A DNA stretch of 46,532 nt from a virus. Made by a program: the position numbers and the translations under genes. Positions within the stretch are counted from its first letter, which is position 1. The number at the start of each line of letters is the position of its first letter. The DNA is taken from UHGV virus genome UHGV-0212526; one strand, given 5' to 3'. The notes under the pieces are model-generated. The model saw only the letters and a list, made by a program, of their open reading frames with translations, had not been told where the DNA came from and searched no databases. Of this stretch, positions 1 to 46,532 are shown one piece after another.

Positions 1-113
1 GTGCCGCAGGCCACAACTGCATACCAATGTAAAAAATGGTGCTGTAATCTTTACATGGCTGCCAGGGTAATAAGTTTTAGAAATTGCCACCTTGTAATCC
101 TCCGATATCTCCC

Positions 114-374
114 TTATAATAAGGGTGTGTTGTTTTTTAGTTGTTGGACCTCTTCGCGGTTGCCGCCGCTGGGGTCCTTTTTTCTCCTTCGGAGCTCAAA
201 TAGATATTCCATCAGTTCTGCCACTTCCGTTGCTGTGTACAATGCATCCGGATCATATTTAGCGCACTCGCTTATATATCCGGTGACTCTTGGGAATGCC
301 GCTTCAAAGTCTTGGCACCCAGATTCCTTTATGCAATCCAACGCTGTCAGCTTCTTGACCATCTTTTTTCTCAA
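114..374 (-). CDS. hypothetical phage early protein (true start probably MVKKLTAL near 362)
   Basis: ORF track; same strand and spacing as neighbouring early genes; no recognisable domain. Confidence 0.3.
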   Translation of the reverse strand: MRKKMVKKLTALDCIKESGCQDFEAAFPRVTGYISECAKYDPDALYTATEVAELMEYLFELRRRKKDPSGGNREEVQQLKNNTPLL

Positions 375-389
375 TCATTTCACCTCCCC

Positions 390-653
390 TCAAATTACAC
401 CCATGGCCAGCGCCATGACCACGATAGCTACCATCCACATCCCCAGCAGCCAGATGACCGCCGGTACAATCCACTTAGCTGCCCTCATGATTGGGCCGTC
501 CCGGCGTCTCCTGCGGTGCCGCACCTCAATCACCCGCTCCCTACCCATGACATGGGTCAGTGCTATGGTAGCCGGTCCTACAAAATCCACACGCCAGCCG
601 GGATACTGGACCGCTACTTTGGCGCGGATGGCTAACTCAGTTACTTTTGTCAT
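390..653 (-). CDS. hypothetical small protein with hydrophobic C-terminus
   Basis: ORF track; GGAGGG RBS-like sequence upstream of ATG at 653; Arg-rich middle, hydrophobic tail. Confidence 0.35.
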   Translation of the reverse strand: MTKVTELAIRAKVAVQYPGWRVDFVGPATIALTHVMGRERVIEVRHRRRRRDGPIMRAAKWIVPAVIWLLGMWMVAIVVMALAMGVI

Positions 654-695
654 TGGCTTGTCCCTCCTTTCTACGCTTGTCCTCCATGGCCGCCC

Positions 696-916
696 TTAGG
701 CGGTCTTTCTCTTCCTCCGAAACCCCAGTGGAAGCATTAGATTGTCCTGCAGCGCATAGGCAATGCGCCGTTTTTCTTCATCAGTCAGTGATTCCATTGG
801 AACATCCTGGCCATCAATTTCTATGTATTTGAATACTTTCAATTTCTGCACTATCACCACCCCTCCCTGGTAGATTGTATGCGGTACCGGTTGTACTTGT
901 TTCCTTCCTCTCATAG
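696..916 (-). CDS. hypothetical protein (likely start MRGRKQ, overlapping stop of upstream gene)
   Basis: ORF 696..959; ATGA overlap with preceding ORF suggests translational coupling. Confidence 0.3.
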
Positions 917-1116
917 TCCTTGCACGGATACCACCGTGTCCGCTCCGGGCACTGGCCATGCCGGATTCTGAATAATCGAATTCCTCACAGTTAATATCGT
1001 GTCAGTATTCTTTCTAAGAGTTTCAGAATCAATGTCATTACGTTTGGAGTCCTCTGCAAGTAGTATCACCTGTTCGTAGAGGATTTCTTCTATTTCTGTA
1101 ATCTTACTAACAGCCA
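911..1116 (-). CDS. hypothetical phage early protein
   Basis: ORF 911..1126; AGGAGGTG RBS 6 nt upstream of ATG (MAVSKITEIEE...). Confidence 0.4.
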
Positions 1117-1150
1117 TTTCTCTCACCTCCTTTCCCAGTTGACATATTGT

Positions 1151-1975
1151 TTACACTGCCTCGCGATATACTACAGTACATGTTTTCTGATTGCCCTTAG
1201 AATCCACGTAAGGGATTCTGGCGGGATAAAAATTTTCTATCAGCCACAGTCTCACATCTTCCAATACGGTTGGCTTATACTGTACTGTCACATCTTCATG
1301 CCCATTCCGGCTGAACGCTGTGGTAACAATCTCACTGCTCGGAATATGCAGCTTTTTAATGATGGCACTTACGGCCTGATTGTGGGGCTTCCCGCTGGCA
1401 GAGTAGATACCAAGTTCCTTGGCTATCTCTGTACAGTCATAGAGCTTTGGCATGTCCTCTTTATCTGTAAGGAGCGGTGCTTTGACTTCATACCCTAAAT
1501 CTGTGTACAGCCGTTTTACCTCCGCTGCCACATATACCGGTTCTACCTTTGCCTTCTCCAAAGTGCTCATGACATTCTTCACCATCATATTGACGGAGGA
1601 AAGCGGCAGGCGTTTGGTCTTGTCCTGCTTCTCCTTCTTTGGCATCTCATAAGAACCGGTCTTGCGAAGGGATGGCAGGACTTCATCAAACACCCATGAT
1701 TCAAAGCGTTCTGCTGATTCCAGTTTACTATGGGTGATTAGGCGGTACATGTCTCCCTCGGGGATGACATTGACTTCTATCTGCTTCTCTGGGTTCTGTG
1801 GGTGAGGTATACCCTGTTTTAGGGTATACCGGCAATGCATCGCTACAGCATTGGCAGGTTTTTCATACCCCAGGGATTTTGCCACATCACTTGCTACAAA
1901 ATAAATCTTTCCTTCAATCTCTACAGTCCGTATCTGCCCGAACTCGGCATTGTTAAAAATTTTTAAATCGTTCAT
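1151..1975 (-). CDS. phage antirepressor, Bro-N / KilA-C domain family
   Basis: N-terminus NLKIFNNAEFGQIRTV..GKIYFVASDVAKSLGY is a typical Bro-N signature; sits downstream of Cro-like gene. Confidence 0.8.
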   Translation of the reverse strand: MNDLKIFNNAEFGQIRTVEIEGKIYFVASDVAKSLGYEKPANAVAMHCRYTLKQGIPHPQNPEKQIEVNVIPEGDMYRLITHSKLESAERFESWVFDEVLPSLRKTGSYEMPKKEKQDKTKRLPLSSVNMMVKNVMSTLEKAKVEPVYVAAEVKRLYTDLGYEVKAPLLTDKEDMPKLYDCTEIAKELGIYSASGKPHNQAVSAIIKKLHIPSSEIVTTAFSRNGHEDVTVQYKPTVLEDVRLWLIENFYPARIPYVDSKGNQKTCTVVYREAV

Positions 1976-2184
1976 GCGTCCTCCTCCTTTTCATCTGCAA
2001 AGTACTCCACCGGAACGCCGAAATACTTTGCCAGGATTAACAACTTGTCAAACTTTGGTTTACTACGGCCATTTTTCCAGTCAGTAAAAGTATTGGCGGG
2101 TATCCCGGTATCTTTTGATACCCTATAGGCCGTTAACCCACGCTGAAAAAGTAGTTCAGCAAATTTTTTATACACTTTTTTCAC
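1972..2184 (-). CDS. XRE-family HTH regulator (Cro-like)
   Basis: 70 aa; HTH segment LTAYRVSKDTGIPANTFTDWKNGRSKPKFDKLLILAKYFGV; divergent from and paralogous to the 2411..2836 repressor. Confidence 0.8.
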   Translation of the reverse strand: MKKVYKKFAELLFQRGLTAYRVSKDTGIPANTFTDWKNGRSKPKFDKLLILAKYFGVPVEYFADEKEEDA

Positions 2185-2410
2185 CTCCTATAAACATAAT
2201 ATTTTCATAAATAAATATTGAATTTAGTTCGGAAATGTGATATAGTTTAATTACCACATTAAACATTAGCATTTCCGAAACAATTATGAAAATCATTTTA
2301 TAGTTCGCTTTTATTTATGATTTCATAACCATGACTATACTATATCATGGGATTCATAACTAGTCAAGCGTTTTATTTATGATTTCATAAATATTTTTAG
2401 GAGGTATTTT
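2185..2410. promoter_or_regulatory. divergent switch region with repeated operator-like sites
   Basis: AT-rich 226-bp intergenic region between divergent XRE genes; TTTTATTTATGATTTCATAA at ~2309-2328 and ~2371-2390, inverted partial copy ~2204-2215; 10-bp inverted repeat TTCGGAAATG/CATTTCCGAA at ~2228-2237 / ~2270-2279. Confidence 0.5.
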
Positions 2411-2836
2411 ATGTACGAAATATTTGTGAAATTATTAGAAAAATATGGAGTAACCGCTTATAAAGTATCTAAAGCAACAGGAATAGCGGGGTCTACTTTT
2501 ACAGACTGGAAAACCGGAAGAAGTACTCCGAAACAAGACAAACTACAAAAAATTGCCGACTATTTTGGTGTAACTGTTGATTATCTGATGACGGGAAAAG
2601 AAGAGCCGGAAAAGAAAGAGATTACACTCACCCCAAAGGATGAACGAGATATTGCAAAGGATTTAAGTAATATTATGGAGAAGCTAAGAAAAGGTGAGGC
2701 CGGGCCTGCAAGTTTTGAGGGGGATGAAATACCAGAAGAAACACAAGAGCTATTTGCCCAGCAGTTGGACATCATGTTACACCATCTGAAGAAAATCAAT
2801 AAAGAAAAATACAACCCTTACAAGAACAAAAAGTAG
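2411..2836 (+). CDS. XRE-family HTH repressor (CI/ImmR-like)
   Basis: 141 aa; N-terminal HTH VTAYKVSKATGIAGSTFTDWKTGRSTPKQDKLQKIADYFGV; followed by ImmA-like protease gene; AGGAGG RBS. Confidence 0.8.
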   Translation: MYEIFVKLLEKYGVTAYKVSKATGIAGSTFTDWKTGRSTPKQDKLQKIADYFGVTVDYLMTGKEEPEKKEITLTPKDERDIAKDLSNIMEKLRKGEAGPASFEGDEIPEETQELFAQQLDIMLHHLKKINKEKYNPYKNKK

Positions 2837-2844
2837 GTGAGCAT

Positions 2845-3276
2845 ATGGGGGATAAAGAACGCATTAAGCGCCTTGTTGCTTATTATATAAGGCTTTGTGG
2901 TACAGCTGACCCTTTTAAAATTGCTCGACAATTAAAGATAGAAGTTCAGTTTGGCCCGTTGGGGGAATATGCGGGGTGCTATTTATTTGCAAAAAACCAC
3001 CGATGTATTTTTATCAATAATTGTATAGAGGGTCCAGAGTTACTCTTTGTTATGGCCCATGAGTTAGGACACGCAATTATGCACCGTAAACAGAATTGTT
3101 ACTTTTTGAGAAATTATACATATCTCAATTCACGCGTTGAAAGGGAAGCAAACCTCTTTTCGGCATTCATGGTTATAACTAATGATTTTATTACAGAGCA
3201 TTCAAACTATAGCAGTAATGATATAGCTGAATTATACGGTTGCGACTATTATACCGTTGAATCACGATTAAGATAG
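2845..3276 (+). CDS. ImmA/IrrE-family zinc metallopeptidase (anti-repressor protease)
   Basis: HEXXH motif (MAHELGHAIMH) in a ~140-aa protein immediately downstream of XRE repressor, the classic ImmR-ImmA arrangement. Confidence 0.8.
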   Translation: MGDKERIKRLVAYYIRLCGTADPFKIARQLKIEVQFGPLGEYAGCYLFAKNHRCIFINNCIEGPELLFVMAHELGHAIMHRKQNCYFLRNYTYLNSRVEREANLFSAFMVITNDFITEHSNYSSNDIAELYGCDYYTVESRLR

Positions 3277-3283
3277 GTGGCTT

Positions 3284-4186
3284 ATGGATAAAGACCTTAC
3301 GTTTGATGATATTTTTAAATACAAAAGCGTTTCTTTTAAAATAGCCGGAGTCGAATATGATATCATGAAAAAAGAGGACGTTGAAAAGATTCCGTGTTTG
3401 TCCGTAACTGCAAATGTATTTGGCAAAAATTATGGAATTGACTATATCTTAAGAAAAAACGCTATTCATATATATAAATCAAATGGGGATTACGAACTTG
3501 CTGGTACATGCATAAGAAAATCAAATGAAATCACATTAGCTGGATATGGTACGCAGGGTGAAGATGAAATTGAGCGCGAAAGACATTATAAAGAAAACCG
3601 TCAAAAAAAAGAATTAAGACAAAAAACAATGGTTGAAATAAACAATAATATTACTGTTGATGATATGGCAAAGTTTCCAAACTTACCGTTTGAGTTACGT
3701 TGGATATTAAATTTACAACATACAAATGGAATTGCATGGTTTTCGCTTAATAAAAACAATCAATATATTGCTCTTTCAGCAATTAACTACATTAATGATA
3801 TTTTTCAACAGGCCGATTCTTACCTGCCAGATGGAAATGATTTTTATATATGCACTGAAAATATATATTTTGACTATATAAAACCAATTTTATTGGATTC
3901 ACTTCCAGCTACCTATGTAGAATGTACGCCTTATACGGCGACACGTAAGAAAAACAAATATCCTATGGTTTTACATTTTTCTGAAGTTGAAGGAGAGCCA
4001 ATATTTTTAAATCGTTCCTCATATGGATCTATATTTTTTATGAGTGATGGAAACATAGGAAAGGCTGATATAACTATTGGATATAGTACCATTCAACTGC
4101 GCTTAGTCGGAATAAGTTTAATTGTCCGCCGTGTGGATAAATTGATTAACAATAATTATCAGAATATATTTAATTATGAAATTTAG
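3284..4186 (+). CDS. hypothetical 300-aa protein, AT-rich moron (no recognisable domain)
   Basis: Long ORF, start 8 nt after ImmA stop; composition much more AT-rich than flanking genes; no TM segments; charged linker EDEIERERHYKENRQKKELRQK between two halves. Confidence 0.6.
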   Translation: MDKDLTFDDIFKYKSVSFKIAGVEYDIMKKEDVEKIPCLSVTANVFGKNYGIDYILRKNAIHIYKSNGDYELAGTCIRKSNEITLAGYGTQGEDEIERERHYKENRQKKELRQKTMVEINNNITVDDMAKFPNLPFELRWILNLQHTNGIAWFSLNKNNQYIALSAINYINDIFQQADSYLPDGNDFYICTENIYFDYIKPILLDSLPATYVECTPYTATRKKNKYPMVLHFSEVEGEPIFLNRSSYGSIFFMSDGNIGKADITIGYSTIQLRLVGISLIVRRVDKLINNNYQNIFNYEI

Positions 4187-4189
4187 AAA

Positions 4190-4225
4190 GCAAAAAGCCC
4201 CTGTGCTACCAACACAGAAGCTTTT
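4190..4225 (+). terminator. possible hairpin terminator after the moron gene
   Basis: aaaagcccctgtgctaccaacacagaagctttt, imperfect stem flanked by A/T runs directly after stop. Confidence 0.3.
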
Positions 4226-4441
4226 CACATAGATTCTCTACCGGGTACGCCCAGAAGATATTCTTTTACCCAAAGAAATTATATCATTCCTGGAGCGTCC
4301 TGGCAAGGGGCGTATTTTTTATACCCTTTTTTCAAAGCTCACCAAAATCTTACAGGCTGTAATATGGGTTATAATATGGGCCGAAATGAGAATTGAAACG
4401 TCCTCCAAACTCATATACATGATAGGAACAGGAGATGATAT

Positions 4442-5903
4442 AATGCCAGCAACACCACTAGAAATCGGCGCCGCCTACGTTCGTGTCAGCACAGACGATC
4501 AGACGGAGCTGTCTCCGGATGCCCAGATACGCGTCATCATGGATGCTGCCAAGGCGGACGGTTTTATAATTCCCAAAGAATACATATTTATTGAGAAGAA
4601 AGGAATCTCCGGCCGCAAAGCAGACAACCGGCCAGAGTTCCAGCGCATGATAGCCATTGCCAAATCACAGAAGCCGGCCCCATTTAAGCGGCTCTATCTC
4701 TGGAAGTTCTCCCGGTTCGCCAGAAACCAGGAGGAAAGCACCTTCTACAAAGGCATTCTGAGAAAAAAATGTGATGTAGAAATTAAGAGCGTATCGGAAC
4801 CCATCATGGAAGGCATGTTTGGCCGGCTAATCGAAACTATAATAGAATGGTTTGACGAATATTATTCCATCAACCTCTCCGGCGAGGTGTTACGCGGTAT
4901 GACGGAAAAGGCCCTCCGTGAAGGCTACCAGGCCACCCCCTGCCTCGGCTACCGGGCTGTCGGGGAAGGCAAGCCTTTCGCCGTGGAAGAAAAATCATAT
5001 GCCATCGTTGAATATATTTTCCAGACCTACCATAGCGGGAAGGATATGACCGCCACGGCCAGGGCCGCCAATGCCAGAGGATACCGGACCCGCCGCGGCA
5101 ACCTATTCGACCGCCGGGGCATTAACCGGATTCTCGCCAACCGCTTTTATATTGGCGAGGTCATATGGAACGGGTATTCCTTCCAGGGCACCCACGAGGT
5201 ACGTTCCTCCGTCACCTCCCTATTTGACGATGTTCAGAAGCGGATTGAAAAGGAATACCGGCCCCAGAAACGCCGGGAGGTTTCCAACAATGTCCACTGG
5301 CTTTCCGGTCTGCTCAAATGCAGCATATGCGGCGGCAGCCTTGGCTACAATCGTTCCAATGACCAGAAGAAGCGGCCTGACTTCTTCCAGTGCTGGAAGT
5401 ATGCAAAGGGGATGCATCCGGGTTCCTGCTGCCTGGCCGTACACCTGGCGGAAAAAGCTGTGATTGAATCTCTAGAAGAAGTCCTTGAAACAAATGAACT
5501 GGAATATGAATACATCCAAAAAACCGATGATGCTGTAAACGCAGAAGAAATCGCCATTCAGGAGGCCCTTGCCCGCTTAGAAGTCAAGGAGCGGCGTATC
5601 AGGGAAGCTTACGAGAATGAAATTGACACCCTGGAGGAATATAAGCAGAATAAGCTCCGTCTGAAGGCTGAAAGGGAAGAACTCATGGCTGATGCCGAAA
5701 GACTCCGCAGGCAGGCTGAACAGTCTCCTGCCAAGGTTCCAAGCAAGGAAGATATCATGCGCCAGATTGCACATGTGCATGAGATTCTGGCAGACCCAAA
5801 TATCAGTTATGAGATAAAAGGAAATGCCCTCCGCAAGATAGTCAAAGAGATTGTTTTTGACCGCGGCAAAGGGCATTTACATATTCATTTTTATATATCA
5901 TAG
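4442..5903 (+). CDS. large serine recombinase (phage integrase)
   Basis: N-terminal resolvase catalytic region AAYVRVSTDDQ...S..Q, recombinase domain, Cys-rich zinc ribbon (CSICGG...C..C) and C-terminal coiled coil; ORF track 4386..5903, RBS favours the ATG at ~4442. Confidence 0.85.
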
Positions 5904-6202
5904 GTTATTGCAGTCCGGCCCACCGGATGTCAATAACATATGATTAGATTAAGCCCCTGGAATCATGGTTCCGGAGGCTTTTCTGGTTTTATTATAGCAT
6001 GGATGGAAGGCAATGTCAGTATGTTTTTGGAAATCTATTTGAACCAGGCCCTATGGATGCCGGTCTGCACCAAAAGAATCATTCCCCATTTATTTTCCCG
6101 CATTTTATGATACCTTTTGTAACTTTTTGTTGTCCCCCTTCCCTTGATAGTCCTCCTCCTAATAGTTACTTTTATAATGTAATAAGTTTTAGGAGGGCTA
6201 AC

Positions 6203-6544
6203 ATGAAATACGAAAGAGAAACCAGTAACCTGCTTCGACGGCTTGGCGTCAATAATTCCTACATAGGATTTCCCTATACTATCTATGGTGTAATCCGCTC
6301 AGTTCATGAACCGGACCTGCTTTCCTATATATCAAAAGGATTATACGTAGAAATTGCGGTTCGGTATAAAACATCTGTGGGATGTGTAGAACGCAATATA
6401 CGCACCATCATTAATACTATTTGGCTCCATGGAGACCGGAATCTTTTAAACCAGGTTTTCGGCTTTGAATTGGCACAAAAGCCGCGGAACGGTGCCTTTA
6501 TTGATGCGCTGGCTCATTATGTTGTACGCCATTATTATGATTGA
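6203..6544 (+). CDS. Spo0A C-terminal (DNA-binding) domain-like standalone protein
   Basis: 113 aa; alignable by eye with the Bacillus Spo0A effector domain (LLRRLGV..IGF.Y....I.......LL..ISKGLY..IA..YKTS...VER.IR..I...W......L...FG......P.N..FI..LA); AGGAGGG RBS; true start ATG ~6203 inside ORF 5999..6544. Confidence 0.75.
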   Translation: MKYERETSNLLRRLGVNNSYIGFPYTIYGVIRSVHEPDLLSYISKGLYVEIAVRYKTSVGCVERNIRTIINTIWLHGDRNLLNQVFGFELAQKPRNGAFIDALAHYVVRHYYD

Positions 6545-6552
6545 GGAAGTTA

Positions 6553-6573
6553 GGGCGCTATCGCAGCGCCCTT
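6553..6573. terminator. hairpin between convergent Spo0A-like gene and endolysin
   Basis: AGGGCGCT-atcgc-AGCGCCCT perfect 8-bp stem; weak U-tracts. Confidence 0.4.
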
Positions 6574-6580
6574 CGGTAAT

Positions 6581-7354
6581 CTACCAATTAAACACATACC
6601 GACGATTTATCATGTCGTATTCTTCTGCAATCCGGAGCACACCCCTGGCATCCGTAATCATGCACTTGCCCTCGTCGCTGCCCTTGACTGGGCAAAGTAA
6701 AAATGCCTCACCGGCAGGGTCCACCTGGTAGCCGGTCAGCATGTAGCCCTCGGAATCGAACAGATACCAACCACAAGTGCCGTCCGTGGCCTCCCGGAGC
6801 CAGTACCAGCCATTGGCCGCATAGCTGCCGTCTGTAAACTGATACCACCAGCGCTGGCCGTCTGCGGCCGGCTGAAAGCCCTGGGTGTATGTCACTGGGA
6901 CCGGGGTATAGTCGATGTCGCAGAGCTTGAGGACCTTCTGCCAGGGTGTGGCGGTCACTTTGGACTTGATGGTGCCGTAGTTGATGCCCTTGGCCTCAAT
7001 ACACCAACCATCACCTATGTACACCCCGATATGGCCCGGCTTCCAGAGCGCCCAGCCGACCATGGACTCGTCCAGATGGTCGATACCCACGCGCTCCGCT
7101 GCTGTGTCGTGGTAGTTGTAGCTGCCGCGGATGCGCCCGGTATACCAGCTGATGAGGCCGGAACAGTCCGTGCAGCGCTGGCCTATGTACTTGGCCGCCT
7201 TGGCTTTGTAGGTGGATGTGTATGTGCCTGGGTTCTCCCGGGCGAGGCGGTCAAGGATGGCCTGGGTAAGGACCTCACCCTTGGCGCCGTAAACGTAGGG
7301 TGTGCCCAGCTTGTCCTTGCAGTGCTGTATTAATCCTTCTGCTGTTTTACTCAT
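6581..7354 (-). CDS. endolysin: NlpC/P60-family peptidase with C-terminal cell-wall-binding repeats
   Basis: Conserved Cys (QRCTDCSGLISW) and His (GHIGVYIG) of NlpC/P60; C-terminal GW/Y repeats (GWYW..TDG.CGWYLFDSEGYMLTG) typical of CW_binding repeats; AGGAGG RBS before ATG ~7354 (ORF track 6581..7513 is the longer frame). Confidence 0.8.
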   Translation of the reverse strand: MSKTAEGLIQHCKDKLGTPYVYGAKGEVLTQAILDRLARENPGTYTSTYKAKAAKYIGQRCTDCSGLISWYTGRIRGSYNYHDTAAERVGIDHLDESMVGWALWKPGHIGVYIGDGWCIEAKGINYGTIKSKVTATPWQKVLKLCDIDYTPVPVTYTQGFQPAADGQRWWYQFTDGSYAANGWYWLREATDGTCGWYLFDSEGYMLTGYQVDPAGEAFLLCPVKGSDEGKCMITDARGVLRIAEEYDMINRRYVFNW

Positions 7355-7370
7355 AGTGTTTTCCTCCATC

Positions 7371-7402
7371 AAAAAAATAAGGCCCAGGGGCATCCCTGAG
7401 CC
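7371..7402 (-). terminator. intrinsic terminator-like hairpin plus U-tract just upstream of endolysin
   Basis: minus-strand ctCAGGGatgcCCCTGgg followed by ccTTATTTTTTT. Confidence 0.4.
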
Positions 7403-7410
7403 ATGAAAAG

Positions 7411-7440
7411 TTGTGACGTCACAAGTTGCGATATCGCAAC
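7411..7440. repeat. two abutting perfect palindromes TTGTGACGTCACAA and GTTGCGATATCGCAAC
   Basis: 14-bp and 16-bp perfect palindromes read directly in the sequence, in the 90-nt gap between the 79-aa ORF and endolysin. Confidence 0.5.
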
Positions 7441-7443
7441 AAA

Positions 7444-7683
7444 TTACTCCATACCCGGTCCGTGTTCCGGGTCCTGGTCGGAATTGTGCTTCGGGGTGTT
7501 GCTTGGCTGCCACTTCTCCTTATCGTCTGTAGGCTTCGGGTCGTGTGCCCTCGGGTCCTCCCTGCCAGTCCCCGGGCCATAGGGCGCTTTATGGGAGCAC
7601 TCCGTCAATGGACGCTTATTAGTCATCGGATTGTTGTTTACATGGTCATTCAGCTGCTGCTCTGTCATTTTTACTTCTGGCAT
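7444..7683 (-). CDS. hypothetical charged, Pro-rich 79-aa protein
   Basis: ORF with strong AGAAGGAGAG RBS; no TM segment. Confidence 0.4.
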   Translation of the reverse strand: MPEVKMTEQQLNDHVNNNPMTNKRPLTECSHKAPYGPGTGREDPRAHDPKPTDDKEKWQPSNTPKHNSDQDPEHGPGME

Positions 7684-7719
7684 AATCTTGCTCTCCTTCT
7701 ATGTAATGGTAAATGGTTA

Positions 7720-7980
7720 CTACTGCTTAAGCTGCTTGACAGCCTGGTTAATCCCGGTTGCAGCCAATCCGGATACAATTCCAATGGCCACCGCGTTGAT
7801 AACATCCTGGGCCGGGAAGTCCGGCATGGTATACATTCCTACCACTCCCAAGGCTGCCCCCGCCACTCCGCATACTACCGGGATAACCTCATTCCTAAGT
7901 CTGGCGGATGCTTTGCAGACCATCCCGGCCAGATAGCATATCACTGTAATCCCTGCCACACTCGCTATTCCAAAATCCAT
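7720..7980 (-). CDS. holin (small multi-TM lysis protein)
   Basis: 86 aa, two or three hydrophobic helices, charged C-terminus (KQLKQ); position just upstream of endolysin. Confidence 0.7.
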   Translation of the reverse strand: MDFGIASVAGITVICYLAGMVCKASARLRNEVIPVVCGVAGAALGVVGMYTMPDFPAQDVINAVAIGIVSGLAATGINQAVKQLKQ

Positions 7981-7983
7981 ATC

Positions 7984-8325
7984 CTACTCCTCTCTTTCTG
8001 CCGGCTCCTCCGGCATCTTCATAAGTTTGTCCTTAAGCTCTGTTGCCACATCATTGCCACCCAGGACATGGTATGCGTCATACATCCGCTTAACATTTTC
8101 TTTGCCATATATAGGGCAGTAACCCCTGTCCTGATAATGATTGTAGGCCTGTATGATACGGTCCCTCAAAAGTGCCTGCATACCATCGTGAAGTGCGGCA
8201 TTTTTCCGGCTCTCCTCCTTCTGCCGTTTTGCCATCTGCCGGTAACATAAGCCTAAAAAGGTGGATATGGCCACAAACAGCCACTCCACCCAATGGACAA
8301 CTATGTACTGTATTATCTCGCCCAT
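7984..8325 (-). CDS. membrane-anchored lysis-cassette protein (possibly XhlA-like)
   Basis: 113 aa, single N-terminal TM helix then charged domain; abuts holin gene. Confidence 0.5.
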   Translation of the reverse strand: MGEIIQYIVVHWVEWLFVAISTFLGLCYRQMAKRQKEESRKNAALHDGMQALLRDRIIQAYNHYQDRGYCPIYGKENVKRMYDAYHVLGGNDVATELKDKLMKMPEEPAEREE

Positions 8326-8334
8326 GATGTCTCC

Positions 8335-8463
8335 TTACTCAGTAATCAGTTCTTCACACTCCAGGTCAACCAGTACCTGGCGCACCTGGTCCTTAATTTT
8401 ATCCGGGACCTGTCCGAATGTTTTCCTCCCCTTCACAATCAGGGTCGCATAGATGACTGCCAT
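8335..8463 (-). CDS. XkdX-like small phage protein (42 aa)
   Basis: Unlisted small ORF MAVIYATLIVKGRKTFGQVPDKIKDQVRQVLVDLECEELITE with GGAGGTGG RBS; matches the ~40-aa XkdX pattern (I..G.KT...VP..L...V...L). Confidence 0.5.
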   Translation of the reverse strand: MAVIYATLIVKGRKTFGQVPDKIKDQVRQVLVDLECEELITE

Positions 8464-8503
8464 GGTATCCACCTCCTTCCTCAATAATAAAAAGAGCAGC
8501 AGC

Positions 8504-8617
8504 CTAAGCATTGAGTACTGCCTCGACTTCCGCCCTTAACTTCTCCGGGACCTGTTCAATCGTCTTCTTGCCCTTGCGAATAAGGTCCGCATATACAATT
8601 ACCATATAACTTGCCAT
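8504..8617 (-). CDS. XkdX-like small phage protein, second paralogue (37 aa)
   Basis: Unlisted ORF MASYMVIVYADLIRKGKKTIEQVPEKLRAEVEAVLNA; paralogue of the 8335..8463 ORF. Confidence 0.5.
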   Translation of the reverse strand: MASYMVIVYADLIRKGKKTIEQVPEKLRAEVEAVLNA

Positions 8618-8620
8618 TCC

Positions 8621-8965
8621 TTACACCTCCATTCCCTCGTAAATTTCTGTCAGGGCCAGCTGGGTATTGGTTGCCTCTTCGGCCAGTGCCAGATTGGCCT
8701 CATACTGTTCTGTGAGTGCCAACTGTGCCTCTGTAAGCTGGTCACCCAGACTTACCACCTGTTCCTGCAGACGTCCAATATCTGACTCAGGCAGATACGC
8801 AAAGACCGGCTGTGGATTACCAGCATTGGTCACATCAATATGGTCCAGTCTCGCACCATCGGGAATATCTACCCACATGCACTGCAGGCCTTGTGGTACC
8901 CGTTCCTCGCCATACATAATAGTCCAAATACGGCCGGTGTCGTCATAGATTACTAATGCTTTCAT
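8621..8965 (-). CDS. hypothetical phage protein, tentatively XkdW-like
   Basis: 114 aa; N-terminal globular part then repetitive coiled region (QLALTEQYEANLALAEEATNTQLALTE); position before XkdX-like genes as in PBSX. Confidence 0.4.
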   Translation of the reverse strand: MKALVIYDDTGRIWTIMYGEERVPQGLQCMWVDIPDGARLDHIDVTNAGNPQPVFAYLPESDIGRLQEQVVSLGDQLTEAQLALTEQYEANLALAEEATNTQLALTEIYEGMEV

Positions 8966-9041
8966 GTTTCATCAATCCTTTCTTTGTGATATACTGTTTA
9001 TCAATGATGGTTTCAAGTATAGGTATGTTTCCTATCTTGCG

Positions 9042-9105
9042 ATACTATTGTTTATGGGAAGCCTGTTTTTAGAGCCATAATATTGTTTATGGGAAGTCTA
9101 TATTT
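9042..9105. repeat. direct repeats ATTGTTTATGGGAAG x2 (third degenerate copy ~8989-9008)
   Basis: actATTGTTTATGGGAAGcctgttttt ... aatATTGTTTATGGGAAGtctatattt, ~37 bp apart, upstream of plus-strand ORF 9109..9432. Confidence 0.4.
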
Positions 9106-9108
9106 GGG

Positions 9109-9432
9109 GTGGCCGGCAAAGTCCGAAAGTATGCCGTGAAAAACAGTACCGTATCATCCTCAGGTACTGCAAGCATCTCTATCAGTGCTGGATATGACCC
9201 TGGAAGGTTAATGTATAAGGCGACAATACCAACAGGGTTTAATGTATCGTGCATTGCCTGGACAGATGGGGCCCTAGTGGGATTTTGGTCAGGCAATCCT
9301 GCCCACTGTGCTGGATGGAATTACCGATTTGATTTTAATATGAGTGGTGCTTGGCATGTAAATAGTACCAATGCTGTCTTACCATGTATTGAAAATGGTA
9401 CTGTCTGGTACTGTGTTGCCGGATATTATTAA
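9109..9432 (+). CDS. hypothetical protein on opposite strand to late operon
   Basis: 107-aa ORF, Ser/Gly/Trp-rich; weak RBS; preceded by direct repeats. Confidence 0.3.
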   Translation: MAGKVRKYAVKNSTVSSSGTASISISAGYDPGRLMYKATIPTGFNVSCIAWTDGALVGFWSGNPAHCAGWNYRFDFNMSGAWHVNSTNAVLPCIENGTVWYCVAGYY

Positions 9433-9569
9433 TAGTAACCAAATACTTTAACTGTCATATTTCTTCCCCCGTTTATTGATCCCGCTGGGAGTCTTACCAA
9501 GCCGGAGTTTAAGGAAGAGGGTATGAAAAAAAGTCTGTAAATTGAAATCTTCTATGATAGGTTAATGAG

Positions 9570-9602
9570 AAAGGTAGGTGGCTGTCGTGACCACCTACCT
9601 TT
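9570..9602. terminator. strong hairpin AAAGGTAGGTGG-9nt-CCACCTACCTTT
   Basis: perfect 12-bp stem; weak U-tract; likely terminator for the 9109..9432 transcript or a bidirectional stop. Confidence 0.4.
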
Positions 9603-9695
9603 ACTATACGGATGCTTTTGGCTTCTGTCAAGATATTTTGGAAAGATCTATCAAATGTGGTACACTTCTGATATAAGATCATCAGGAGGTATCTC

Positions 9696-9956
9696 ATGAA
9701 GCTAAAAACAGACGAACCCTTTGTGCCAGAAAATATCAGGGTAAAAATCAATAAACTGCAGGCTTTGCTGGATCAGGCCGCAGACTTATATAATGATATC
9801 TATGAATGGTACGACCGCGAACTGAAATCTTATAACCCGAACGCTTCCGCGGATGATGAATTGTTTGACCCTGGTACAGGCACTGTTGTGGAAGGGATCA
9901 GATTATCTGGCGGTCATGGAATCCCTGTCCGAACTTCAGACAGCCAACGAATGTAA
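9696..9956 (+). CDS. hypothetical 86-aa protein (opposite-strand cargo)
   Basis: ORF with good AGGAGGT RBS 7 nt upstream of ATG; acidic protein, no recognisable domain. Confidence 0.45.
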   Translation: MKLKTDEPFVPENIRVKINKLQALLDQAADLYNDIYEWYDRELKSYNPNASADDELFDPGTGTVVEGIRLSGGHGIPVRTSDSQRM

Positions 9957-10112
9957 AGCGTGGGAGAATTAGCCCTGCGCCCCTTCAGCCTGGCTCCCGG
10001 CGATATCCGCCCGTATCAGGGATTTAATGGCTCCCTGTACGGGAGTATCCCAAAGATTGTGTAAACCTCTAAACTGATGTAAGATAGAATTACTCAGTTT
10101 GGAGGTTTTATT

Positions 10113-11354
10113 ATGGCAAGGAAAAATGACACACCACAGAAAGCGGCAATGCGGGAACTCATGAGCGGTTATCTCAAACAAAACAACGTCAAGATCAAAG
10201 ATGGCACAGATGTCAATGCGATTATGCGTGACATGATGAGTGTCATATTGGAAGGTGCCCTCGATGAGGAAATGAATGAGGAGCTTGGATACTCCAAGTA
10301 TGATTACCGTAACAAAGAAACTGACAACAGCAGAAACGGCCATTCCCAGAAGACCATGCACACCAGCTATGGAGACATGGAGATTGATATCCCACGGGAC
10401 AGAAAAGGGGAATACGAACCTCAGGTGGTCAAAAAATATCAGAATACCGTCACCCAGGACATGGAGGAAAAGATCCTCTCCATGTACGCTAAGGGCATGA
10501 CCACCCATGATATCGAGAGCCATATGCGGGAACTGTACGACATCGATATCTCAGACAGTACCATCAGCCGTATCACGGACAAAATCCTGCCTATCGTAAA
10601 GGAATGGCAGGAACGGCCATTGGAAGAGATTTACGCAGTGGTATTCCTGGATGCCGTCCACTTCCATGTACGCAGCGAGGGACGTATCGTAAAGCAGGCC
10701 GTGTATATCGCCATAGGGATTGATATGTCCGGGAGGAAAGATGTCCTGGGTATGTATGTAGGGCAGAATGAAAGCGCCAAGTTCTGGCTCTCCATTCTGA
10801 ACGGATTAAAGAACCGGGGTGTGGAGGATATCCTGATTGCGTGTGTCGATGGGCTTTCCGGTTTCCCACAAGCGATAGAAGCCGTTTATCCCCAGACAGA
10901 AATCCAGCAGTGCATCATCCATCAGATCCGCAACACCACCCGTTTTGTCTCCTACAAAGAGATTAAGCCGCTGATGGCTGATTTAAAGAAAGTGTATGCG
11001 GCACCGACTGAGGAAACCGCCGTATCGGAATTGGACAGTTTTGATGAAAAATGGAGTGGGAAATATCCTAAAATCGCCAAGTCCTGGCGTGATAACTGGG
11101 TAAATCTATCCACCTATTTTAAGTATCCAGAGGCAGTCAGACGCCTGATATATACGACAAATACCATAGAAGGATTTAACCGTCAGCTGAGAAAAGTGAC
11201 CAAATCGAAGACGGTATTCCCATCCGATGACAGCCTATTAAAAATGCTGTATCTAGCAATGATGGATATCACGAAGAAATGGACGGGGCACCGTCAGGAT
11301 TGGGGTCAGATCCATTCCCAACTGGAAATATTTTTTGAAGAACGATTGTCCTGA
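10113..11354 (+). CDS. IS256-family (Mutator-type) transposase
   Basis: 413 aa; family-typical layout and motifs (e.g. YTTNxIE, CxxH region, LGY...DYRNG). Confidence 0.9.
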   Translation: MARKNDTPQKAAMRELMSGYLKQNNVKIKDGTDVNAIMRDMMSVILEGALDEEMNEELGYSKYDYRNKETDNSRNGHSQKTMHTSYGDMEIDIPRDRKGEYEPQVVKKYQNTVTQDMEEKILSMYAKGMTTHDIESHMRELYDIDISDSTISRITDKILPIVKEWQERPLEEIYAVVFLDAVHFHVRSEGRIVKQAVYIAIGIDMSGRKDVLGMYVGQNESAKFWLSILNGLKNRGVEDILIACVDGLSGFPQAIEAVYPQTEIQQCIIHQIRNTTRFVSYKEIKPLMADLKKVYAAPTEETAVSELDSFDEKWSGKYPKIAKSWRDNWVNLSTYFKYPEAVRRLIYTTNTIEGFNRQLRKVTKSKTVFPSDDSLLKMLYLAMMDITKKWTGHRQDWGQIHSQLEIFFEERLS

Positions 11355-11400
11355 TAATAAGCAGAGTAGGGCAGCGGTCGGGTTGCCTTGGCAGCCCCGC

Positions 11401-11500
11401 TTGACATACCCAGAATGCGTATTATAATACAAACAAAGGGCAAGGCCCAGAAAGATGGCTTTGCCCTTCGCAACTATCAACTTATCTTATTTCAGTTTTT
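11401..11500 (+). promoter_or_regulatory. promoter-like TTGACA-16-TATAAT followed by hairpin/T-run inside IS copy A right end
   Basis: TTGACA ~11401, TATAAT ~11423; AAGGGCAAGGCC-9nt-GGCTTTGCCCTT hairpin then ttatcttatttcagtttttt. Confidence 0.35.
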
Positions 11501-11694
11501 TGAGTTTACACAAACTTTGAAACGGTCTCCCCTGTACGGAGGTATCCCGGCTGTATTTCTGCTTCCTGATCCAAGCAATGATATCGGCATCTGTCTTGTT
11601 GTTCAGTTTCAGCTTGACCTGTGTGGTATTCCACTCATCATACTTTCCCTGCGCCTCATATTTTGAAAATCCATACATGGATGACTCCTTTCCG

Positions 11695-11734
11695 GATAGG
11701 TGTACACCTACATCCGGGCATAGGTGTACACCTA
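11695..11734. repeat. two copies of palindrome ATAGGTGTACACCTA(T), 8 bp apart
   Basis: second copy is a perfect 16-bp palindrome; between the IS copy B transposase stop and the small split gene's RBS. Confidence 0.45.
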
Positions 11735-11747
11735 TGCCTGTGTGTAC

Positions 11748-13028
11748 TTATTCCGGCAGTCGGCCTTCATACATGATCGACAGTTCCCCGTAAACCTGCC
11801 CCCAGTTGCGGATGGGCATTGTCCATTTCTTCGTGGCCTCAAAGGTCGCCAGATACAATGCCTTCAGAAGCGCTGTGCTGCCGGGGAATACGCTCCTCTG
11901 GCGGTTGAGCTTGCGGTAGGTGGAATTGAGGCTCTCTATGGCGTTGGTCGTGTAGATCACCTTTCGCACCTCCATTGAGAACTTAAAGATCGGCGAGACT
12001 ACATCCCAGTTGTCGTGCCAGCGCTTCATAGAATTCGGATATTTCGGCGTCCACTTTTCTGTCACCTTCTCCAGCGCCTCCAGGGCTTTCTCCTCGTTCG
12101 CAGCGTGGTAGATAGTTTTCAGATCTGTGGAGAATGCTTTCCGGTCTTTGTCAGAGACATATTTGAGTGTGTTGCGTACCATATGCACGATGCAGCGCTG
12201 TTGTTCCGTCTTCGGGAATGCTGCCGATATGGCCTCCTTAATGCCCGTGAGTCCGTCTGAGCAGAGGATGAGGATATCTTTCACTCCGCGGTTCTTCAGC
12301 TCATTCAGGACAGAGAGCCAGTACTTGGAACTCTCATTTTCCCCGATTTGTATACTTAAAACTTCCTTTTTCCCTTCCAGCGTGAGGCCAAGGATGACAT
12401 AGGCGGCAAGCTTGCGGATCACTCCGTTCTCCCGGACAGAATAATGGATTGCGTCAATATAGACTACCGGGTAAACCTCCTCCAGCGGGCGGTTCTGCCA
12501 GTCTTCGATCTGTGGAAGAAGCTTGTCCGTCACATCCGAAATGAAACCCTCAGAAGCCTCGAACCCATAGATATCCATCAGCGTGTCGGATATCTGGCTG
12601 GTGGTCATGCCTTTTGCATACATGGAGATGATCTTCTGGTCGATACTGGAGATATCCTTTTGCCGCTTTTTTACTACCTGTGGCTCAAACGTCGACTTCC
12701 TGTCCTGGGGCACCTGGATGTCCATGCTCCCGAAGCTGCTGTTGATTCTCTTGGGCTTGTAGCCGTTGCGGTAATCGTCGGAATCAGAACGCTCCGATTT
12801 TTCATAACCGAGGTGGTCATCCATCTCAGCCTCCATCATCTCTTTCAGGGTACTTCCCAGAAGGTCTTTCAGGGCCTCCTGGATGTCCTCAGCAGTCTGG
12901 ATGTCATACTCCTCCAACAACTGATGGACAATGTTCCTTTTGCCCTCCGTCATAACTACCTTGTGTACAGGTTGCTTTTCTCTTCTCGCCATAATAATAG
13001 GCCTCCTTATGATAATAGATTTTACCAT
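11748..13028 (-). CDS. IS256-family transposase (second, distinct member)
   Basis: 426 aa, same architecture as the 10113..11354 protein but clearly divergent; probable start MARREKQ at ~12992 (AAGGAGG RBS). Confidence 0.9.
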   Translation of the reverse strand: MVKSIIIRRPIIMARREKQPVHKVVMTEGKRNIVHQLLEEYDIQTAEDIQEALKDLLGSTLKEMMEAEMDDHLGYEKSERSDSDDYRNGYKPKRINSSFGSMDIQVPQDRKSTFEPQVVKKRQKDISSIDQKIISMYAKGMTTSQISDTLMDIYGFEASEGFISDVTDKLLPQIEDWQNRPLEEVYPVVYIDAIHYSVRENGVIRKLAAYVILGLTLEGKKEVLSIQIGENESSKYWLSVLNELKNRGVKDILILCSDGLTGIKEAISAAFPKTEQQRCIVHMVRNTLKYVSDKDRKAFSTDLKTIYHAANEEKALEALEKVTEKWTPKYPNSMKRWHDNWDVVSPIFKFSMEVRKVIYTTNAIESLNSTYRKLNRQRSVFPGSTALLKALYLATFEATKKWTMPIRNWGQVYGELSIMYEGRLPE

Positions 13029-13636
13029 AGAAGACCTACTGCTTGATAGCTATTTACAGAAAAACTTTCATACTCCCTTAAGGAATAGTATCCACCATTA
13101 AGCCAATATAAAAATTGGGTTCCATAACTACTTCTGTTGCTTCTTTCAGCATAAGCAAATCCCCACCCATCTCCTCCTCCATGAATAGGGGTGTAATCAG
13201 CGTGTTCACCTACAATTGATGCATAGAGAGGTGTGAAACCAATATTGCTAATACTCACATAATAAGCGTATATGGAGCAATCACCTCCCGTAAAATTGAC
13301 TTTACTGGTAGATGATGTAAGGGTTTTAGTTATACTCGCATACTTCCGCACATTTCCGGAAACGCCAAAAATGCTCTTCCCATAAACAATATTATTTGCA
13401 TTTAGGTTCCCGTCCCCTTTAATGGTCTGCGCCCCAGCCAGGAACTGATTAGCCGCAATAACCTGGTTAGATGTCCCTGGCGTGTAAGTCTTAGCGGCTA
13501 TTTCCGCCATGATTCCCGTCAATGGATTTCCGTCTTTATCTACGATCACTTTCCCTTTGCGTACATCCGATGACGCTGCTGTTATCACATCCAGGTCAGC
13601 GCCATCACCGCCCCCAGGTATCCATATCTTACCCAT
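13022..13636 (-). CDS. tail fibre / receptor-binding protein segment, 3' end runs into IS copy B
   Basis: Gly/Ser/Asn-rich beta-type sequence; last ~18 codons lie inside the inferred IS end, so the C-terminus is probably IS-derived. Confidence 0.5.
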   Translation of the reverse strand: MGKIWIPGGGDGADLDVITAASSDVRKGKVIVDKDGNPLTGIMAEIAAKTYTPGTSNQVIAANQFLAGAQTIKGDGNLNANNIVYGKSIFGVSGNVRKYASITKTLTSSTSKVNFTGGDCSIYAYYVSISNIGFTPLYASIVGEHADYTPIHGGGDGWGFAYAERSNRSSYGTQFLYWLNGGYYSLREYESFSVNSYQAVGLLW

Positions 13637-13783
13637 TACTGCTCCTTTCCAATACCGCCAGTATCTCGACCTTCTCGCCTTTTGTCAGGTTCCTGTAACC
13701 TTCCAGGATGTCTGCCGGCTCCTCTCCTTGATTCTTCCTTATTCTGAGCCCCTTAATAACTATCGCTTTAAATATTTCATTCA

Positions 13784-14089
13784 TCACACTGCACCTCCAA
13801 TGATATCTGCCATAGCCACTGTAAGTTGGGCATTATCTGCCCTTAGCTGCTGGATCTCTTCCTTGTCAGTTGGCAATCTGTCAATTACTGTAACACCATC
13901 AGCCTTAAAGAATACACCATTAATATACTTGTCATTCCTCTCACAAACGTACTGCATGCAATCAACGGCAAATGCAGTATCACCATATACAATCCTTGCA
14001 ACCCTGTTTGCATCTTCATAGCTATATGCAACACAAACATCCCTGATTGTTTCATCATGCACCAATGCATATACTTCATGTGCTACCAT
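13784..14089 (-). CDS. hypothetical tail-region protein
   Basis: 101-aa ORF in operon frame with neighbours. Confidence 0.4.
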   Translation of the reverse strand: MVAHEVYALVHDETIRDVCVAYSYEDANRVARIVYGDTAFAVDCMQYVCERNDKYINGVFFKADGVTVIDRLPTDKEEIQQLRADNAQLTVAMADIIGGAV

Positions 14090-14107
14090 AATTTACATCC
14101 TCCTTAC

Positions 14108-15364
14108 TTAATATAGTCTTAACAATATTACTCCTGAACCACCGTATCCAACTGGTCCACAGTATGGTCTATATGATTGGTCACCATATGGTCTATTCTG
14201 GCCGCCGCCGCCTCCACCAGTACCTGCTCCACCATTAGTAGCTGGATTTCCTCCGCCGCCAGCCCCTCCAGCTCCGCCATAATAACCGGTCCAATAGCGT
14301 CCTTCTGATGAACTACCACTTTGCCAGTACCCACTACCGGAACCACCACCACCAGAATATAGTGTATTACCAGCTTCACCAAATGCTCTTGTGGTTCTAC
14401 CCTGACCAGTTCCAGGATTTAATGTTTGTGATGCATATTCTCCAGTTCCTCCTCCAGGTCTACCATTCCCACCGTCTTGTCCACCACTACCACCATTTCG
14501 ATAGGCATACCCCCATGCGTCACCGTCTCCGCCACCGCCGGAACCTCCATTTCCTCCCTGCACTCTTGAGGCGCCAACCACTATACCAGACTGTCCGCCA
14601 CCAGCAGTGCAGATATTTCCAAATGAAGTTGCAGCGCAAGCACCACCTACAGTAGCGGCTATTTGTTGTCCAGGAGTTACATGTACACCTTTGGCAGTAT
14701 TTGTATACCCACCACCGCCTCCAGCTCCGCCATGTAATGGGTTTGTTGATGAAAGATTTCTTGATACTTCACTGCCATTACCTCCACCCCCAACACAGAA
14801 TACGTCAATAGTGCTGAATCCATCTGGTATTGTATATACCTGTGTACCAGTAATTGTAATATTTTGCACTCCACCAGTGGCTACGGTTGCTTGCTTGATA
14901 GATGCTGGGTCATATACCGGACTCCATATATCTCCAAAGCTTGTTGTTGCATATCCAAAACATGTAAAGTAATATAATGTATTGAGATTTGGCATATCCA
15001 TAAATACCTGTGACCAACCACCCGGAGCTGTATTACTACCAACTCCAGCATATCCCGCGGCAAGGTTGGCATCAGGTTCATTCCATGCTGGATATCTGCC
15101 TGCCATACATTTAACGATAACCCCACCAAATGGTTTCCCTGGAGTGGGGTTTGGATTCTGCCATTTTACTAATACGCGCCGCCCAGAATACGGCGCTACA
15201 CTAAAAGACATTATACTGTTGACCGTCATTCGTCCGATGCCTGGTTCGTCATTACTGTCTGATGTGACCGCAGTCTCTCCAGCCAGTACATGGTCCAGCG
15301 TGGCTGTGCACTCGTCACTTCCAGTTCCGCCTCCGCTCCCGCCTGTCATCAATATTTCACCCAT
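14108..15364 (-). CDS. glycine-rich tail fibre protein
   Basis: 418 aa with long poly-Gly/Ser/Tyr tracts (GGGGSGSGYW, GGAGGAGGGG, GTGGGGGGQ). Confidence 0.65.
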   Translation of the reverse strand: MGEILMTGGSGGGTGSDECTATLDHVLAGETAVTSDSNDEPGIGRMTVNSIMSFSVAPYSGRRVLVKWQNPNPTPGKPFGGVIVKCMAGRYPAWNEPDANLAAGYAGVGSNTAPGGWSQVFMDMPNLNTLYYFTCFGYATTSFGDIWSPVYDPASIKQATVATGGVQNITITGTQVYTIPDGFSTIDVFCVGGGGNGSEVSRNLSSTNPLHGGAGGGGGYTNTAKGVHVTPGQQIAATVGGACAATSFGNICTAGGGQSGIVVGASRVQGGNGGSGGGGDGDAWGYAYRNGGSGGQDGGNGRPGGGTGEYASQTLNPGTGQGRTTRAFGEAGNTLYSGGGGSGSGYWQSGSSSEGRYWTGYYGGAGGAGGGGNPATNGGAGTGGGGGGQNRPYGDQSYRPYCGPVGYGGSGVILLRLY

Positions 15365-15370
15365 TTGTCT

Positions 15371-15814
15371 TTACACTCCTTTCAGGCCTACGGTCATATC
15401 AATCGTGGGCTTCTTATTGTAGCATTTAAATGTTGCCTGCCCATCTGCCGTGTCCCCATCGTCAATCATTCCAAATGCCTTGTTATACGCTTTCACCTGT
15501 TCCGGTGTTGCCCCGTCTGCAATCACCTTTACCAGTATGGGGTTGTCCTCCGTTGTCAGCCCCTCTATCGGCACAGTCTGGGTATATGGGGCCGCAGTGC
15601 TCCATCCGGATGCCTGGAGCGTGACGGGTACAACATGGTTCAGGGCATTCACTGCCCTATTCGTAGCGTTAATGTCACTCGGACCAAATATGTCACCCTC
15701 CTGGCTGTACGCAGTCACATCCTGAATTTCTGATTTTCCTTCCCCATCCTGGATTATCTGATACTTTCGGTTGCCCTCAAACACATCTGCCTTGTAATTT
15801 GTCTTTAATGCCAT
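15371..15814 (-). CDS. hypothetical tail/fibre-associated protein
   Basis: 147-aa ORF in tail module. Confidence 0.45.
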   Translation of the reverse strand: MALKTNYKADVFEGNRKYQIIQDGEGKSEIQDVTAYSQEGDIFGPSDINATNRAVNALNHVVPVTLQASGWSTAAPYTQTVPIEGLTTEDNPILVKVIADGATPEQVKAYNKAFGMIDDGDTADGQATFKCYNKKPTIDMTVGLKGV

Positions 15815-15816
15815 TC

Positions 15817-16230
15817 TTACCTCCTGTTTCCTATTCCCCTCATGCCCAGCCTAAACGCCAGGCGCTGCTGTCCGCTCACCATGCTGTCATACATATCCCC
15901 CAAGTCCTTAAGTATCTGCTCAATGTCATTTGCCTGATAGATGCTGCTGTATGTGATTTTTACTGGGGTAGCTGGGGTACAGCCCTTGGTATAATAGGCA
16001 GCCCGCAGCGTTTTAATGTTGCCCAGCAGCCTGGACATCTCCGTATCCGTCCGGAAGTCCTCCATCCTCCACGCCTTGGTCTGTATGGTCACCCCCAGAC
16101 GCCCCGCCAAAAGCGCACAGGCATCTTCCACACGGTTCAAGTCTGTATACGCTATATATGCCCTATCTGTGTCATTGGCCAGGTCATCCGCCGTCCTGTC
16201 CGTTATCAGCGTTTCCAATACCGTACTCAT
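15817..16230 (-). CDS. hypothetical tail-associated protein
   Basis: 137-aa ORF, overlapping stop/start with neighbours. Confidence 0.45.
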   Translation of the reverse strand: MSTVLETLITDRTADDLANDTDRAYIAYTDLNRVEDACALLAGRLGVTIQTKAWRMEDFRTDTEMSRLLGNIKTLRAAYYTKGCTPATPVKITYSSIYQANDIEQILKDLGDMYDSMVSGQQRLAFRLGMRGIGNRR

Positions 16231-18323
16231 CTTACTGTCACCTCCGCCGTTACCTTACGCCGACTAAACTTAAAATCCAGCTTCGTGATATTGCCCGTCA
16301 TTGTCCCCCGGAACCCGGTTGCCACATTTACCCGGTTCCCTAACTCCTGGTCGTTTATGACAGCCCGGAAACTGATACTCTCATTGCTGCTGTAGTATCC
16401 ATATACCCGATCAAGCACCGCCTGCGCATTTCCGGCTGTCACCAGTGTGGCCTCCTTGACTTCGGCAATGTTTTTATTCTGCGTAATCTTTGGGTTTTCT
16501 TTCAGCAACATGGCCGTGCTGTGGTTGTACTTAAGCCCGGTCAGTACCACTTCATTGCCCGTGCCGGTTATGCAGGCATAATTGTCTCCATGGTCCCCAA
16601 GATTTCCACCAGTAATAGACAGACCGTGATAAGGCTCTGAAAACTCTATCCTCGTAGTGCCATCCAGGACCCCCTTATACAGCTGCGCGGATTCTGTCCC
16701 CTGGGTATAACTGTGTACATACAGCCGGATGCCGGTTATGACATCACTGTGTTCCACACTTAATCCCAACCGGATATCTTTGGCCGTGAATTCGCTGGTG
16801 ACCTCGGTCTGCTGTGGGTATATGTACAGTTGCCGGTCATAACTGGTGTCCACCAGGGCTCCAATGGCAAAGGCCAACTGCTGCAGGGCTACACGTTTCG
16901 TACATATTGGCAGGTACCCACTCACCCGCACATCGACATAAACATCATCTAAAAAGTATGTGATACCTTCTCCGGCCATAATACCGGCCAGGATGTCTGA
17001 TACCAAAGCATTGTTGTACACTCCGCCCATGAACTGGTTGTTATCCAGGATTCCCACTGCGTCCTGTGTCTCCACCGAATACCGTTTCGCTCCCAGCTGC
17101 TTCCCATCCTTCAGATAAAAAATCCCCAGTATTGCCTCGTCAAAATACAGCGTCTGTTTCTGCCGATTCTGAAATTCAAACGCATAATCAGACTTGCTTC
17201 GGATTGTATAGTCCATGGTATTGATGCTTACCGCTTCGGATATAGGGCTCAGCTCCATCAGGCAGCTGATATCCTCTATCTCATCATCCTTAAACACACG
17301 GATGAGTCCCCAGGTTATCCCTGTCAGGAATACGTTGCGGTACGGCTTACTGGTCCTCAGGAAGGTAACGACCACCCGGTTATAATAATCCACGATGCCA
17401 TAGCAGAAGTAGTCCGGACTGTCCGGGGAATAATCCCGATCTGATAACAGTTCATCCCCGCGGTACCATTTAATATTGACCATACTGCAGTAGTCCCCCG
17501 AATAATCGTTGAACCTAAGTGTTATCCCCACACTGGAATAAGTTTGACCGAATGTGAATGTGATTGAAGGCGGTTCTCCAAATGTTCCGCCTGCATCGGA
17601 TATGCTGTCACTCACATACCCCATGTCAGCCAGCTCGTCCGGAGCATTGTTGTAGTTACCATCCATCCTCGCGTACCTGGGCAGACACATGGCATAATCC
17701 GGGAACTCTACCCCCGATTTTAGGTCCTGGAGGTCAACATAGTAATCATGGTCGCCCGAAGCCGCCGTATTGTCCTCTGCAGCCCCCAGGGCAATGTCAT
17801 CGTAGACAATCTTAAGCCCACCCGCACCCGTCATCCTCTGGTTCTTCAGTACGGACAGCCACAGATACCGGTATGCCCGGCTGGTCTCAAGGTACGTGAT
17901 GACCAGCTGATTAAACAGCGGCACCTTGGCCCGGCAGAAGTACTCCACCCCATCCGGTTCAAACTCCTGCTCCTGGACCAGTTCCGCATCCTTGTACCAG
18001 GAGATTTTAAGCCTGCTGGCATAATCCCCGGATACCCTGTTAAAAACCATGGACACGCCATTGCTGGTCTTAAGCCGGTCAAAGGTAATCGTGATGGATG
18101 GTGGCTTGTCAAACACACCGTCCGGGCCGCTCAGCGCCGTACTGATATAGCCGTTCTGGCTGTCTGGGATTGTATCCGGGGTATTGACATAGGTCCCATC
18201 CAACCTTGCATACCGCGGCAGGCAGTAGGCGTATGGCGGCATGTCCTGCTCAAAACTGGTCAGGTCGTCCACGGATGAGTATGGCTGCTGTCCATTGGTC
18301 TCTACCCTTATGTCCCACTTCAT
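16227..18323 (-). CDS. tail tip protein with two tandem ~150-aa repeat domains (Dit/Tal-like with putative carbohydrate-binding insertions)
   Basis: 698 aa after the tape measure; internal duplication (PPYAYCLPRYARLDGTYVNTPD..KISWYKDAELV..YFCRAKV vs PDYAMCLPRYARMDGNYNNAPD..NIKWYRGDELL..YFCYGIV). Confidence 0.6.
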   Translation of the reverse strand: MKWDIRVETNGQQPYSSVDDLTSFEQDMPPYAYCLPRYARLDGTYVNTPDTIPDSQNGYISTALSGPDGVFDKPPSITITFDRLKTSNGVSMVFNRVSGDYASRLKISWYKDAELVQEQEFEPDGVEYFCRAKVPLFNQLVITYLETSRAYRYLWLSVLKNQRMTGAGGLKIVYDDIALGAAEDNTAASGDHDYYVDLQDLKSGVEFPDYAMCLPRYARMDGNYNNAPDELADMGYVSDSISDAGGTFGEPPSITFTFGQTYSSVGITLRFNDYSGDYCSMVNIKWYRGDELLSDRDYSPDSPDYFCYGIVDYYNRVVVTFLRTSKPYRNVFLTGITWGLIRVFKDDEIEDISCLMELSPISEAVSINTMDYTIRSKSDYAFEFQNRQKQTLYFDEAILGIFYLKDGKQLGAKRYSVETQDAVGILDNNQFMGGVYNNALVSDILAGIMAGEGITYFLDDVYVDVRVSGYLPICTKRVALQQLAFAIGALVDTSYDRQLYIYPQQTEVTSEFTAKDIRLGLSVEHSDVITGIRLYVHSYTQGTESAQLYKGVLDGTTRIEFSEPYHGLSITGGNLGDHGDNYACITGTGNEVVLTGLKYNHSTAMLLKENPKITQNKNIAEVKEATLVTAGNAQAVLDRVYGYYSSNESISFRAVINDQELGNRVNVATGFRGTMTGNITKLDFKFSRRKVTAEVTVR

Positions 18324-18327
18324 CGCT

Positions 18328-18726
18328 TTACCGCCTCCTTTGTGGTTCCATGGCTGTGAAGTTTAATGACAGCCCATCCATGCCCCAGATGTTCTTCCCG
18401 TTCCGGATCCGCAGCTTATCCTTCCCCTGGCTGACATAAGCCTGGAAGGTCAATGTCTCCTGCCCATACGGGAAGGTCATTTCATGGCTCGCGTAGTTTG
18501 GGTCGGATATGATGCTGTAAAACGCATCATAGGATGCCAGGTCATTCATCCTTGGGTAGATTTTCATTGTGTAGTTGTAGAAAGTCCCTATGATGTCCCG
18601 GTCCATGGAGTAATCCAGAGTTCGCCCGGACTGCTCCGTATCCGTGACCGCAAAGCTGCGCTCCAGTGAGTCCTTCTCCACTTCCACGTTGTAAGCCTTG
18701 CCGTCCATTAAAAATACATTATCCAT
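18328..18726 (-). CDS. small tail component immediately after tape measure
   Basis: 132-aa ORF, 1 nt after TMP stop. Confidence 0.5.
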   Translation of the reverse strand: MDNVFLMDGKAYNVEVEKDSLERSFAVTDTEQSGRTLDYSMDRDIIGTFYNYTMKIYPRMNDLASYDAFYSIISDPNYASHEMTFPYGQETLTFQAYVSQGKDKLRIRNGKNIWGMDGLSLNFTAMEPQRRR

Positions 18727-18727
18727 A

Positions 18728-21700
18728 TCAACCTCCTCCTACAATTACCAGGCTTACGCCCTTGCGGGCTGCCTCTTTGTCCAGTTCCGGTTTCAACACA
18801 CGGGCTAATGCTGCCAGGTTCCCAGTCAAGTTCAAGACAATCTGTATCGGCCGGTTCCCTTCCGCCTGCAGACGGCTTATCATCTCGTCCATTTTAGCCA
18901 CCAGGTAGCCCAGTGTCTCTTCCTGGCCGTATCCTGCCGTGTTCCTCATGCTTGTGGACATCTCACCTGCCCTTGGCGGCACAACGGTTCCGCTGGCCAT
19001 TCTGGGCAGATAGGATGCTGCGTTCGGGATGTTGATACTGATAGGCAGCTTCACCTCCACACCGTCAAACACATCCATGACACCATCTAACCACTTCTGG
19101 ACTGTGCTTCGGGATGATGCCGCCATAGCACTAATGCCGTTATTAAATCCGCGCACCACATACTCCGCAATGCCGTAAAACTCCTTGGACGGCGAGTTGA
19201 TATCAAACTCTTCCTCGGCCTCTTCCATGGCTTCTCTCGCCCACCTTTTAATGGCATCCTTTGCCATGTAAGCAAAGTCAGAGATACCATTGGCGAATCC
19301 CTCATTGATCCTCTTCGCCATATTATAAAATGCGGCGTACATGCCGCCGGTCCCCTGCGTATCACTGTCACCCCAGAACCATTCCTTCACATTCTTTGCC
19401 CAGGTCTCCATGGGTGACCGGGTTTCAGTATGGCTGTCATCAATCTTGGCATTGAATGCCTGGATAATGAGTTCCGCAAATTTTGTCCAGGACAGCTCAT
19501 TCACACCCTGCACCTCATCCACGCCTACAAACCACTTTCGGACATTCTCCGCCCAGGTTTCCATGACGCTCTGGGATTGTGTATAGTTTTTATTAACAGT
19601 ATTGTTGAAGCCCCTCATGATGCTGGTGGCCCACTTCTTGGACTCCGCGGAATCCCCGGAGCTGATGCCGAACTTATTAGAGAACCAGCTGGCCACACCG
19701 GATGCCCAGGACTGGACGACGCTCTGGGAAGCGGCCTGCTCGTTTGTCACGCCCTGATTGAATCCGGCCACGGTGTTGGATCCGACGCCGGCCAGTACGG
19801 TTGACGGACTGTGGATACCCAGGAGGCTCTTGATACCGTTCACGAACGGGTCTGTAATGTTAGCCTTTATAAAACCAACTGGGTTAGAAAAGAATTCCTT
19901 CACGCCTTCGCAGAAACCTTCCCAGAGGTATTGTCCCATCCCTGCCATGACCGTTGACGGGCTGTGGATACCAAAGCCTGCCTTCAAGCCATTGATAAAT
20001 GGATCCACCACGTTGGTCTTAATCCAGGAGACTACTCCCTTAGCGGCATCCACGATTCCCTTAAGCATCCCAGCCCAAACATCACCGCCGCATTCCTCTA
20101 TCTTTCCATTAAAATAATCCTTTGCCGCCGCGAACCCGTCCGCTATCAGGGTCCCAATGAACTTAGCCAGAGCCCCAAAAGCAACGCCCAGCGCAGAGTA
20201 CAACAGCGTGTAAATCTTCCCTGCAAGGCCAATCCAGTCCACAGCCTCGATACAGTCAACAATGCCCTGCACAAAGGATGCCCAGTCTGTCTCCTGCACC
20301 ACGGTAATCAAAAAGTCCAGGATTCCAATTACGAATGTGCTCAATGCCTCGCCTGCATCAGCCCACCGGAATGTCTGGAAGAACGTGCTGATACTGGTTG
20401 CGATATGCTCACCCATTTCGACCCACGGGAAATCTTTTGCGAACTGCAGCATTGCGTCAAAAACTGCGTTAAGCCCAGCCGCAAACAGATACCCTAGCTG
20501 CTCCCATTCAATTTTATTCGCAATCCCCACGATACAGTCAGACAGGGCAGTCCCGATGGCCCCCCAGTCTGTGCCAATGATGAATCCTAACAGACCGGAT
20601 ATCTGCGCCTGGAAATATGCGCCAATGGTTGCGCCTACAAGTCCCCACTCTACCGTATTGACCATCCCCATAAGGCCTTGAGACAACGCATTGCCCAGTG
20701 CGAACCACTCAATTTGGGTAAGAAGAAGATACAACGTATGCGCTATGGTATTAATGCCAGTGCCGAACATGACGCCGATAGAATACCAGTCAATCTTGGC
20801 CACCAGACTGTTGAACAGGGTCGTGAACGCTGTTACAAAAGCTGTTATCTGCGCACCTATATTGTCCCAACTGATAAACTCTGTGAAGCTTTGTACTGCC
20901 TCGTTAATCTTCTGACCTATCAGCTGGCCTATCCCTTCCCAGTCCCCGGCTGTAAACATTTCTTTCAGCTTATTTGCAAAATCACTGATTCCCTTGTCTA
21001 TACCGACAGTCTCAAACATATCAGATGGGCTGGCCCCTCCGCCACCGCCTCCGGATGCATCCGCACCTTGCTGCTGTATCTGTACCAGATCATCGAATGG
21101 AGCCAGGGCTTTCTTTGCCTCTTTGCCGGCTGCACTCGCAGCGCCTCCCGTCTTTTTCAGACTGGCGGCATAATCCTCGTTAGCCTTTTTGGCCCGCACG
21201 AATGTACTCCCGCCCCCCAGCGCGGAAAAGAACTGGTTGATATAGCCCACTGCCGTTGCCAGAAGGTTAATCAAAGTATTAAGTACCGGAGCCACATAGG
21301 ACAGAATGGGCGCGAACGCCGCCGCAAAACTATTTTTAAGGTAGGTCATGTTGGTCATCAGACCAGACATAGACTGGTTTGCACGGTCCGAATACTGCAC
21401 CAGGTTCTGCATACCTTCCTTCACACCCTGTATGGCCGCCCTCATGGCCATGCGGATGAGCATGAGCTTGAACATATTAGACAGCTTTAGAATGCTCTTG
21501 CTGACGTTGTTTGATGATTTCCCTAGGCCTCTTAGACTGGATACTGCCTGTTTTGCCTTATTGGCCAGTCCACTGCCCAGAGCTTTTCCGAAATTGGTGA
21601 CGGTATGGGTGGCAGATGAAAATGCGCTTTTGATTAGGCCCGAAAAAGCCGACGTGCGGTTTCCCGCTTTTTCAACTGATTGCCGGTATTCGTTAACCCG

Positions 21701-22468
21701 CGCGGTAAGCCTGGATATTTCTGCCTGGTTTGCGTCATATTCCGCATATCCCGTGGTGACCCCGGCTGCTTCAAGTACTTTTTGCCGCTCTTTTAGTTCT
21801 TTTAGTTTCTGCACAAGTTTAACAACTTTCTGGTTGCTGACTTCTGCATTTTCCCCGATTTCCTGTAATCGTTGGGATTCTACGGCTGCCCGGCCTTCCT
21901 CTGCAGCTAATTCCGCGAGGCGCTGCTTCTGCACATACAGCTTATTGTTCAGGCTGTCAAGGGATTCTGCTTTCTTCTGATATGCTGAGGTATCACTTCC
22001 TGCCGTGTATGCCTGTCCGGAGGATTCAATATCTGACATCTCCGCTTTATAGGCAGCGAGTGTGTTCCTGGCCTCGTCAATATCATATTGTAGATTTTTC
22101 CACCGGGACGAACGCTTGCTGACGCTCTGTTCAGTCATCTTCTGTTCTTGCGCCATGAGCTTATCAAGCCGCACCTGGGTTTTGGAAACAAGGTCCGAAT
22201 ATTGCTTATATTCTTCTGTTGGGATGTTTTCCCCACCCATCTGCTTCATTTCATCAGAGAGTTTAACGATTTGGCTTTCAGTATGGGCAATCTGGTTTTC
22301 AAGTTCGGTAAGCTTTATGGATTTCCCAAAAGCATCATTGATTCTTTTGCCGGCGGCTTCTGAGCTTTTAACGAGAGTCTTAACCGCACGGTCAAGGGTG
22401 CTGACCCCATCCTCAAAACCACCTGTATCTACCTTCGTGTCAAATTTCAGGCTTCCATCTGCCGCCAT
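18728..22468 (-). CDS. tail tape measure protein
   Basis: 1246 aa; N-terminal coiled coil, central hydrophobic segments, internal repeats (DPFINGLKAGFGIHSPSTVMAGMG / DPFVNGIKSLLGIHSPSTVLAGVG; ETWAENVRKWF / ETWAKNVKEWF); canonical position after chaperone pair. Confidence 0.85.
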   Translation of the reverse strand: MAADGSLKFDTKVDTGGFEDGVSTLDRAVKTLVKSSEAAGKRINDAFGKSIKLTELENQIAHTESQIVKLSDEMKQMGGENIPTEEYKQYSDLVSKTQVRLDKLMAQEQKMTEQSVSKRSSRWKNLQYDIDEARNTLAAYKAEMSDIESSGQAYTAGSDTSAYQKKAESLDSLNNKLYVQKQRLAELAAEEGRAAVESQRLQEIGENAEVSNQKVVKLVQKLKELKERQKVLEAAGVTTGYAEYDANQAEISRLTARVNEYRQSVEKAGNRTSAFSGLIKSAFSSATHTVTNFGKALGSGLANKAKQAVSSLRGLGKSSNNVSKSILKLSNMFKLMLIRMAMRAAIQGVKEGMQNLVQYSDRANQSMSGLMTNMTYLKNSFAAAFAPILSYVAPVLNTLINLLATAVGYINQFFSALGGGSTFVRAKKANEDYAASLKKTGGAASAAGKEAKKALAPFDDLVQIQQQGADASGGGGGGASPSDMFETVGIDKGISDFANKLKEMFTAGDWEGIGQLIGQKINEAVQSFTEFISWDNIGAQITAFVTAFTTLFNSLVAKIDWYSIGVMFGTGINTIAHTLYLLLTQIEWFALGNALSQGLMGMVNTVEWGLVGATIGAYFQAQISGLLGFIIGTDWGAIGTALSDCIVGIANKIEWEQLGYLFAAGLNAVFDAMLQFAKDFPWVEMGEHIATSISTFFQTFRWADAGEALSTFVIGILDFLITVVQETDWASFVQGIVDCIEAVDWIGLAGKIYTLLYSALGVAFGALAKFIGTLIADGFAAAKDYFNGKIEECGGDVWAGMLKGIVDAAKGVVSWIKTNVVDPFINGLKAGFGIHSPSTVMAGMGQYLWEGFCEGVKEFFSNPVGFIKANITDPFVNGIKSLLGIHSPSTVLAGVGSNTVAGFNQGVTNEQAASQSVVQSWASGVASWFSNKFGISSGDSAESKKWATSIMRGFNNTVNKNYTQSQSVMETWAENVRKWFVGVDEVQGVNELSWTKFAELIIQAFNAKIDDSHTETRSPMETWAKNVKEWFWGDSDTQGTGGMYAAFYNMAKRINEGFANGISDFAYMAKDAIKRWAREAMEEAEEEFDINSPSKEFYGIAEYVVRGFNNGISAMAASSRSTVQKWLDGVMDVFDGVEVKLPISINIPNAASYLPRMASGTVVPPRAGEMSTSMRNTAGYGQEETLGYLVAKMDEMISRLQAEGNRPIQIVLNLTGNLAALARVLKPELDKEAARKGVSLVIVGGG

Positions 22469-22516
22469 ACCATCACCTCCTGCACAGGCATAAAAATAAG
22501 ACGCCCATCCGGCATC

Positions 22517-23080
22517 CTAACCCAATAAGTTATTCCAATAATCAATCTCCGCCTGCTCCTCTTCGGTATACCGTTTCCGGATGTCGCAGAGTTTCTTGTT
22601 GTTGCGGTAAAACTCCTGTTCCCACTTTTCCAGCTTCTTTCCCTTGGCTTTCTTCTGACGGATTCCCAAGACTGCGGAAAATGTCCCTTCCTCAATCTCC
22701 ATGAAATACCCTGAGAATGTCCACCAATGGATGTATGGGGCCGCCCTGGTCTCCGTACCTGCCACTTTGTTGATGGCGGGAAATAAGATGGGTTCATCCT
22801 GTTCCCAGTCCATCACCTTCCTGTCCGGCTTCTTATCGTCATCCTCCTGGCCGCAGTCCACAAACCACTTGGCCTGTAGGATAGCCTCCTCCAGATGTTC
22901 CTGCGATATCTGGCTAAAACCATCCCGGTATAGGCGCTTCATCAAGATTTCCAGTTTTTCTGCAGGTGAAAGCTCCGGGTCGGAACAGGCCGCCAGGAAA
23001 ACCAGTATGTTCCGGTAATCGGTTTCAATGGGATAGCTTACCCCGCCCACGTCAAGGCTGGTTGGCAACTGGCCAATCAT
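22517..23080 (-). CDS. tail assembly chaperone partner (Gp15-like)
   Basis: 187-aa acidic protein directly upstream of TMP, overlapping the preceding chaperone ORF by 4 nt. Confidence 0.5.
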   Translation of the reverse strand: MIGQLPTSLDVGGVSYPIETDYRNILVFLAACSDPELSPAEKLEILMKRLYRDGFSQISQEHLEEAILQAKWFVDCGQEDDDKKPDRKVMDWEQDEPILFPAINKVAGTETRAAPYIHWWTFSGYFMEIEEGTFSAVLGIRQKKAKGKKLEKWEQEFYRNNKKLCDIRKRYTEEEQAEIDYWNNLLG

Positions 23081-23526
23081 TTCCCTATATCCTCCAGATA
23101 CTTCCTGGACTTTTCCCGATTCTTCCTGGCATACTCCTCGACAGCAGGCTTCATCAGCACAAGTAGGCCCTCCAGCACCCCTTCATACAGATATTTCTGG
23201 CCAACAATGCAGAGCGGGGACTGACCGGCAAATATCGTGTCATATACATCCGATAGGAAGATGCCATTGAACGCCTTACGCATTTCTCTGGAAAACTCAG
23301 CCACGTATGCACCGTCCCTTTCCATATCGCTTTTTGGGGTTCCGTCCGGATTCAGTTCAATCCCCTCCGGGGGACTGTAATCCTTAAAATGTCTCTGTAC
23401 ATCCAGCACACGGTTGATGATTTCCGGGTCTGCCGGGTTGAACCGGATAATCCGCGTCGGGTCGTCATTTACCGTGAAGCTCTCATAGCCATCATCAAAC
23501 AACAGGCTCTTCATTTTTTTTGCCAT
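23077..23526 (-). CDS. tail assembly chaperone
   Basis: 149-aa acidic protein between major tail protein and TMP. Confidence 0.5.
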   Translation of the reverse strand: MAKKMKSLLFDDGYESFTVNDDPTRIIRFNPADPEIINRVLDVQRHFKDYSPPEGIELNPDGTPKSDMERDGAYVAEFSREMRKAFNGIFLSDVYDTIFAGQSPLCIVGQKYLYEGVLEGLLVLMKPAVEEYARKNREKSRKYLEDIGK

Positions 23527-23584
23527 CAGGTTTTACCTCCTCTTTGACTTCTGCCAGCGGCACAGCCGCCGCTGGCTCCGTTCT

Positions 23585-24121
23585 TCATGCATCTGCTGTA
23601 AACGTCTTTGTAGCAAGTACAAACTTACCCTTAACCCTGTTTCCAGTGTGGTGCACATTAAATGGAATCTGATACCCAGTGGTATCTCCGCCATAGCTGG
23701 ACACTTCAATGATTGCATCTTCCTTATACGCCACATAGGTACCTTCCGCTGATTCAACTGGTTCCCACAGATGTACTTCCACCACACTGGTCTTAAGGTC
23801 ATCCAGGGTCTGTCTTTCATCCACAATGTCCTGCAGACGGTCAAACAACGGCTCTCCAATCTCAGCATAGTACGGGTCAGCGGATGCCTGGGGCTGATAG
23901 CTGTCCAGATTGACGGATGTCTCGCCCCATATATTATTTTTAGTTTCCACATTGGCGTTCATCTCTACAATGTACTCTTCCAGGTCCTTGCCCAGGCGGC
24001 TGTATTCAGCCTTGCTGGCAGATGGGAGGGCCGCATCAATATAGTGTGCCATCCACTTTCTTTTGATTTTTCCTGCTGCAGGAATTGATTCCGCAAACAG
24101 CTGTAAGTTCATTTTACGCAT
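23585..24121 (-). CDS. major tail protein
   Basis: 178 aa; N-terminus MRKMNLQLFAE, a signature common to major tail/structural proteins of Firmicutes siphophages; position before chaperones. Confidence 0.6.
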   Translation of the reverse strand: MRKMNLQLFAESIPAAGKIKRKWMAHYIDAALPSASKAEYSRLGKDLEEYIVEMNANVETKNNIWGETSVNLDSYQPQASADPYYAEIGEPLFDRLQDIVDERQTLDDLKTSVVEVHLWEPVESAEGTYVAYKEDAIIEVSSYGGDTTGYQIPFNVHHTGNRVKGKFVLATKTFTADA

Positions 24122-24123
24122 GG

Positions 24124-24573
24124 TTATTCCTCGCTTTCTATTTGGTAGGTCACCTGTATTTGTATCTGGTACAGGATTCCATCATTAACAGTCTCACCCA
24201 TGGGCTGCATGGCCATTGCATTGGATGTGATGGCTTTTATAAACCTGGCCTCCATCTCCTGGTTGCCAATATTGACACTAAGCCCACCCTCCTCCGGCAG
24301 CTGTTCCAGCCAGTATCCCAGTTCCAGAAGGAAATTGCTGTTGACCAGCCGGCAGTAATCCGTGAAGGACGGCGCCACCGCATACATGGCGAAGTTGTGT
24401 CGGCGGGTCTGGTTCCCCAGCATATCCTCCTTGACCAGGCTGTCCCCATTGCTGGACAGGCCATAACTGGAGCCCGGCTCCGTGAAATCCACATGGATAT
24501 CTCCATCAACCAGAAACTCCGATATTTTGGGATACTCCGTCAGTTTCTGCCTCATAAAATCTATGATTGTCAT
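24124..24573 (-). CDS. tail completion / tail terminator-like protein
   Basis: 149-aa ORF between head-tail joining genes and major tail protein. Confidence 0.45.
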   Translation of the reverse strand: MTIIDFMRQKLTEYPKISEFLVDGDIHVDFTEPGSSYGLSSNGDSLVKEDMLGNQTRRHNFAMYAVAPSFTDYCRLVNSNFLLELGYWLEQLPEEGGLSVNIGNQEMEARFIKAITSNAMAMQPMGETVNDGILYQIQIQVTYQIESEE

Positions 24574-24995
24574 TAGGTCCCTCCCCTGTCTATCAATGCT
24601 TGGGCAGCCTGCAGGATATCATCCTTATGGTCAGCCTTCATCCGGTCAAAAAACTTCTTTCCGCGCACAGGAGCACCGGCATAGGTCAATTCCTGGTCTG
24701 TCGGTATTTTAATCTCGTTCTTCTTCGCCCAGGCGCTGCCTGTTGTCGGTGATACATATAGGATGCCTTCATGCAAATAATGGGCATAAGGACCTGGTAT
24801 GTCAATCTGTCCGGAGCCAATTACCGTAGCCATGACCATCATATGCTCCAGCTCCCCTGCCTGGCGCCGCGGCATATAGTCACCCATATACCTCATGCAT
24901 TCGCCATCCACCAGCTTCTGCACCGACCCCCCAGGCTGCAAGCCGTGGTTTCTTTTAATGGTTTCTGCAGTGCTGATATTGAATTCCACCTTCAT
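24573..24995 (-). CDS. head-tail joining protein (HK97 gp10-like)
   Basis: 140-aa ORF in connector module. Confidence 0.5.
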   Translation of the reverse strand: MKVEFNISTAETIKRNHGLQPGGSVQKLVDGECMRYMGDYMPRRQAGELEHMMVMATVIGSGQIDIPGPYAHYLHEGILYVSPTTGSAWAKKNEIKIPTDQELTYAGAPVRGKKFFDRMKADHKDDILQAAQALIDRGGT

Positions 24996-25006
24996 ACCAA
25001 CACCTC

Positions 25007-25387
25007 CTACTTACAGGCCAACTCATAATGTTGTACTGACTCACTGCCATACAGCCTTTCATCTACTGTGGTCACCGTCAGGAATCTATGGGCCGTCTTA
25101 AGGGCCGCCAGGGACTTTGACATGGCCTCCTGGCTGCTGCAGTCTACCTCATCCTCAATGATACCCTTGACAGCCAGGTCCTTGCCCTGGGTCAGTTTTA
25201 TGGTCCCAGCCAGGCTTTCCATAGGGATGACCAGAAGGACAGATGTGCCCTCCCGCTGGCCAGTCTTAAGATAGGTGGACTGCCTCACGTCCTCCCAGTA
25301 CACACCCTCTATGGGCATCCTGGTGTACATCTCAGTCTTCCCATTCTTGCTGTACAAGTACAGCGTTACATCCGCATTGATATACAT
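25007..25387 (-). CDS. head closure / head-tail adaptor protein
   Basis: 126-aa ORF in connector module. Confidence 0.45.
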   Translation of the reverse strand: MYINADVTLYLYSKNGKTEMYTRMPIEGVYWEDVRQSTYLKTGQREGTSVLLVIPMESLAGTIKLTQGKDLAVKGIIEDEVDCSSQEAMSKSLAALKTAHRFLTVTTVDERLYGSESVQHYELACK

Positions 25388-25388
25388 A

Positions 25389-25760
25389 TCACACCCCCTG
25401 ATAACACAGACCGGTATGAGCCAGCCATTTCATAACAATGCTGCGCTGTTCCCTGCTGATTGCCGTAGCAGATTCCTGGGCACTGACAAAACCGACTGAA
25501 TATGTGCCAATCTTCTCCGACGTCTTCCCTCCGGATTCCTTCTGCTGCTTCTCCCTATGGTATTCGGATTCCGACAGTTCACAGCAGCACATCTGTACTT
25601 CCTCGGGAACATCTGACACACCTTTCAAGCGGTTGAATGTATACCGGTCAATGACCTGGCTGGCAGAACGTGCGTAAAAAAGGAAGCCAGCTGTGATGAC
25701 CGGCTTCCTCCCCTTCAGGTAATCGTTGATATAGTACGTTTCGTCAGTGTATGCCCGCAT
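25389..25760 (-). CDS. head-tail connector (gp6-like, DNA-packaging)
   Basis: 123 aa directly after the capsid gene. Confidence 0.55.
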   Translation of the reverse strand: MRAYTDETYYINDYLKGRKPVITAGFLFYARSASQVIDRYTFNRLKGVSDVPEEVQMCCCELSESEYHREKQQKESGGKTSEKIGTYSVGFVSAQESATAISREQRSIVMKWLAHTGLCYQGV

Positions 25761-25774
25761 CGCGCCCAGCCTCC

Positions 25775-26965
25775 TTACTGCTTAATCAAGGTTACATCCT
25801 TTGTCACTGCCTCAGCTGCCACAGTCACCGTCTCGGTAATCTGGCCGTATCCTGATTTCTTAATCTTCGCGGGGTATGTCCCTGCCCGCAGGTTAAACTC
25901 TGCCACACCGGACACGTCCGTTTTAACCCTGGAACCATTCACATCCACAATTGCCCCATCAATGGCTGCTGGTGTCTCGGCGTTGTCTTTAACTGTAAAG
26001 GTTATCTTCTGGGTTGTAACCGGGCTTGTAGGCTCCAGGTAAGCGAATGGACACCCTAAACGGTCTTCATCCATCCGGGTTGCCGGGTTCGGCAGTGCCC
26101 AGCCCATACGAAATACAATTCGCAGCGCCACCATGTCCTGCTGGGCCAGGTTGTACTCAATTTCCTTCGTTACCGGGTCCTGAATCACACCCTGGTCAAG
26201 AATCTTCACCGTCACGTCCTGACGGATGGAATACACCGCCTGTTTGAAATCACCGACAATCAGCTGTGCAATAGTGCTGTCATACGCTCCGTTCTGCGGG
26301 AAATACATCGGTGCCCCATCCAATGCATAATTTGTGGACCCCTGCATGTCGGACTTAAAGATGAGACTGCCATCAGTTGACCGGATGCCCCTCAGCTTTG
26401 CCCTCATGGTCATGGCGGCCAGGGCTCCGGTAGCCATGTAGCCATCTTCCTCCACCTTGGAGATGACACCGCCTTCGCCCAGAAGCAGATTATAATAATC
26501 CGGACTGGATCCCACAGCCACATTGTTTCCCGCCTGTCTGGCCAGCGTGATAATGTCATTCTGCCAGTTACGCGGGCGGTTCACGCCAAAGATGATGGCG
26601 CTATCCACGCGCTGTCCAATTGCCTCATTGACCCTCGGTGTGATCTCACCGAAAATATCAAACTCCGCATCATCCAGCACTGCCTCCGGAATCGGCACAA
26701 TGACTGCCAGCTCTGCGGCCTCAATGAATACATTATCCCAGGCCTGCCTGGTGGTCTGTTTCATGCCGGTATCACCGTCCACCCAATATGCGGTGGGAAG
26801 GAAGTCAAGTACTCTCATTCGTGTCTGGTTGCTTGTCATGTTCGGCAGCTTCCGTGCCAGGGACATGAAAGTGGACTGCTTTGGCGCGTCCTGGAAAATG
26901 GTTGAAATAACCTGCTCACGGATAATGGCCTCCGCGTCGGCCCTGCTTGTAATACTTACTGGCAT
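25775..26965 (-). CDS. major capsid protein with C-terminal Ig-like domain
   Basis: 396 aa after scaffold; last ~75 aa (IDGAIVDVNGSRVKTDVSGVAEFNLRAGTYPAKIKKSGYGQITETVTV) resemble Big_2/CarboxypepD_reg-type beta-sandwich decoration domains. Confidence 0.75.
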   Translation of the reverse strand: MPVSITSRADAEAIIREQVISTIFQDAPKQSTFMSLARKLPNMTSNQTRMRVLDFLPTAYWVDGDTGMKQTTRQAWDNVFIEAAELAVIVPIPEAVLDDAEFDIFGEITPRVNEAIGQRVDSAIIFGVNRPRNWQNDIITLARQAGNNVAVGSSPDYYNLLLGEGGVISKVEEDGYMATGALAAMTMRAKLRGIRSTDGSLIFKSDMQGSTNYALDGAPMYFPQNGAYDSTIAQLIVGDFKQAVYSIRQDVTVKILDQGVIQDPVTKEIEYNLAQQDMVALRIVFRMGWALPNPATRMDEDRLGCPFAYLEPTSPVTTQKITFTVKDNAETPAAIDGAIVDVNGSRVKTDVSGVAEFNLRAGTYPAKIKKSGYGQITETVTVAAEAVTKDVTLIKQ

Positions 26966-26979
26966 AATCTAAATCCTCC

Positions 26980-27513
26980 TTATTCTCTGCCCAAGATACT
27001 TCTTAAGGCATTATTTGCTTGTGTCCTTGTGTCATCTGTTTTCTCACCACCTGGCCCAGGAGTAGGCGCAACCACCCGGGGAATACCGACGTCCTGAAAC
27101 AGATAGCCCTTATCCTTCTTAACAGCTTCCAAAGCAGCCTTGATATCTGATTCCTGGTTCTTGCTCCCCTTCAGCTTCTCCACATCCAAGAAGGGCATAA
27201 CTGCCTTGATGTCCCTGGGCTTAAACCCTTCTGCGGTAGTCTTCAGCAGATCGTTAAAATCCCGCTCCGCCAGCTGCTTCTGATACTCAGCGTCTTTATT
27301 GGCCAGGTCTGTAGTTAGGGTCTGTATCTTCCCCTGGAGCTCCGATATGTTGACGCCTTCAAAGCTCTTAAGGGTAGCCTGCGCCGTGCAAAGCTGGGTT
27401 TTGTATGTGTCCCTCTCCTGCTTAATCCCATTGATGTCTTTGCCATATTCAGCCATGACATAATCAATCTGTTCCTGGGTTAACCCCTTTGCCTGTAAAT
27501 CCTCTGTCTTCAT
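26980..27513 (-). CDS. head scaffolding protein
   Basis: 177-aa alpha-helical, charged protein between MuF-like and capsid genes. Confidence 0.7.
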   Translation of the reverse strand: MKTEDLQAKGLTQEQIDYVMAEYGKDINGIKQERDTYKTQLCTAQATLKSFEGVNISELQGKIQTLTTDLANKDAEYQKQLAERDFNDLLKTTAEGFKPRDIKAVMPFLDVEKLKGSKNQESDIKAALEAVKKDKGYLFQDVGIPRVVAPTPGPGGEKTDDTRTQANNALRSILGRE

Positions 27514-27613
27514 CTTCTTTTCCTTTCCTGCCCGTCCTTAGGTTATTTGTAGGTGTGTAACCATTCACCAACGGCTAACTGTTTTAGGTCTTATCATCTG
27601 ACCGATTTTTAAA

Positions 27614-27643
27614 CATAATAAAAGCACCTGACTAGTCAGATGC
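27614..27643 (-). terminator. terminator-like hairpin GCATCTGACTAGTCAGGTGC + TTTTATTATG (copy B of shared motif)
   Basis: near-palindromic 20-mer (two G.U wobbles) followed by U-rich tract on the minus strand, ~100 nt upstream of scaffold gene; shares CATAATAAAAGCACCTG (plus-strand) with the 33053..33091 element. Confidence 0.45.
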
Positions 27644-27792
27644 TTCGTTCTCCCATTTATATTTATAATCCTTACATATATCCTCCGGCGGCTTTTGAGC
27701 TAATACAATTTCTCTCGGTATGCCTTGTGGATATACTCTGCATTTCATACCCTTTTCACAGTATTCACATTTAAGGCATATAGGAATCACAA

Positions 27793-29547
27793 TCACTGCT
27801 TTCGCCACCTTTCAATATGTTTTATAACTAATTGTTTAGCTTCATCCGGAACAGCTTCATTATTTCTCATTTTTACAAATGCTTCGGCCAGGGTTTCAAA
27901 TCCATCCTTCATGGCATCCGAATATCCGGATACTCCTGGAACATATTGACTTTCCAATCGCTCTTTGAAGGCATTGTATCCAGAAATAGTTTTAAATTGT
28001 TGGCCTGCCATTACGTGGGTCATTTCATGGATAGCATGGTCCTTGATGGTGCGGCCGGCAAAATAACCAGTCTCATAACCAGCCTTCACAATCCTTCTAA
28101 AATCAGAGAAATTATAGCCTTTATTGATTACGAACTCAACTTCCCTTGACCCATGATTATCAACTACCCTTGTCAGGTATGGGGTGTCTGGGAATCTGTC
28201 ACTCACATCCTGCACTAACGCTCGGTCAATCCGAAGGTCATATTCCCGTTTCATTTCATCTATTCCTGATTGAATTTCATCGACTATATCTGGGGTAATA
28301 TTTTTTGCGTTCAAGGCTTCATTTGGAAGTCTTATCTCTTTTATTATATCAGCTTTGGCAGCCACCGCAACTATATCTTTTGATACCCTCAGCCGTTCCC
28401 GTTGCTGCCGTAGCCCCATTTCTTTTGAAAAATCCAGATAGGTCTTATTGGTCAGCCGCAACCGGCATCTAGCCGCCGTGACATCTTCCTTGTCTGCTCC
28501 GGCCTTTTCCAGGAGTTCCACATCCTGTTTCTGCTTTCGGATGGTACGCTCCAGGCGGCGCTGATGCTGCAACGCCGCATAGGTGTCATATTCCCGGCCT
28601 TTATATACCTTTTTCTCATTTTCCTTCTGGTTCTGCTCTGCCAGCCACTCATCCGTGTATTTGCGCTTGCTTATGCCCGGTATAAAGGCAAAGGCGATGT
28701 GATAACAGTTAATTCCTCCAAAGCCAAGCATCTGCCCTTTTCCGCAAACGGTCCGCATCTCCTCACTGCTATAGACCTTCCCCTGCCAGCTCTGGTGGTT
28801 CTGATAGCCTGTCCCAGTATTTCTGGCCCCCATGTGCCAGTCCACCTCGCAGTAGTCTGTCTGCAGTGCCTCCATGTTCTTCTCGTTGACCTTATCTGTC
28901 ATCTGGGCCACGCCCGTCATCACCGCGCGCCTTGCTGCCACCTCAATCCGGTCAGACTTTCCAGATGCATAATCCACCGTCCGGATGCCGCTGGCCGTCA
29001 TCTCGTCAATCACCTCACCGATAGCCTGGCTGTATGTCCTGGCGCCGGTGGTGATTCCCAGCATGGCCTTGTCCAGGCTGCGCTCCAGGTATTCTGATAG
29101 TGGCGTGAATACCTTCTTGCTGCCGCCCATCGGCACGTTGAAGCCCGTTGTCTGAGTGATGTTTTCCAGTGGCCGCAGGCCGTCCTTGGTCTGTCTCCTG
29201 GCAGCATCCACAATCTGCTGCAGCCATTGGTTGCCCTCATAGGGCTGGTAGCCCTTGCCAGCAGCCTCATAGATTGCCTTGTTGCGGATGCAGTCAGACT
29301 TGACCGCCTGTTCATAGATGTCATCCACCTGAAGGCCCGCCTTTCTGATGCCCTCACCTATCAGCTGTTTAATTCGCACCCGGCCTGCTCCAATGGCATC
29401 CATCCTCACCAACAGCCAGTCAATGACCGGAGTAACCCGTGCAGCCTCCTTGATGCGCTGTATAATCTCATCCATGATGGACAGCTCCAGAGCCGTCATG
29501 GTGCGCTCCAATGGTTTGGGCAGCTTCTCCAGCTCCTCTGGTGTCAA
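27793..29547 (-). CDS. minor head protein, SPP1 gp7 / Phage_Mu_F family, with C-terminal HEXXH-containing extension
   Basis: 584 aa downstream of portal (classic MuF position); central region fits MuF head-morphogenesis domain; C-terminal ~200 aa contains DHAIHEMTHVMAG. Confidence 0.8.
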   Translation of the reverse strand: MTPEELEKLPKPLERTMTALELSIMDEIIQRIKEAARVTPVIDWLLVRMDAIGAGRVRIKQLIGEGIRKAGLQVDDIYEQAVKSDCIRNKAIYEAAGKGYQPYEGNQWLQQIVDAARRQTKDGLRPLENITQTTGFNVPMGGSKKVFTPLSEYLERSLDKAMLGITTGARTYSQAIGEVIDEMTASGIRTVDYASGKSDRIEVAARRAVMTGVAQMTDKVNEKNMEALQTDYCEVDWHMGARNTGTGYQNHQSWQGKVYSSEEMRTVCGKGQMLGFGGINCYHIAFAFIPGISKRKYTDEWLAEQNQKENEKKVYKGREYDTYAALQHQRRLERTIRKQKQDVELLEKAGADKEDVTAARCRLRLTNKTYLDFSKEMGLRQQRERLRVSKDIVAVAAKADIIKEIRLPNEALNAKNITPDIVDEIQSGIDEMKREYDLRIDRALVQDVSDRFPDTPYLTRVVDNHGSREVEFVINKGYNFSDFRRIVKAGYETGYFAGRTIKDHAIHEMTHVMAGQQFKTISGYNAFKERLESQYVPGVSGYSDAMKDGFETLAEAFVKMRNNEAVPDEAKQLVIKHIERWRKQ

Positions 29548-29559
29548 TCACATCACCGC

Positions 29560-30939
29560 CTATTCTTCTGTCATTGCCGGTTCCGGCAGATTCTTGACCG
29601 CCTCTTCCAGTGTTTCCCCATAATACTTAGCCCGATACTCTTCTAATCTCATAACTCCCATCGCTACATCCTTGCGATCCTGCTCCCGCTCAGTCTCTGC
29701 GTCAACCATCACACTGTCATCCCAGTCAGATGACACTTCGCAATCATTGCCGGCCGGAACCAATCCATATAATGCCGACCAGAAACTCATAGCATACACC
29801 AGGTCTTCCAAGGCATCCTGCAGAGCCATTTGGGTGTCCGATACCATCACATAAGAGCGCTGCTTGCTGGTCTTAATCTCAGTGGCTGTCTTATCCACGC
29901 TCTGTGGGTCTGACAGGGTGCCATAGGCCAGGTTACAGTTGAACTCCACCAGCTTCAGCTGGTTATTAAATCCGTTAAACAAGGCTGTGTCCCTTATTTC
30001 TGGGCTGAAGGTGTCAATGAAAGGCTTATCCGCGGCGCCCGTATTGTATTCCACGTTTCGGTATAACCGTTCCTTACCTCCCGGATACTCAAACTTGTCT
30101 CGGTCCTGGTTGTACTTTAGCAGGGAGGTGGCAATATGGACAGCCAGCTGTGTCCCCTCATACTCCCAGCAGATGTTGGAATAGCGCCTGTCTGCCTCCC
30201 GGATCAGGTCCACGGCCCTGGAAAACACAGATACGCCCAGTGGGCTGTCGGAATCGTCCGCATTGGCCAACGGTACCTTAAAGTACCCAAACAGCAACCG
30301 GTCTGCCCCCTCAAGTAGCAGCTCCGGAACCAGCTCCGACCACCTGTCTATGGAGCTGACCACCACTTCGCTGCCAAGGCTGTAATCATTTGTGGCCACA
30401 AATGCACGGTTGGTAATATGTACCCGTTTTCCCTGCAGCGTGTGTACCTCCAGCCTGGTATATATCTTCTGACCCTTCCGGAACTGCTCTGTGAATACAC
30501 ACTGCGTAATCCGACCGGAACTATCGAAAGACAACGGGAAGAAACAATCAGCCTGTACAAACTGTACTTCAATACCCTGCTGGGTAATGTACGGCTTCAT
30601 CACCAGGCCGCCTTTAGCACATCCGTATTCGACATACCGGCGCAAATCCTTGATCACCTTACGCTGATATTGCTCATTTAGGTAATCCGCCGCCGTTCCA
30701 CCTGTCACCTCAGATTTAAGCTCCAACGTCACCAGGCGCGCAATCTCTGAGGCAATGGCCGGCGCTAAGTTCGCACTGAGCACGTCCTTGTTATTCACCC
30801 AGGGGGACCGGTTCTCATACATCCGGGTCCACAACTCTATCTGGTTCGCCATCTGGGATGTCAGGCACACATCCACCTGCGTGTCCGCATCCTTATTCAG
30901 GACATTCGTGATTAAGTCCAGCATCTTTGTGAATCTCAT
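29560..30939 (-). CDS. portal protein (SPP1 gp6 type)
   Basis: 459 aa directly downstream of TerL; architecture consistent with SPP1-type portals. Confidence 0.85.
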   Translation of the reverse strand: MRFTKMLDLITNVLNKDADTQVDVCLTSQMANQIELWTRMYENRSPWVNNKDVLSANLAPAIASEIARLVTLELKSEVTGGTAADYLNEQYQRKVIKDLRRYVEYGCAKGGLVMKPYITQQGIEVQFVQADCFFPLSFDSSGRITQCVFTEQFRKGQKIYTRLEVHTLQGKRVHITNRAFVATNDYSLGSEVVVSSIDRWSELVPELLLEGADRLLFGYFKVPLANADDSDSPLGVSVFSRAVDLIREADRRYSNICWEYEGTQLAVHIATSLLKYNQDRDKFEYPGGKERLYRNVEYNTGAADKPFIDTFSPEIRDTALFNGFNNQLKLVEFNCNLAYGTLSDPQSVDKTATEIKTSKQRSYVMVSDTQMALQDALEDLVYAMSFWSALYGLVPAGNDCEVSSDWDDSVMVDAETEREQDRKDVAMGVMRLEEYRAKYYGETLEEAVKNLPEPAMTEE

Positions 30940-30953
30940 CGTCCCCTCACCTC

Positions 30954-32333
30954 CTATCCATACTTTATGAGCCTGCTAATCTGCCGTTCAAACGTATACT
31001 CAAAGCTGTCCAGGCTGTCAATATCGCTTGTGCCATCATCTAACCGGACATTCTTCGTCAATTCCTTTGGGTCCCACACGGCTGTGCTCAGGGCATCCAC
31101 AAGGCTCTGACACTCTCCCTGGACATAATAAAAACGCCCCTGTGCCATCAGTATGGCGGTGGCGTTAATCCTGTCATTAATTTCAGTCTTCAGTGCATTT
31201 TCTACACGTACCCATCCAAGTCCATGTTTACGCAAGCTGCTCCGGATGCCAGCTATCAGCGTCTGCTCTGCGCTGTCTGCATACACTGTTGTAATGTACC
31301 CGTACCTGCTGATAATCTTCTGGCAGAAGTTACAGAACATGGTCCCCAGCATTTCTGGGTCAATCTCTATCTGATTCCCCTTCTCGTCCTTGCAGCCAAT
31401 CCATTCTGATGCCAGGACAACCACGTTATGGTATCCCCTGGTGATGGCTGTGGCCGTGAAGGCATGGCCGGAACCACTGCCGCCAAAATCAATCCCCAGA
31501 ATAATTTCCATGATGTCTTTAGGTTTATCTGTCAGGCGGAACGTGTACTGCTTGGTACTCGTATCATCAGCAAACCGGCGATAGATAAGGCCGTTGGCCA
31601 CCACGCGCATTCCCTTGATGTCCCGGAGGTACCAGATACTGTTCTTATCATACCGGCTTTCTACCTCCCGCAGACGCTCTGGGGTGATGTTGATGTTGTC
31701 GTAGATGGTGCAGTGCATATAGTTGTATCCGCCCGGGAAGTCCCCTGCATCTGCCTGCCTTTGATACTTGTCTATATACTCCGCATAGATGGGTGCTCTT
31801 GGGTTATCCGGATTCAGGTCCCAGAACACCTTCAGGCGCTGGGCTGCCAGCTGACGGTTGAATGCCTCCTTGATGGTATTGTCATGATGCAGGTTAATCT
31901 CAGTTGCAATCCACATGCCGTAGGAGTTACCACGAATCTTTTTATAGCTGTCTTCTTTGGCAGCTCCCGCAAATATGATAATCTTCTGCTTCCACCGGGT
32001 ATCCGGTCCCTTGATATACAGAGCCTCATTGTCTTTATACTTCCCCCAGTGGCATTGACCACGGAATATCCATTCAAGGCCATAGCCATTGGCGTCACCG
32101 ATGTTAAGCTTGGCGTTGGCCATCGTGGATCCAGTGGCCAGGTGGATCCGGTCTGGTGTGGTTTTTAATTCATGGGCGAAGGCAAACACGTTATCCACTG
32201 TCTTGCCGGCACGGACCGCACCTTCCGCCACGTTATACATACAGGCTTCGCACCTGCGTATATAATCCTTGTGCTTTTCGGAAAAGTTAAACGGGATGGT
32301 CTTTTTCCTGACAAACCTATTTACCGCTGCCAT
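30954..32333 (-). CDS. terL: terminase large subunit
   Basis: Walker A GAVRAGKT near N-terminus; C-terminal nuclease-like acidic residues; overlaps TerS stop. Confidence 0.9.
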   Translation of the reverse strand: MAAVNRFVRKKTIPFNFSEKHKDYIRRCEACMYNVAEGAVRAGKTVDNVFAFAHELKTTPDRIHLATGSTMANAKLNIGDANGYGLEWIFRGQCHWGKYKDNEALYIKGPDTRWKQKIIIFAGAAKEDSYKKIRGNSYGMWIATEINLHHDNTIKEAFNRQLAAQRLKVFWDLNPDNPRAPIYAEYIDKYQRQADAGDFPGGYNYMHCTIYDNINITPERLREVESRYDKNSIWYLRDIKGMRVVANGLIYRRFADDTSTKQYTFRLTDKPKDIMEIILGIDFGGSGSGHAFTATAITRGYHNVVVLASEWIGCKDEKGNQIEIDPEMLGTMFCNFCQKIISRYGYITTVYADSAEQTLIAGIRSSLRKHGLGWVRVENALKTEINDRINATAILMAQGRFYYVQGECQSLVDALSTAVWDPKELTKNVRLDDGTSDIDSLDSFEYTFERQISRLIKYG

Positions 32334-33036
32334 AGATATCCCCCTCTATCTCCTCCATGTCCTCCAGCTCCTGGTTGTTCCCGGTTAGCTTATCCGTCTG
32401 CGCCCGGAGCTGTGCAATCCGCGCCTTCTGCTCCTCACTGGCCAGCTCCCAGTTTTTATGTAGCAGCTCATCATACTGTTTGATAAGACCCTCCAGCGTT
32501 TTCTGGGCTCTGGCCTGCGCCTGCAGGAAATTTCCCTGCTTGTCCCAGGCCTGCTGTACCTCCCAGCGCTCCTCTGTGACCGTCTCCCCATCCTTATGGC
32601 CTATCTTAGTGATGGTTACATCCTTCTGGTCCCTCACATACATGATGGACTGCGCCCGGATAATGGCGGCATAGGCTATCTGCACCTGGTCCCATAGGAT
32701 GTCCAGCGGGTCCGTGGGCATCTCCTGGATAATGGAAACGGTCTCCTCAGGCAAGTACTTGCTGAAGAAACCGTATTTTTCTGCGTTCTTATTCTGTTTT
32801 GGAGCCCCATGGCCAACAGCATTTTGATTACCCGCAGGAGCTCCTTTATGATTAGTAACGTTACCTTTCGCATTTGGTAACGTTACTTTATCCCACTTGT
32901 CTTGATTTTTCCATTTACGAATCTGTTCTTCTGATACCTGCAACTCGGCAGCTATGTCTTTCAACTGACGTTTTTGCCCACTGTCCAGCCATAGCTGCAG
33001 CGCTTTGTCCCTGTTAGGGCTCCTGGGTCTTGGCAT
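32317..33036 (-). CDS. terS: terminase small subunit
   Basis: N-terminal HTH-like segment plus GAPAGNQNAVGHGAPKQNKNAEKYG motif typical of one TerS family; start MPRPRSP with AGAGGTGG RBS (ORF track 32317..33045). Confidence 0.7.
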   Translation of the reverse strand: MPRPRSPNRDKALQLWLDSGQKRQLKDIAAELQVSEEQIRKWKNQDKWDKVTLPNAKGNVTNHKGAPAGNQNAVGHGAPKQNKNAEKYGFFSKYLPEETVSIIQEMPTDPLDILWDQVQIAYAAIIRAQSIMYVRDQKDVTITKIGHKDGETVTEERWEVQQAWDKQGNFLQAQARAQKTLEGLIKQYDELLHKNWELASEEQKARIAQLRAQTDKLTGNNQELEDMEEIEGDIYGSGK

Positions 33037-33052
33037 AATCACCACCTCTTGT

Positions 33053-33091
33053 CATGGCATAATAAAAGCACCTGCAGGTATCAGCAGATGC
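33053..33091 (-). terminator. terminator-like hairpin GCATCTGC-8nt-GCAGGTGC + TTTTATTATG (copy A), 15 nt upstream of terS
   Basis: 8-bp stem with one G.U, followed by U-rich tract on minus strand; shares CATAATAAAAGCACCTG (plus-strand) with the 27614..27643 element. Confidence 0.45.
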
Positions 33092-33121
33092 AAAAAATCT
33101 TATAAAATATCTATATTCCTC

Positions 33122-33150
33122 TTGACTAGCACGCAAATACGTGCTATAAT
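33122..33150 (+). promoter_or_regulatory. near-consensus sigma-70-type promoter TTGACT-17-TATAAT
   Basis: TTGACTagcacgcaaatacgtgcTATAAT; spacer contains palindrome AGCACGcaaataCGTGCT. Confidence 0.55.
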
Positions 33151-33179
33151 TATATTATCAAAAGAAAGGAGGAACGCAA

Positions 33180-33311
33180 ATGAATGAATCGGCCAGCGAG
33201 ATAATCAAAGACCTCTCAGAAGCACTACTCGCAATCGTCACCGCCATCTGCCTGATAGTAAAGACGAAACGAGATAGTAAATCCAAAAGGTCTAAGAAAA
33301 AGCGAAAGTAA
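33180..33311 (+). CDS. 43-aa membrane peptide with poly-Lys/Arg tail (type I toxin-like)
   Basis: Unlisted ORF MNESASEIIKDLSEALLAIVTAICLIVKTKRDSKSKRSKKKRK; AAAGGAGG RBS 8 nt upstream; own promoter and terminator. Confidence 0.45.
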   Translation: MNESASEIIKDLSEALLAIVTAICLIVKTKRDSKSKRSKKKRK

Positions 33312-33316
33312 GGTTT

Positions 33317-33340
33317 GGGGCTTCGGCCCCTTCCTTCTTC
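33317..33340 (+). terminator. rho-independent terminator GGGGC-TTCG-GCCCC + TTCCTTCTT
   Basis: GC stem with tetraloop followed by T-rich run, 6 nt after peptide stop. Confidence 0.55.
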
Positions 33341-33346
33341 ACATAT

Positions 33347-33382
33347 AGTATACCACATTCATTTGCTGAAATAAACATGAAA
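33347..33382 (-). promoter_or_regulatory. minus-strand extended -10 promoter (TGgTATACT) convergent with the peptide gene
   Basis: reverse complement of ~33347-33355 reads TGGTATACT; transcript would run antisense across the terminator, peptide ORF and its promoter toward the 33053..33091 hairpin and terS. Confidence 0.4.
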
Positions 33383-33537
33383 CTTTACCGTACAATATTG
33401 ATAGTACTCACTGTACTTTTCCTCTATGAAGGGTTCAATGGTGAATTTGCCGCGCCAACCCTGTTTGATTGGATTAAGTGGGCTGCATGGCTTTTCTGCT
33501 CCATCACCTACGTCATATGCTCCAGGAGGAACAAACG

Positions 33538-33729
33538 ATGCGATTAAAGGAAATACGAACTGAAAAAGGGTTATCTGTCCCAAAACTTGTTGAACTGTCC
33601 GGCGTTCCCCGTCGTACCATCCAGGACCTGGAGGCCCGGGGAGACGGCAGGGTATCAACGGCAATCAAACTGGCGGATGCTCTGGGCGTCACGCTGGATG
33701 AACTCTGCAGGGATGAGGCGGCCGAATAG
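33538..33729 (+). CDS. small XRE-family HTH protein (63 aa)
   Basis: MRLKEIRTEKGLSVPKLVELSGVPRRTIQDLEARGDGRVSTAIKLADALGVTLDEL is a textbook XRE HTH; AGGAGG RBS before ATG ~33538 (inside ORF 33478..33729). Confidence 0.6.
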   Translation: MRLKEIRTEKGLSVPKLVELSGVPRRTIQDLEARGDGRVSTAIKLADALGVTLDELCRDEAAE

Positions 33730-33811
33730 GCCGTCTTTCCTTTGTTTGTTTTGGGGTATGGGAAAGGGCCACCCGGAAGAGGCCCCTAATCATCGCCTTT
33801 TATATGATAAA

Positions 33812-34450
33812 TTATGGCTTTTCTTCCTCATCTATCATTTCAAGAACTCTTGTCACAGCATATATATTGAACAGTTGAAAAATTGTAGAAACGAAACTAA
33901 CTGTCCTCCACAGTATTATTCCAATAAAAATAAAATAAACCGCAATTAAACTTACTGCAATCACATTATTTACTATCATGTTTAAAAATAATGTAAAACT
34001 GTCAGGCAAACAAAACATCACTATTTTCATAATCAATGTTACAATTATCGCAATAACATACAATAGCATTAAATATACAAAATTCTCATTGATATCTTGT
34101 AATCTACTCTTTTCTCCTCCGTCACATACTTTTGTGTCTTTTAGAAGTTGAAGTAACATCTGTTTATTCATAAAGGCTTGTAGCAAGGAATATCCAGTGA
34201 AAATCACTCCGAAAAGTGCTAGTGAAACATTTAAAATAGCATCTATACTTTCTCTGAAAATAGTGACTGTTTCTTTATGAATTCCGACTATGGAACCGAG
34301 GATACAACATATAACTACTAATATCCATCGTGATTTCCTATTCTTCTTTTCAACTTTAAGAGCTTTGATTGCTTTAAAAAGTAACTTTTCAGAAGGTTCA
34401 GATTGAAGTAATTGTTCAATATTATCAAGATTTAAATTATCCATAATCAT
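33812..34450 (-). CDS. AT-rich ~212-aa integral membrane protein (about four TM helices), function unknown
   Basis: ORF 33812..34492 trimmed to MIMDNLNL start after GGGAGGGGG RBS; hydrophobic segments WILVVICCILGSIVGI, VSLALFGVIFTGYSLL, VYLMLLYVIAIIVTLIMKIVMF, VIAVSLIAVYFIFIGIILW; composition far more AT-rich than the phage backbone. Confidence 0.6.
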   Translation of the reverse strand: MIMDNLNLDNIEQLLQSEPSEKLLFKAIKALKVEKKNRKSRWILVVICCILGSIVGIHKETVTIFRESIDAILNVSLALFGVIFTGYSLLQAFMNKQMLLQLLKDTKVCDGGEKSRLQDINENFVYLMLLYVIAIIVTLIMKIVMFCLPDSFTLFLNMIVNNVIAVSLIAVYFIFIGIILWRTVSFVSTIFQLFNIYAVTRVLEMIDEEEKP

Positions 34451-34509
34451 CCCCCTCCCAATTCCACAAATCTTACAAAAACACATCCACATCTTCTCTT
34501 CGTAACCAC

Positions 34510-34538
34510 AGTATAGAACAAATGTTCGATTCTGTCAA
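34510..34538 (-). promoter_or_regulatory. consensus promoter TTGACA-17-TATACT for the membrane protein gene
   Basis: minus strand reads TTGACAgaatcgaacatttgttcTATACT ~60 nt upstream of the RBS. Confidence 0.5.
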
Positions 34539-34551
34539 ATTAGAATATTTA

Positions 34552-34570
34552 ATGAGTATAAGCTACTCAT
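34552..34570. promoter_or_regulatory. inverted repeat ATGAGTA-5nt-TACTCAT just upstream of the -35
   Basis: 7-bp arms read directly; candidate operator. Confidence 0.3.
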
Positions 34571-34723
34571 AATAAAAGGACACCCTATCTCTAGGATGCC
34601 CTAATCGTATCTGGAAAACATCATGGGGGATAAAACCAGATACCTCACCGCTTGCATACCCTGCGGCATTGTCCCGTAATGTACGGGTCTGTCTTATGAG
34701 GGATTACACAATACCGGTTAGTC

Positions 34724-34749
34724 AGCCGCCAGGGTGTGACACCTGGCGG
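34724..34749. other. perfect 9-bp-stem hairpin GCCGCCAGG-gtgtgaca-CCTGGCGGC
   Basis: in the 350-bp non-coding stretch between the ArpU-like gene stop and the membrane-protein promoter; followed on plus strand by cgTTATTTGTG. Confidence 0.35.
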
Positions 34750-34802
34750 CCGTTATTTGTGAGGAGGATGCTTCCGCCCTCTGGCTTCCGCATGATAACA
34801 TA

Positions 34803-35288
34803 TTAGCACTTTTCTTCGGGACATTGGGGGACATTTTCAAAAAATCTTAAATTTCGTTTCTTACAGCTATCTTCCGTAAACTTCACCCGCCTCTTCGGAA
34901 ACATCCGGTTCATGGCCTGTGCCACCTTCCACCAAGGCAGGCCATCTATGTAATACAGACGGAACATGGTCCGCACCTCGCTCTTTGGTATGCCCTGTAT
35001 ATATTCCTCCGCCTGGCAGGTCAGCTCCAGCAGTTCCGCCTCCTTACGCGCCAGAAGCTGCCTGTACCGCTCCCTCAGCCGCTGCTTCCGGTAATGCTCC
35101 GGCACGGGGTATCCCGTGACCTTAATGCTTCCTATCGTCCCATCCCGCCTTGTACCCTTCACCGTATCTGATACCTGGTGCGGCTCCTCCAGGAACCTGT
35201 CCAGCTTCTGAATCCGTCGCCTTATGTCCTTTATCTCCTCTTTCATCTCGCAATACTGTATCAGCACCTCCTTGTCCATCGGCATCAC
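34803..35288 (-). CDS. late-gene transcriptional activator, ArpU/RinA-like (sigma-70 region-4-like)
   Basis: 161 aa; C-terminal segment FRLYYIDGLPWWKVAQAMN resembles region-4 HTH of ArpU/ECF-like phage activators; position upstream of the packaging module. Confidence 0.55.
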   Translation of the reverse strand: MMPMDKEVLIQYCEMKEEIKDIRRRIQKLDRFLEEPHQVSDTVKGTRRDGTIGSIKVTGYPVPEHYRKQRLRERYRQLLARKEAELLELTCQAEEYIQGIPKSEVRTMFRLYYIDGLPWWKVAQAMNRMFPKRRVKFTEDSCKKRNLRFFENVPQCPEEKC

Positions 35289-35584
35289 CTCCTCTTCCGC
35301 TTATCCCTAGATACCACAATCGGTATCCTGCCCAAATCGTGCCCGCATCCCTTCAATACTTGCGTCACCCTGTCCCATTCATCGGCCAGTTCTGGCGCGT
35401 TCCCATCCTCCGCCCTGACAAAGGTATATCGCTTTTGGTATAGGATACCCACATCACTGTAATGCTCTATCTGCTGCCGGTGCCGGATGCCCAGCATTAC
35501 CATCAGTTCCGCTGCTCTGTACCGGCCGTCGTATTGGCCACAATCATACAGGTCGTAGTACACAGGTTTTGATGCCACGTACAA
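35285..35584 (-). CDS. hypothetical early protein
   Basis: 99-aa ORF overlapping start of ArpU-like gene by 4 nt. Confidence 0.4.
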   Translation of the reverse strand: MYVASKPVYYDLYDCGQYDGRYRAAELMVMLGIRHRQQIEHYSDVGILYQKRYTFVRAEDGNAPELADEWDRVTQVLKGCGHDLGRIPIVVSRDKRKRR

Positions 35585-35883
35585 TCACTCCCTTCGGCGG
35601 CTCCCGCAGCTCCGGAACCGGGCGCAGGCTGGTGTACATATAGGCCGGCGCCGTCCGGATGCGCTCCTTGATGGCCTCGTCGGCCTGGGCGGCCAGGGCC
35701 TTGCTGCGGTCGATGCGGCTGACCTTGGACTGCTTACTGCCTTTCTTTATCATAAACATCCTCCACCCATTCCAGTGGTTCTCCACAATCTTGACAATAG
35801 TCTTGCCCCATCTCAACCTTGCCGGCACAGTTAGGACACTCATACATAATGCCATGTTCCATTTCAAGCTTTATTTTAGCCAT
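35544..35883 (-). CDS. hypothetical protein with N-terminal zinc ribbon (CPNC...CQDC)
   Basis: true start MAKIKLEMEHGIMYECPNCAGKVEMGQDYCQDCGEPLEW at ~35883 after AGGACAAGAAGG RBS, extending ORF 35544..35867. Confidence 0.45.
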
Positions 35884-35913
35884 CCTTCTTGTCCTTTCAA
35901 AATCACACAAATG

Positions 35914-36081
35914 TCAGTTTTCCTTATTTTTGTGTGGAAATTTTACCTTATACGGACATCCCTGTATCCCGTCTCTTTGGCAGTCGATTTCTTTCTTTGA
36001 TATAACCTCCGACTGTAAAACGCAAGACGTACAAGTCTTATTTTTAAAACAATTATTGCAGTCACATATTTTTGTACACAT
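35914..36081 (-). CDS. small Cys-rich ORF (55 aa)
   Basis: Unlisted ORF MCTKICDCNNCFKNKTCTSCVLQSEVISKKEIDCQRDGIQGCPYKVKF..; GAGGTG RBS. Confidence 0.3.
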   Translation of the reverse strand: MCTKICDCNNCFKNKTCTSCVLQSEVISKKEIDCQRDGIQGCPYKVKFPHKNKEN

Positions 36082-36287
36082 CTGTTTCACCTCACAAATC
36101 CTAATCTACTGCCCTGTAGATAAAGGGCAAATACAAAAGTCCCATAATGTCGTCAACTGCCCTCGGCTGTATCTGGTGGTATATTAATAGCTCCAAACCT
36201 TGCCATACTAAAGCAAGCACTATGTACCACCAGCATGTTTTTAATATCTTATCCACTGCCAGTTCCTCCGTTTAGTAAATATTAATT

Positions 36288-36452
36288 TTATCTGCTACTA
36301 TCCTGCTCGCGGAAACTGTTGCAGAAAAATACTTCATGGATTCTTTCGTGCGTGATCGTCTCGCACTCACGGCAGTTATACCGTTCGCAGTTTATAACTG
36401 CACAATCTCTACATAGACACATATCCTCTGTTTGTTTACTGCACTTTGCCAT
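36288..36452 (-). CDS. small Cys-rich zinc-finger-like ORF (54 aa)
   Basis: Unlisted ORF MAKCSKQTEDMCLCRDCAVINCERYNCRECETITHERIHEVFFCNSF..; AAGGAGAAAGG RBS; overlaps the spurious track ORF 36392..36646. Confidence 0.35.
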   Translation of the reverse strand: MAKCSKQTEDMCLCRDCAVINCERYNCRECETITHERIHEVFFCNSFREQDSSR

Positions 36453-36470
36453 TCCTTTCTCCTTAAAACC

Positions 36471-36935
36471 TTAATTTTCCAACATCGGCAGCATTGCTGG
36501 CATCTGCCCCGTCTGGTATGCCATCTCAATCTGCGGTGCAATCCATTCTCCAGCCGTCCGTCCATCTGGCAATACAATATCGTACAAAAACTCCCGCTCC
36601 ACCGTGCTGATACCAGCCTCCACCGCCTCCAGCTTAGCCTTGACAATTAAATACAGTGCCCTCCAACGGCTTCGGCAGGCTTGCTCCCATGCAGTATGCG
36701 CCGCATCATCCGCCCGGCGTTGCCCTCGGCCCGGAGTATACCAAAATTCTTTCGCTGACTTGTCTGGGAGAGGAAGCAGAAATCGAATCTGCCGCCCGGA
36801 CATTGTAAATCCGATAACCGCCATATTAGCTTTGTATCCGCTCACAAACTGTTCTGCTCCGTGTGTTTGAACAAGCTCTTCTATATTTGCCTTCGTCCGT
36901 GCCACGGATACCGTAGTTTTTTCAGCATATGCCAT
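36471..36935 (-). CDS. hypothetical phage early protein
   Basis: 154-aa ORF, start codon overlapping upstream gene stop. Confidence 0.5.
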   Translation of the reverse strand: MAYAEKTTVSVARTKANIEELVQTHGAEQFVSGYKANMAVIGFTMSGRQIRFLLPLPDKSAKEFWYTPGRGQRRADDAAHTAWEQACRSRWRALYLIVKAKLEAVEAGISTVEREFLYDIVLPDGRTAGEWIAPQIEMAYQTGQMPAMLPMLEN

Positions 36936-36970
36936 CTTGTACCTCCTTCTCTATCAAATGTTAATTTAAA

Positions 36971-37156
36971 TCATTTCATGATAAATCCATATTCTGTTAC
37001 GATTTCTTCGCAATTTGCCTTGCACACTGTGCAATCTGAATGATATGAACAGTCCATAACACAAGGTTTCCCTTGCGGTCCTTCTATTGTGCACTCTCCG
37101 TTCTTATTAAGTTCTTGGCATACAAAATTGCCGCATCTGATTCCTGCATTTTTCAT
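36971..37156 (-). CDS. small Cys-rich protein (61 aa, 9 Cys)
   Basis: MKNAGIRCGNFVCQELNKNGECTIEGPQGKPCVMDCSYHSDCTVCKANCEE..; stop overlaps MTase start. Confidence 0.4.
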   Translation of the reverse strand: MKNAGIRCGNFVCQELNKNGECTIEGPQGKPCVMDCSYHSDCTVCKANCEEIVTEYGFIMK

Positions 37157-37887
37157 GACGCACCTCCGTCAAATTTGAAATCTACCCTATCAAGGGCAAT
37201 GCGATAGTTTACAGTATCTTTTTCTATCCCTATGTACTCCCGGCCCAGCTCCTGGCAGGCCACACCTGTTGTATTGCTCCCCATGCAGCTATCTAAAACC
37301 GTATCCCCAGAATTGGTGTATGTGCGGATAAAATACTTACATGCCTCTAATGGTTTTTGGGTCGGATGCAGCCTCTCACGCTGTGTATCCCATTTAAACC
37401 GCAAAACATCGCGAGGATAACGCTCCGTGCTCCCTCCTCCTGATATGCCAGTTCGTGTCTTACCATAATTGCTGCCATCGCTTACATGCTTGGTATAGCT
37501 GTGTACTGGACTATGTCCGGTTGTTATCTGCGGATTATAAGTGGGTAGGTGCTTATAAAATATCAGTACATTTTCATGGCACTTCATCGGCATTTTAGCA
37601 GCATTCAGATGTCCAGTACCCTTTGTTTTTTCAATAATCCATTCATACCTGTACATTTTCAGGTTACTGCAGGCCAGCACCTTATCAAATGGGGACTGTG
37701 CCCAAAGAGCTATACACCCGTTGTCTTTAATAATCCGGCCGTAATGTTCCCATAAGCGTTTTAGGTCAATCATGCAATCCCAGCCATTGCGGGTTGTCCC
37801 ATAGGGTAAATCTGTAAAAATCATATCTATGGATTTATCTTGTATGCCCGGAAGAATGTCCAGGCAATCTCCTAAAAATAATTCCAT
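37153..37887 (-). CDS. orphan DNA N6-adenine methyltransferase (beta-class, DpnA/M.HinfI-like)
   Basis: DPPY-type motif IV (IFTDLPYG) near N-terminus and SAM-binding motif I near C-terminus (VLDSCMGSNTTG), HPTQKP motif; no cognate endonuclease nearby. Confidence 0.85.
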   Translation of the reverse strand: MELFLGDCLDILPGIQDKSIDMIFTDLPYGTTRNGWDCMIDLKRLWEHYGRIIKDNGCIALWAQSPFDKVLACSNLKMYRYEWIIEKTKGTGHLNAAKMPMKCHENVLIFYKHLPTYNPQITTGHSPVHSYTKHVSDGSNYGKTRTGISGGGSTERYPRDVLRFKWDTQRERLHPTQKPLEACKYFIRTYTNSGDTVLDSCMGSNTTGVACQELGREYIGIEKDTVNYRIALDRVDFKFDGGAS

Positions 37888-38132
37888 GCGTTCAAGGGGC
37901 CGCTGCAGCTTTCATCCGGATAGCCCGGCCTCCCTCCTTAATCACTTAAATAACGATATAGTGGATGTGCGCCAGACCGGAACCCCTGGCCGTATGGCCC
38001 TCCATTATCTCTCCATAGGCACATCCGCTGCTGGTCTTACTGGTTGTGCATACACCAGAGCCATGCCAGCTATCTTTACGCAGTCACGGTCCTGCGAATC
38101 AGGTACCGGTATGCGCTGCTGCGTTATAAGCA

Positions 38133-38399
38133 TTACACGGGCATCTGATATGGGCAAGGGCTTCCCAGGTGACACCGGTCCATCAACTCCTCCGTTTTAC
38201 CGCTCTCCAGCGCTTTAATAGCCATCTCGTAAGCCTGTATCTGTCTTTCTGCCTCTGCTATAAAGTCTATCTTGTCAGGTATCGTGTTTCCGACAATTCC
38301 CATTCGTACCATTTGCGCCCATCCCTTATCTGTAGTTTGGTAGCGGTATGTATTAATGCGTTCTTGCAGTATCGCTATTGCTCCCTGTCTGTCAATCAT
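38133..38399 (-). CDS. hypothetical protein
   Basis: 88-aa ORF in early operon. Confidence 0.35.
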   Translation of the reverse strand: MIDRQGAIAILQERINTYRYQTTDKGWAQMVRMGIVGNTIPDKIDFIAEAERQIQAYEMAIKALESGKTEELMDRCHLGSPCPYQMPV

Positions 38400-38869
38400 A
38401 CTTCTGCCTCCTTATATGGCTCTGGCAATGGCATCCAGGCCAGCACGTCCAGTTTCTCCCACCCATCAGTAAATGTTACTCCGTTCCAAAATGCCCTAAT
38501 CACACAGTCTGTATTTTTGACAGACACTAAATATATCTCCAGTGGCTTGTTATCATATATTGGATTCTCTTCCGGTTTCTTTGGAAGCCGCTCTTTGACC
38601 GGAATCCATCTCATACGTTTCGTTAGTTCTGATACTTCCTGGCATTTTTTGAGATAAAGCTCGTCTACTTTGGGAGCAATATTTTCATAATCCCTTAATT
38701 TTCTGGTTATATCTTGTAAGATACATCCGCAGTCTGCATCATCATAGTGCACCCACCTCTCAGCGATATCAAAAATATTGTAGGCTCCCTCCGGATCTGC
38801 TGGAACTCTATATAATATCTGCTCCCAATCTTCGACACCAACGTCAGCCTCATGTGTTAATCTTTCCAT
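38396..38869 (-). CDS. hypothetical protein
   Basis: 157-aa ORF, 4-nt overlap with downstream gene. Confidence 0.4.
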   Translation of the reverse strand: MERLTHEADVGVEDWEQILYRVPADPEGAYNIFDIAERWVHYDDADCGCILQDITRKLRDYENIAPKVDELYLKKCQEVSELTKRMRWIPVKERLPKKPEENPIYDNKPLEIYLVSVKNTDCVIRAFWNGVTFTDGWEKLDVLAWMPLPEPYKEAEV

Positions 38870-38879
38870 AAGCTCATCC

Positions 38880-39482
38880 TCACTTTAAACTCCACCATAT
38901 TTTCTGGTTCTTTCCGTATCCAGTTGCATATATTTTTACATCCATCTTAGCCTTGGCTTTCATGAGCTCAGACCGTTTAATCCCATCATCATCCGCCCGC
39001 TGCATAAGCTCAACCGCACTTACCTGGCCACCTTTCAGGACTTCACGTAGGAACGATTCTGCCCGGTCATATTCTGTCTGGCCAAGTCCGTCCACTACAT
39101 CCTTAATCCTGGCTGTCTGCACTGTATTGGCCTGGAGCTTATTGTATATGGCCTGCTGCGAATCTGCCAATTCTGATATTTGAGTCTTGATGGATTGAAG
39201 CTCCTTAAAGATGTTTTCAAGTATCTTCACTTCCCCTCCGGATGTAATCTGGGTCTTTTCGATTCTTTCTGGCTCTATCTCTAGTTTTTCACATATCAGG
39301 TCCCGGACCGGCTCCGGTACCATATTGTTTTTCCGCAGACTGCATATATAATTTCTGGAACGTCCTATGGAGTAACCAAACTTCTCCATGGTCATACCTT
39401 TAGCCTGTATCATCAAAATAAGCTTGTCTACATCAATCTCCACTCTGTTCAATTCCAATATCTCCCCCTTCGTGCGCTGCAT
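38880..39482 (-). CDS. hypothetical protein (possible DNA-binding early protein)
   Basis: 200-aa ORF; no firm motif. Confidence 0.4.
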   Translation of the reverse strand: MQRTKGEILELNRVEIDVDKLILMIQAKGMTMEKFGYSIGRSRNYICSLRKNNMVPEPVRDLICEKLEIEPERIEKTQITSGGEVKILENIFKELQSIKTQISELADSQQAIYNKLQANTVQTARIKDVVDGLGQTEYDRAESFLREVLKGGQVSAVELMQRADDDGIKRSELMKAKAKMDVKIYATGYGKNQKIWWSLK

Positions 39483-40554
39483 ATAGCATCTTATATGCTT
39501 CCAGCGCCATCATATGTTTGGTGTAATAATACGGCTGTTTTTCTATCCAGGCCGGCCCCATCCGGTCCAGCTGCTCCTGTTCAGCTTTTATCATGCTTTG
39601 CAACATAGCTTTATCGTAAGTCTCCAGGGTTCCATAGTCCTTGGCCTCTTTAGGTTCCTCCGGCCTATGTAACGAGCTGTTGCACTCCCACTCACAATTC
39701 CCATGCTTGACACACTCCCAACAACATTTACAGCCGCAATCCTCACCTGTACCAGGGGTAAGTTTATATACCTCCTCCAGGGTACATTTAAATTCTGGCC
39801 TGTGAATACACTTCCCGGACTTCTCTGGTTCTTTCGGTAAACCGCTGCCCTCCTCAGCCCTTTCCGTTTCCTGTGATACTTCTGACTGTGATTCTGGTAT
39901 CGGTTTTTCTTGTTGCGATATCGCAACGGGTTGTTCCCGCTCCGGTTGTGCTGGCTCTGGCAAGAGGTCCTCCGCAGATATCGTATAGGTTTGCTTCTCT
40001 GGCTGACTGGATTGCATCTCTGCCCTGGCCTGAACCGATGCGGCCACATCTTTCGGATCCACGCCGGGGAAATCCGTCAGTTCAATCTGGCCAGGCATCT
40101 CAATATACGGTATCTCTTTGGGCTTTCTCATTTCCCTGATTTGTACCACAGTCATATCAGGGGTGACCTGTTCAAGCTGCTCCGCATCCAGGCTTAACAT
40201 TTCCTGGAGCTGAGACTTGTTAAAATCCTTGTATTTTTCGTCCAGGATTGGGCTATTCCCATCCACGGAAAACTTGTCATTGCGTGACATATACCGGGAT
40301 GTTGTGGAAGTGCTGAATCCGAACCGGTCCTTTGCATATTCATATACATCTTTAAATCCGGCCTCTTGATATAGCTCTTTTGTATAAACGCATTTGAGGT
40401 AATAGCCTATTGCAATAACACTCCTGGCCGCTGACTTAAGATTAGCACGTATGTAAATTTCTGCATCTTCCAGGCTGACTCCCTCATACCATTTCCGTGC
40501 TGATGTTGATTGTGTCGGTTCTGTCTCCTGCGTGCTGGTTGTTAATTCTTCCAT
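39433..40554 (-). CDS. hypothetical protein with C-terminal Cys-rich cluster
   Basis: 373 aa; acidic low-complexity middle, C-terminal CIHRPEFKC...CGCKCCWECVKHGNCEWEC. Confidence 0.45.
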   Translation of the reverse strand: MEELTTSTQETEPTQSTSARKWYEGVSLEDAEIYIRANLKSAARSVIAIGYYLKCVYTKELYQEAGFKDVYEYAKDRFGFSTSTTSRYMSRNDKFSVDGNSPILDEKYKDFNKSQLQEMLSLDAEQLEQVTPDMTVVQIREMRKPKEIPYIEMPGQIELTDFPGVDPKDVAASVQARAEMQSSQPEKQTYTISAEDLLPEPAQPEREQPVAISQQEKPIPESQSEVSQETERAEEGSGLPKEPEKSGKCIHRPEFKCTLEEVYKLTPGTGEDCGCKCCWECVKHGNCEWECNSSLHRPEEPKEAKDYGTLETYDKAMLQSMIKAEQEQLDRMGPAWIEKQPYYYTKHMMALEAYKMLYAAHEGGDIGIEQSGD

Positions 40555-40585
40555 GGCTCCTCCTTCCCTTTGGTTTCATATATTT

Positions 40586-40879
40586 CTAACCAGTTACATG
40601 CGGCCCTGGTTTCTTGTCTATTATCAGAATGTAGTCCCGCATTTCAGTATCCTCCACGATATAATCATCCCCCATCTTATACAGGCGCATGTTATCAAGC
40701 TGCTCATTGTTCATCTTGCACCAGAGGAAGCTTACACGGAGTATTGCCCTCATATACGCCCTCCGGGCAAGGACTTCGTCCCTGTTCATAGGGATGGCGT
40801 GGTATCCATCTTTCCCAGTATTAACCCTGTATCTTGCCAGTATCGCAGCCTCCTGCTCCTGTATCTCCATCCTTATCAC
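40586..40879 (-). CDS. hypothetical protein
   Basis: 97-aa ORF. Confidence 0.35.
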   Translation of the reverse strand: MIRMEIQEQEAAILARYRVNTGKDGYHAIPMNRDEVLARRAYMRAILRVSFLWCKMNNEQLDNMRLYKMGDDYIVEDTEMRDYILIIDKKPGPHVTG

Positions 40880-41402
40880 CGCCTAACGTAAGACCACTGG
40901 CAACCTCACCTATGCGTTGCTCTAACCGTCCGCCGCTTTCCTTTATTCCTGCAGGTATCACTTCTCCCTGCCGTATCTTCTCCAATTTTGGCTTGTACGA
41001 ATCCCGGAAAAATGCCCGTTCCGCCATGATATTCTCACTCTGGCACAGATTCTGCCACCCCATATTCCTCACCACGCTCCTGCATGGCTCCGGAAGGCTA
41101 TTCAGTGCCTGCGACTCACGCATGTACCCATAAGTTCGTATGGCCCTTAGCACCATTCCCCAGGCATCGTCCATGCTCAGTACCTCTGTCTCCCCTGCAC
41201 ACAACCTGCGGATGTCTGATATGGTTGGGGGATACGGACTGCTTGCCATATGCTGTTGTACTGCCAGGCTGGCCTGCCGGTATGGCAAATCCCGGAGCAT
41301 CCCATACCAGACATCAAACGCATCCGCATCTGGTATGAAGGCAGGTTGTGCATATACCGCCTTTAATCCTTTCACTATCGTTTTAAATTCTTCTCGTTCC
41401 AT
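40821..41402 (-). CDS. possible replicative-helicase loader/inhibitor (SPP1 G39P-like)
   Basis: N-terminal ~70 aa (FKTIVKGLKAVYAQ..F.PDADAFDVWYGMLRDLPY..ASLAVQQHMASSPYPPTISDIRR) resemble the G39P N-domain; directly downstream of replisome organiser. Confidence 0.4.
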   Translation of the reverse strand: MEREEFKTIVKGLKAVYAQPAFIPDADAFDVWYGMLRDLPYRQASLAVQQHMASSPYPPTISDIRRLCAGETEVLSMDDAWGMVLRAIRTYGYMRESQALNSLPEPCRSVVRNMGWQNLCQSENIMAERAFFRDSYKPKLEKIRQGEVIPAGIKESGGRLEQRIGEVASGLTLGGDKDGDTGAGGCDTGKIQG

Positions 41403-41411
41403 CCTCTTCTC

Positions 41412-42275
41412 CTACCAGTTATCTACATCACTTACCCTGTTTTGTATTCTCTCCTGGGATGTCTGGCTTTTCTGGACATGGGGACTATCCTGGGCCTTTG
41501 ACAGCCAGTTGTTGATGAATCGGCGTATCCCCTTGACAGTCTTGCGTCTCGTCGGATTGCTGTCAAGCCATCCCTTCATCTTCCTCAGCTCCTGCATGAT
41601 GTCCACTGCTGGATACAGTTCCACCCATTCCGCATAGTCCTTGTCATAAACAGGGTATTCAGTCTTATCATTTAGTGTAAAAGAAATAACCTGTAGCGCA
41701 TCAGACGGTTTATCCGGCTGTGTGCATGATATATTTACTTTACTTTTCTTTACTTTACTTTTCTTTACTTTACTTTCCTTTAGGGATTCTTCCTGAGATT
41801 TATCCGGGTTTTTCCTGGAATTACTATCGTTTTTCCTGGAAAAATTTAAAGATGGGTTCACTTTAATAAAGGATTCCGTCTCCGCTTCATCCAAAAGCCA
41901 GAAACCCTTTATTTCAATGGGGTTCTTTTTGGCCCGTTCCTTTACGGCCAATTGGAACCTTTTCTGTATCCCGGCAGAGGTCAAGATAGTGTCCGACTGA
42001 AAAAGTGTGTCATTAAACAGTGACCGTTCCAATAAGAATTTCAAGACCTGCTTCACCTTGTCCGGGCTCATGCCTAAATCATCTGACGTGATAAACAACG
42101 CATCATCATCAAACTTGATATAATAGCCTGCCCGGTAAATCTCACAAAGAAGGTATAAGTATATTGCTATTCCATCCGCCCCATACCGGGCCTTTAATAT
42201 CTTAACCTTCTTATCCGCAAAAAAATTAACATCTAAAGGAAAGTAGTCAATACCCGCTTTCTGGGGCCTCGGCAT
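41412..42275 (-). CDS. phage replisome organiser, DnaD-like domain protein
   Basis: N-terminal IDYFPLDVNFFADKKVKILKARYGADGIAIYLYLLCEIY matches the replisome-organiser N-domain; C-terminal DnaD-like region; lysine-rich KVKKS repeats; start MPRPQKAG ~42275 (ORF track 41412..42368). Confidence 0.65.
   Translation of the reverse strand: MPRPQKAGIDYFPLDVNFFADKKVKILKARYGADGIAIYLYLLCEIYRAGYYIKFDDDALFITSDDLGMSPDKVKQVLKFLLERSLFNDTLFQSDTILTSAGIQKRFQLAVKERAKKNPIEIKGFWLLDEAETESFIKVNPSLNFSRKNDSNSRKNPDKSQEESLKESKVKKSKVKKSKVNISCTQPDKPSDALQVISFTLNDKTEYPVYDKDYAEWVELYPAVDIMQELRKMKGWLDSNPTRRKTVKGIRRFINNWLSKAQDSPHVQKSQTSQERIQNRVSDVDNW
41734..41778. repeat. 15-bp tandem repeat TTTACTTTACTTTTC x3 inside the replisome-organiser gene (candidate origin iterons)
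   Basis: three head-to-tail copies (third TTTACTTTACTTTCC) encoding KVKKSKVKKSKVKKSKV. Confidence 0.5.
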
Positions 42276-42286
42276 CTGCCAATCAC

Positions 42287-42628
42287 CTACTTCCTTTCGA
42301 CCTCCCGGCCGGCTTCCCATTCCCGGAAAATCTGTATCCAGTCCTCCAGTCGCATGGTTGCCAGCCACTCCGAGCGGTCCCTACGGTGGAACACTACTGG
42401 AAGCTCACCTTCCCGCGCATCCCTTACTGACTGCTCCACGGCATCCAGGATATTGAGCCGTTCCACCCGTTTACATTCAATATGCATCCCTGGAAGCCCC
42501 ACCACATCCGCGGAGCCGTCTGCCCCACAGAACTGCTGCCCTCTACGGCAGGCATATCCATACCCTTTTAATATCCCGGCCAGCTCCCGCTCACCGCGTT
42601 TGCCTTTTTCCCTCTGTGATTTTCCCAT
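42287..42628 (-). CDS. Holliday-junction resolvase, Hjc-like PD-(D/E)XK nuclease
   Basis: 113 aa; GERELAGILKGYGYACRRGQQFCGADGSADVVGLPGMHIECKRVE fits the archaeal-Hjc-like phage resolvase pattern (ERE..., D..., E.K). Confidence 0.5.
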   Translation of the reverse strand: MGKSQREKGKRGERELAGILKGYGYACRRGQQFCGADGSADVVGLPGMHIECKRVERLNILDAVEQSVRDAREGELPVVFHRRDRSEWLATMRLEDWIQIFREWEAGREVERK

Positions 42629-42745
42629 AACCGCTCCTTTGAAGGACGGGGCGGCGGTCAGAAAGCAATGGTTTGCCGCCCCTTAAATACCTCCGGCATT
42701 TAATACCGTGACATATTATATTTGTCCGGAGGATAAAGCACTGAA

Positions 42746-43498
42746 TTATCCGATGATTGTAATTCGGCTGCTGATTGCCTTAGGCATATCCATCAAGGCA
42801 TCTGTCAAATATCTCTTGATATTCGAAACTGCCTCGTTCTTCCAGATTCCGCCTTCTGCCTCAATCAGTTTAAAAATCGGTATGTCATTATTCTCACCAA
42901 TTCTGAAAACAAACTTACTGGCTGGCTGACCAACCTCCTGGAAAGTCCTATAAGGAATCAGCTCCACCGGGTTTGGTACGATGGCTGCCGCCTTTGTTGC
43001 CACTCCCACAGTCATAGTAGCAACCTGTGTCCGACCGTCATCCGAAAAGCTCTGGTCATTCTTCTTTTCAATATTCCCAGCCAGTTTCATAACTGCCTCC
43101 AGGTCCGTACTGTACTGGAAGTTTGCCTGCAGGGATATCATGAAATTCTCCTGGTCGTACCATTTGTCAAACCGATACTCGGATGTCTCAGCCTCAGTCT
43201 CAAACAGGCACTCCCTCCTACGCTCCGTATCCAATTCAGATATCAGCTTAACCTTCGTGGGGCTCACGATATGTATAATCATATCGCCATCCGGGAATTC
43301 CCGGCTACAGCTGCCGATGTAGTCTACAAGTGACGACAGGGTTGTGGCAGTGATGGAATCTGCCATTTCCTGTGCATCATACCGTTTCAGGCTCTTGTTG
43401 GCATAAGTCTTGCCACATATCTCAATGACCTCAGTTTTTTCGTTCTCCCGTGCCAGCTCCTCCACATGCTCCAATGCTGCTTTTAATCCTTCCATCAT
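42746..43498 (-). CDS. hypothetical phage early protein
   Basis: 250-aa ORF; followed by GGGGCGGC...GCCGCCCC hairpin at ~42630-42665. Confidence 0.45.
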   Translation of the reverse strand: MMEGLKAALEHVEELARENEKTEVIEICGKTYANKSLKRYDAQEMADSITATTLSSLVDYIGSCSREFPDGDMIIHIVSPTKVKLISELDTERRRECLFETEAETSEYRFDKWYDQENFMISLQANFQYSTDLEAVMKLAGNIEKKNDQSFSDDGRTQVATMTVGVATKAAAIVPNPVELIPYRTFQEVGQPASKFVFRIGENNDIPIFKLIEAEGGIWKNEAVSNIKRYLTDALMDMPKAISSRITIIG

Positions 43499-43519
43499 CT
43501 TTCCTATCTCCTTTTCTTT

Positions 43520-43951
43520 TTATTGGTTAGCCGCTGCCCTTAAATCAATCGGGCCTTTGCGGGGTTCCTCGTAAATTTCTCCCGTTTCCGGGTCAAATGT
43601 CTGCGCCGGCTTCCGTACTTCTGTATAGGCCGCAGCTGGCGCCGCTGCAACAGATGTTACCTGGGGACGGTCGCTTCCATACTCGGACATCTCAATCCGG
43701 CCCGTATTGAGATCCTGGCCCACCAGGAATACCGTTTCTGATTTCTGGAATCCGGCCAGCTTGGTCTTGACCTCAAATTCAATGTCTATGGTTCCCCTGC
43801 TCCCTGGCTTGAACTTTAAATTAATCGTCATTCCGCGCGCCGCCGCAGGATCCATGTTTGGGTCCAGGATGTTCCGGCCTATCTGGGCCAGGGCCATTGT
43901 AAACTTTTCGGCCAGCTCTCCCCCGGCAATGTTGTCAAATGTGATTGCCAC
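43520..43951 (-). CDS. hypothetical protein (possible ssDNA-binding)
   Basis: 143-aa ORF adjacent to RecT; C-terminal acidic tail. Confidence 0.4.
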   Translation of the reverse strand: MAITFDNIAGGELAEKFTMALAQIGRNILDPNMDPAAARGMTINLKFKPGSRGTIDIEFEVKTKLAGFQKSETVFLVGQDLNTGRIEMSEYGSDRPQVTSVAAAPAAAYTEVRKPAQTFDPETGEIYEEPRKGPIDLRAAANQ

Positions 43952-43980
43952 TTAATCACCTCCTTCCTCAGATTGTTTCA

Positions 43981-44877
43981 TTATGAAAAGAAATTGTCTG
44001 CAACATCATTGCTCTGCTCAGGCTGAACAGTCTGCTCCATGGCTTCCTGTCCCTGTGATCCAACCTCCGGTTCCGGACTCACTGCCGGCTGCTCCGCAGC
44101 TATATTGTCCATATCTGTCTCCACATAATCCTTGGTTCCATCATCGTGGATGACAGCCATATCCGCATCTATGGCCTGTACCAGGTCAATGCTCATAATG
44201 CCCCATTTACTAATGAGCTGCCGGAGCATCGTCTTGTATGCCATACCATCAAAATCCTTTGCCCAGAATGTCCACTGTGTCCCTTTTTCCAGGTCTTTCT
44301 TGTATCCTGGGCTATATTTCTTGGCATGGGCTACCATTTTGCTCCTGCTCCAATACATAGCCTTGCGGAACCCGTTTACATACTCAAACATGGCATAGTA
44401 TCCAATCGTAGTGGCCTGTTCACGAAGTACTTCATCCTCAATCAATCTGACCTCTATTTCCTCATTCAGTGGGTCAAATCGAACCAGTTCCCCCTCCTTG
44501 ATTGCAAGAACATTAAGTTTTTTATACTGTCCACTCCGGATAGCCAGCTGGATATACCCTTTATAGCCAAGCTGGAACTGTGCTTCCTTGGCTCCCTTGC
44601 TTCTGTTGTCATATGGAACCATGTAAAACTGTCCTAACTGTGGACTGGGTGAAAGATTAAGGGATTCGCCTAATAGTGCTGCACTCAATATACTGGGGTT
44701 TGTGCACTCCTGCAGTGCGGGGGTGGCCTGAACCGCAGATACAATACTGGAAATAAACCTTGCTCCATTTTTTCCACCGATTATACTGTTAATCTGATTC
44801 TTAACTGCATCCTGCGCAAGGTATGCAGTCAATCCCTGTTTCTGGATCCTGCTTGTTAAACTGTTTCCTACTGCCAT
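43981..44877 (-). CDS. recT: RecT-family single-strand annealing protein
   Basis: 298 aa; central region alignable to RecT family; adjacent to YqaJ-like exonuclease. Confidence 0.85.
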   Translation of the reverse strand: MAVGNSLTSRIQKQGLTAYLAQDAVKNQINSIIGGKNGARFISSIVSAVQATPALQECTNPSILSAALLGESLNLSPSPQLGQFYMVPYDNRSKGAKEAQFQLGYKGYIQLAIRSGQYKKLNVLAIKEGELVRFDPLNEEIEVRLIEDEVLREQATTIGYYAMFEYVNGFRKAMYWSRSKMVAHAKKYSPGYKKDLEKGTQWTFWAKDFDGMAYKTMLRQLISKWGIMSIDLVQAIDADMAVIHDDGTKDYVETDMDNIAAEQPAVSPEPEVGSQGQEAMEQTVQPEQSNDVADNFFS

Positions 44878-44892
44878 TGTCTTATCCTCCTC

Positions 44893-45801
44893 TTACTGCT
44901 TCGGTACCGGCTCAAACCGGATACCGTTGGTTTTTAAAAAGTGCTTAAGTGCTGCCGCCTGTCCTGTTGTCACATACACCCGGAAATCAATGATATTCAC
45001 TGGATTTTCCACGGTCTCCATCCTGGGCTGCCGGACATCGGACTTGATATCAGGTTTTGTATCTGGTATTGGTTTTTCAGCCTCACGCTTTCCTGCATTG
45101 ATTACTTCCTGGGCCTCTGCCTTTATCCTGGCATCGCGCTCCGCTTTCTTTCTGGCCTGTTCCGCTTCATATTCCTTTCGTTTCTGTGCTGCCGCTTCCA
45201 GACGGTTCCGTTCTGCCATTGCGGCGCCAATATCATAATTCCGAAGGAAAACCTCCTTCATATCCCCGGCGTATGGGCTGTCCACCTCATTCAGTATAGC
45301 CAGGCCCTCGTCAACCCGCTGGATAAGAGCGGTTATTTCCTCTTTGATGGACTTCATGGTGGTGGAAGTCAGGGCATATTCTGGTTTCATTACACGTTCA
45401 AAGGGTAGATATTTTTCGATATCATGGATATTTGCGTCATAAAAGTCCCGGACCTTGGCTGTCTTTTCCTCGCGCTGGCGACGCTCATAATCTTTAATCT
45501 GGCCATCTATATTATCAATGGCTTTCCGAACAATACCCTCAATGTCCTTTACTTCTCTCCCGAACTGTCCATCTGGCGCCAGGAGCTTCTTCCTGACTTT
45601 CGTCCGGGTTCCAGTCAAGGCTTCTATAAATTTATTAAGCTTGGCCTTATCTGCCTTAGCCTGCTTGATGGTTTCATCCGTGTACACAGACGCAGCATAC
45701 TCATCCGCAGCAATTGAAACCTCTGCCTTAAGTTCCTCATAGTTCCATTCGATTTTCTGGACAAACCCATCTTCCTGCGGGTTGTAAATTTTCAGTTCCA
45801 T
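44893..45801 (-). CDS. recombination-module protein, DUF1351-like
   Basis: 302 aa coiled-coil-rich protein between exonuclease and RecT. Confidence 0.4.
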   Translation of the reverse strand: MELKIYNPQEDGFVQKIEWNYEELKAEVSIAADEYAASVYTDETIKQAKADKAKLNKFIEALTGTRTKVRKKLLAPDGQFGREVKDIEGIVRKAIDNIDGQIKDYERRQREEKTAKVRDFYDANIHDIEKYLPFERVMKPEYALTSTTMKSIKEEITALIQRVDEGLAILNEVDSPYAGDMKEVFLRNYDIGAAMAERNRLEAAAQKRKEYEAEQARKKAERDARIKAEAQEVINAGKREAEKPIPDTKPDIKSDVRQPRMETVENPVNIIDFRVYVTTGQAAALKHFLKTNGIRFEPVPKQ

Positions 45802-45808
45802 CCCTCAC

Positions 45809-46462
45809 CTATATCGCCGGGAGAATCAGATCCGGCCTGCGTCCCGTGACCACACAGTCCCAGAACCGCCTTTCGGCCTCAACCAGATACTTGATGTCCT
45901 CCTCAACGTCCTTTCGCTCTATAAAATAATGTTTGGTTGTAATCCGCAACTCCCCGCCCCATTCGCTTTTGAGCTGGGCTTTAAGGACTGCAAAATCATA
46001 TTCCGTCACGGCCAGGTAATGCAGCGCCTGACAGAAATAATTATCCGGTATCCGGTCACGCCACTTCTCACGCTGCATGCTTTGCAGGATATTGGTGGTC
46101 TTTATTTCCAGGATTCCGCGGCGACCATTCTTATCCACAAGCTCGCCATCCAGGGAGGCATGCATCCACGGATAGGCCGTATTTGTAAACATGTTATCCT
46201 CGTCATAGGTCACTCGGTATTGTGGATAATCCATGGCGAATAAGGCTCTCAGATGTTTTTCCGCTTCGGTACCATACCTGACGTATTCCCGGTCCGATAT
46301 ATCCTCCGGAATAACCAAGCCACGTTTTTCTTCCCAAAGCTGCACATTGTCTTTGTAAGGGTTCATCCCCACGCAAGCACTGGCATCAGAGCCGCCGATA
46401 TGTCCCTTACGTCCTTCCAGCCATTCCTCCCGGCTTTTAAATATGCGCTTGCTTACTGACAT
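45809..46462 (-). CDS. YqaJ-like viral recombinase exonuclease (lambda-Exo fold)
   Basis: GGSDASACVGMNPYK motif and downstream acidic/Lys catalytic residues typical of YqaJ; start MSVSKR with GGAAGGTG RBS (ORF track 45809..46471). Confidence 0.8.
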   Translation of the reverse strand: MSVSKRIFKSREEWLEGRKGHIGGSDASACVGMNPYKDNVQLWEEKRGLVIPEDISDREYVRYGTEAEKHLRALFAMDYPQYRVTYDEDNMFTNTAYPWMHASLDGELVDKNGRRGILEIKTTNILQSMQREKWRDRIPDNYFCQALHYLAVTEYDFAVLKAQLKSEWGGELRITTKHYFIERKDVEEDIKYLVEAERRFWDCVVTGRRPDLILPAI

Positions 46463-46532
46463 CTTGTTCACCTTCCAATCTCATTAACTTCCCGCAGTTT
46501 GGACACGGCGTAATCTCACCCAGCAGGGACCA

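Follow-up and report, generated by a model that had tools for sequence, protein, structure and literature searches.

Spore formation governs the transmission and persistence of gut Clostridia, and several phage-borne homologues of host sporulation regulators (sigF/sigG-like sigma factors, Rap-Phr, spo0E and abrB) have been proposed to alter entry into dormancy at the sigma-factor or phosphorelay steps. Closest to the gene described here are the spo0A homologues of gut phages that are reduced to the effector domain and were proposed to act without host signals (Schwartz et al., mBio 2023, PMC10294663). To judge from the part of that paper available to us, it is a survey of 29 virome sequences without a functional test, and the literature yielded no functional test of any effector-only phage spo0A homologue. 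The isolated Spo0A DNA-binding domain does bind its legitimate targets without phosphorylation, both in B. subtilis and in C. difficile (PMC3485338), and the corresponding Pfam family, Spo0A_C (PF08769), is enriched on mobile elements of gut Firmicutes (PMC6907783). A second line of comparison is formed by elements inserted in the open reading frame of a sporulation gene: SPbeta occupies spsM and skin occupies sigK, and for cotJC a skin-like insertion has been recorded in Laceyella sacchari (bioRxiv 10.1101/2022.02.25.481979).

The gene at 6203-6544 of the window (the whole stretch of DNA that was analysed, 46,532 nucleotides) can be set beside both groups. Since the class had already been reported by Schwartz et al., it is a further member of it, and as far as the available part of their text goes the two share a phage genome, an effector domain only and the same hypothesis. 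Unlike the phage sigma factors and phosphorelay homologues, its product would act at the Spo0A DNA-binding step itself. The attP position, the integration into cotJC, the size of the family outside phages and the 0A-type core upstream of the genes were not found in the available part of PMC10294663. In the wider literature searched, we found no report of such a gene next to attP in a cotJC-integrating phage, of how large the receiver-less family is and how far it extends beyond phages, or of a conserved and positioned 0A-core element upstream of its genes.

The phage genome and its integration into cotJC

The window encodes the small and large terminase subunits, portal, minor and major head proteins, tape measure, holin and an NlpC/P60-like endolysin, together with lysogeny genes in the form of a cI/ImmA module and a large serine recombinase (Table 1). 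The endolysin, holin, tail (including tape measure), head, portal, terminase and replication/recombination genes lie on the minus strand, converging on the Spo0A_C gene. The prophage contig L033 aligns unbroken through the junction of positions 46532 and 1, so that the window is a complete genome in circularly permuted form; it belongs to a complete temperate siphophage of Enterocloster (Lachnospiraceae). The structural, lysis and lysogeny genes and the complete circular genome thus bear out the initial annotation of the gene as phage-encoded. A Pfam scan of 20 further phage proteins found no other sporulation regulators.

Table 1. Features around the Spo0A_C gene, in window coordinates
Feature	Position	Strand	Details
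cI-like HTH gene	2411-2836	+	
ImmA/M78 peptidase	2845-3276	+	
300-aa protein of unknown kind		+	between the ImmA/M78 peptidase and large serine recombinase genes
Large serine recombinase (integrase), 486 aa	4443-5903	+	Resolvase, Recombinase and Zn_ribbon_recom domains
attP core GTCCGGCCCACC	5913-5924	.	common to attP, both prophage junctions and attB
Outward sigma-70-like promoter and ATG	5938-6019	-	CTGACA-17-TATAAT with TG extension (6019 to 5991); ATG (5940 to 5938)
Conserved upstream element	6099-6135	+	degenerate half-sites TGATA 6108-6112 and TGTTG 6128-6132; from alignments
Putative own promoter	6144-6172	+	-35 TTGATA 6144-6149, 17-nt spacer, weak -10 TACTTT 6167-6172; from clade conservation
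Ribosome-binding site AGGAGGG	6191-6197	+	5 nt ahead of the ATG; from reading of the sequence
Spo0A_C-domain CDS	6203-6544	+	start ATG, stop TGA at 6542-6544, 113 aa
Hairpin between the convergent Spo0A_C and endolysin genes	6552-6572	.	8 bp, G+C-rich; -15.8 kcal/mol, z = -1.97
Lysis cassette converging on the Spo0A_C gene	6581-7980	-	endolysin 6581-7354, holin 7720-7980

The attP site (region 5904-5945) lies between the integrase gene, which is directly upstream, and the Spo0A_C gene, and its arms form the dyad GTTATTG...CAATAAC at about 5904-5936. In metagenomes the identical 113-aa protein is met in two forms: (i) recombinase, Spo0A_C and convergent endolysin, as in the window, and (ii) a 175-aa Mn-catalase gene fragment, Spo0A_C and convergent endolysin. 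On the opposite side of the prophage, the recombinase lies directly next to an N-terminal Mn-catalase fragment of 37 aa, after which come cotJB and cotJA. The predicted attB is present in 29 metagenome contigs, and all seven that were translated encode an uninterrupted 210-aa CotJC (MWIYEKRLEF...SQYGGPDGEMG...). As the junctions split cotJC, downstream of cotJA and cotJB, and the contigs hold an intact attB, the phage integrates inside cotJC of an Enterocloster cotJABC operon; public assemblies contain both junctions as well as the attP form and the intact attB. In the isolate [Clostridium] clostridioforme AGR2157 the phage is found integrated, and the Spo0A_C protein there is 99% identical. 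Once integrated, the phage has the Spo0A_C gene as its outermost gene, adjoining the 3′ fragment of cotJC.

This fragment is preceded by a putative strong, outward-facing sigma-70-like promoter that matches the consensus at 11 of 12 positions in a consensus scan, and by a phage ATG from which, in the lysogen, the 3′ part of cotJC could be read in frame (MLLTSGGPDGEMG...). The resulting reading frame is seen as a 186-aa ORF in locus L001 and is called as a 175-aa Mn_catalase gene in L025, L028 and L031. In the lysogen, cotJC appears to receive a new 5′ end and a new promoter from the phage: MLLTS would take the place of the 32 N-terminal residues of CotJC before the shared GGPD, and cotJC may be expressed independently of cotJA and cotJB. 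In its insertion within the coding frame, its frame-restoring att sites and its adjacent large serine recombinase the element agrees with a sporulation-gene intervening prophage. It resembles SPbeta, skin and the Laceyella sacchari element in its insertion in a sporulation-gene ORF, and the SPbeta/skin type also in the large serine recombinase and in precise att sites, by which excision re-creates the intact frame; it differs from that type in being a complete, apparently active siphophage in Lachnospiraceae and in the new 5′ end and promoter that it appears to give to cotJC.

Two further observations concern the architecture of these phages. The cassette integrase-attP-Spo0A_C-lysis is found joined to at least three different lysogeny/replication modules (L024/L032, L033/window and L034), which speaks for modular exchange among the cotJC-integrating phages. 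Between the lysis and tail-fibre genes, the segment 9042-13395 is inverted relative to the sister prophage L025; at its two ends are inverted repeats of 20-29 nt (9042-9070 and 13367-13395; a third one lies at 13074-13092), and it contains an insert of 3.56 kb bearing two opposed transposase genes of the IS256/Mutator family (10113-11354 on the plus and 11748-13028 on the minus strand). This segment may be an invertible tail-fibre region.

The receiver-less effector domain and its relatives

A mechanical list of open reading frames offers a longer alternative frame of 181 aa, starting at 5999. All relatives, however, start with MKYERE, and the sequence 5′ of it is unrelated between relatives at the protein level, so that the 113-aa form is the real product; a GGAGG-type ribosome-binding site is likewise kept in upstream alignments of the relatives. 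Its match to Spo0A_C has E = 6.9e-28 and scores 97.1 bits (cut-off 25); it runs from residue 8 to residue 106 and takes in profile positions 2-103 of 104. The same Pfam scan found no Response_reg domain in the protein. Only positions 149-252 of the 262 of the NCBIfam Spo0A equivalog TIGR02875 are matched, at 53.2 bits against a cut-off of 200. A phmmer search of the PDB returned Spo0A effector domains only, 1fc3 (1.6e-10) and 1lq1 (5.8e-9), and an AlphaFold2 model built from 32 family sequences (pLDDT 95.9) led Foldseek to chains of these two entries alone at E < 1e-3 (TM 0.81-0.91, rmsd 1.7-2.2 A, 26-29% identity), that is, to the same six-helix effector fold. Both the score over the full domain and the fold thus place the protein in PF08769, and phrog_24603, a PHROG family, matches it end to end.

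The claim of the initial annotation that this is a stand-alone Spo0A effector domain without a receiver therefore holds: PF08769 is matched at near full length, TIGR02875 in its C-terminal part only, and the fold agrees. The product consists of a single Spo0A_C domain with no other; it is real and probably functional. An orthologue of Spo0A in the sense of the TIGR02875 equivalog is ruled out, as the protein is without receiver and phospho-acceptor aspartate, scores below the cut-off and departs from the Spo0A helix signature described below. A recent or truncated copy of the host spo0A was also rejected, given an identity to Spo0A DNA-binding domains of 26-35% and a large receiver-less family that is partly non-phage.

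Comparison with Spo0A was based on an alignment of the window protein, two Spo0A PDB sequences and 107 close and 118 distant receiver-less relatives, with residues numbered as in B. subtilis Spo0A on the assumption that the 1LQ1 chain comprises residues 148-267. Fourteen positions are identical to Spo0A and near-invariant in the family, namely G172, K195, Y198, A202, T207, V212, E213, R214, I216, R217, W224, P247, N249 and F252, and the window protein shares with Spo0A E213, R214, R217, K195, Y198, W224 and P247. Zhao et al. 2002 reportedly found E213, R214 and R217 to make base-specific contacts with the 0A box. The equivalents of these three are kept in the window protein and are 89-100% conserved across the 225 receiver-less relatives (close/distant: E213 100/96%, R214 99/89%, R217 94/97%).

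The recognition helix occupies residues 59-76, CVERNIRTIINTIW. The signature SRVERAIRHAIEVAW, common to both solved Spo0A structures, is replaced in the window by GCVERNIRTIINTIW, in which 7 of 15 positions are identical (V, E, R, I, R, I and W) and the remainder read S210G, R211C, A215N, H218T, A219I, E221N, V222T and A223I. Three of these changes are family-specific: R211 to C (94/56% of close/distant relatives), A215 to N (80/61%) and H218 to T (98/87%). Within the clade the helix CVERNIRTII(N/S)TIW is invariant in seven of the eight sequences compared. The initial annotation had made its reading depend on the conservation of the 0A-box recognition residues, and this is borne out for the three reported contact positions and fails at 211, 215 and 218; since the latter consistently differ from Spo0A, the DNA specificity may have shifted. 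An equivalent of the sigma-A-activating helix alpha-E is present, with its exposed residues changed (I229R, S231L and S233N).

The relatives are numerous. A word-indexed search gave 141 close ones, most of them 113 aa long and those with a name from Enterocloster bolteae, and a phmmer search of 1.84 billion cluster representatives (50% identity) gave 3,717 at E <= 1e-3. Among the best 150 of these nearly all are stand-alone proteins of about 105-200 aa, and no receiver-bearing Spo0A is apparent. Ten longer relatives subjected to a Pfam scan are arrays of two to five Spo0A_C domains, and none of the ten has a receiver. Among relatives of 77-99% identity the gene converges on an endolysin gene, those of 77% lying at prophage ends, and relatives of 45-60% identity lie in chromosomal, non-phage settings, for instance by BlaI/BlaR1-like genes, a LytTR regulator or nusA/infB. 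Relatives are present in IMG/VR; INPHARED gave 14 matches only, all distant (29-36% identity) and unannotated, so that no annotated reference phage there has a close homologue. The relatives form an old and large family of receiver-less paralogues that has been picked up by phages.

Some members depart from the simple form. P0122, P0124, P0185 and P0172 have three to five tandem Spo0A_C domains, and P0172 (1003 aa) combines three of them with sigma-70 region 4 and three RNA-polymerase alpha C-terminal domains. Spo0A_C paralogue genes occur as tandem pairs, 0.3-3.4 kb apart, in L009, L011, L014 and L016, and at least three copies are present in C. clostridioforme AGR2157 (L001, L003 and L006).

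0A-type sequence upstream of the family genes

Upstream regions of all family genes in the loci analysed were compared, 29 being kept that differ from each other by more than 25%. The perfect 0A box TGTCGAA occurs in 8 of the 29, where shuffling predicts 0.20 and none of 1000 shuffles gave more than 3; it lies at -73 to -78 from the start codon in six cases and at -107 in two. The shorter core TGTCG is found in 15 of the 29 against 2.3 expected from shuffles, mostly at -73 to -79. This positioned core links the family, by its upstream sequences, to 0A-type DNA.

In about eight to nine divergent chromosomal relatives the box begins exactly 23 nt before a -10-like hexamer (TATTGT or CATTGT) and so fills the -35 slot. 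It is a perfect TGTCGAA in six to seven of them and a near match in two (TGTCTAA and TGTCATA), the loci being L008, L009, L011, L012, L013, L015, L017, L021 and L048 with the near matches in L008 and L021. We take this arrangement to resemble that of Spo0A-activated sigma-A promoters such as spoIIG. The chromosomal receiver-less genes may belong to the Spo0A regulon or regulate themselves; the upstream boxes may be bound by host Spo0A~P, by the family proteins, or by both.

The phage clade has a different arrangement. Homology of the upstream region with other prophages begins at 6099, and the phage-clade relatives have two inverted 0A-box cores (CGACA-15 nt-TGTCG) upstream of the -35 element. 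Both half-sites are degenerate in the window and its five closest relatives, and intact in L053, a phage copy with a 96% identical protein. Further downstream, a canonical -35 (TTGATA) and TAC(C/T)TT are kept in register in clade relatives from different prophages, and 6144-6172 is the probable promoter of the Spo0A_C gene; it was not flagged by the consensus scan because its -10 matches at only three of six positions. At the other end of the gene the hairpin, a modest outlier only, has no T-tract on either strand and is inferred to be a terminator.

Across the window, 0A boxes are not enriched (TGTCGAA 2 against 3.6 expected, TGNCGAA 22 against 19.4), no paired boxes were found, and TGTCG/CGACA is absent from the cro-cI switch, from the region upstream of the integrase gene and from the attP region. 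Because the boxes are unenriched and absent from the regulatory intergenic regions, there is no sign that a phage switch is regulated through 0A-type sites, and any 0A-type targets of the 113-aa protein would lie in the host.

Proposed function and competing accounts

The reading that we propose, with about even confidence, is that of a phosphorylation-independent Spo0A-type binder, encoded by a gene of the lysogenic-conversion type with its own promoter, that would occupy 0A-like sites in host promoters. Independence from phosphorylation would follow from the lack of a receiver, and the statement in the initial annotation that such a domain is constitutively active in vitro agrees with the published behaviour of the isolated Spo0A domains (PMC3485338). 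The gene's own ribosome-binding site and promoter-like site, its convergence with the lysis cassette and its place beside attP suggest an accessory gene that is transcribed on its own and lies at the end of the siphophage genome nearest attP; it would be expressed from its own promoter during lysogeny. We infer that the helix-turn-helix protein would most likely use the conserved E-R-x-x-R side of its recognition helix to bind 0A-box-like DNA that has TGTCG as its core, and that binding would alter transcription from host promoters normally under Spo0A~P control without a phosphorylation signal from the host; it might do so as an activator or as a competitor of Spo0A~P. An effect on host sporulation is plausible, and a prophage regulator of this kind could change when or whether lysogens sporulate. 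The more specific suggestion of the initial annotation, that the phage genome is trapped in spores, was set aside, as a prophage already in the chromosome does not need it.

Several points weigh against the proposed reading: the identity to Spo0A is low, the changes at helix positions 211, 215 and 218 and in alpha-E may matter, the upstream boxes are degenerate in the phage's own clade and unenriched in the window, and the boxes of the wider family could be sites of host Spo0A~P rather than of the protein. The locus lends itself to experiment, as it offers a complete phage, a named host genus (Enterocloster), a defined attP/attB pair in cotJC and, in addition, close relatives with intact or degenerate 0A-core boxes; the conserved upstream box of the wider family provides a direct and cheap binding test.

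A broader version, which we put forward only tentatively and consider rather unlikely in all its parts together, would see in the receiver-less Spo0A_C proteins of Clostridia a layer of the Spo0A circuit that has so far escaped notice. Through the 0A box in the -35 slot their genes would be switched on by Spo0A~P or by their own product, and the products would then occupy 0A-type sites without phosphorylation. The phage would have co-opted one of these genes, remodelled its promoter so that the box is no longer needed, and put the gene beside attP; as it also splits cotJC and supplies a promoter and start codon, host sporulation would be rewired at two points.

The main competitor is a generic regulator from a diverged paralogue family, with the Spo0A_C fold and targets of its own that are unrelated to the Spo0A regulon or to sporulation. 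The size of the family (3,717 clusters, the best 150 without apparent receiver-bearing Spo0A), the non-phage chromosomal relatives beside BlaI/BlaR1-like, LytTR or nusA/infB genes, the changes R211C, A215N and H218T, the TIGR02875 score far under the cut-off and the lack of box enrichment in the phage all fit such an account. It sits less well with the E-R-x-x-R triad and the majority of core residues, which are identical to Spo0A, and the strong enrichment of a perfect 0A box at a fixed upstream place is hard to explain if the family has nothing to do with 0A-type DNA. We regard this account as possible but on the doubtful side. The gene might also encode a directionality factor or excision controller for the adjacent recombinase, governing excision from cotJC in the manner of SprB and SprA. 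SprB works with SprA in the excision of SPbeta, where sprA and sprB are likewise arranged at opposite prophage ends. The integrase and Spo0A_C genes flank attP and hence come to lie at opposite ends of the prophage, which moreover interrupts a sporulation gene. Chromosomal relatives, however, have no serine recombinase within 10 kb, so that the two do not co-occur throughout the family; the multi-domain relatives are Spo0A_C arrays or fusions with RNA-polymerase modules, which points to transcription, and Spo0A appears nowhere in the text of a paper identifying directionality factors of large serine recombinases (PMC12286644). Since members of the family are found where there is no recombinase, and since its most conserved surface is the DNA-recognition helix, such a role is very unlikely.

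Hardly credible, finally, is the view that the gene is decaying or has lost its function and is passively carried along at the end of the prophage, although the degenerate upstream boxes of the clade and the window-specific change R24P could be taken that way. The dN/dS of the gene against clade members is 0.04-0.13, and the gene is thus under strong purifying selection; its reading frame and ribosome-binding site are intact, the product is modelled with high confidence, and the identical 113-aa protein is indexed in 38 assembly-collection blocks and carried by all 24 contigs that were read. The changed codon 24 (6272-6274), at the start of the second helix, encodes Pro here and Arg in 91% of close relatives (F-R-Y to F-P-Y), and its recurrence in many assemblies rules out a sequencing error.

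Follow-up and report, generated by a model that had tools for sequence, protein, structure and literature searches.

What occupies the stretch between the late-side regulator gene and the small terminase gene (terS) of this phage, and does it behave as one accessory element? The initial annotation had described it as a single moron-type island with its own transcription signals, lying between a rinA/arpU-type gene and terS. We examined it within the window, the whole 46,532-nt stretch of DNA that was analysed, in which the genes of the phage, probably a temperate phage of Lachnospiraceae, lie on the minus strand. The interval is bordered by the following genes:

34803..35288, minus strand: late-side regulator gene, 161 aa (PHROG 36 'transcriptional regulator', 1.7e-15), left border of the slot
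32317..33036/33045, minus strand: terS, small terminase (PF10668, 1e-23; phrog_509, 9e-89), right border of the slot
30954..32333, minus strand: terL, adjoining terS

The rinA/arpU label was not borne out, as the regulator matched no RinA or ArpU model in NCBIfam and, apart from PHROG 36, gave a weak DUF1492 match (E 0.034). The accessory character of the region held up: it has the promoter and terminator of its own, the deviant base composition and the presence or absence between close relatives that mark a moron. The reading as a single island was ruled out by the different distributions of three units across relatives, and on this comparison we take the island to be three separable, independently exchanged units, which we call A, B and C. 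By the same comparison, the interval from regulator to terS is a slot for swap-in cargo and a hot spot for its exchange. In one relative (L068) the slot holds a dGTPase (PADLOC, 5e-105), a recognised defence gene, and a platform at 34754..34449 is common to loci that carry other cargo pairs behind it: a DUF6731 protein of 302 aa with a protein of 185 aa in L024, L045 and L047, 304 aa with 206 aa in L046, and 302 aa with 243 aa in L051. No relationship among these different pairs of a protein of about 300 aa and a TM protein was detectable by BLASTP or hhalign, so their common origin is unproven. Megablast of positions 32300-35600 against deposited phages gave no match, and an exact look-up found no record of the 505-aa ORF in the left part of the window.

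Moron slots downstream of late regulators are familiar from stx, which lies between Q/PR' and the lysis genes in lambdoid phages, and from HK97 gp15. As in those slots, the cargo here sits with its own promoter and terminator between a late regulator and the first late genes, and varies strongly between close relatives. Unlike in the lambdoid slots, the regulator family and the host clade are different ones, the cargo consists mostly of pairs of a soluble and a four-helix transmembrane (4-TM) protein, and antitermination is suspected rather than established. With its conserved flanks, exchangeable cargo and shared promoter, the slot should be a convenient site in which to look for new defence genes.

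Nearest to terS lies unit C, which together with the terminator before terS contains the following features:

33122..33150, plus strand: promoter TTGACT-17-TATAAT, 11/12 with TG
33127-33146, inside the promoter spacer: operator-like palindrome TAGCACG-N6-CGTGCTA
33180..33311, plus strand: 43-aa peptide with an acidic N-terminus, one hydrophobic helix and a K/R-rich tail
33317..33330, unstranded: GC hairpin GGGGC-N4-GCCCC, -13.5 kcal/mol, followed by an interrupted T-run
33347..33357, minus strand: antisense extended -10 TGTGGTATACT, of the Firmicute TRTG-n-TATAAT type
33377..33547, plus strand: 56-aa two-helix membrane peptide
33538..33729, plus strand: 63-aa XRE-family HTH protein (PF01381, 1e-8), last gene of the predicted operon
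33715-33737: terminator after the XRE gene
33068..33091, minus strand: intrinsic terminator directly upstream of terS, -13.8 kcal/mol, predicted 3' end of an antisense RNA

The near-consensus promoter, the 43-aa peptide, the small XRE protein, the minus-strand extended -10 and the hairpin before terS had all been called by the initial annotation and were recovered here; the operator palindrome and the 56-aa peptide had been overlooked. The hydrophobic helix of the 43-aa peptide spans about residues 11-30, 11 of its last 16 residues are K or R, a ribosome-binding site (GGAGG) stands 7 nt upstream, and the exact sequence occurs in 417 blocks of the collection. Comparison of this ORF between the window and L086 showed 12 synonymous and 8 non-synonymous codon changes (5, 5 and 18 by codon position), the third-position bias expected for a translated gene. 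Changes in the 56-aa ORF, whose frame is conserved in L085 and L086, follow the same coding-type pattern (18, 7 and 34), and unrelated modules have an analogous 30-60-aa TM ORF in its place. Neither peptide had a usable match in Pfam, PHROG, PADLOC or NCBIfam, and the module matched no toxin or antitoxin-RNA family (protein libraries; Rfam, none at E <= 1). The XRE gene has a strong ribosome-binding site (AGGAGG) 8 nt upstream of its start. As arranged, the 43-aa, 56-aa and XRE genes form what we read as one operon (33122..33747, plus strand) with an operator within the promoter. In the window the palindrome is unique; its arms are conserved across relatives, its centre varies, and other modules have at least seven types of palindrome in this promoter spacer. 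The XRE protein is probably an autorepressor that acts through this palindrome.

The antisense element TGTGGTATACT is likewise unique in the window (0/100 shuffles) and is invariant in L085; L086 and the L034 module, which is unrelated, have TGTGGTATAAT at this -10. Among viral contigs, this 11-nt -10 element and the GC hairpin are conserved beside at least six unrelated peptide types, and the hairpin accompanies the antisense -10 in all module variants. A clean GC-stem terminator had been described after the 43-aa ORF; the hairpin is there, followed by an interrupted T-run, and would serve as a partial terminator of the peptide mRNA and as the 5' stem-loop of the predicted antisense RNA. The terminator before terS is kept, through compensatory changes, in L085 and L061, and terS relatives that carry other modules have it too. 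The conserved TRTG-n-TATAMT promoter and this terminator are correctly placed for a candidate antisense RNA over the peptide mRNA, which would be ~275 nt long, fully complementary to that mRNA, and end at the terminator. Unit C (33762..33100) would accordingly be laid out as promoter with operator, 43-aa peptide, leaky hairpin, 56-aa membrane peptide and XRE repressor.

By published description (PMC6563280), type I toxins are shorter than 60 aa, contain a TM segment and are charged at the C-terminus, and the 43-aa peptide has all three properties. Of the type I toxin-antitoxin layout proposed earlier, the peptide with its convergent antisense promoter stands and has gained comparative support; the bare txpA/RatA-like pair does not, because the peptide belongs to an apparent operon of two peptides and an XRE gene with an operator inside the promoter. 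The unit resembles C. difficile CD0977.1-RCd11 and B. subtilis txpA/RatA and bsrG/SR4 in its small one-helix peptide with a K/R-rich C-terminus, its prophage location, and a convergent antisense promoter that leads to long predicted complementarity. It differs from these Firmicute pairs in that its sequence is unmatched to any known toxin or antitoxin RNA family, in that the peptide is predicted to share its transcript with another membrane peptide and a DNA-binding autorepressor, and in that the predicted antisense RNA covers the whole mRNA and has the shared hairpin at its start and not at its end. We conclude that unit C most likely encodes a doubly restrained, type-I-toxin-like small membrane toxin that would act in prophage addiction or exclusion.

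A real if unlikely alternative is that unit C is no toxin-antitoxin module but a convergent-promoter switch or insulator before terS, or a leftward promoter driving downstream genes, with the two peptides as exclusion or immunity proteins. What lies ahead of the antisense promoter is terS in four loci (the window, L034, L061 and L085) and an antirepressor-like ORF in L086; as it there faces this protein-coding gene and not a terminator, the promoter may simply drive the genes downstream. That all phages of the group place a terminator directly before terS suggests that read-through is regulated; the ribosome-binding site of the peptide is strong, and a protein repressor is unusual for a type I system. 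Against this, close relatives in terS either have no such module or have one without homology to it, and a terminator stands between the antisense promoter and terS. The module is also found in tandem copies and at sites with no detectable terS nearby, so that it behaves as an autonomous element. One antisense promoter and hairpin are common to modules with seven or more types of operator and six or more types of peptide, which makes these modules a tractable test set for the joint control of small membrane proteins by a protein repressor and an antisense RNA.

At the other end of the slot, next to the regulator gene, lies unit A:

34577..34802, minus strand: backbone non-coding segment with a hairpin (34725-34750), a central stem (34650-34718), a second hairpin (34607-34643) and an intrinsic terminator (34577-34602)

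This segment folds better than shuffled versions of itself (z -3.96) and is common, at 75-93% identity, to relatives with different cargo; in L034 and L048 a tRNA-Met gene replaces it. RNAalifold on ten near-identical leader copies returned 0 compensatory pairs, and because these copies are too similar to show any, the structure of the RNA is unproven. The segment matched nothing in Rfam, and the island with four related loci likewise gave nothing in the region. A tRNA scan of the window found none, and a T-arm-like string in L018 and L022 that we considered as a tRNA was rejected by ARAGORN. The initial annotation had treated this sequence as a 350-bp structured leader of the 212-aa membrane gene, which we could not uphold: it lies 5' of that gene's promoter and ends in a terminator of its own (34602..34577), and therefore is not the gene's leader, the true 5' UTR being only ~55 nt. 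A further candidate, 34771..34449 as part of the 212-aa cassette, was given up when more sensitive BLAST found the segment in phages with other cargo; that idea had arisen from six exact matches to the segment's terminator, all of which co-occurred with the cassette. We take unit A to be phage backbone, a structured, terminator-ended segment that follows the regulator gene.

Between units A and C lies unit B (34576..33763), the membrane gene with its promoter:

34552..34570, unstranded: inverted repeat ATGAGTA-N5-TACTCAT
34538..34510, minus strand: near-consensus sigma-A promoter TTGACA-17-TATACT of the membrane gene, 11/12
34516..34527, unstranded: GAAC-N4-GTTC palindrome of the Firmicute LexA (Cheo box) type, between -35 and -10 and abutting the -10
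34449..34461, minus strand: junction repeat TTGGGAGGGGGAT, a ribosome-binding site, where a 327-aa partner gene is missing
33812..34450, minus strand: 212-aa four-helix membrane protein (putative orphan RexB-type), likely start ATG 34444
33765..33787, minus strand: terminator of the membrane gene, hairpin -16.8 kcal/mol

The consensus promoter reported for the 212-aa gene is indeed present, and it is conserved, with variation, before at least four different cargo types. The ATGAGTA/TACTCAT repeat reported alongside it is also there, but the operator role given to it was ruled out, as a 22-nt deletion in L003 and L009 removes the repeat and leaves promoter and genes intact. The LexA-type box had gone unnoticed. 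GAAC-N4-GTTC, the LexA box of B. subtilis and clostridia (PMC4234289), occurs once in the 46.5-kb window, and in 42 related loci (23 + 19) all matches fall at the equivalent promoter, with varying N4 and flanks; the box has the form of the Firmicute LexA-regulon motif, GAAC-N4-GTT(C/T) overlapping a promoter. Judged by this conservation, the operator-like element of the platform is the LexA-type box in the promoter spacer and not the ATGAGTA repeat. Because a strong sigma-A promoter carries the box in its spacer, the membrane gene is probably repressed by LexA and thus SOS-controlled: we infer that host LexA would hold the cargo off and that DNA damage or prophage induction would release it. 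The Dorea-type pair is without the box, which argues that SOS control belongs to the platform and not to the gene pair.

Among LexA-controlled accessory genes, E. coli tisB/istR-1, the colicin operons and the LexA-dependent promoters of GIL01 are well known. Shared with these are a host-type SOS box over a strong promoter, a membrane-active product and a mobile element; the present box differs in being a putative LexA site and in lying in a conserved platform with exchangeable two-gene cargos.

We think it rather unlikely that the box is instead the operator of a phage-encoded regulator, or the mark of a lytic or late promoter as in GIL01 P3, and not a host LexA site gating an accessory gene. 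In that direction point an 83-aa protein of L008 that consists of the LexA DNA-binding domain alone (PF01726), the precedent of GIL01, whose gp6 is such a protein and acts at the late promoter (PMC6182141), and the fact that the LexA-box promoter faces terS. The window, however, has no gene for a protein of this kind, terminators separate the promoter from terS, and the box fits the consensus of host-type sites and lies over a promoter that is otherwise near-consensus, as is usual for repression.

The product of the membrane gene had been described as an AT-rich four-TM protein, and we found four long hydrophobic helices and a GC content of 26-34%, against ~50% in the flanks. It matched nothing in Pfam, PHROG, PADLOC or NCBIfam, and its AF2 model (pLDDT 78.5) had no significant Foldseek match among viral models. 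Its family comprises 322 representatives at E <= 1e-3, and exactly the same protein is encoded on at least 23 contigs with different phage backbones, in a 699-bp cassette (34461..33763) whose identity stays at 99% or more across phages of three terS families; the 3' homology ends at 33763, with the same identity break in all loci. In L001, two copies of GGAGGGGGAT (8921-8933 and 9990-10002) flank a 327-aa gene directly before the membrane gene. This partner gene is absent from the window, which holds the membrane gene only, as do eight further distinct loci (at least nine phage backgrounds in all); its loss had escaped the initial annotation. BLAST alignments overlap by 13 nt at the junction, and the position of the junction between 10-nt GGAGGGGGAT repeats points to a deletion. 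The partner-less form keeps the LexA-box promoter and lacks the internal TG-n-TATAAT promoter of the pair, so that loss of the sensor gene together with this constitutive-looking promoter would have left an SOS-gated RexB-type gene on its own. Copies of the membrane gene with 63%, 54% and ~38% identity have a 313-327-aa protein directly upstream and terS downstream, and every diverged copy examined follows a RexA-fold protein. The orphan itself is 100% identical to the membrane partner of full pairs from the same metagenome and host.

RexAB, the abortive-infection system known for longest, is poorly understood; pairs of this type include lambda RexA/RexB, PP_5643/5644 of a P. putida prophage, and Sbash gp30/31, CarolAnn and Butters of actinobacteriophages. 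To our knowledge, its described cases are mostly those of lambda, of a few actinobacteriophages and of a single Pseudomonas prophage, and we know of no SOS-type control described for Rex. In structural searches with the soluble partner (313-327 aa), RexA and RdgC were the top two matches, well above the rest; the match to RexA spans 161 of 279 RexA residues with a model of medium confidence, and Foldseek against viral models also reached RdgC (1.4e-3). A four-helix membrane protein lies directly downstream of this RexA/RdgC-fold partner in copies at 100%, 63%, 54% and ~38% identity. By sequence the pair is distinct: neither protein was matched in Pfam, PHROG or PADLOC, including the RexA family (PF15969/phrog_12654) for the partner and its relatives and the RexB family (PF15968/phrog_14878) for the 212-aa protein, and as a control the Pfam and PHROG Rex models recognised the lambda proteins (RexA at 1e-97 and 6e-163). 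Using hhalign, the partner family scored a probability of 0.4% against lambda RexA and the 212-aa family 0.6% against RexB, with only a short C-terminal FQLFN..TR resemblance, and a PDB sequence search with the partner profile returned noise only.

Given the RexA/RdgC fold of its partner, the pair most likely works like lambda RexAB, and the 212-aa gene is most likely an orphan RexB-type member of a sequence-novel RexAB-type pair. By analogy, a RexA-like DNA-binding sensor would trigger the four-helix membrane protein, which would depolarise the cell and so abort the infection of a competing phage. Both systems are prophage-borne, with a ~300-aa soluble RexA/RdgC-fold protein followed by a four-helix inner-membrane protein, own signals and foreign base composition, and lambda offers a precedent for a rexB that is orphan or expressed separately. 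Unlike in lambda, neither component shows detectable sequence similarity to a Rex protein; the membrane partner has 212 aa with a 40-residue cytoplasmic N-terminal extension, against 144 aa in RexB; the location is between a late regulator and terS and not beside the repressor; and the promoter carries a LexA-type box, whereas lambda rex uses the repressor's promoter. The RexA-like gene of the two-gene system is also missing here, and the classical sensor-effector mechanism therefore cannot run in the window alone. An undescribed exclusion or abortive-infection module had been suggested; the accessory role stands, but not the undescribed stand-alone 4-TM effector, as the protein is the membrane partner of a RexA-fold protein and the pair thus belongs to a known kind of system.

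That the 212-aa gene is nonetheless a stand-alone membrane effector, blocking superinfection or injection, or a decaying functionless remnant, with the Rex likeness a coincidence, seems to us improbable. Its own promoter and terminator, foreign base composition, want of a sequence or fold match to RexB and common partner-less copies would fit such a gene, but the soluble partner directly upstream in all diverged members examined argues for a two-component unit, and the structural ranking of that partner speaks against coincidence. Still less probable is a counter-defence role, in which excess membrane partner made on SOS or induction titrates or blocks the RexA-like sensor of resident prophages with the full pair, so that an induced or superinfecting phage escapes exclusion, as RexB in excess over RexA abolishes exclusion in lambda: the identity to full-pair partners, the retention of the LexA-box promoter only and the at least nine backgrounds are in keeping with it, but it is a purely inferential reading, and selection since the deletion is unmeasurable because all partner-less copies are identical.

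For the locus as a whole, a three-unit slot with an SOS-gated orphan RexB-type gene and a type-I-toxin-like operon is the best explanation, one we hold to be somewhat better than an even bet. A sequence-novel Rex-type family in abundant human-gut Firmicutes, with 322 representatives of the membrane partner, would widen the reach of the system and offers natural sensor-less variants and SOS-type control. In a published survey of prophages of Enterocloster (C. clostridioforme), no classical morons were reported and Rex is not mentioned (PMC11318856).

We extend this, with little confidence, to gut Lachnospiraceae phages at large, which might share a LexA-gated platform with swapped, unrelated pairs of a RexA-fold and a four-helix protein, partner-less SOS decoys and dually restrained peptide modules. 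Cargo pairs would be swapped by recombination at the conserved flanks, and partner-less copies would act as decoys, made on SOS induction, and disarm this system where resident prophages carry it. The peptide modules, restrained by a protein autorepressor and a cis-antisense RNA, would form a widespread, undescribed class with the antisense promoter and hairpin as its only conserved part. Two minor observations may be added: the scan for terminator-like sites gave 7, against 2.1 in shuffles, and genes identical to slot genes are present in an Enterocloster chromosome.

The initial annotation had treated 33120-34800 as one accessory island, but exact-protein look-ups and BLAST on the retrieved loci divided it, at sharp identity breaks, into three separable units. 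A 699-bp stretch (34461..33763) comprising the 212-aa gene, its ribosome-binding site and its terminator was at least 99% identical on at least 23 contigs, where the terminases beside it belonged to three different families. The 43-aa/XRE part accompanied this gene on some contigs only, and neither was present in many phages with 94–100% identical terS (80 terS relatives). Since 36500..33763 gave a 99.8% match to one phage type and 34461..32001 a 99.96% match to another, the window itself is, on these alignments, recombinant between two phage types. The best reading of the region as a whole is a mosaic cargo slot with an orphan RexB-type membrane gene on a probably SOS-controlled platform and an autonomous small-membrane-peptide module, doubly controlled. 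The two belong to known kinds, as variants of RexAB-type exclusion and of type I toxin-like modules; new in both are the sequence families, the location and the control logic. The features of the slot and its borders are as follows.

34803..35288, minus strand: transcription regulator, 161 aa (PHROG 36, 1.7e-15; DUF1492, weak)
33357..33347, minus strand: antisense extended -10 TGTGGTATACT, fitting the Firmicute TRTG-n-TATAAT
33122-33150, plus strand: promoter with palindrome TAGCACG-N6-CGTGCTA between its hexamers (one copy in the window)
within 33122..33747, plus strand: 43-aa ORF, GGAGG 7 nt upstream of the start, one hydrophobic segment, 11 K/R in the last 16 residues
33377..33547, plus strand: 56-aa ORF, two helices, 3′ of the GC hairpin
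within 33122..33747, plus strand: XRE HTH gene, 63 aa (PF01381, 1e-8), 10-nt overlap with the 56-aa ORF, strong ribosome-binding site, clean terminator after it
32317..33036, minus strand: terS (PF10668, 1e-23; phrog_509, 9e-89)
33068-33091 and 34577-34602: terminators, the first directly before terS, with counterparts just upstream of terS in the related loci L055, L068, L079 and L089, the second after the regulator gene

The minus strand carries the phage genes in this part of the window, and terS, then terL, lie ~1.76 kb beyond the regulator gene. The rinA/arpU label originally given to that gene was not borne out, as the NCBIfam models for RinA and ArpU gave 0 matches. What had been observed in the slot was largely right, including its own transcription signals (11/12 consensus promoters at 33122-33150 on the plus strand and 34538..34510 on the minus strand) and the AT-richness of the 212-aa gene (26–34% GC over the gene vs ~50% in the flanks); the interpretation held only in part. 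A scan found 7 terminator-like hairpins vs 2.1 in shuffles. Four things had gone unnoticed: the 56-aa two-helix ORF, the two promoter palindromes (one plus-strand, the other a minus-strand GAAC-N4-GTTC) and the fact that a partner gene is missing.

In relatives, the inserts between regulator and terS measured 0.5–3.4 kb and were AT-rich (33–41% GC). Their cargo included several distinct pairs of a ~300-aa soluble and a 185–245-aa multi-helix membrane protein, with no sequence similarity between pairs, as well as a 156 + 518 aa pair, lone membrane proteins and, in a related locus (L068:1445-2773), a dGTPase defence gene (PADLOC 5e-105; HD + HD_assoc) followed by a 195-aa ORF. The slot is thus a cargo hot spot. 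The string CCCCAAAACAAACAAAG (33740-33756), conserved 3′ of cargo terminators in many relatives and also found upstream of terS in many loci, marks its right-hand recombination junction. Upstream of terS in another relative (L086:2420-3403) lies a lone 327-aa protein whose N-terminal half is soluble and whose C-terminal part has about four membrane helices; it may be an analogue, in fused form, of the two-gene cargos.

The 212-aa ORF encodes four long hydrophobic helices and had 0 matches in Pfam, PHROGs, PADLOC and NCBIfam. Its family is uniform (49 clusters by word-indexed search; 322 representatives at E <= 1e-3 by exhaustive search), with nearly all members 200–225 aa long. In prophages of the Enterocloster and Dorea types, copies with 63, 54 and ~38% identity have a 313–327-aa soluble protein immediately before them and terS after, and this partner also occurs on many contigs whose 212-aa protein is identical. 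The partner had no sequence annotation; the best match of its AlphaFold model (38-sequence alignment, pLDDT 76.5, pTM 0.76) was phage lambda RexA, while all other PDB chains scored <=6.5. Among viral models, Foldseek returned four uncharacterised ~300-aa gut-phage proteins (1e-10 to 1e-8), then RdgC. The modelled fold and the pairing identify the 327 + 212 aa proteins as a RexAB-type pair. Membership of the RexA/RexB sequence families did not follow, as the Pfam and PHROG Rex models found the lambda proteins and not these, and hhalign of both families against lambda RexA/RexB gave probabilities <1%.

The minus-strand promoter has CGAACATTTGTTCT as its spacer, and this contains the only GAAC-N4-GTTC in the 46.5-kb window. 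In 23 + 19 related loci, every copy of this box sat at the same promoter position, abutting the -10, with differing flanks and N4 variants (ATTT, ACAT, ATAT, AAAT, GTGC, GTAT). The segment carrying promoter and box (34754..34449) was common to loci with other genes behind it (DUF6731 302 + 185 aa; 304 + 206; 302 + 243 aa), and we therefore describe the promoter as a conserved platform with exchangeable cargo. In B. subtilis and clostridia, GAAC-N4-GTTC is the LexA box (PMC4234289); we infer that LexA binds the predicted box and that the membrane gene's platform is probably SOS-controlled. A possible alternative is that a phage-encoded regulator binds the box instead of host LexA: a related locus (L008:891-1142) encodes an 83-aa protein consisting of the LexA DNA-binding domain alone (PF01726), like GIL01 gp6, which works at LexA-type sites (PMC6182141), but the window has no homologue of this 83-aa protein. 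As for SOS control through LexA, GAAC-N4-GTTC was absent upstream of a Dorea-type pair (L176:3780-4020; a 50% identical RexA-like protein + 213-aa partner), so SOS-type control would be a trait of the Enterocloster-type platform and not of the gene pair.

The window holds the membrane half of the pair only. In two-gene loci, a copy of GGAGGGGGAT stands on either side of the partner gene; the window and at least 8 other distinct loci have the first copy running straight into the 212-aa gene. The partner-less form also lacks the TG-n-TATAAT promoter that lies inside the pair and is kept in three diverged versions, leaving the orphan with the LexA-box promoter only. All orphan copies are identical, so substitutions are uninformative on function; the orphan's occurrence in several backbones argues for persistence. 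In lambda, RexB can be produced alone, and surplus RexB blocks exclusion; by this analogy, an SOS-induced decoy is a live, if speculative, possibility. We also observed a short platform ORF, MWMCFCKICGIGRG..., at 34492..34451 (minus strand), which stops as a 27-aa ORF in two-gene loci and is joined in frame to the 212-aa ORF in the partner-less form, giving a 226-aa frame.

On the plus strand, the 56-aa ORF and the XRE gene have no further promoter before them, and the 43-aa, 56-aa and XRE genes therefore read as one putative operon with a leaky internal hairpin. The "clean GC-stem terminator" previously placed after the peptide is indeed a GC hairpin, but with an interrupted T-run. The promoter palindrome keeps its arms in relatives while its centre varies, and the operon is probably autorepressed. 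Both peptide ORFs evolve as coding sequence: differences by codon position numbered 5, 5 and 18 in the 43-aa ORF (window vs L086) and 18, 7 and 34 in the 56-aa ORF.

The antisense -10 TGTGGTATACT occurs once in the window and had 0 matches in 100 shuffles. In diverged copies it was invariant or improved to TATAAT, and together with the adjoining hairpin it also occurred in modules with unrelated peptides and DNA-binding protein, giving the proposed convergent antisense promoter strong comparative support. The predicted antisense RNA would have its 5′ end immediately ahead of the hairpin and carry this as a 5′ stem-loop; it would span the entire peptide gene and its promoter before ending at the terminator 33091..33068, which is conserved with compensatory changes. 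Scanning viral contigs for the hairpin plus motif gave 59 loci, in ~39 of which a small ORF ends at the hairpin; these include at least 6 peptide-1 types, one being another hydrophobic helix + KSKKRRSPSKKKRRK peptide. In each module inspected, a sigma-A promoter carried a palindrome of its own (at least 7 types) and a 30–60-aa membrane ORF came after the motif, usually followed by a 61–66-aa XRE or RHH-like protein. Such modules were also found away from terS (L086 and others), and autonomy is the best reading of their distribution. One locus, L140, carried two in tandem with different operators.

The 43-aa peptide agrees with a published description of type I toxins from clostridial prophages (PMC6563280), yet its unit matched no known toxin family in Pfam and no antitoxin-RNA family in Rfam; we therefore call the predicted layout type-I-like plus a protein repressor. 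The type I toxin-antitoxin layout proposed initially gained support from the peptide traits and the predicted antisense promoter; the unit differs from known pairs in the extra, putatively co-transcribed genes, the repressor and the lack of a family match. The module could act as a toxin, an exclusion protein or a switch before terS.

What had been taken for a structured leader of the 212-aa gene (34802..34577) lies upstream of that gene's promoter and has its own terminator at 34602..34577; only ~55 nt separate that promoter from the start of the 212-aa gene. The segment is phage backbone, not leader. Cassette membership was ruled out by more sensitive BLAST, which found nested parts beside different cargo. 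The segment folded better than shuffles (z -3.96), matched no Rfam family and showed 0 compensatory pairs among 43, its copies being too similar to show any. Nor did the ATGAGTA/TACTCAT "operator" survive comparison, a 22-nt deletion removing this repeat in otherwise intact relatives. In L034:390-465 and L048:391-466, a genuine tRNA-Met (CAT) directly follows the late-regulator gene, a position equivalent to ~34709-34607, inside the structured non-coding segment.

Every phage of the group has an intrinsic terminator directly before terS and a second after the regulator gene, and transcription of the late genes is therefore likely to depend on antitermination. At the 3′ end of the regulator gene (~34846..34806, minus strand), and also in L018, an ATGTCCC-cca-ATGTCCC direct repeat accompanies TGcTAATAT, and this element may be a late promoter. 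Finally, a related phage (L001:15945-16041) has a skipping-rope RNA in the region of its structural genes (Rfam RF02924; 48 bits, which exceeds the gathering score).
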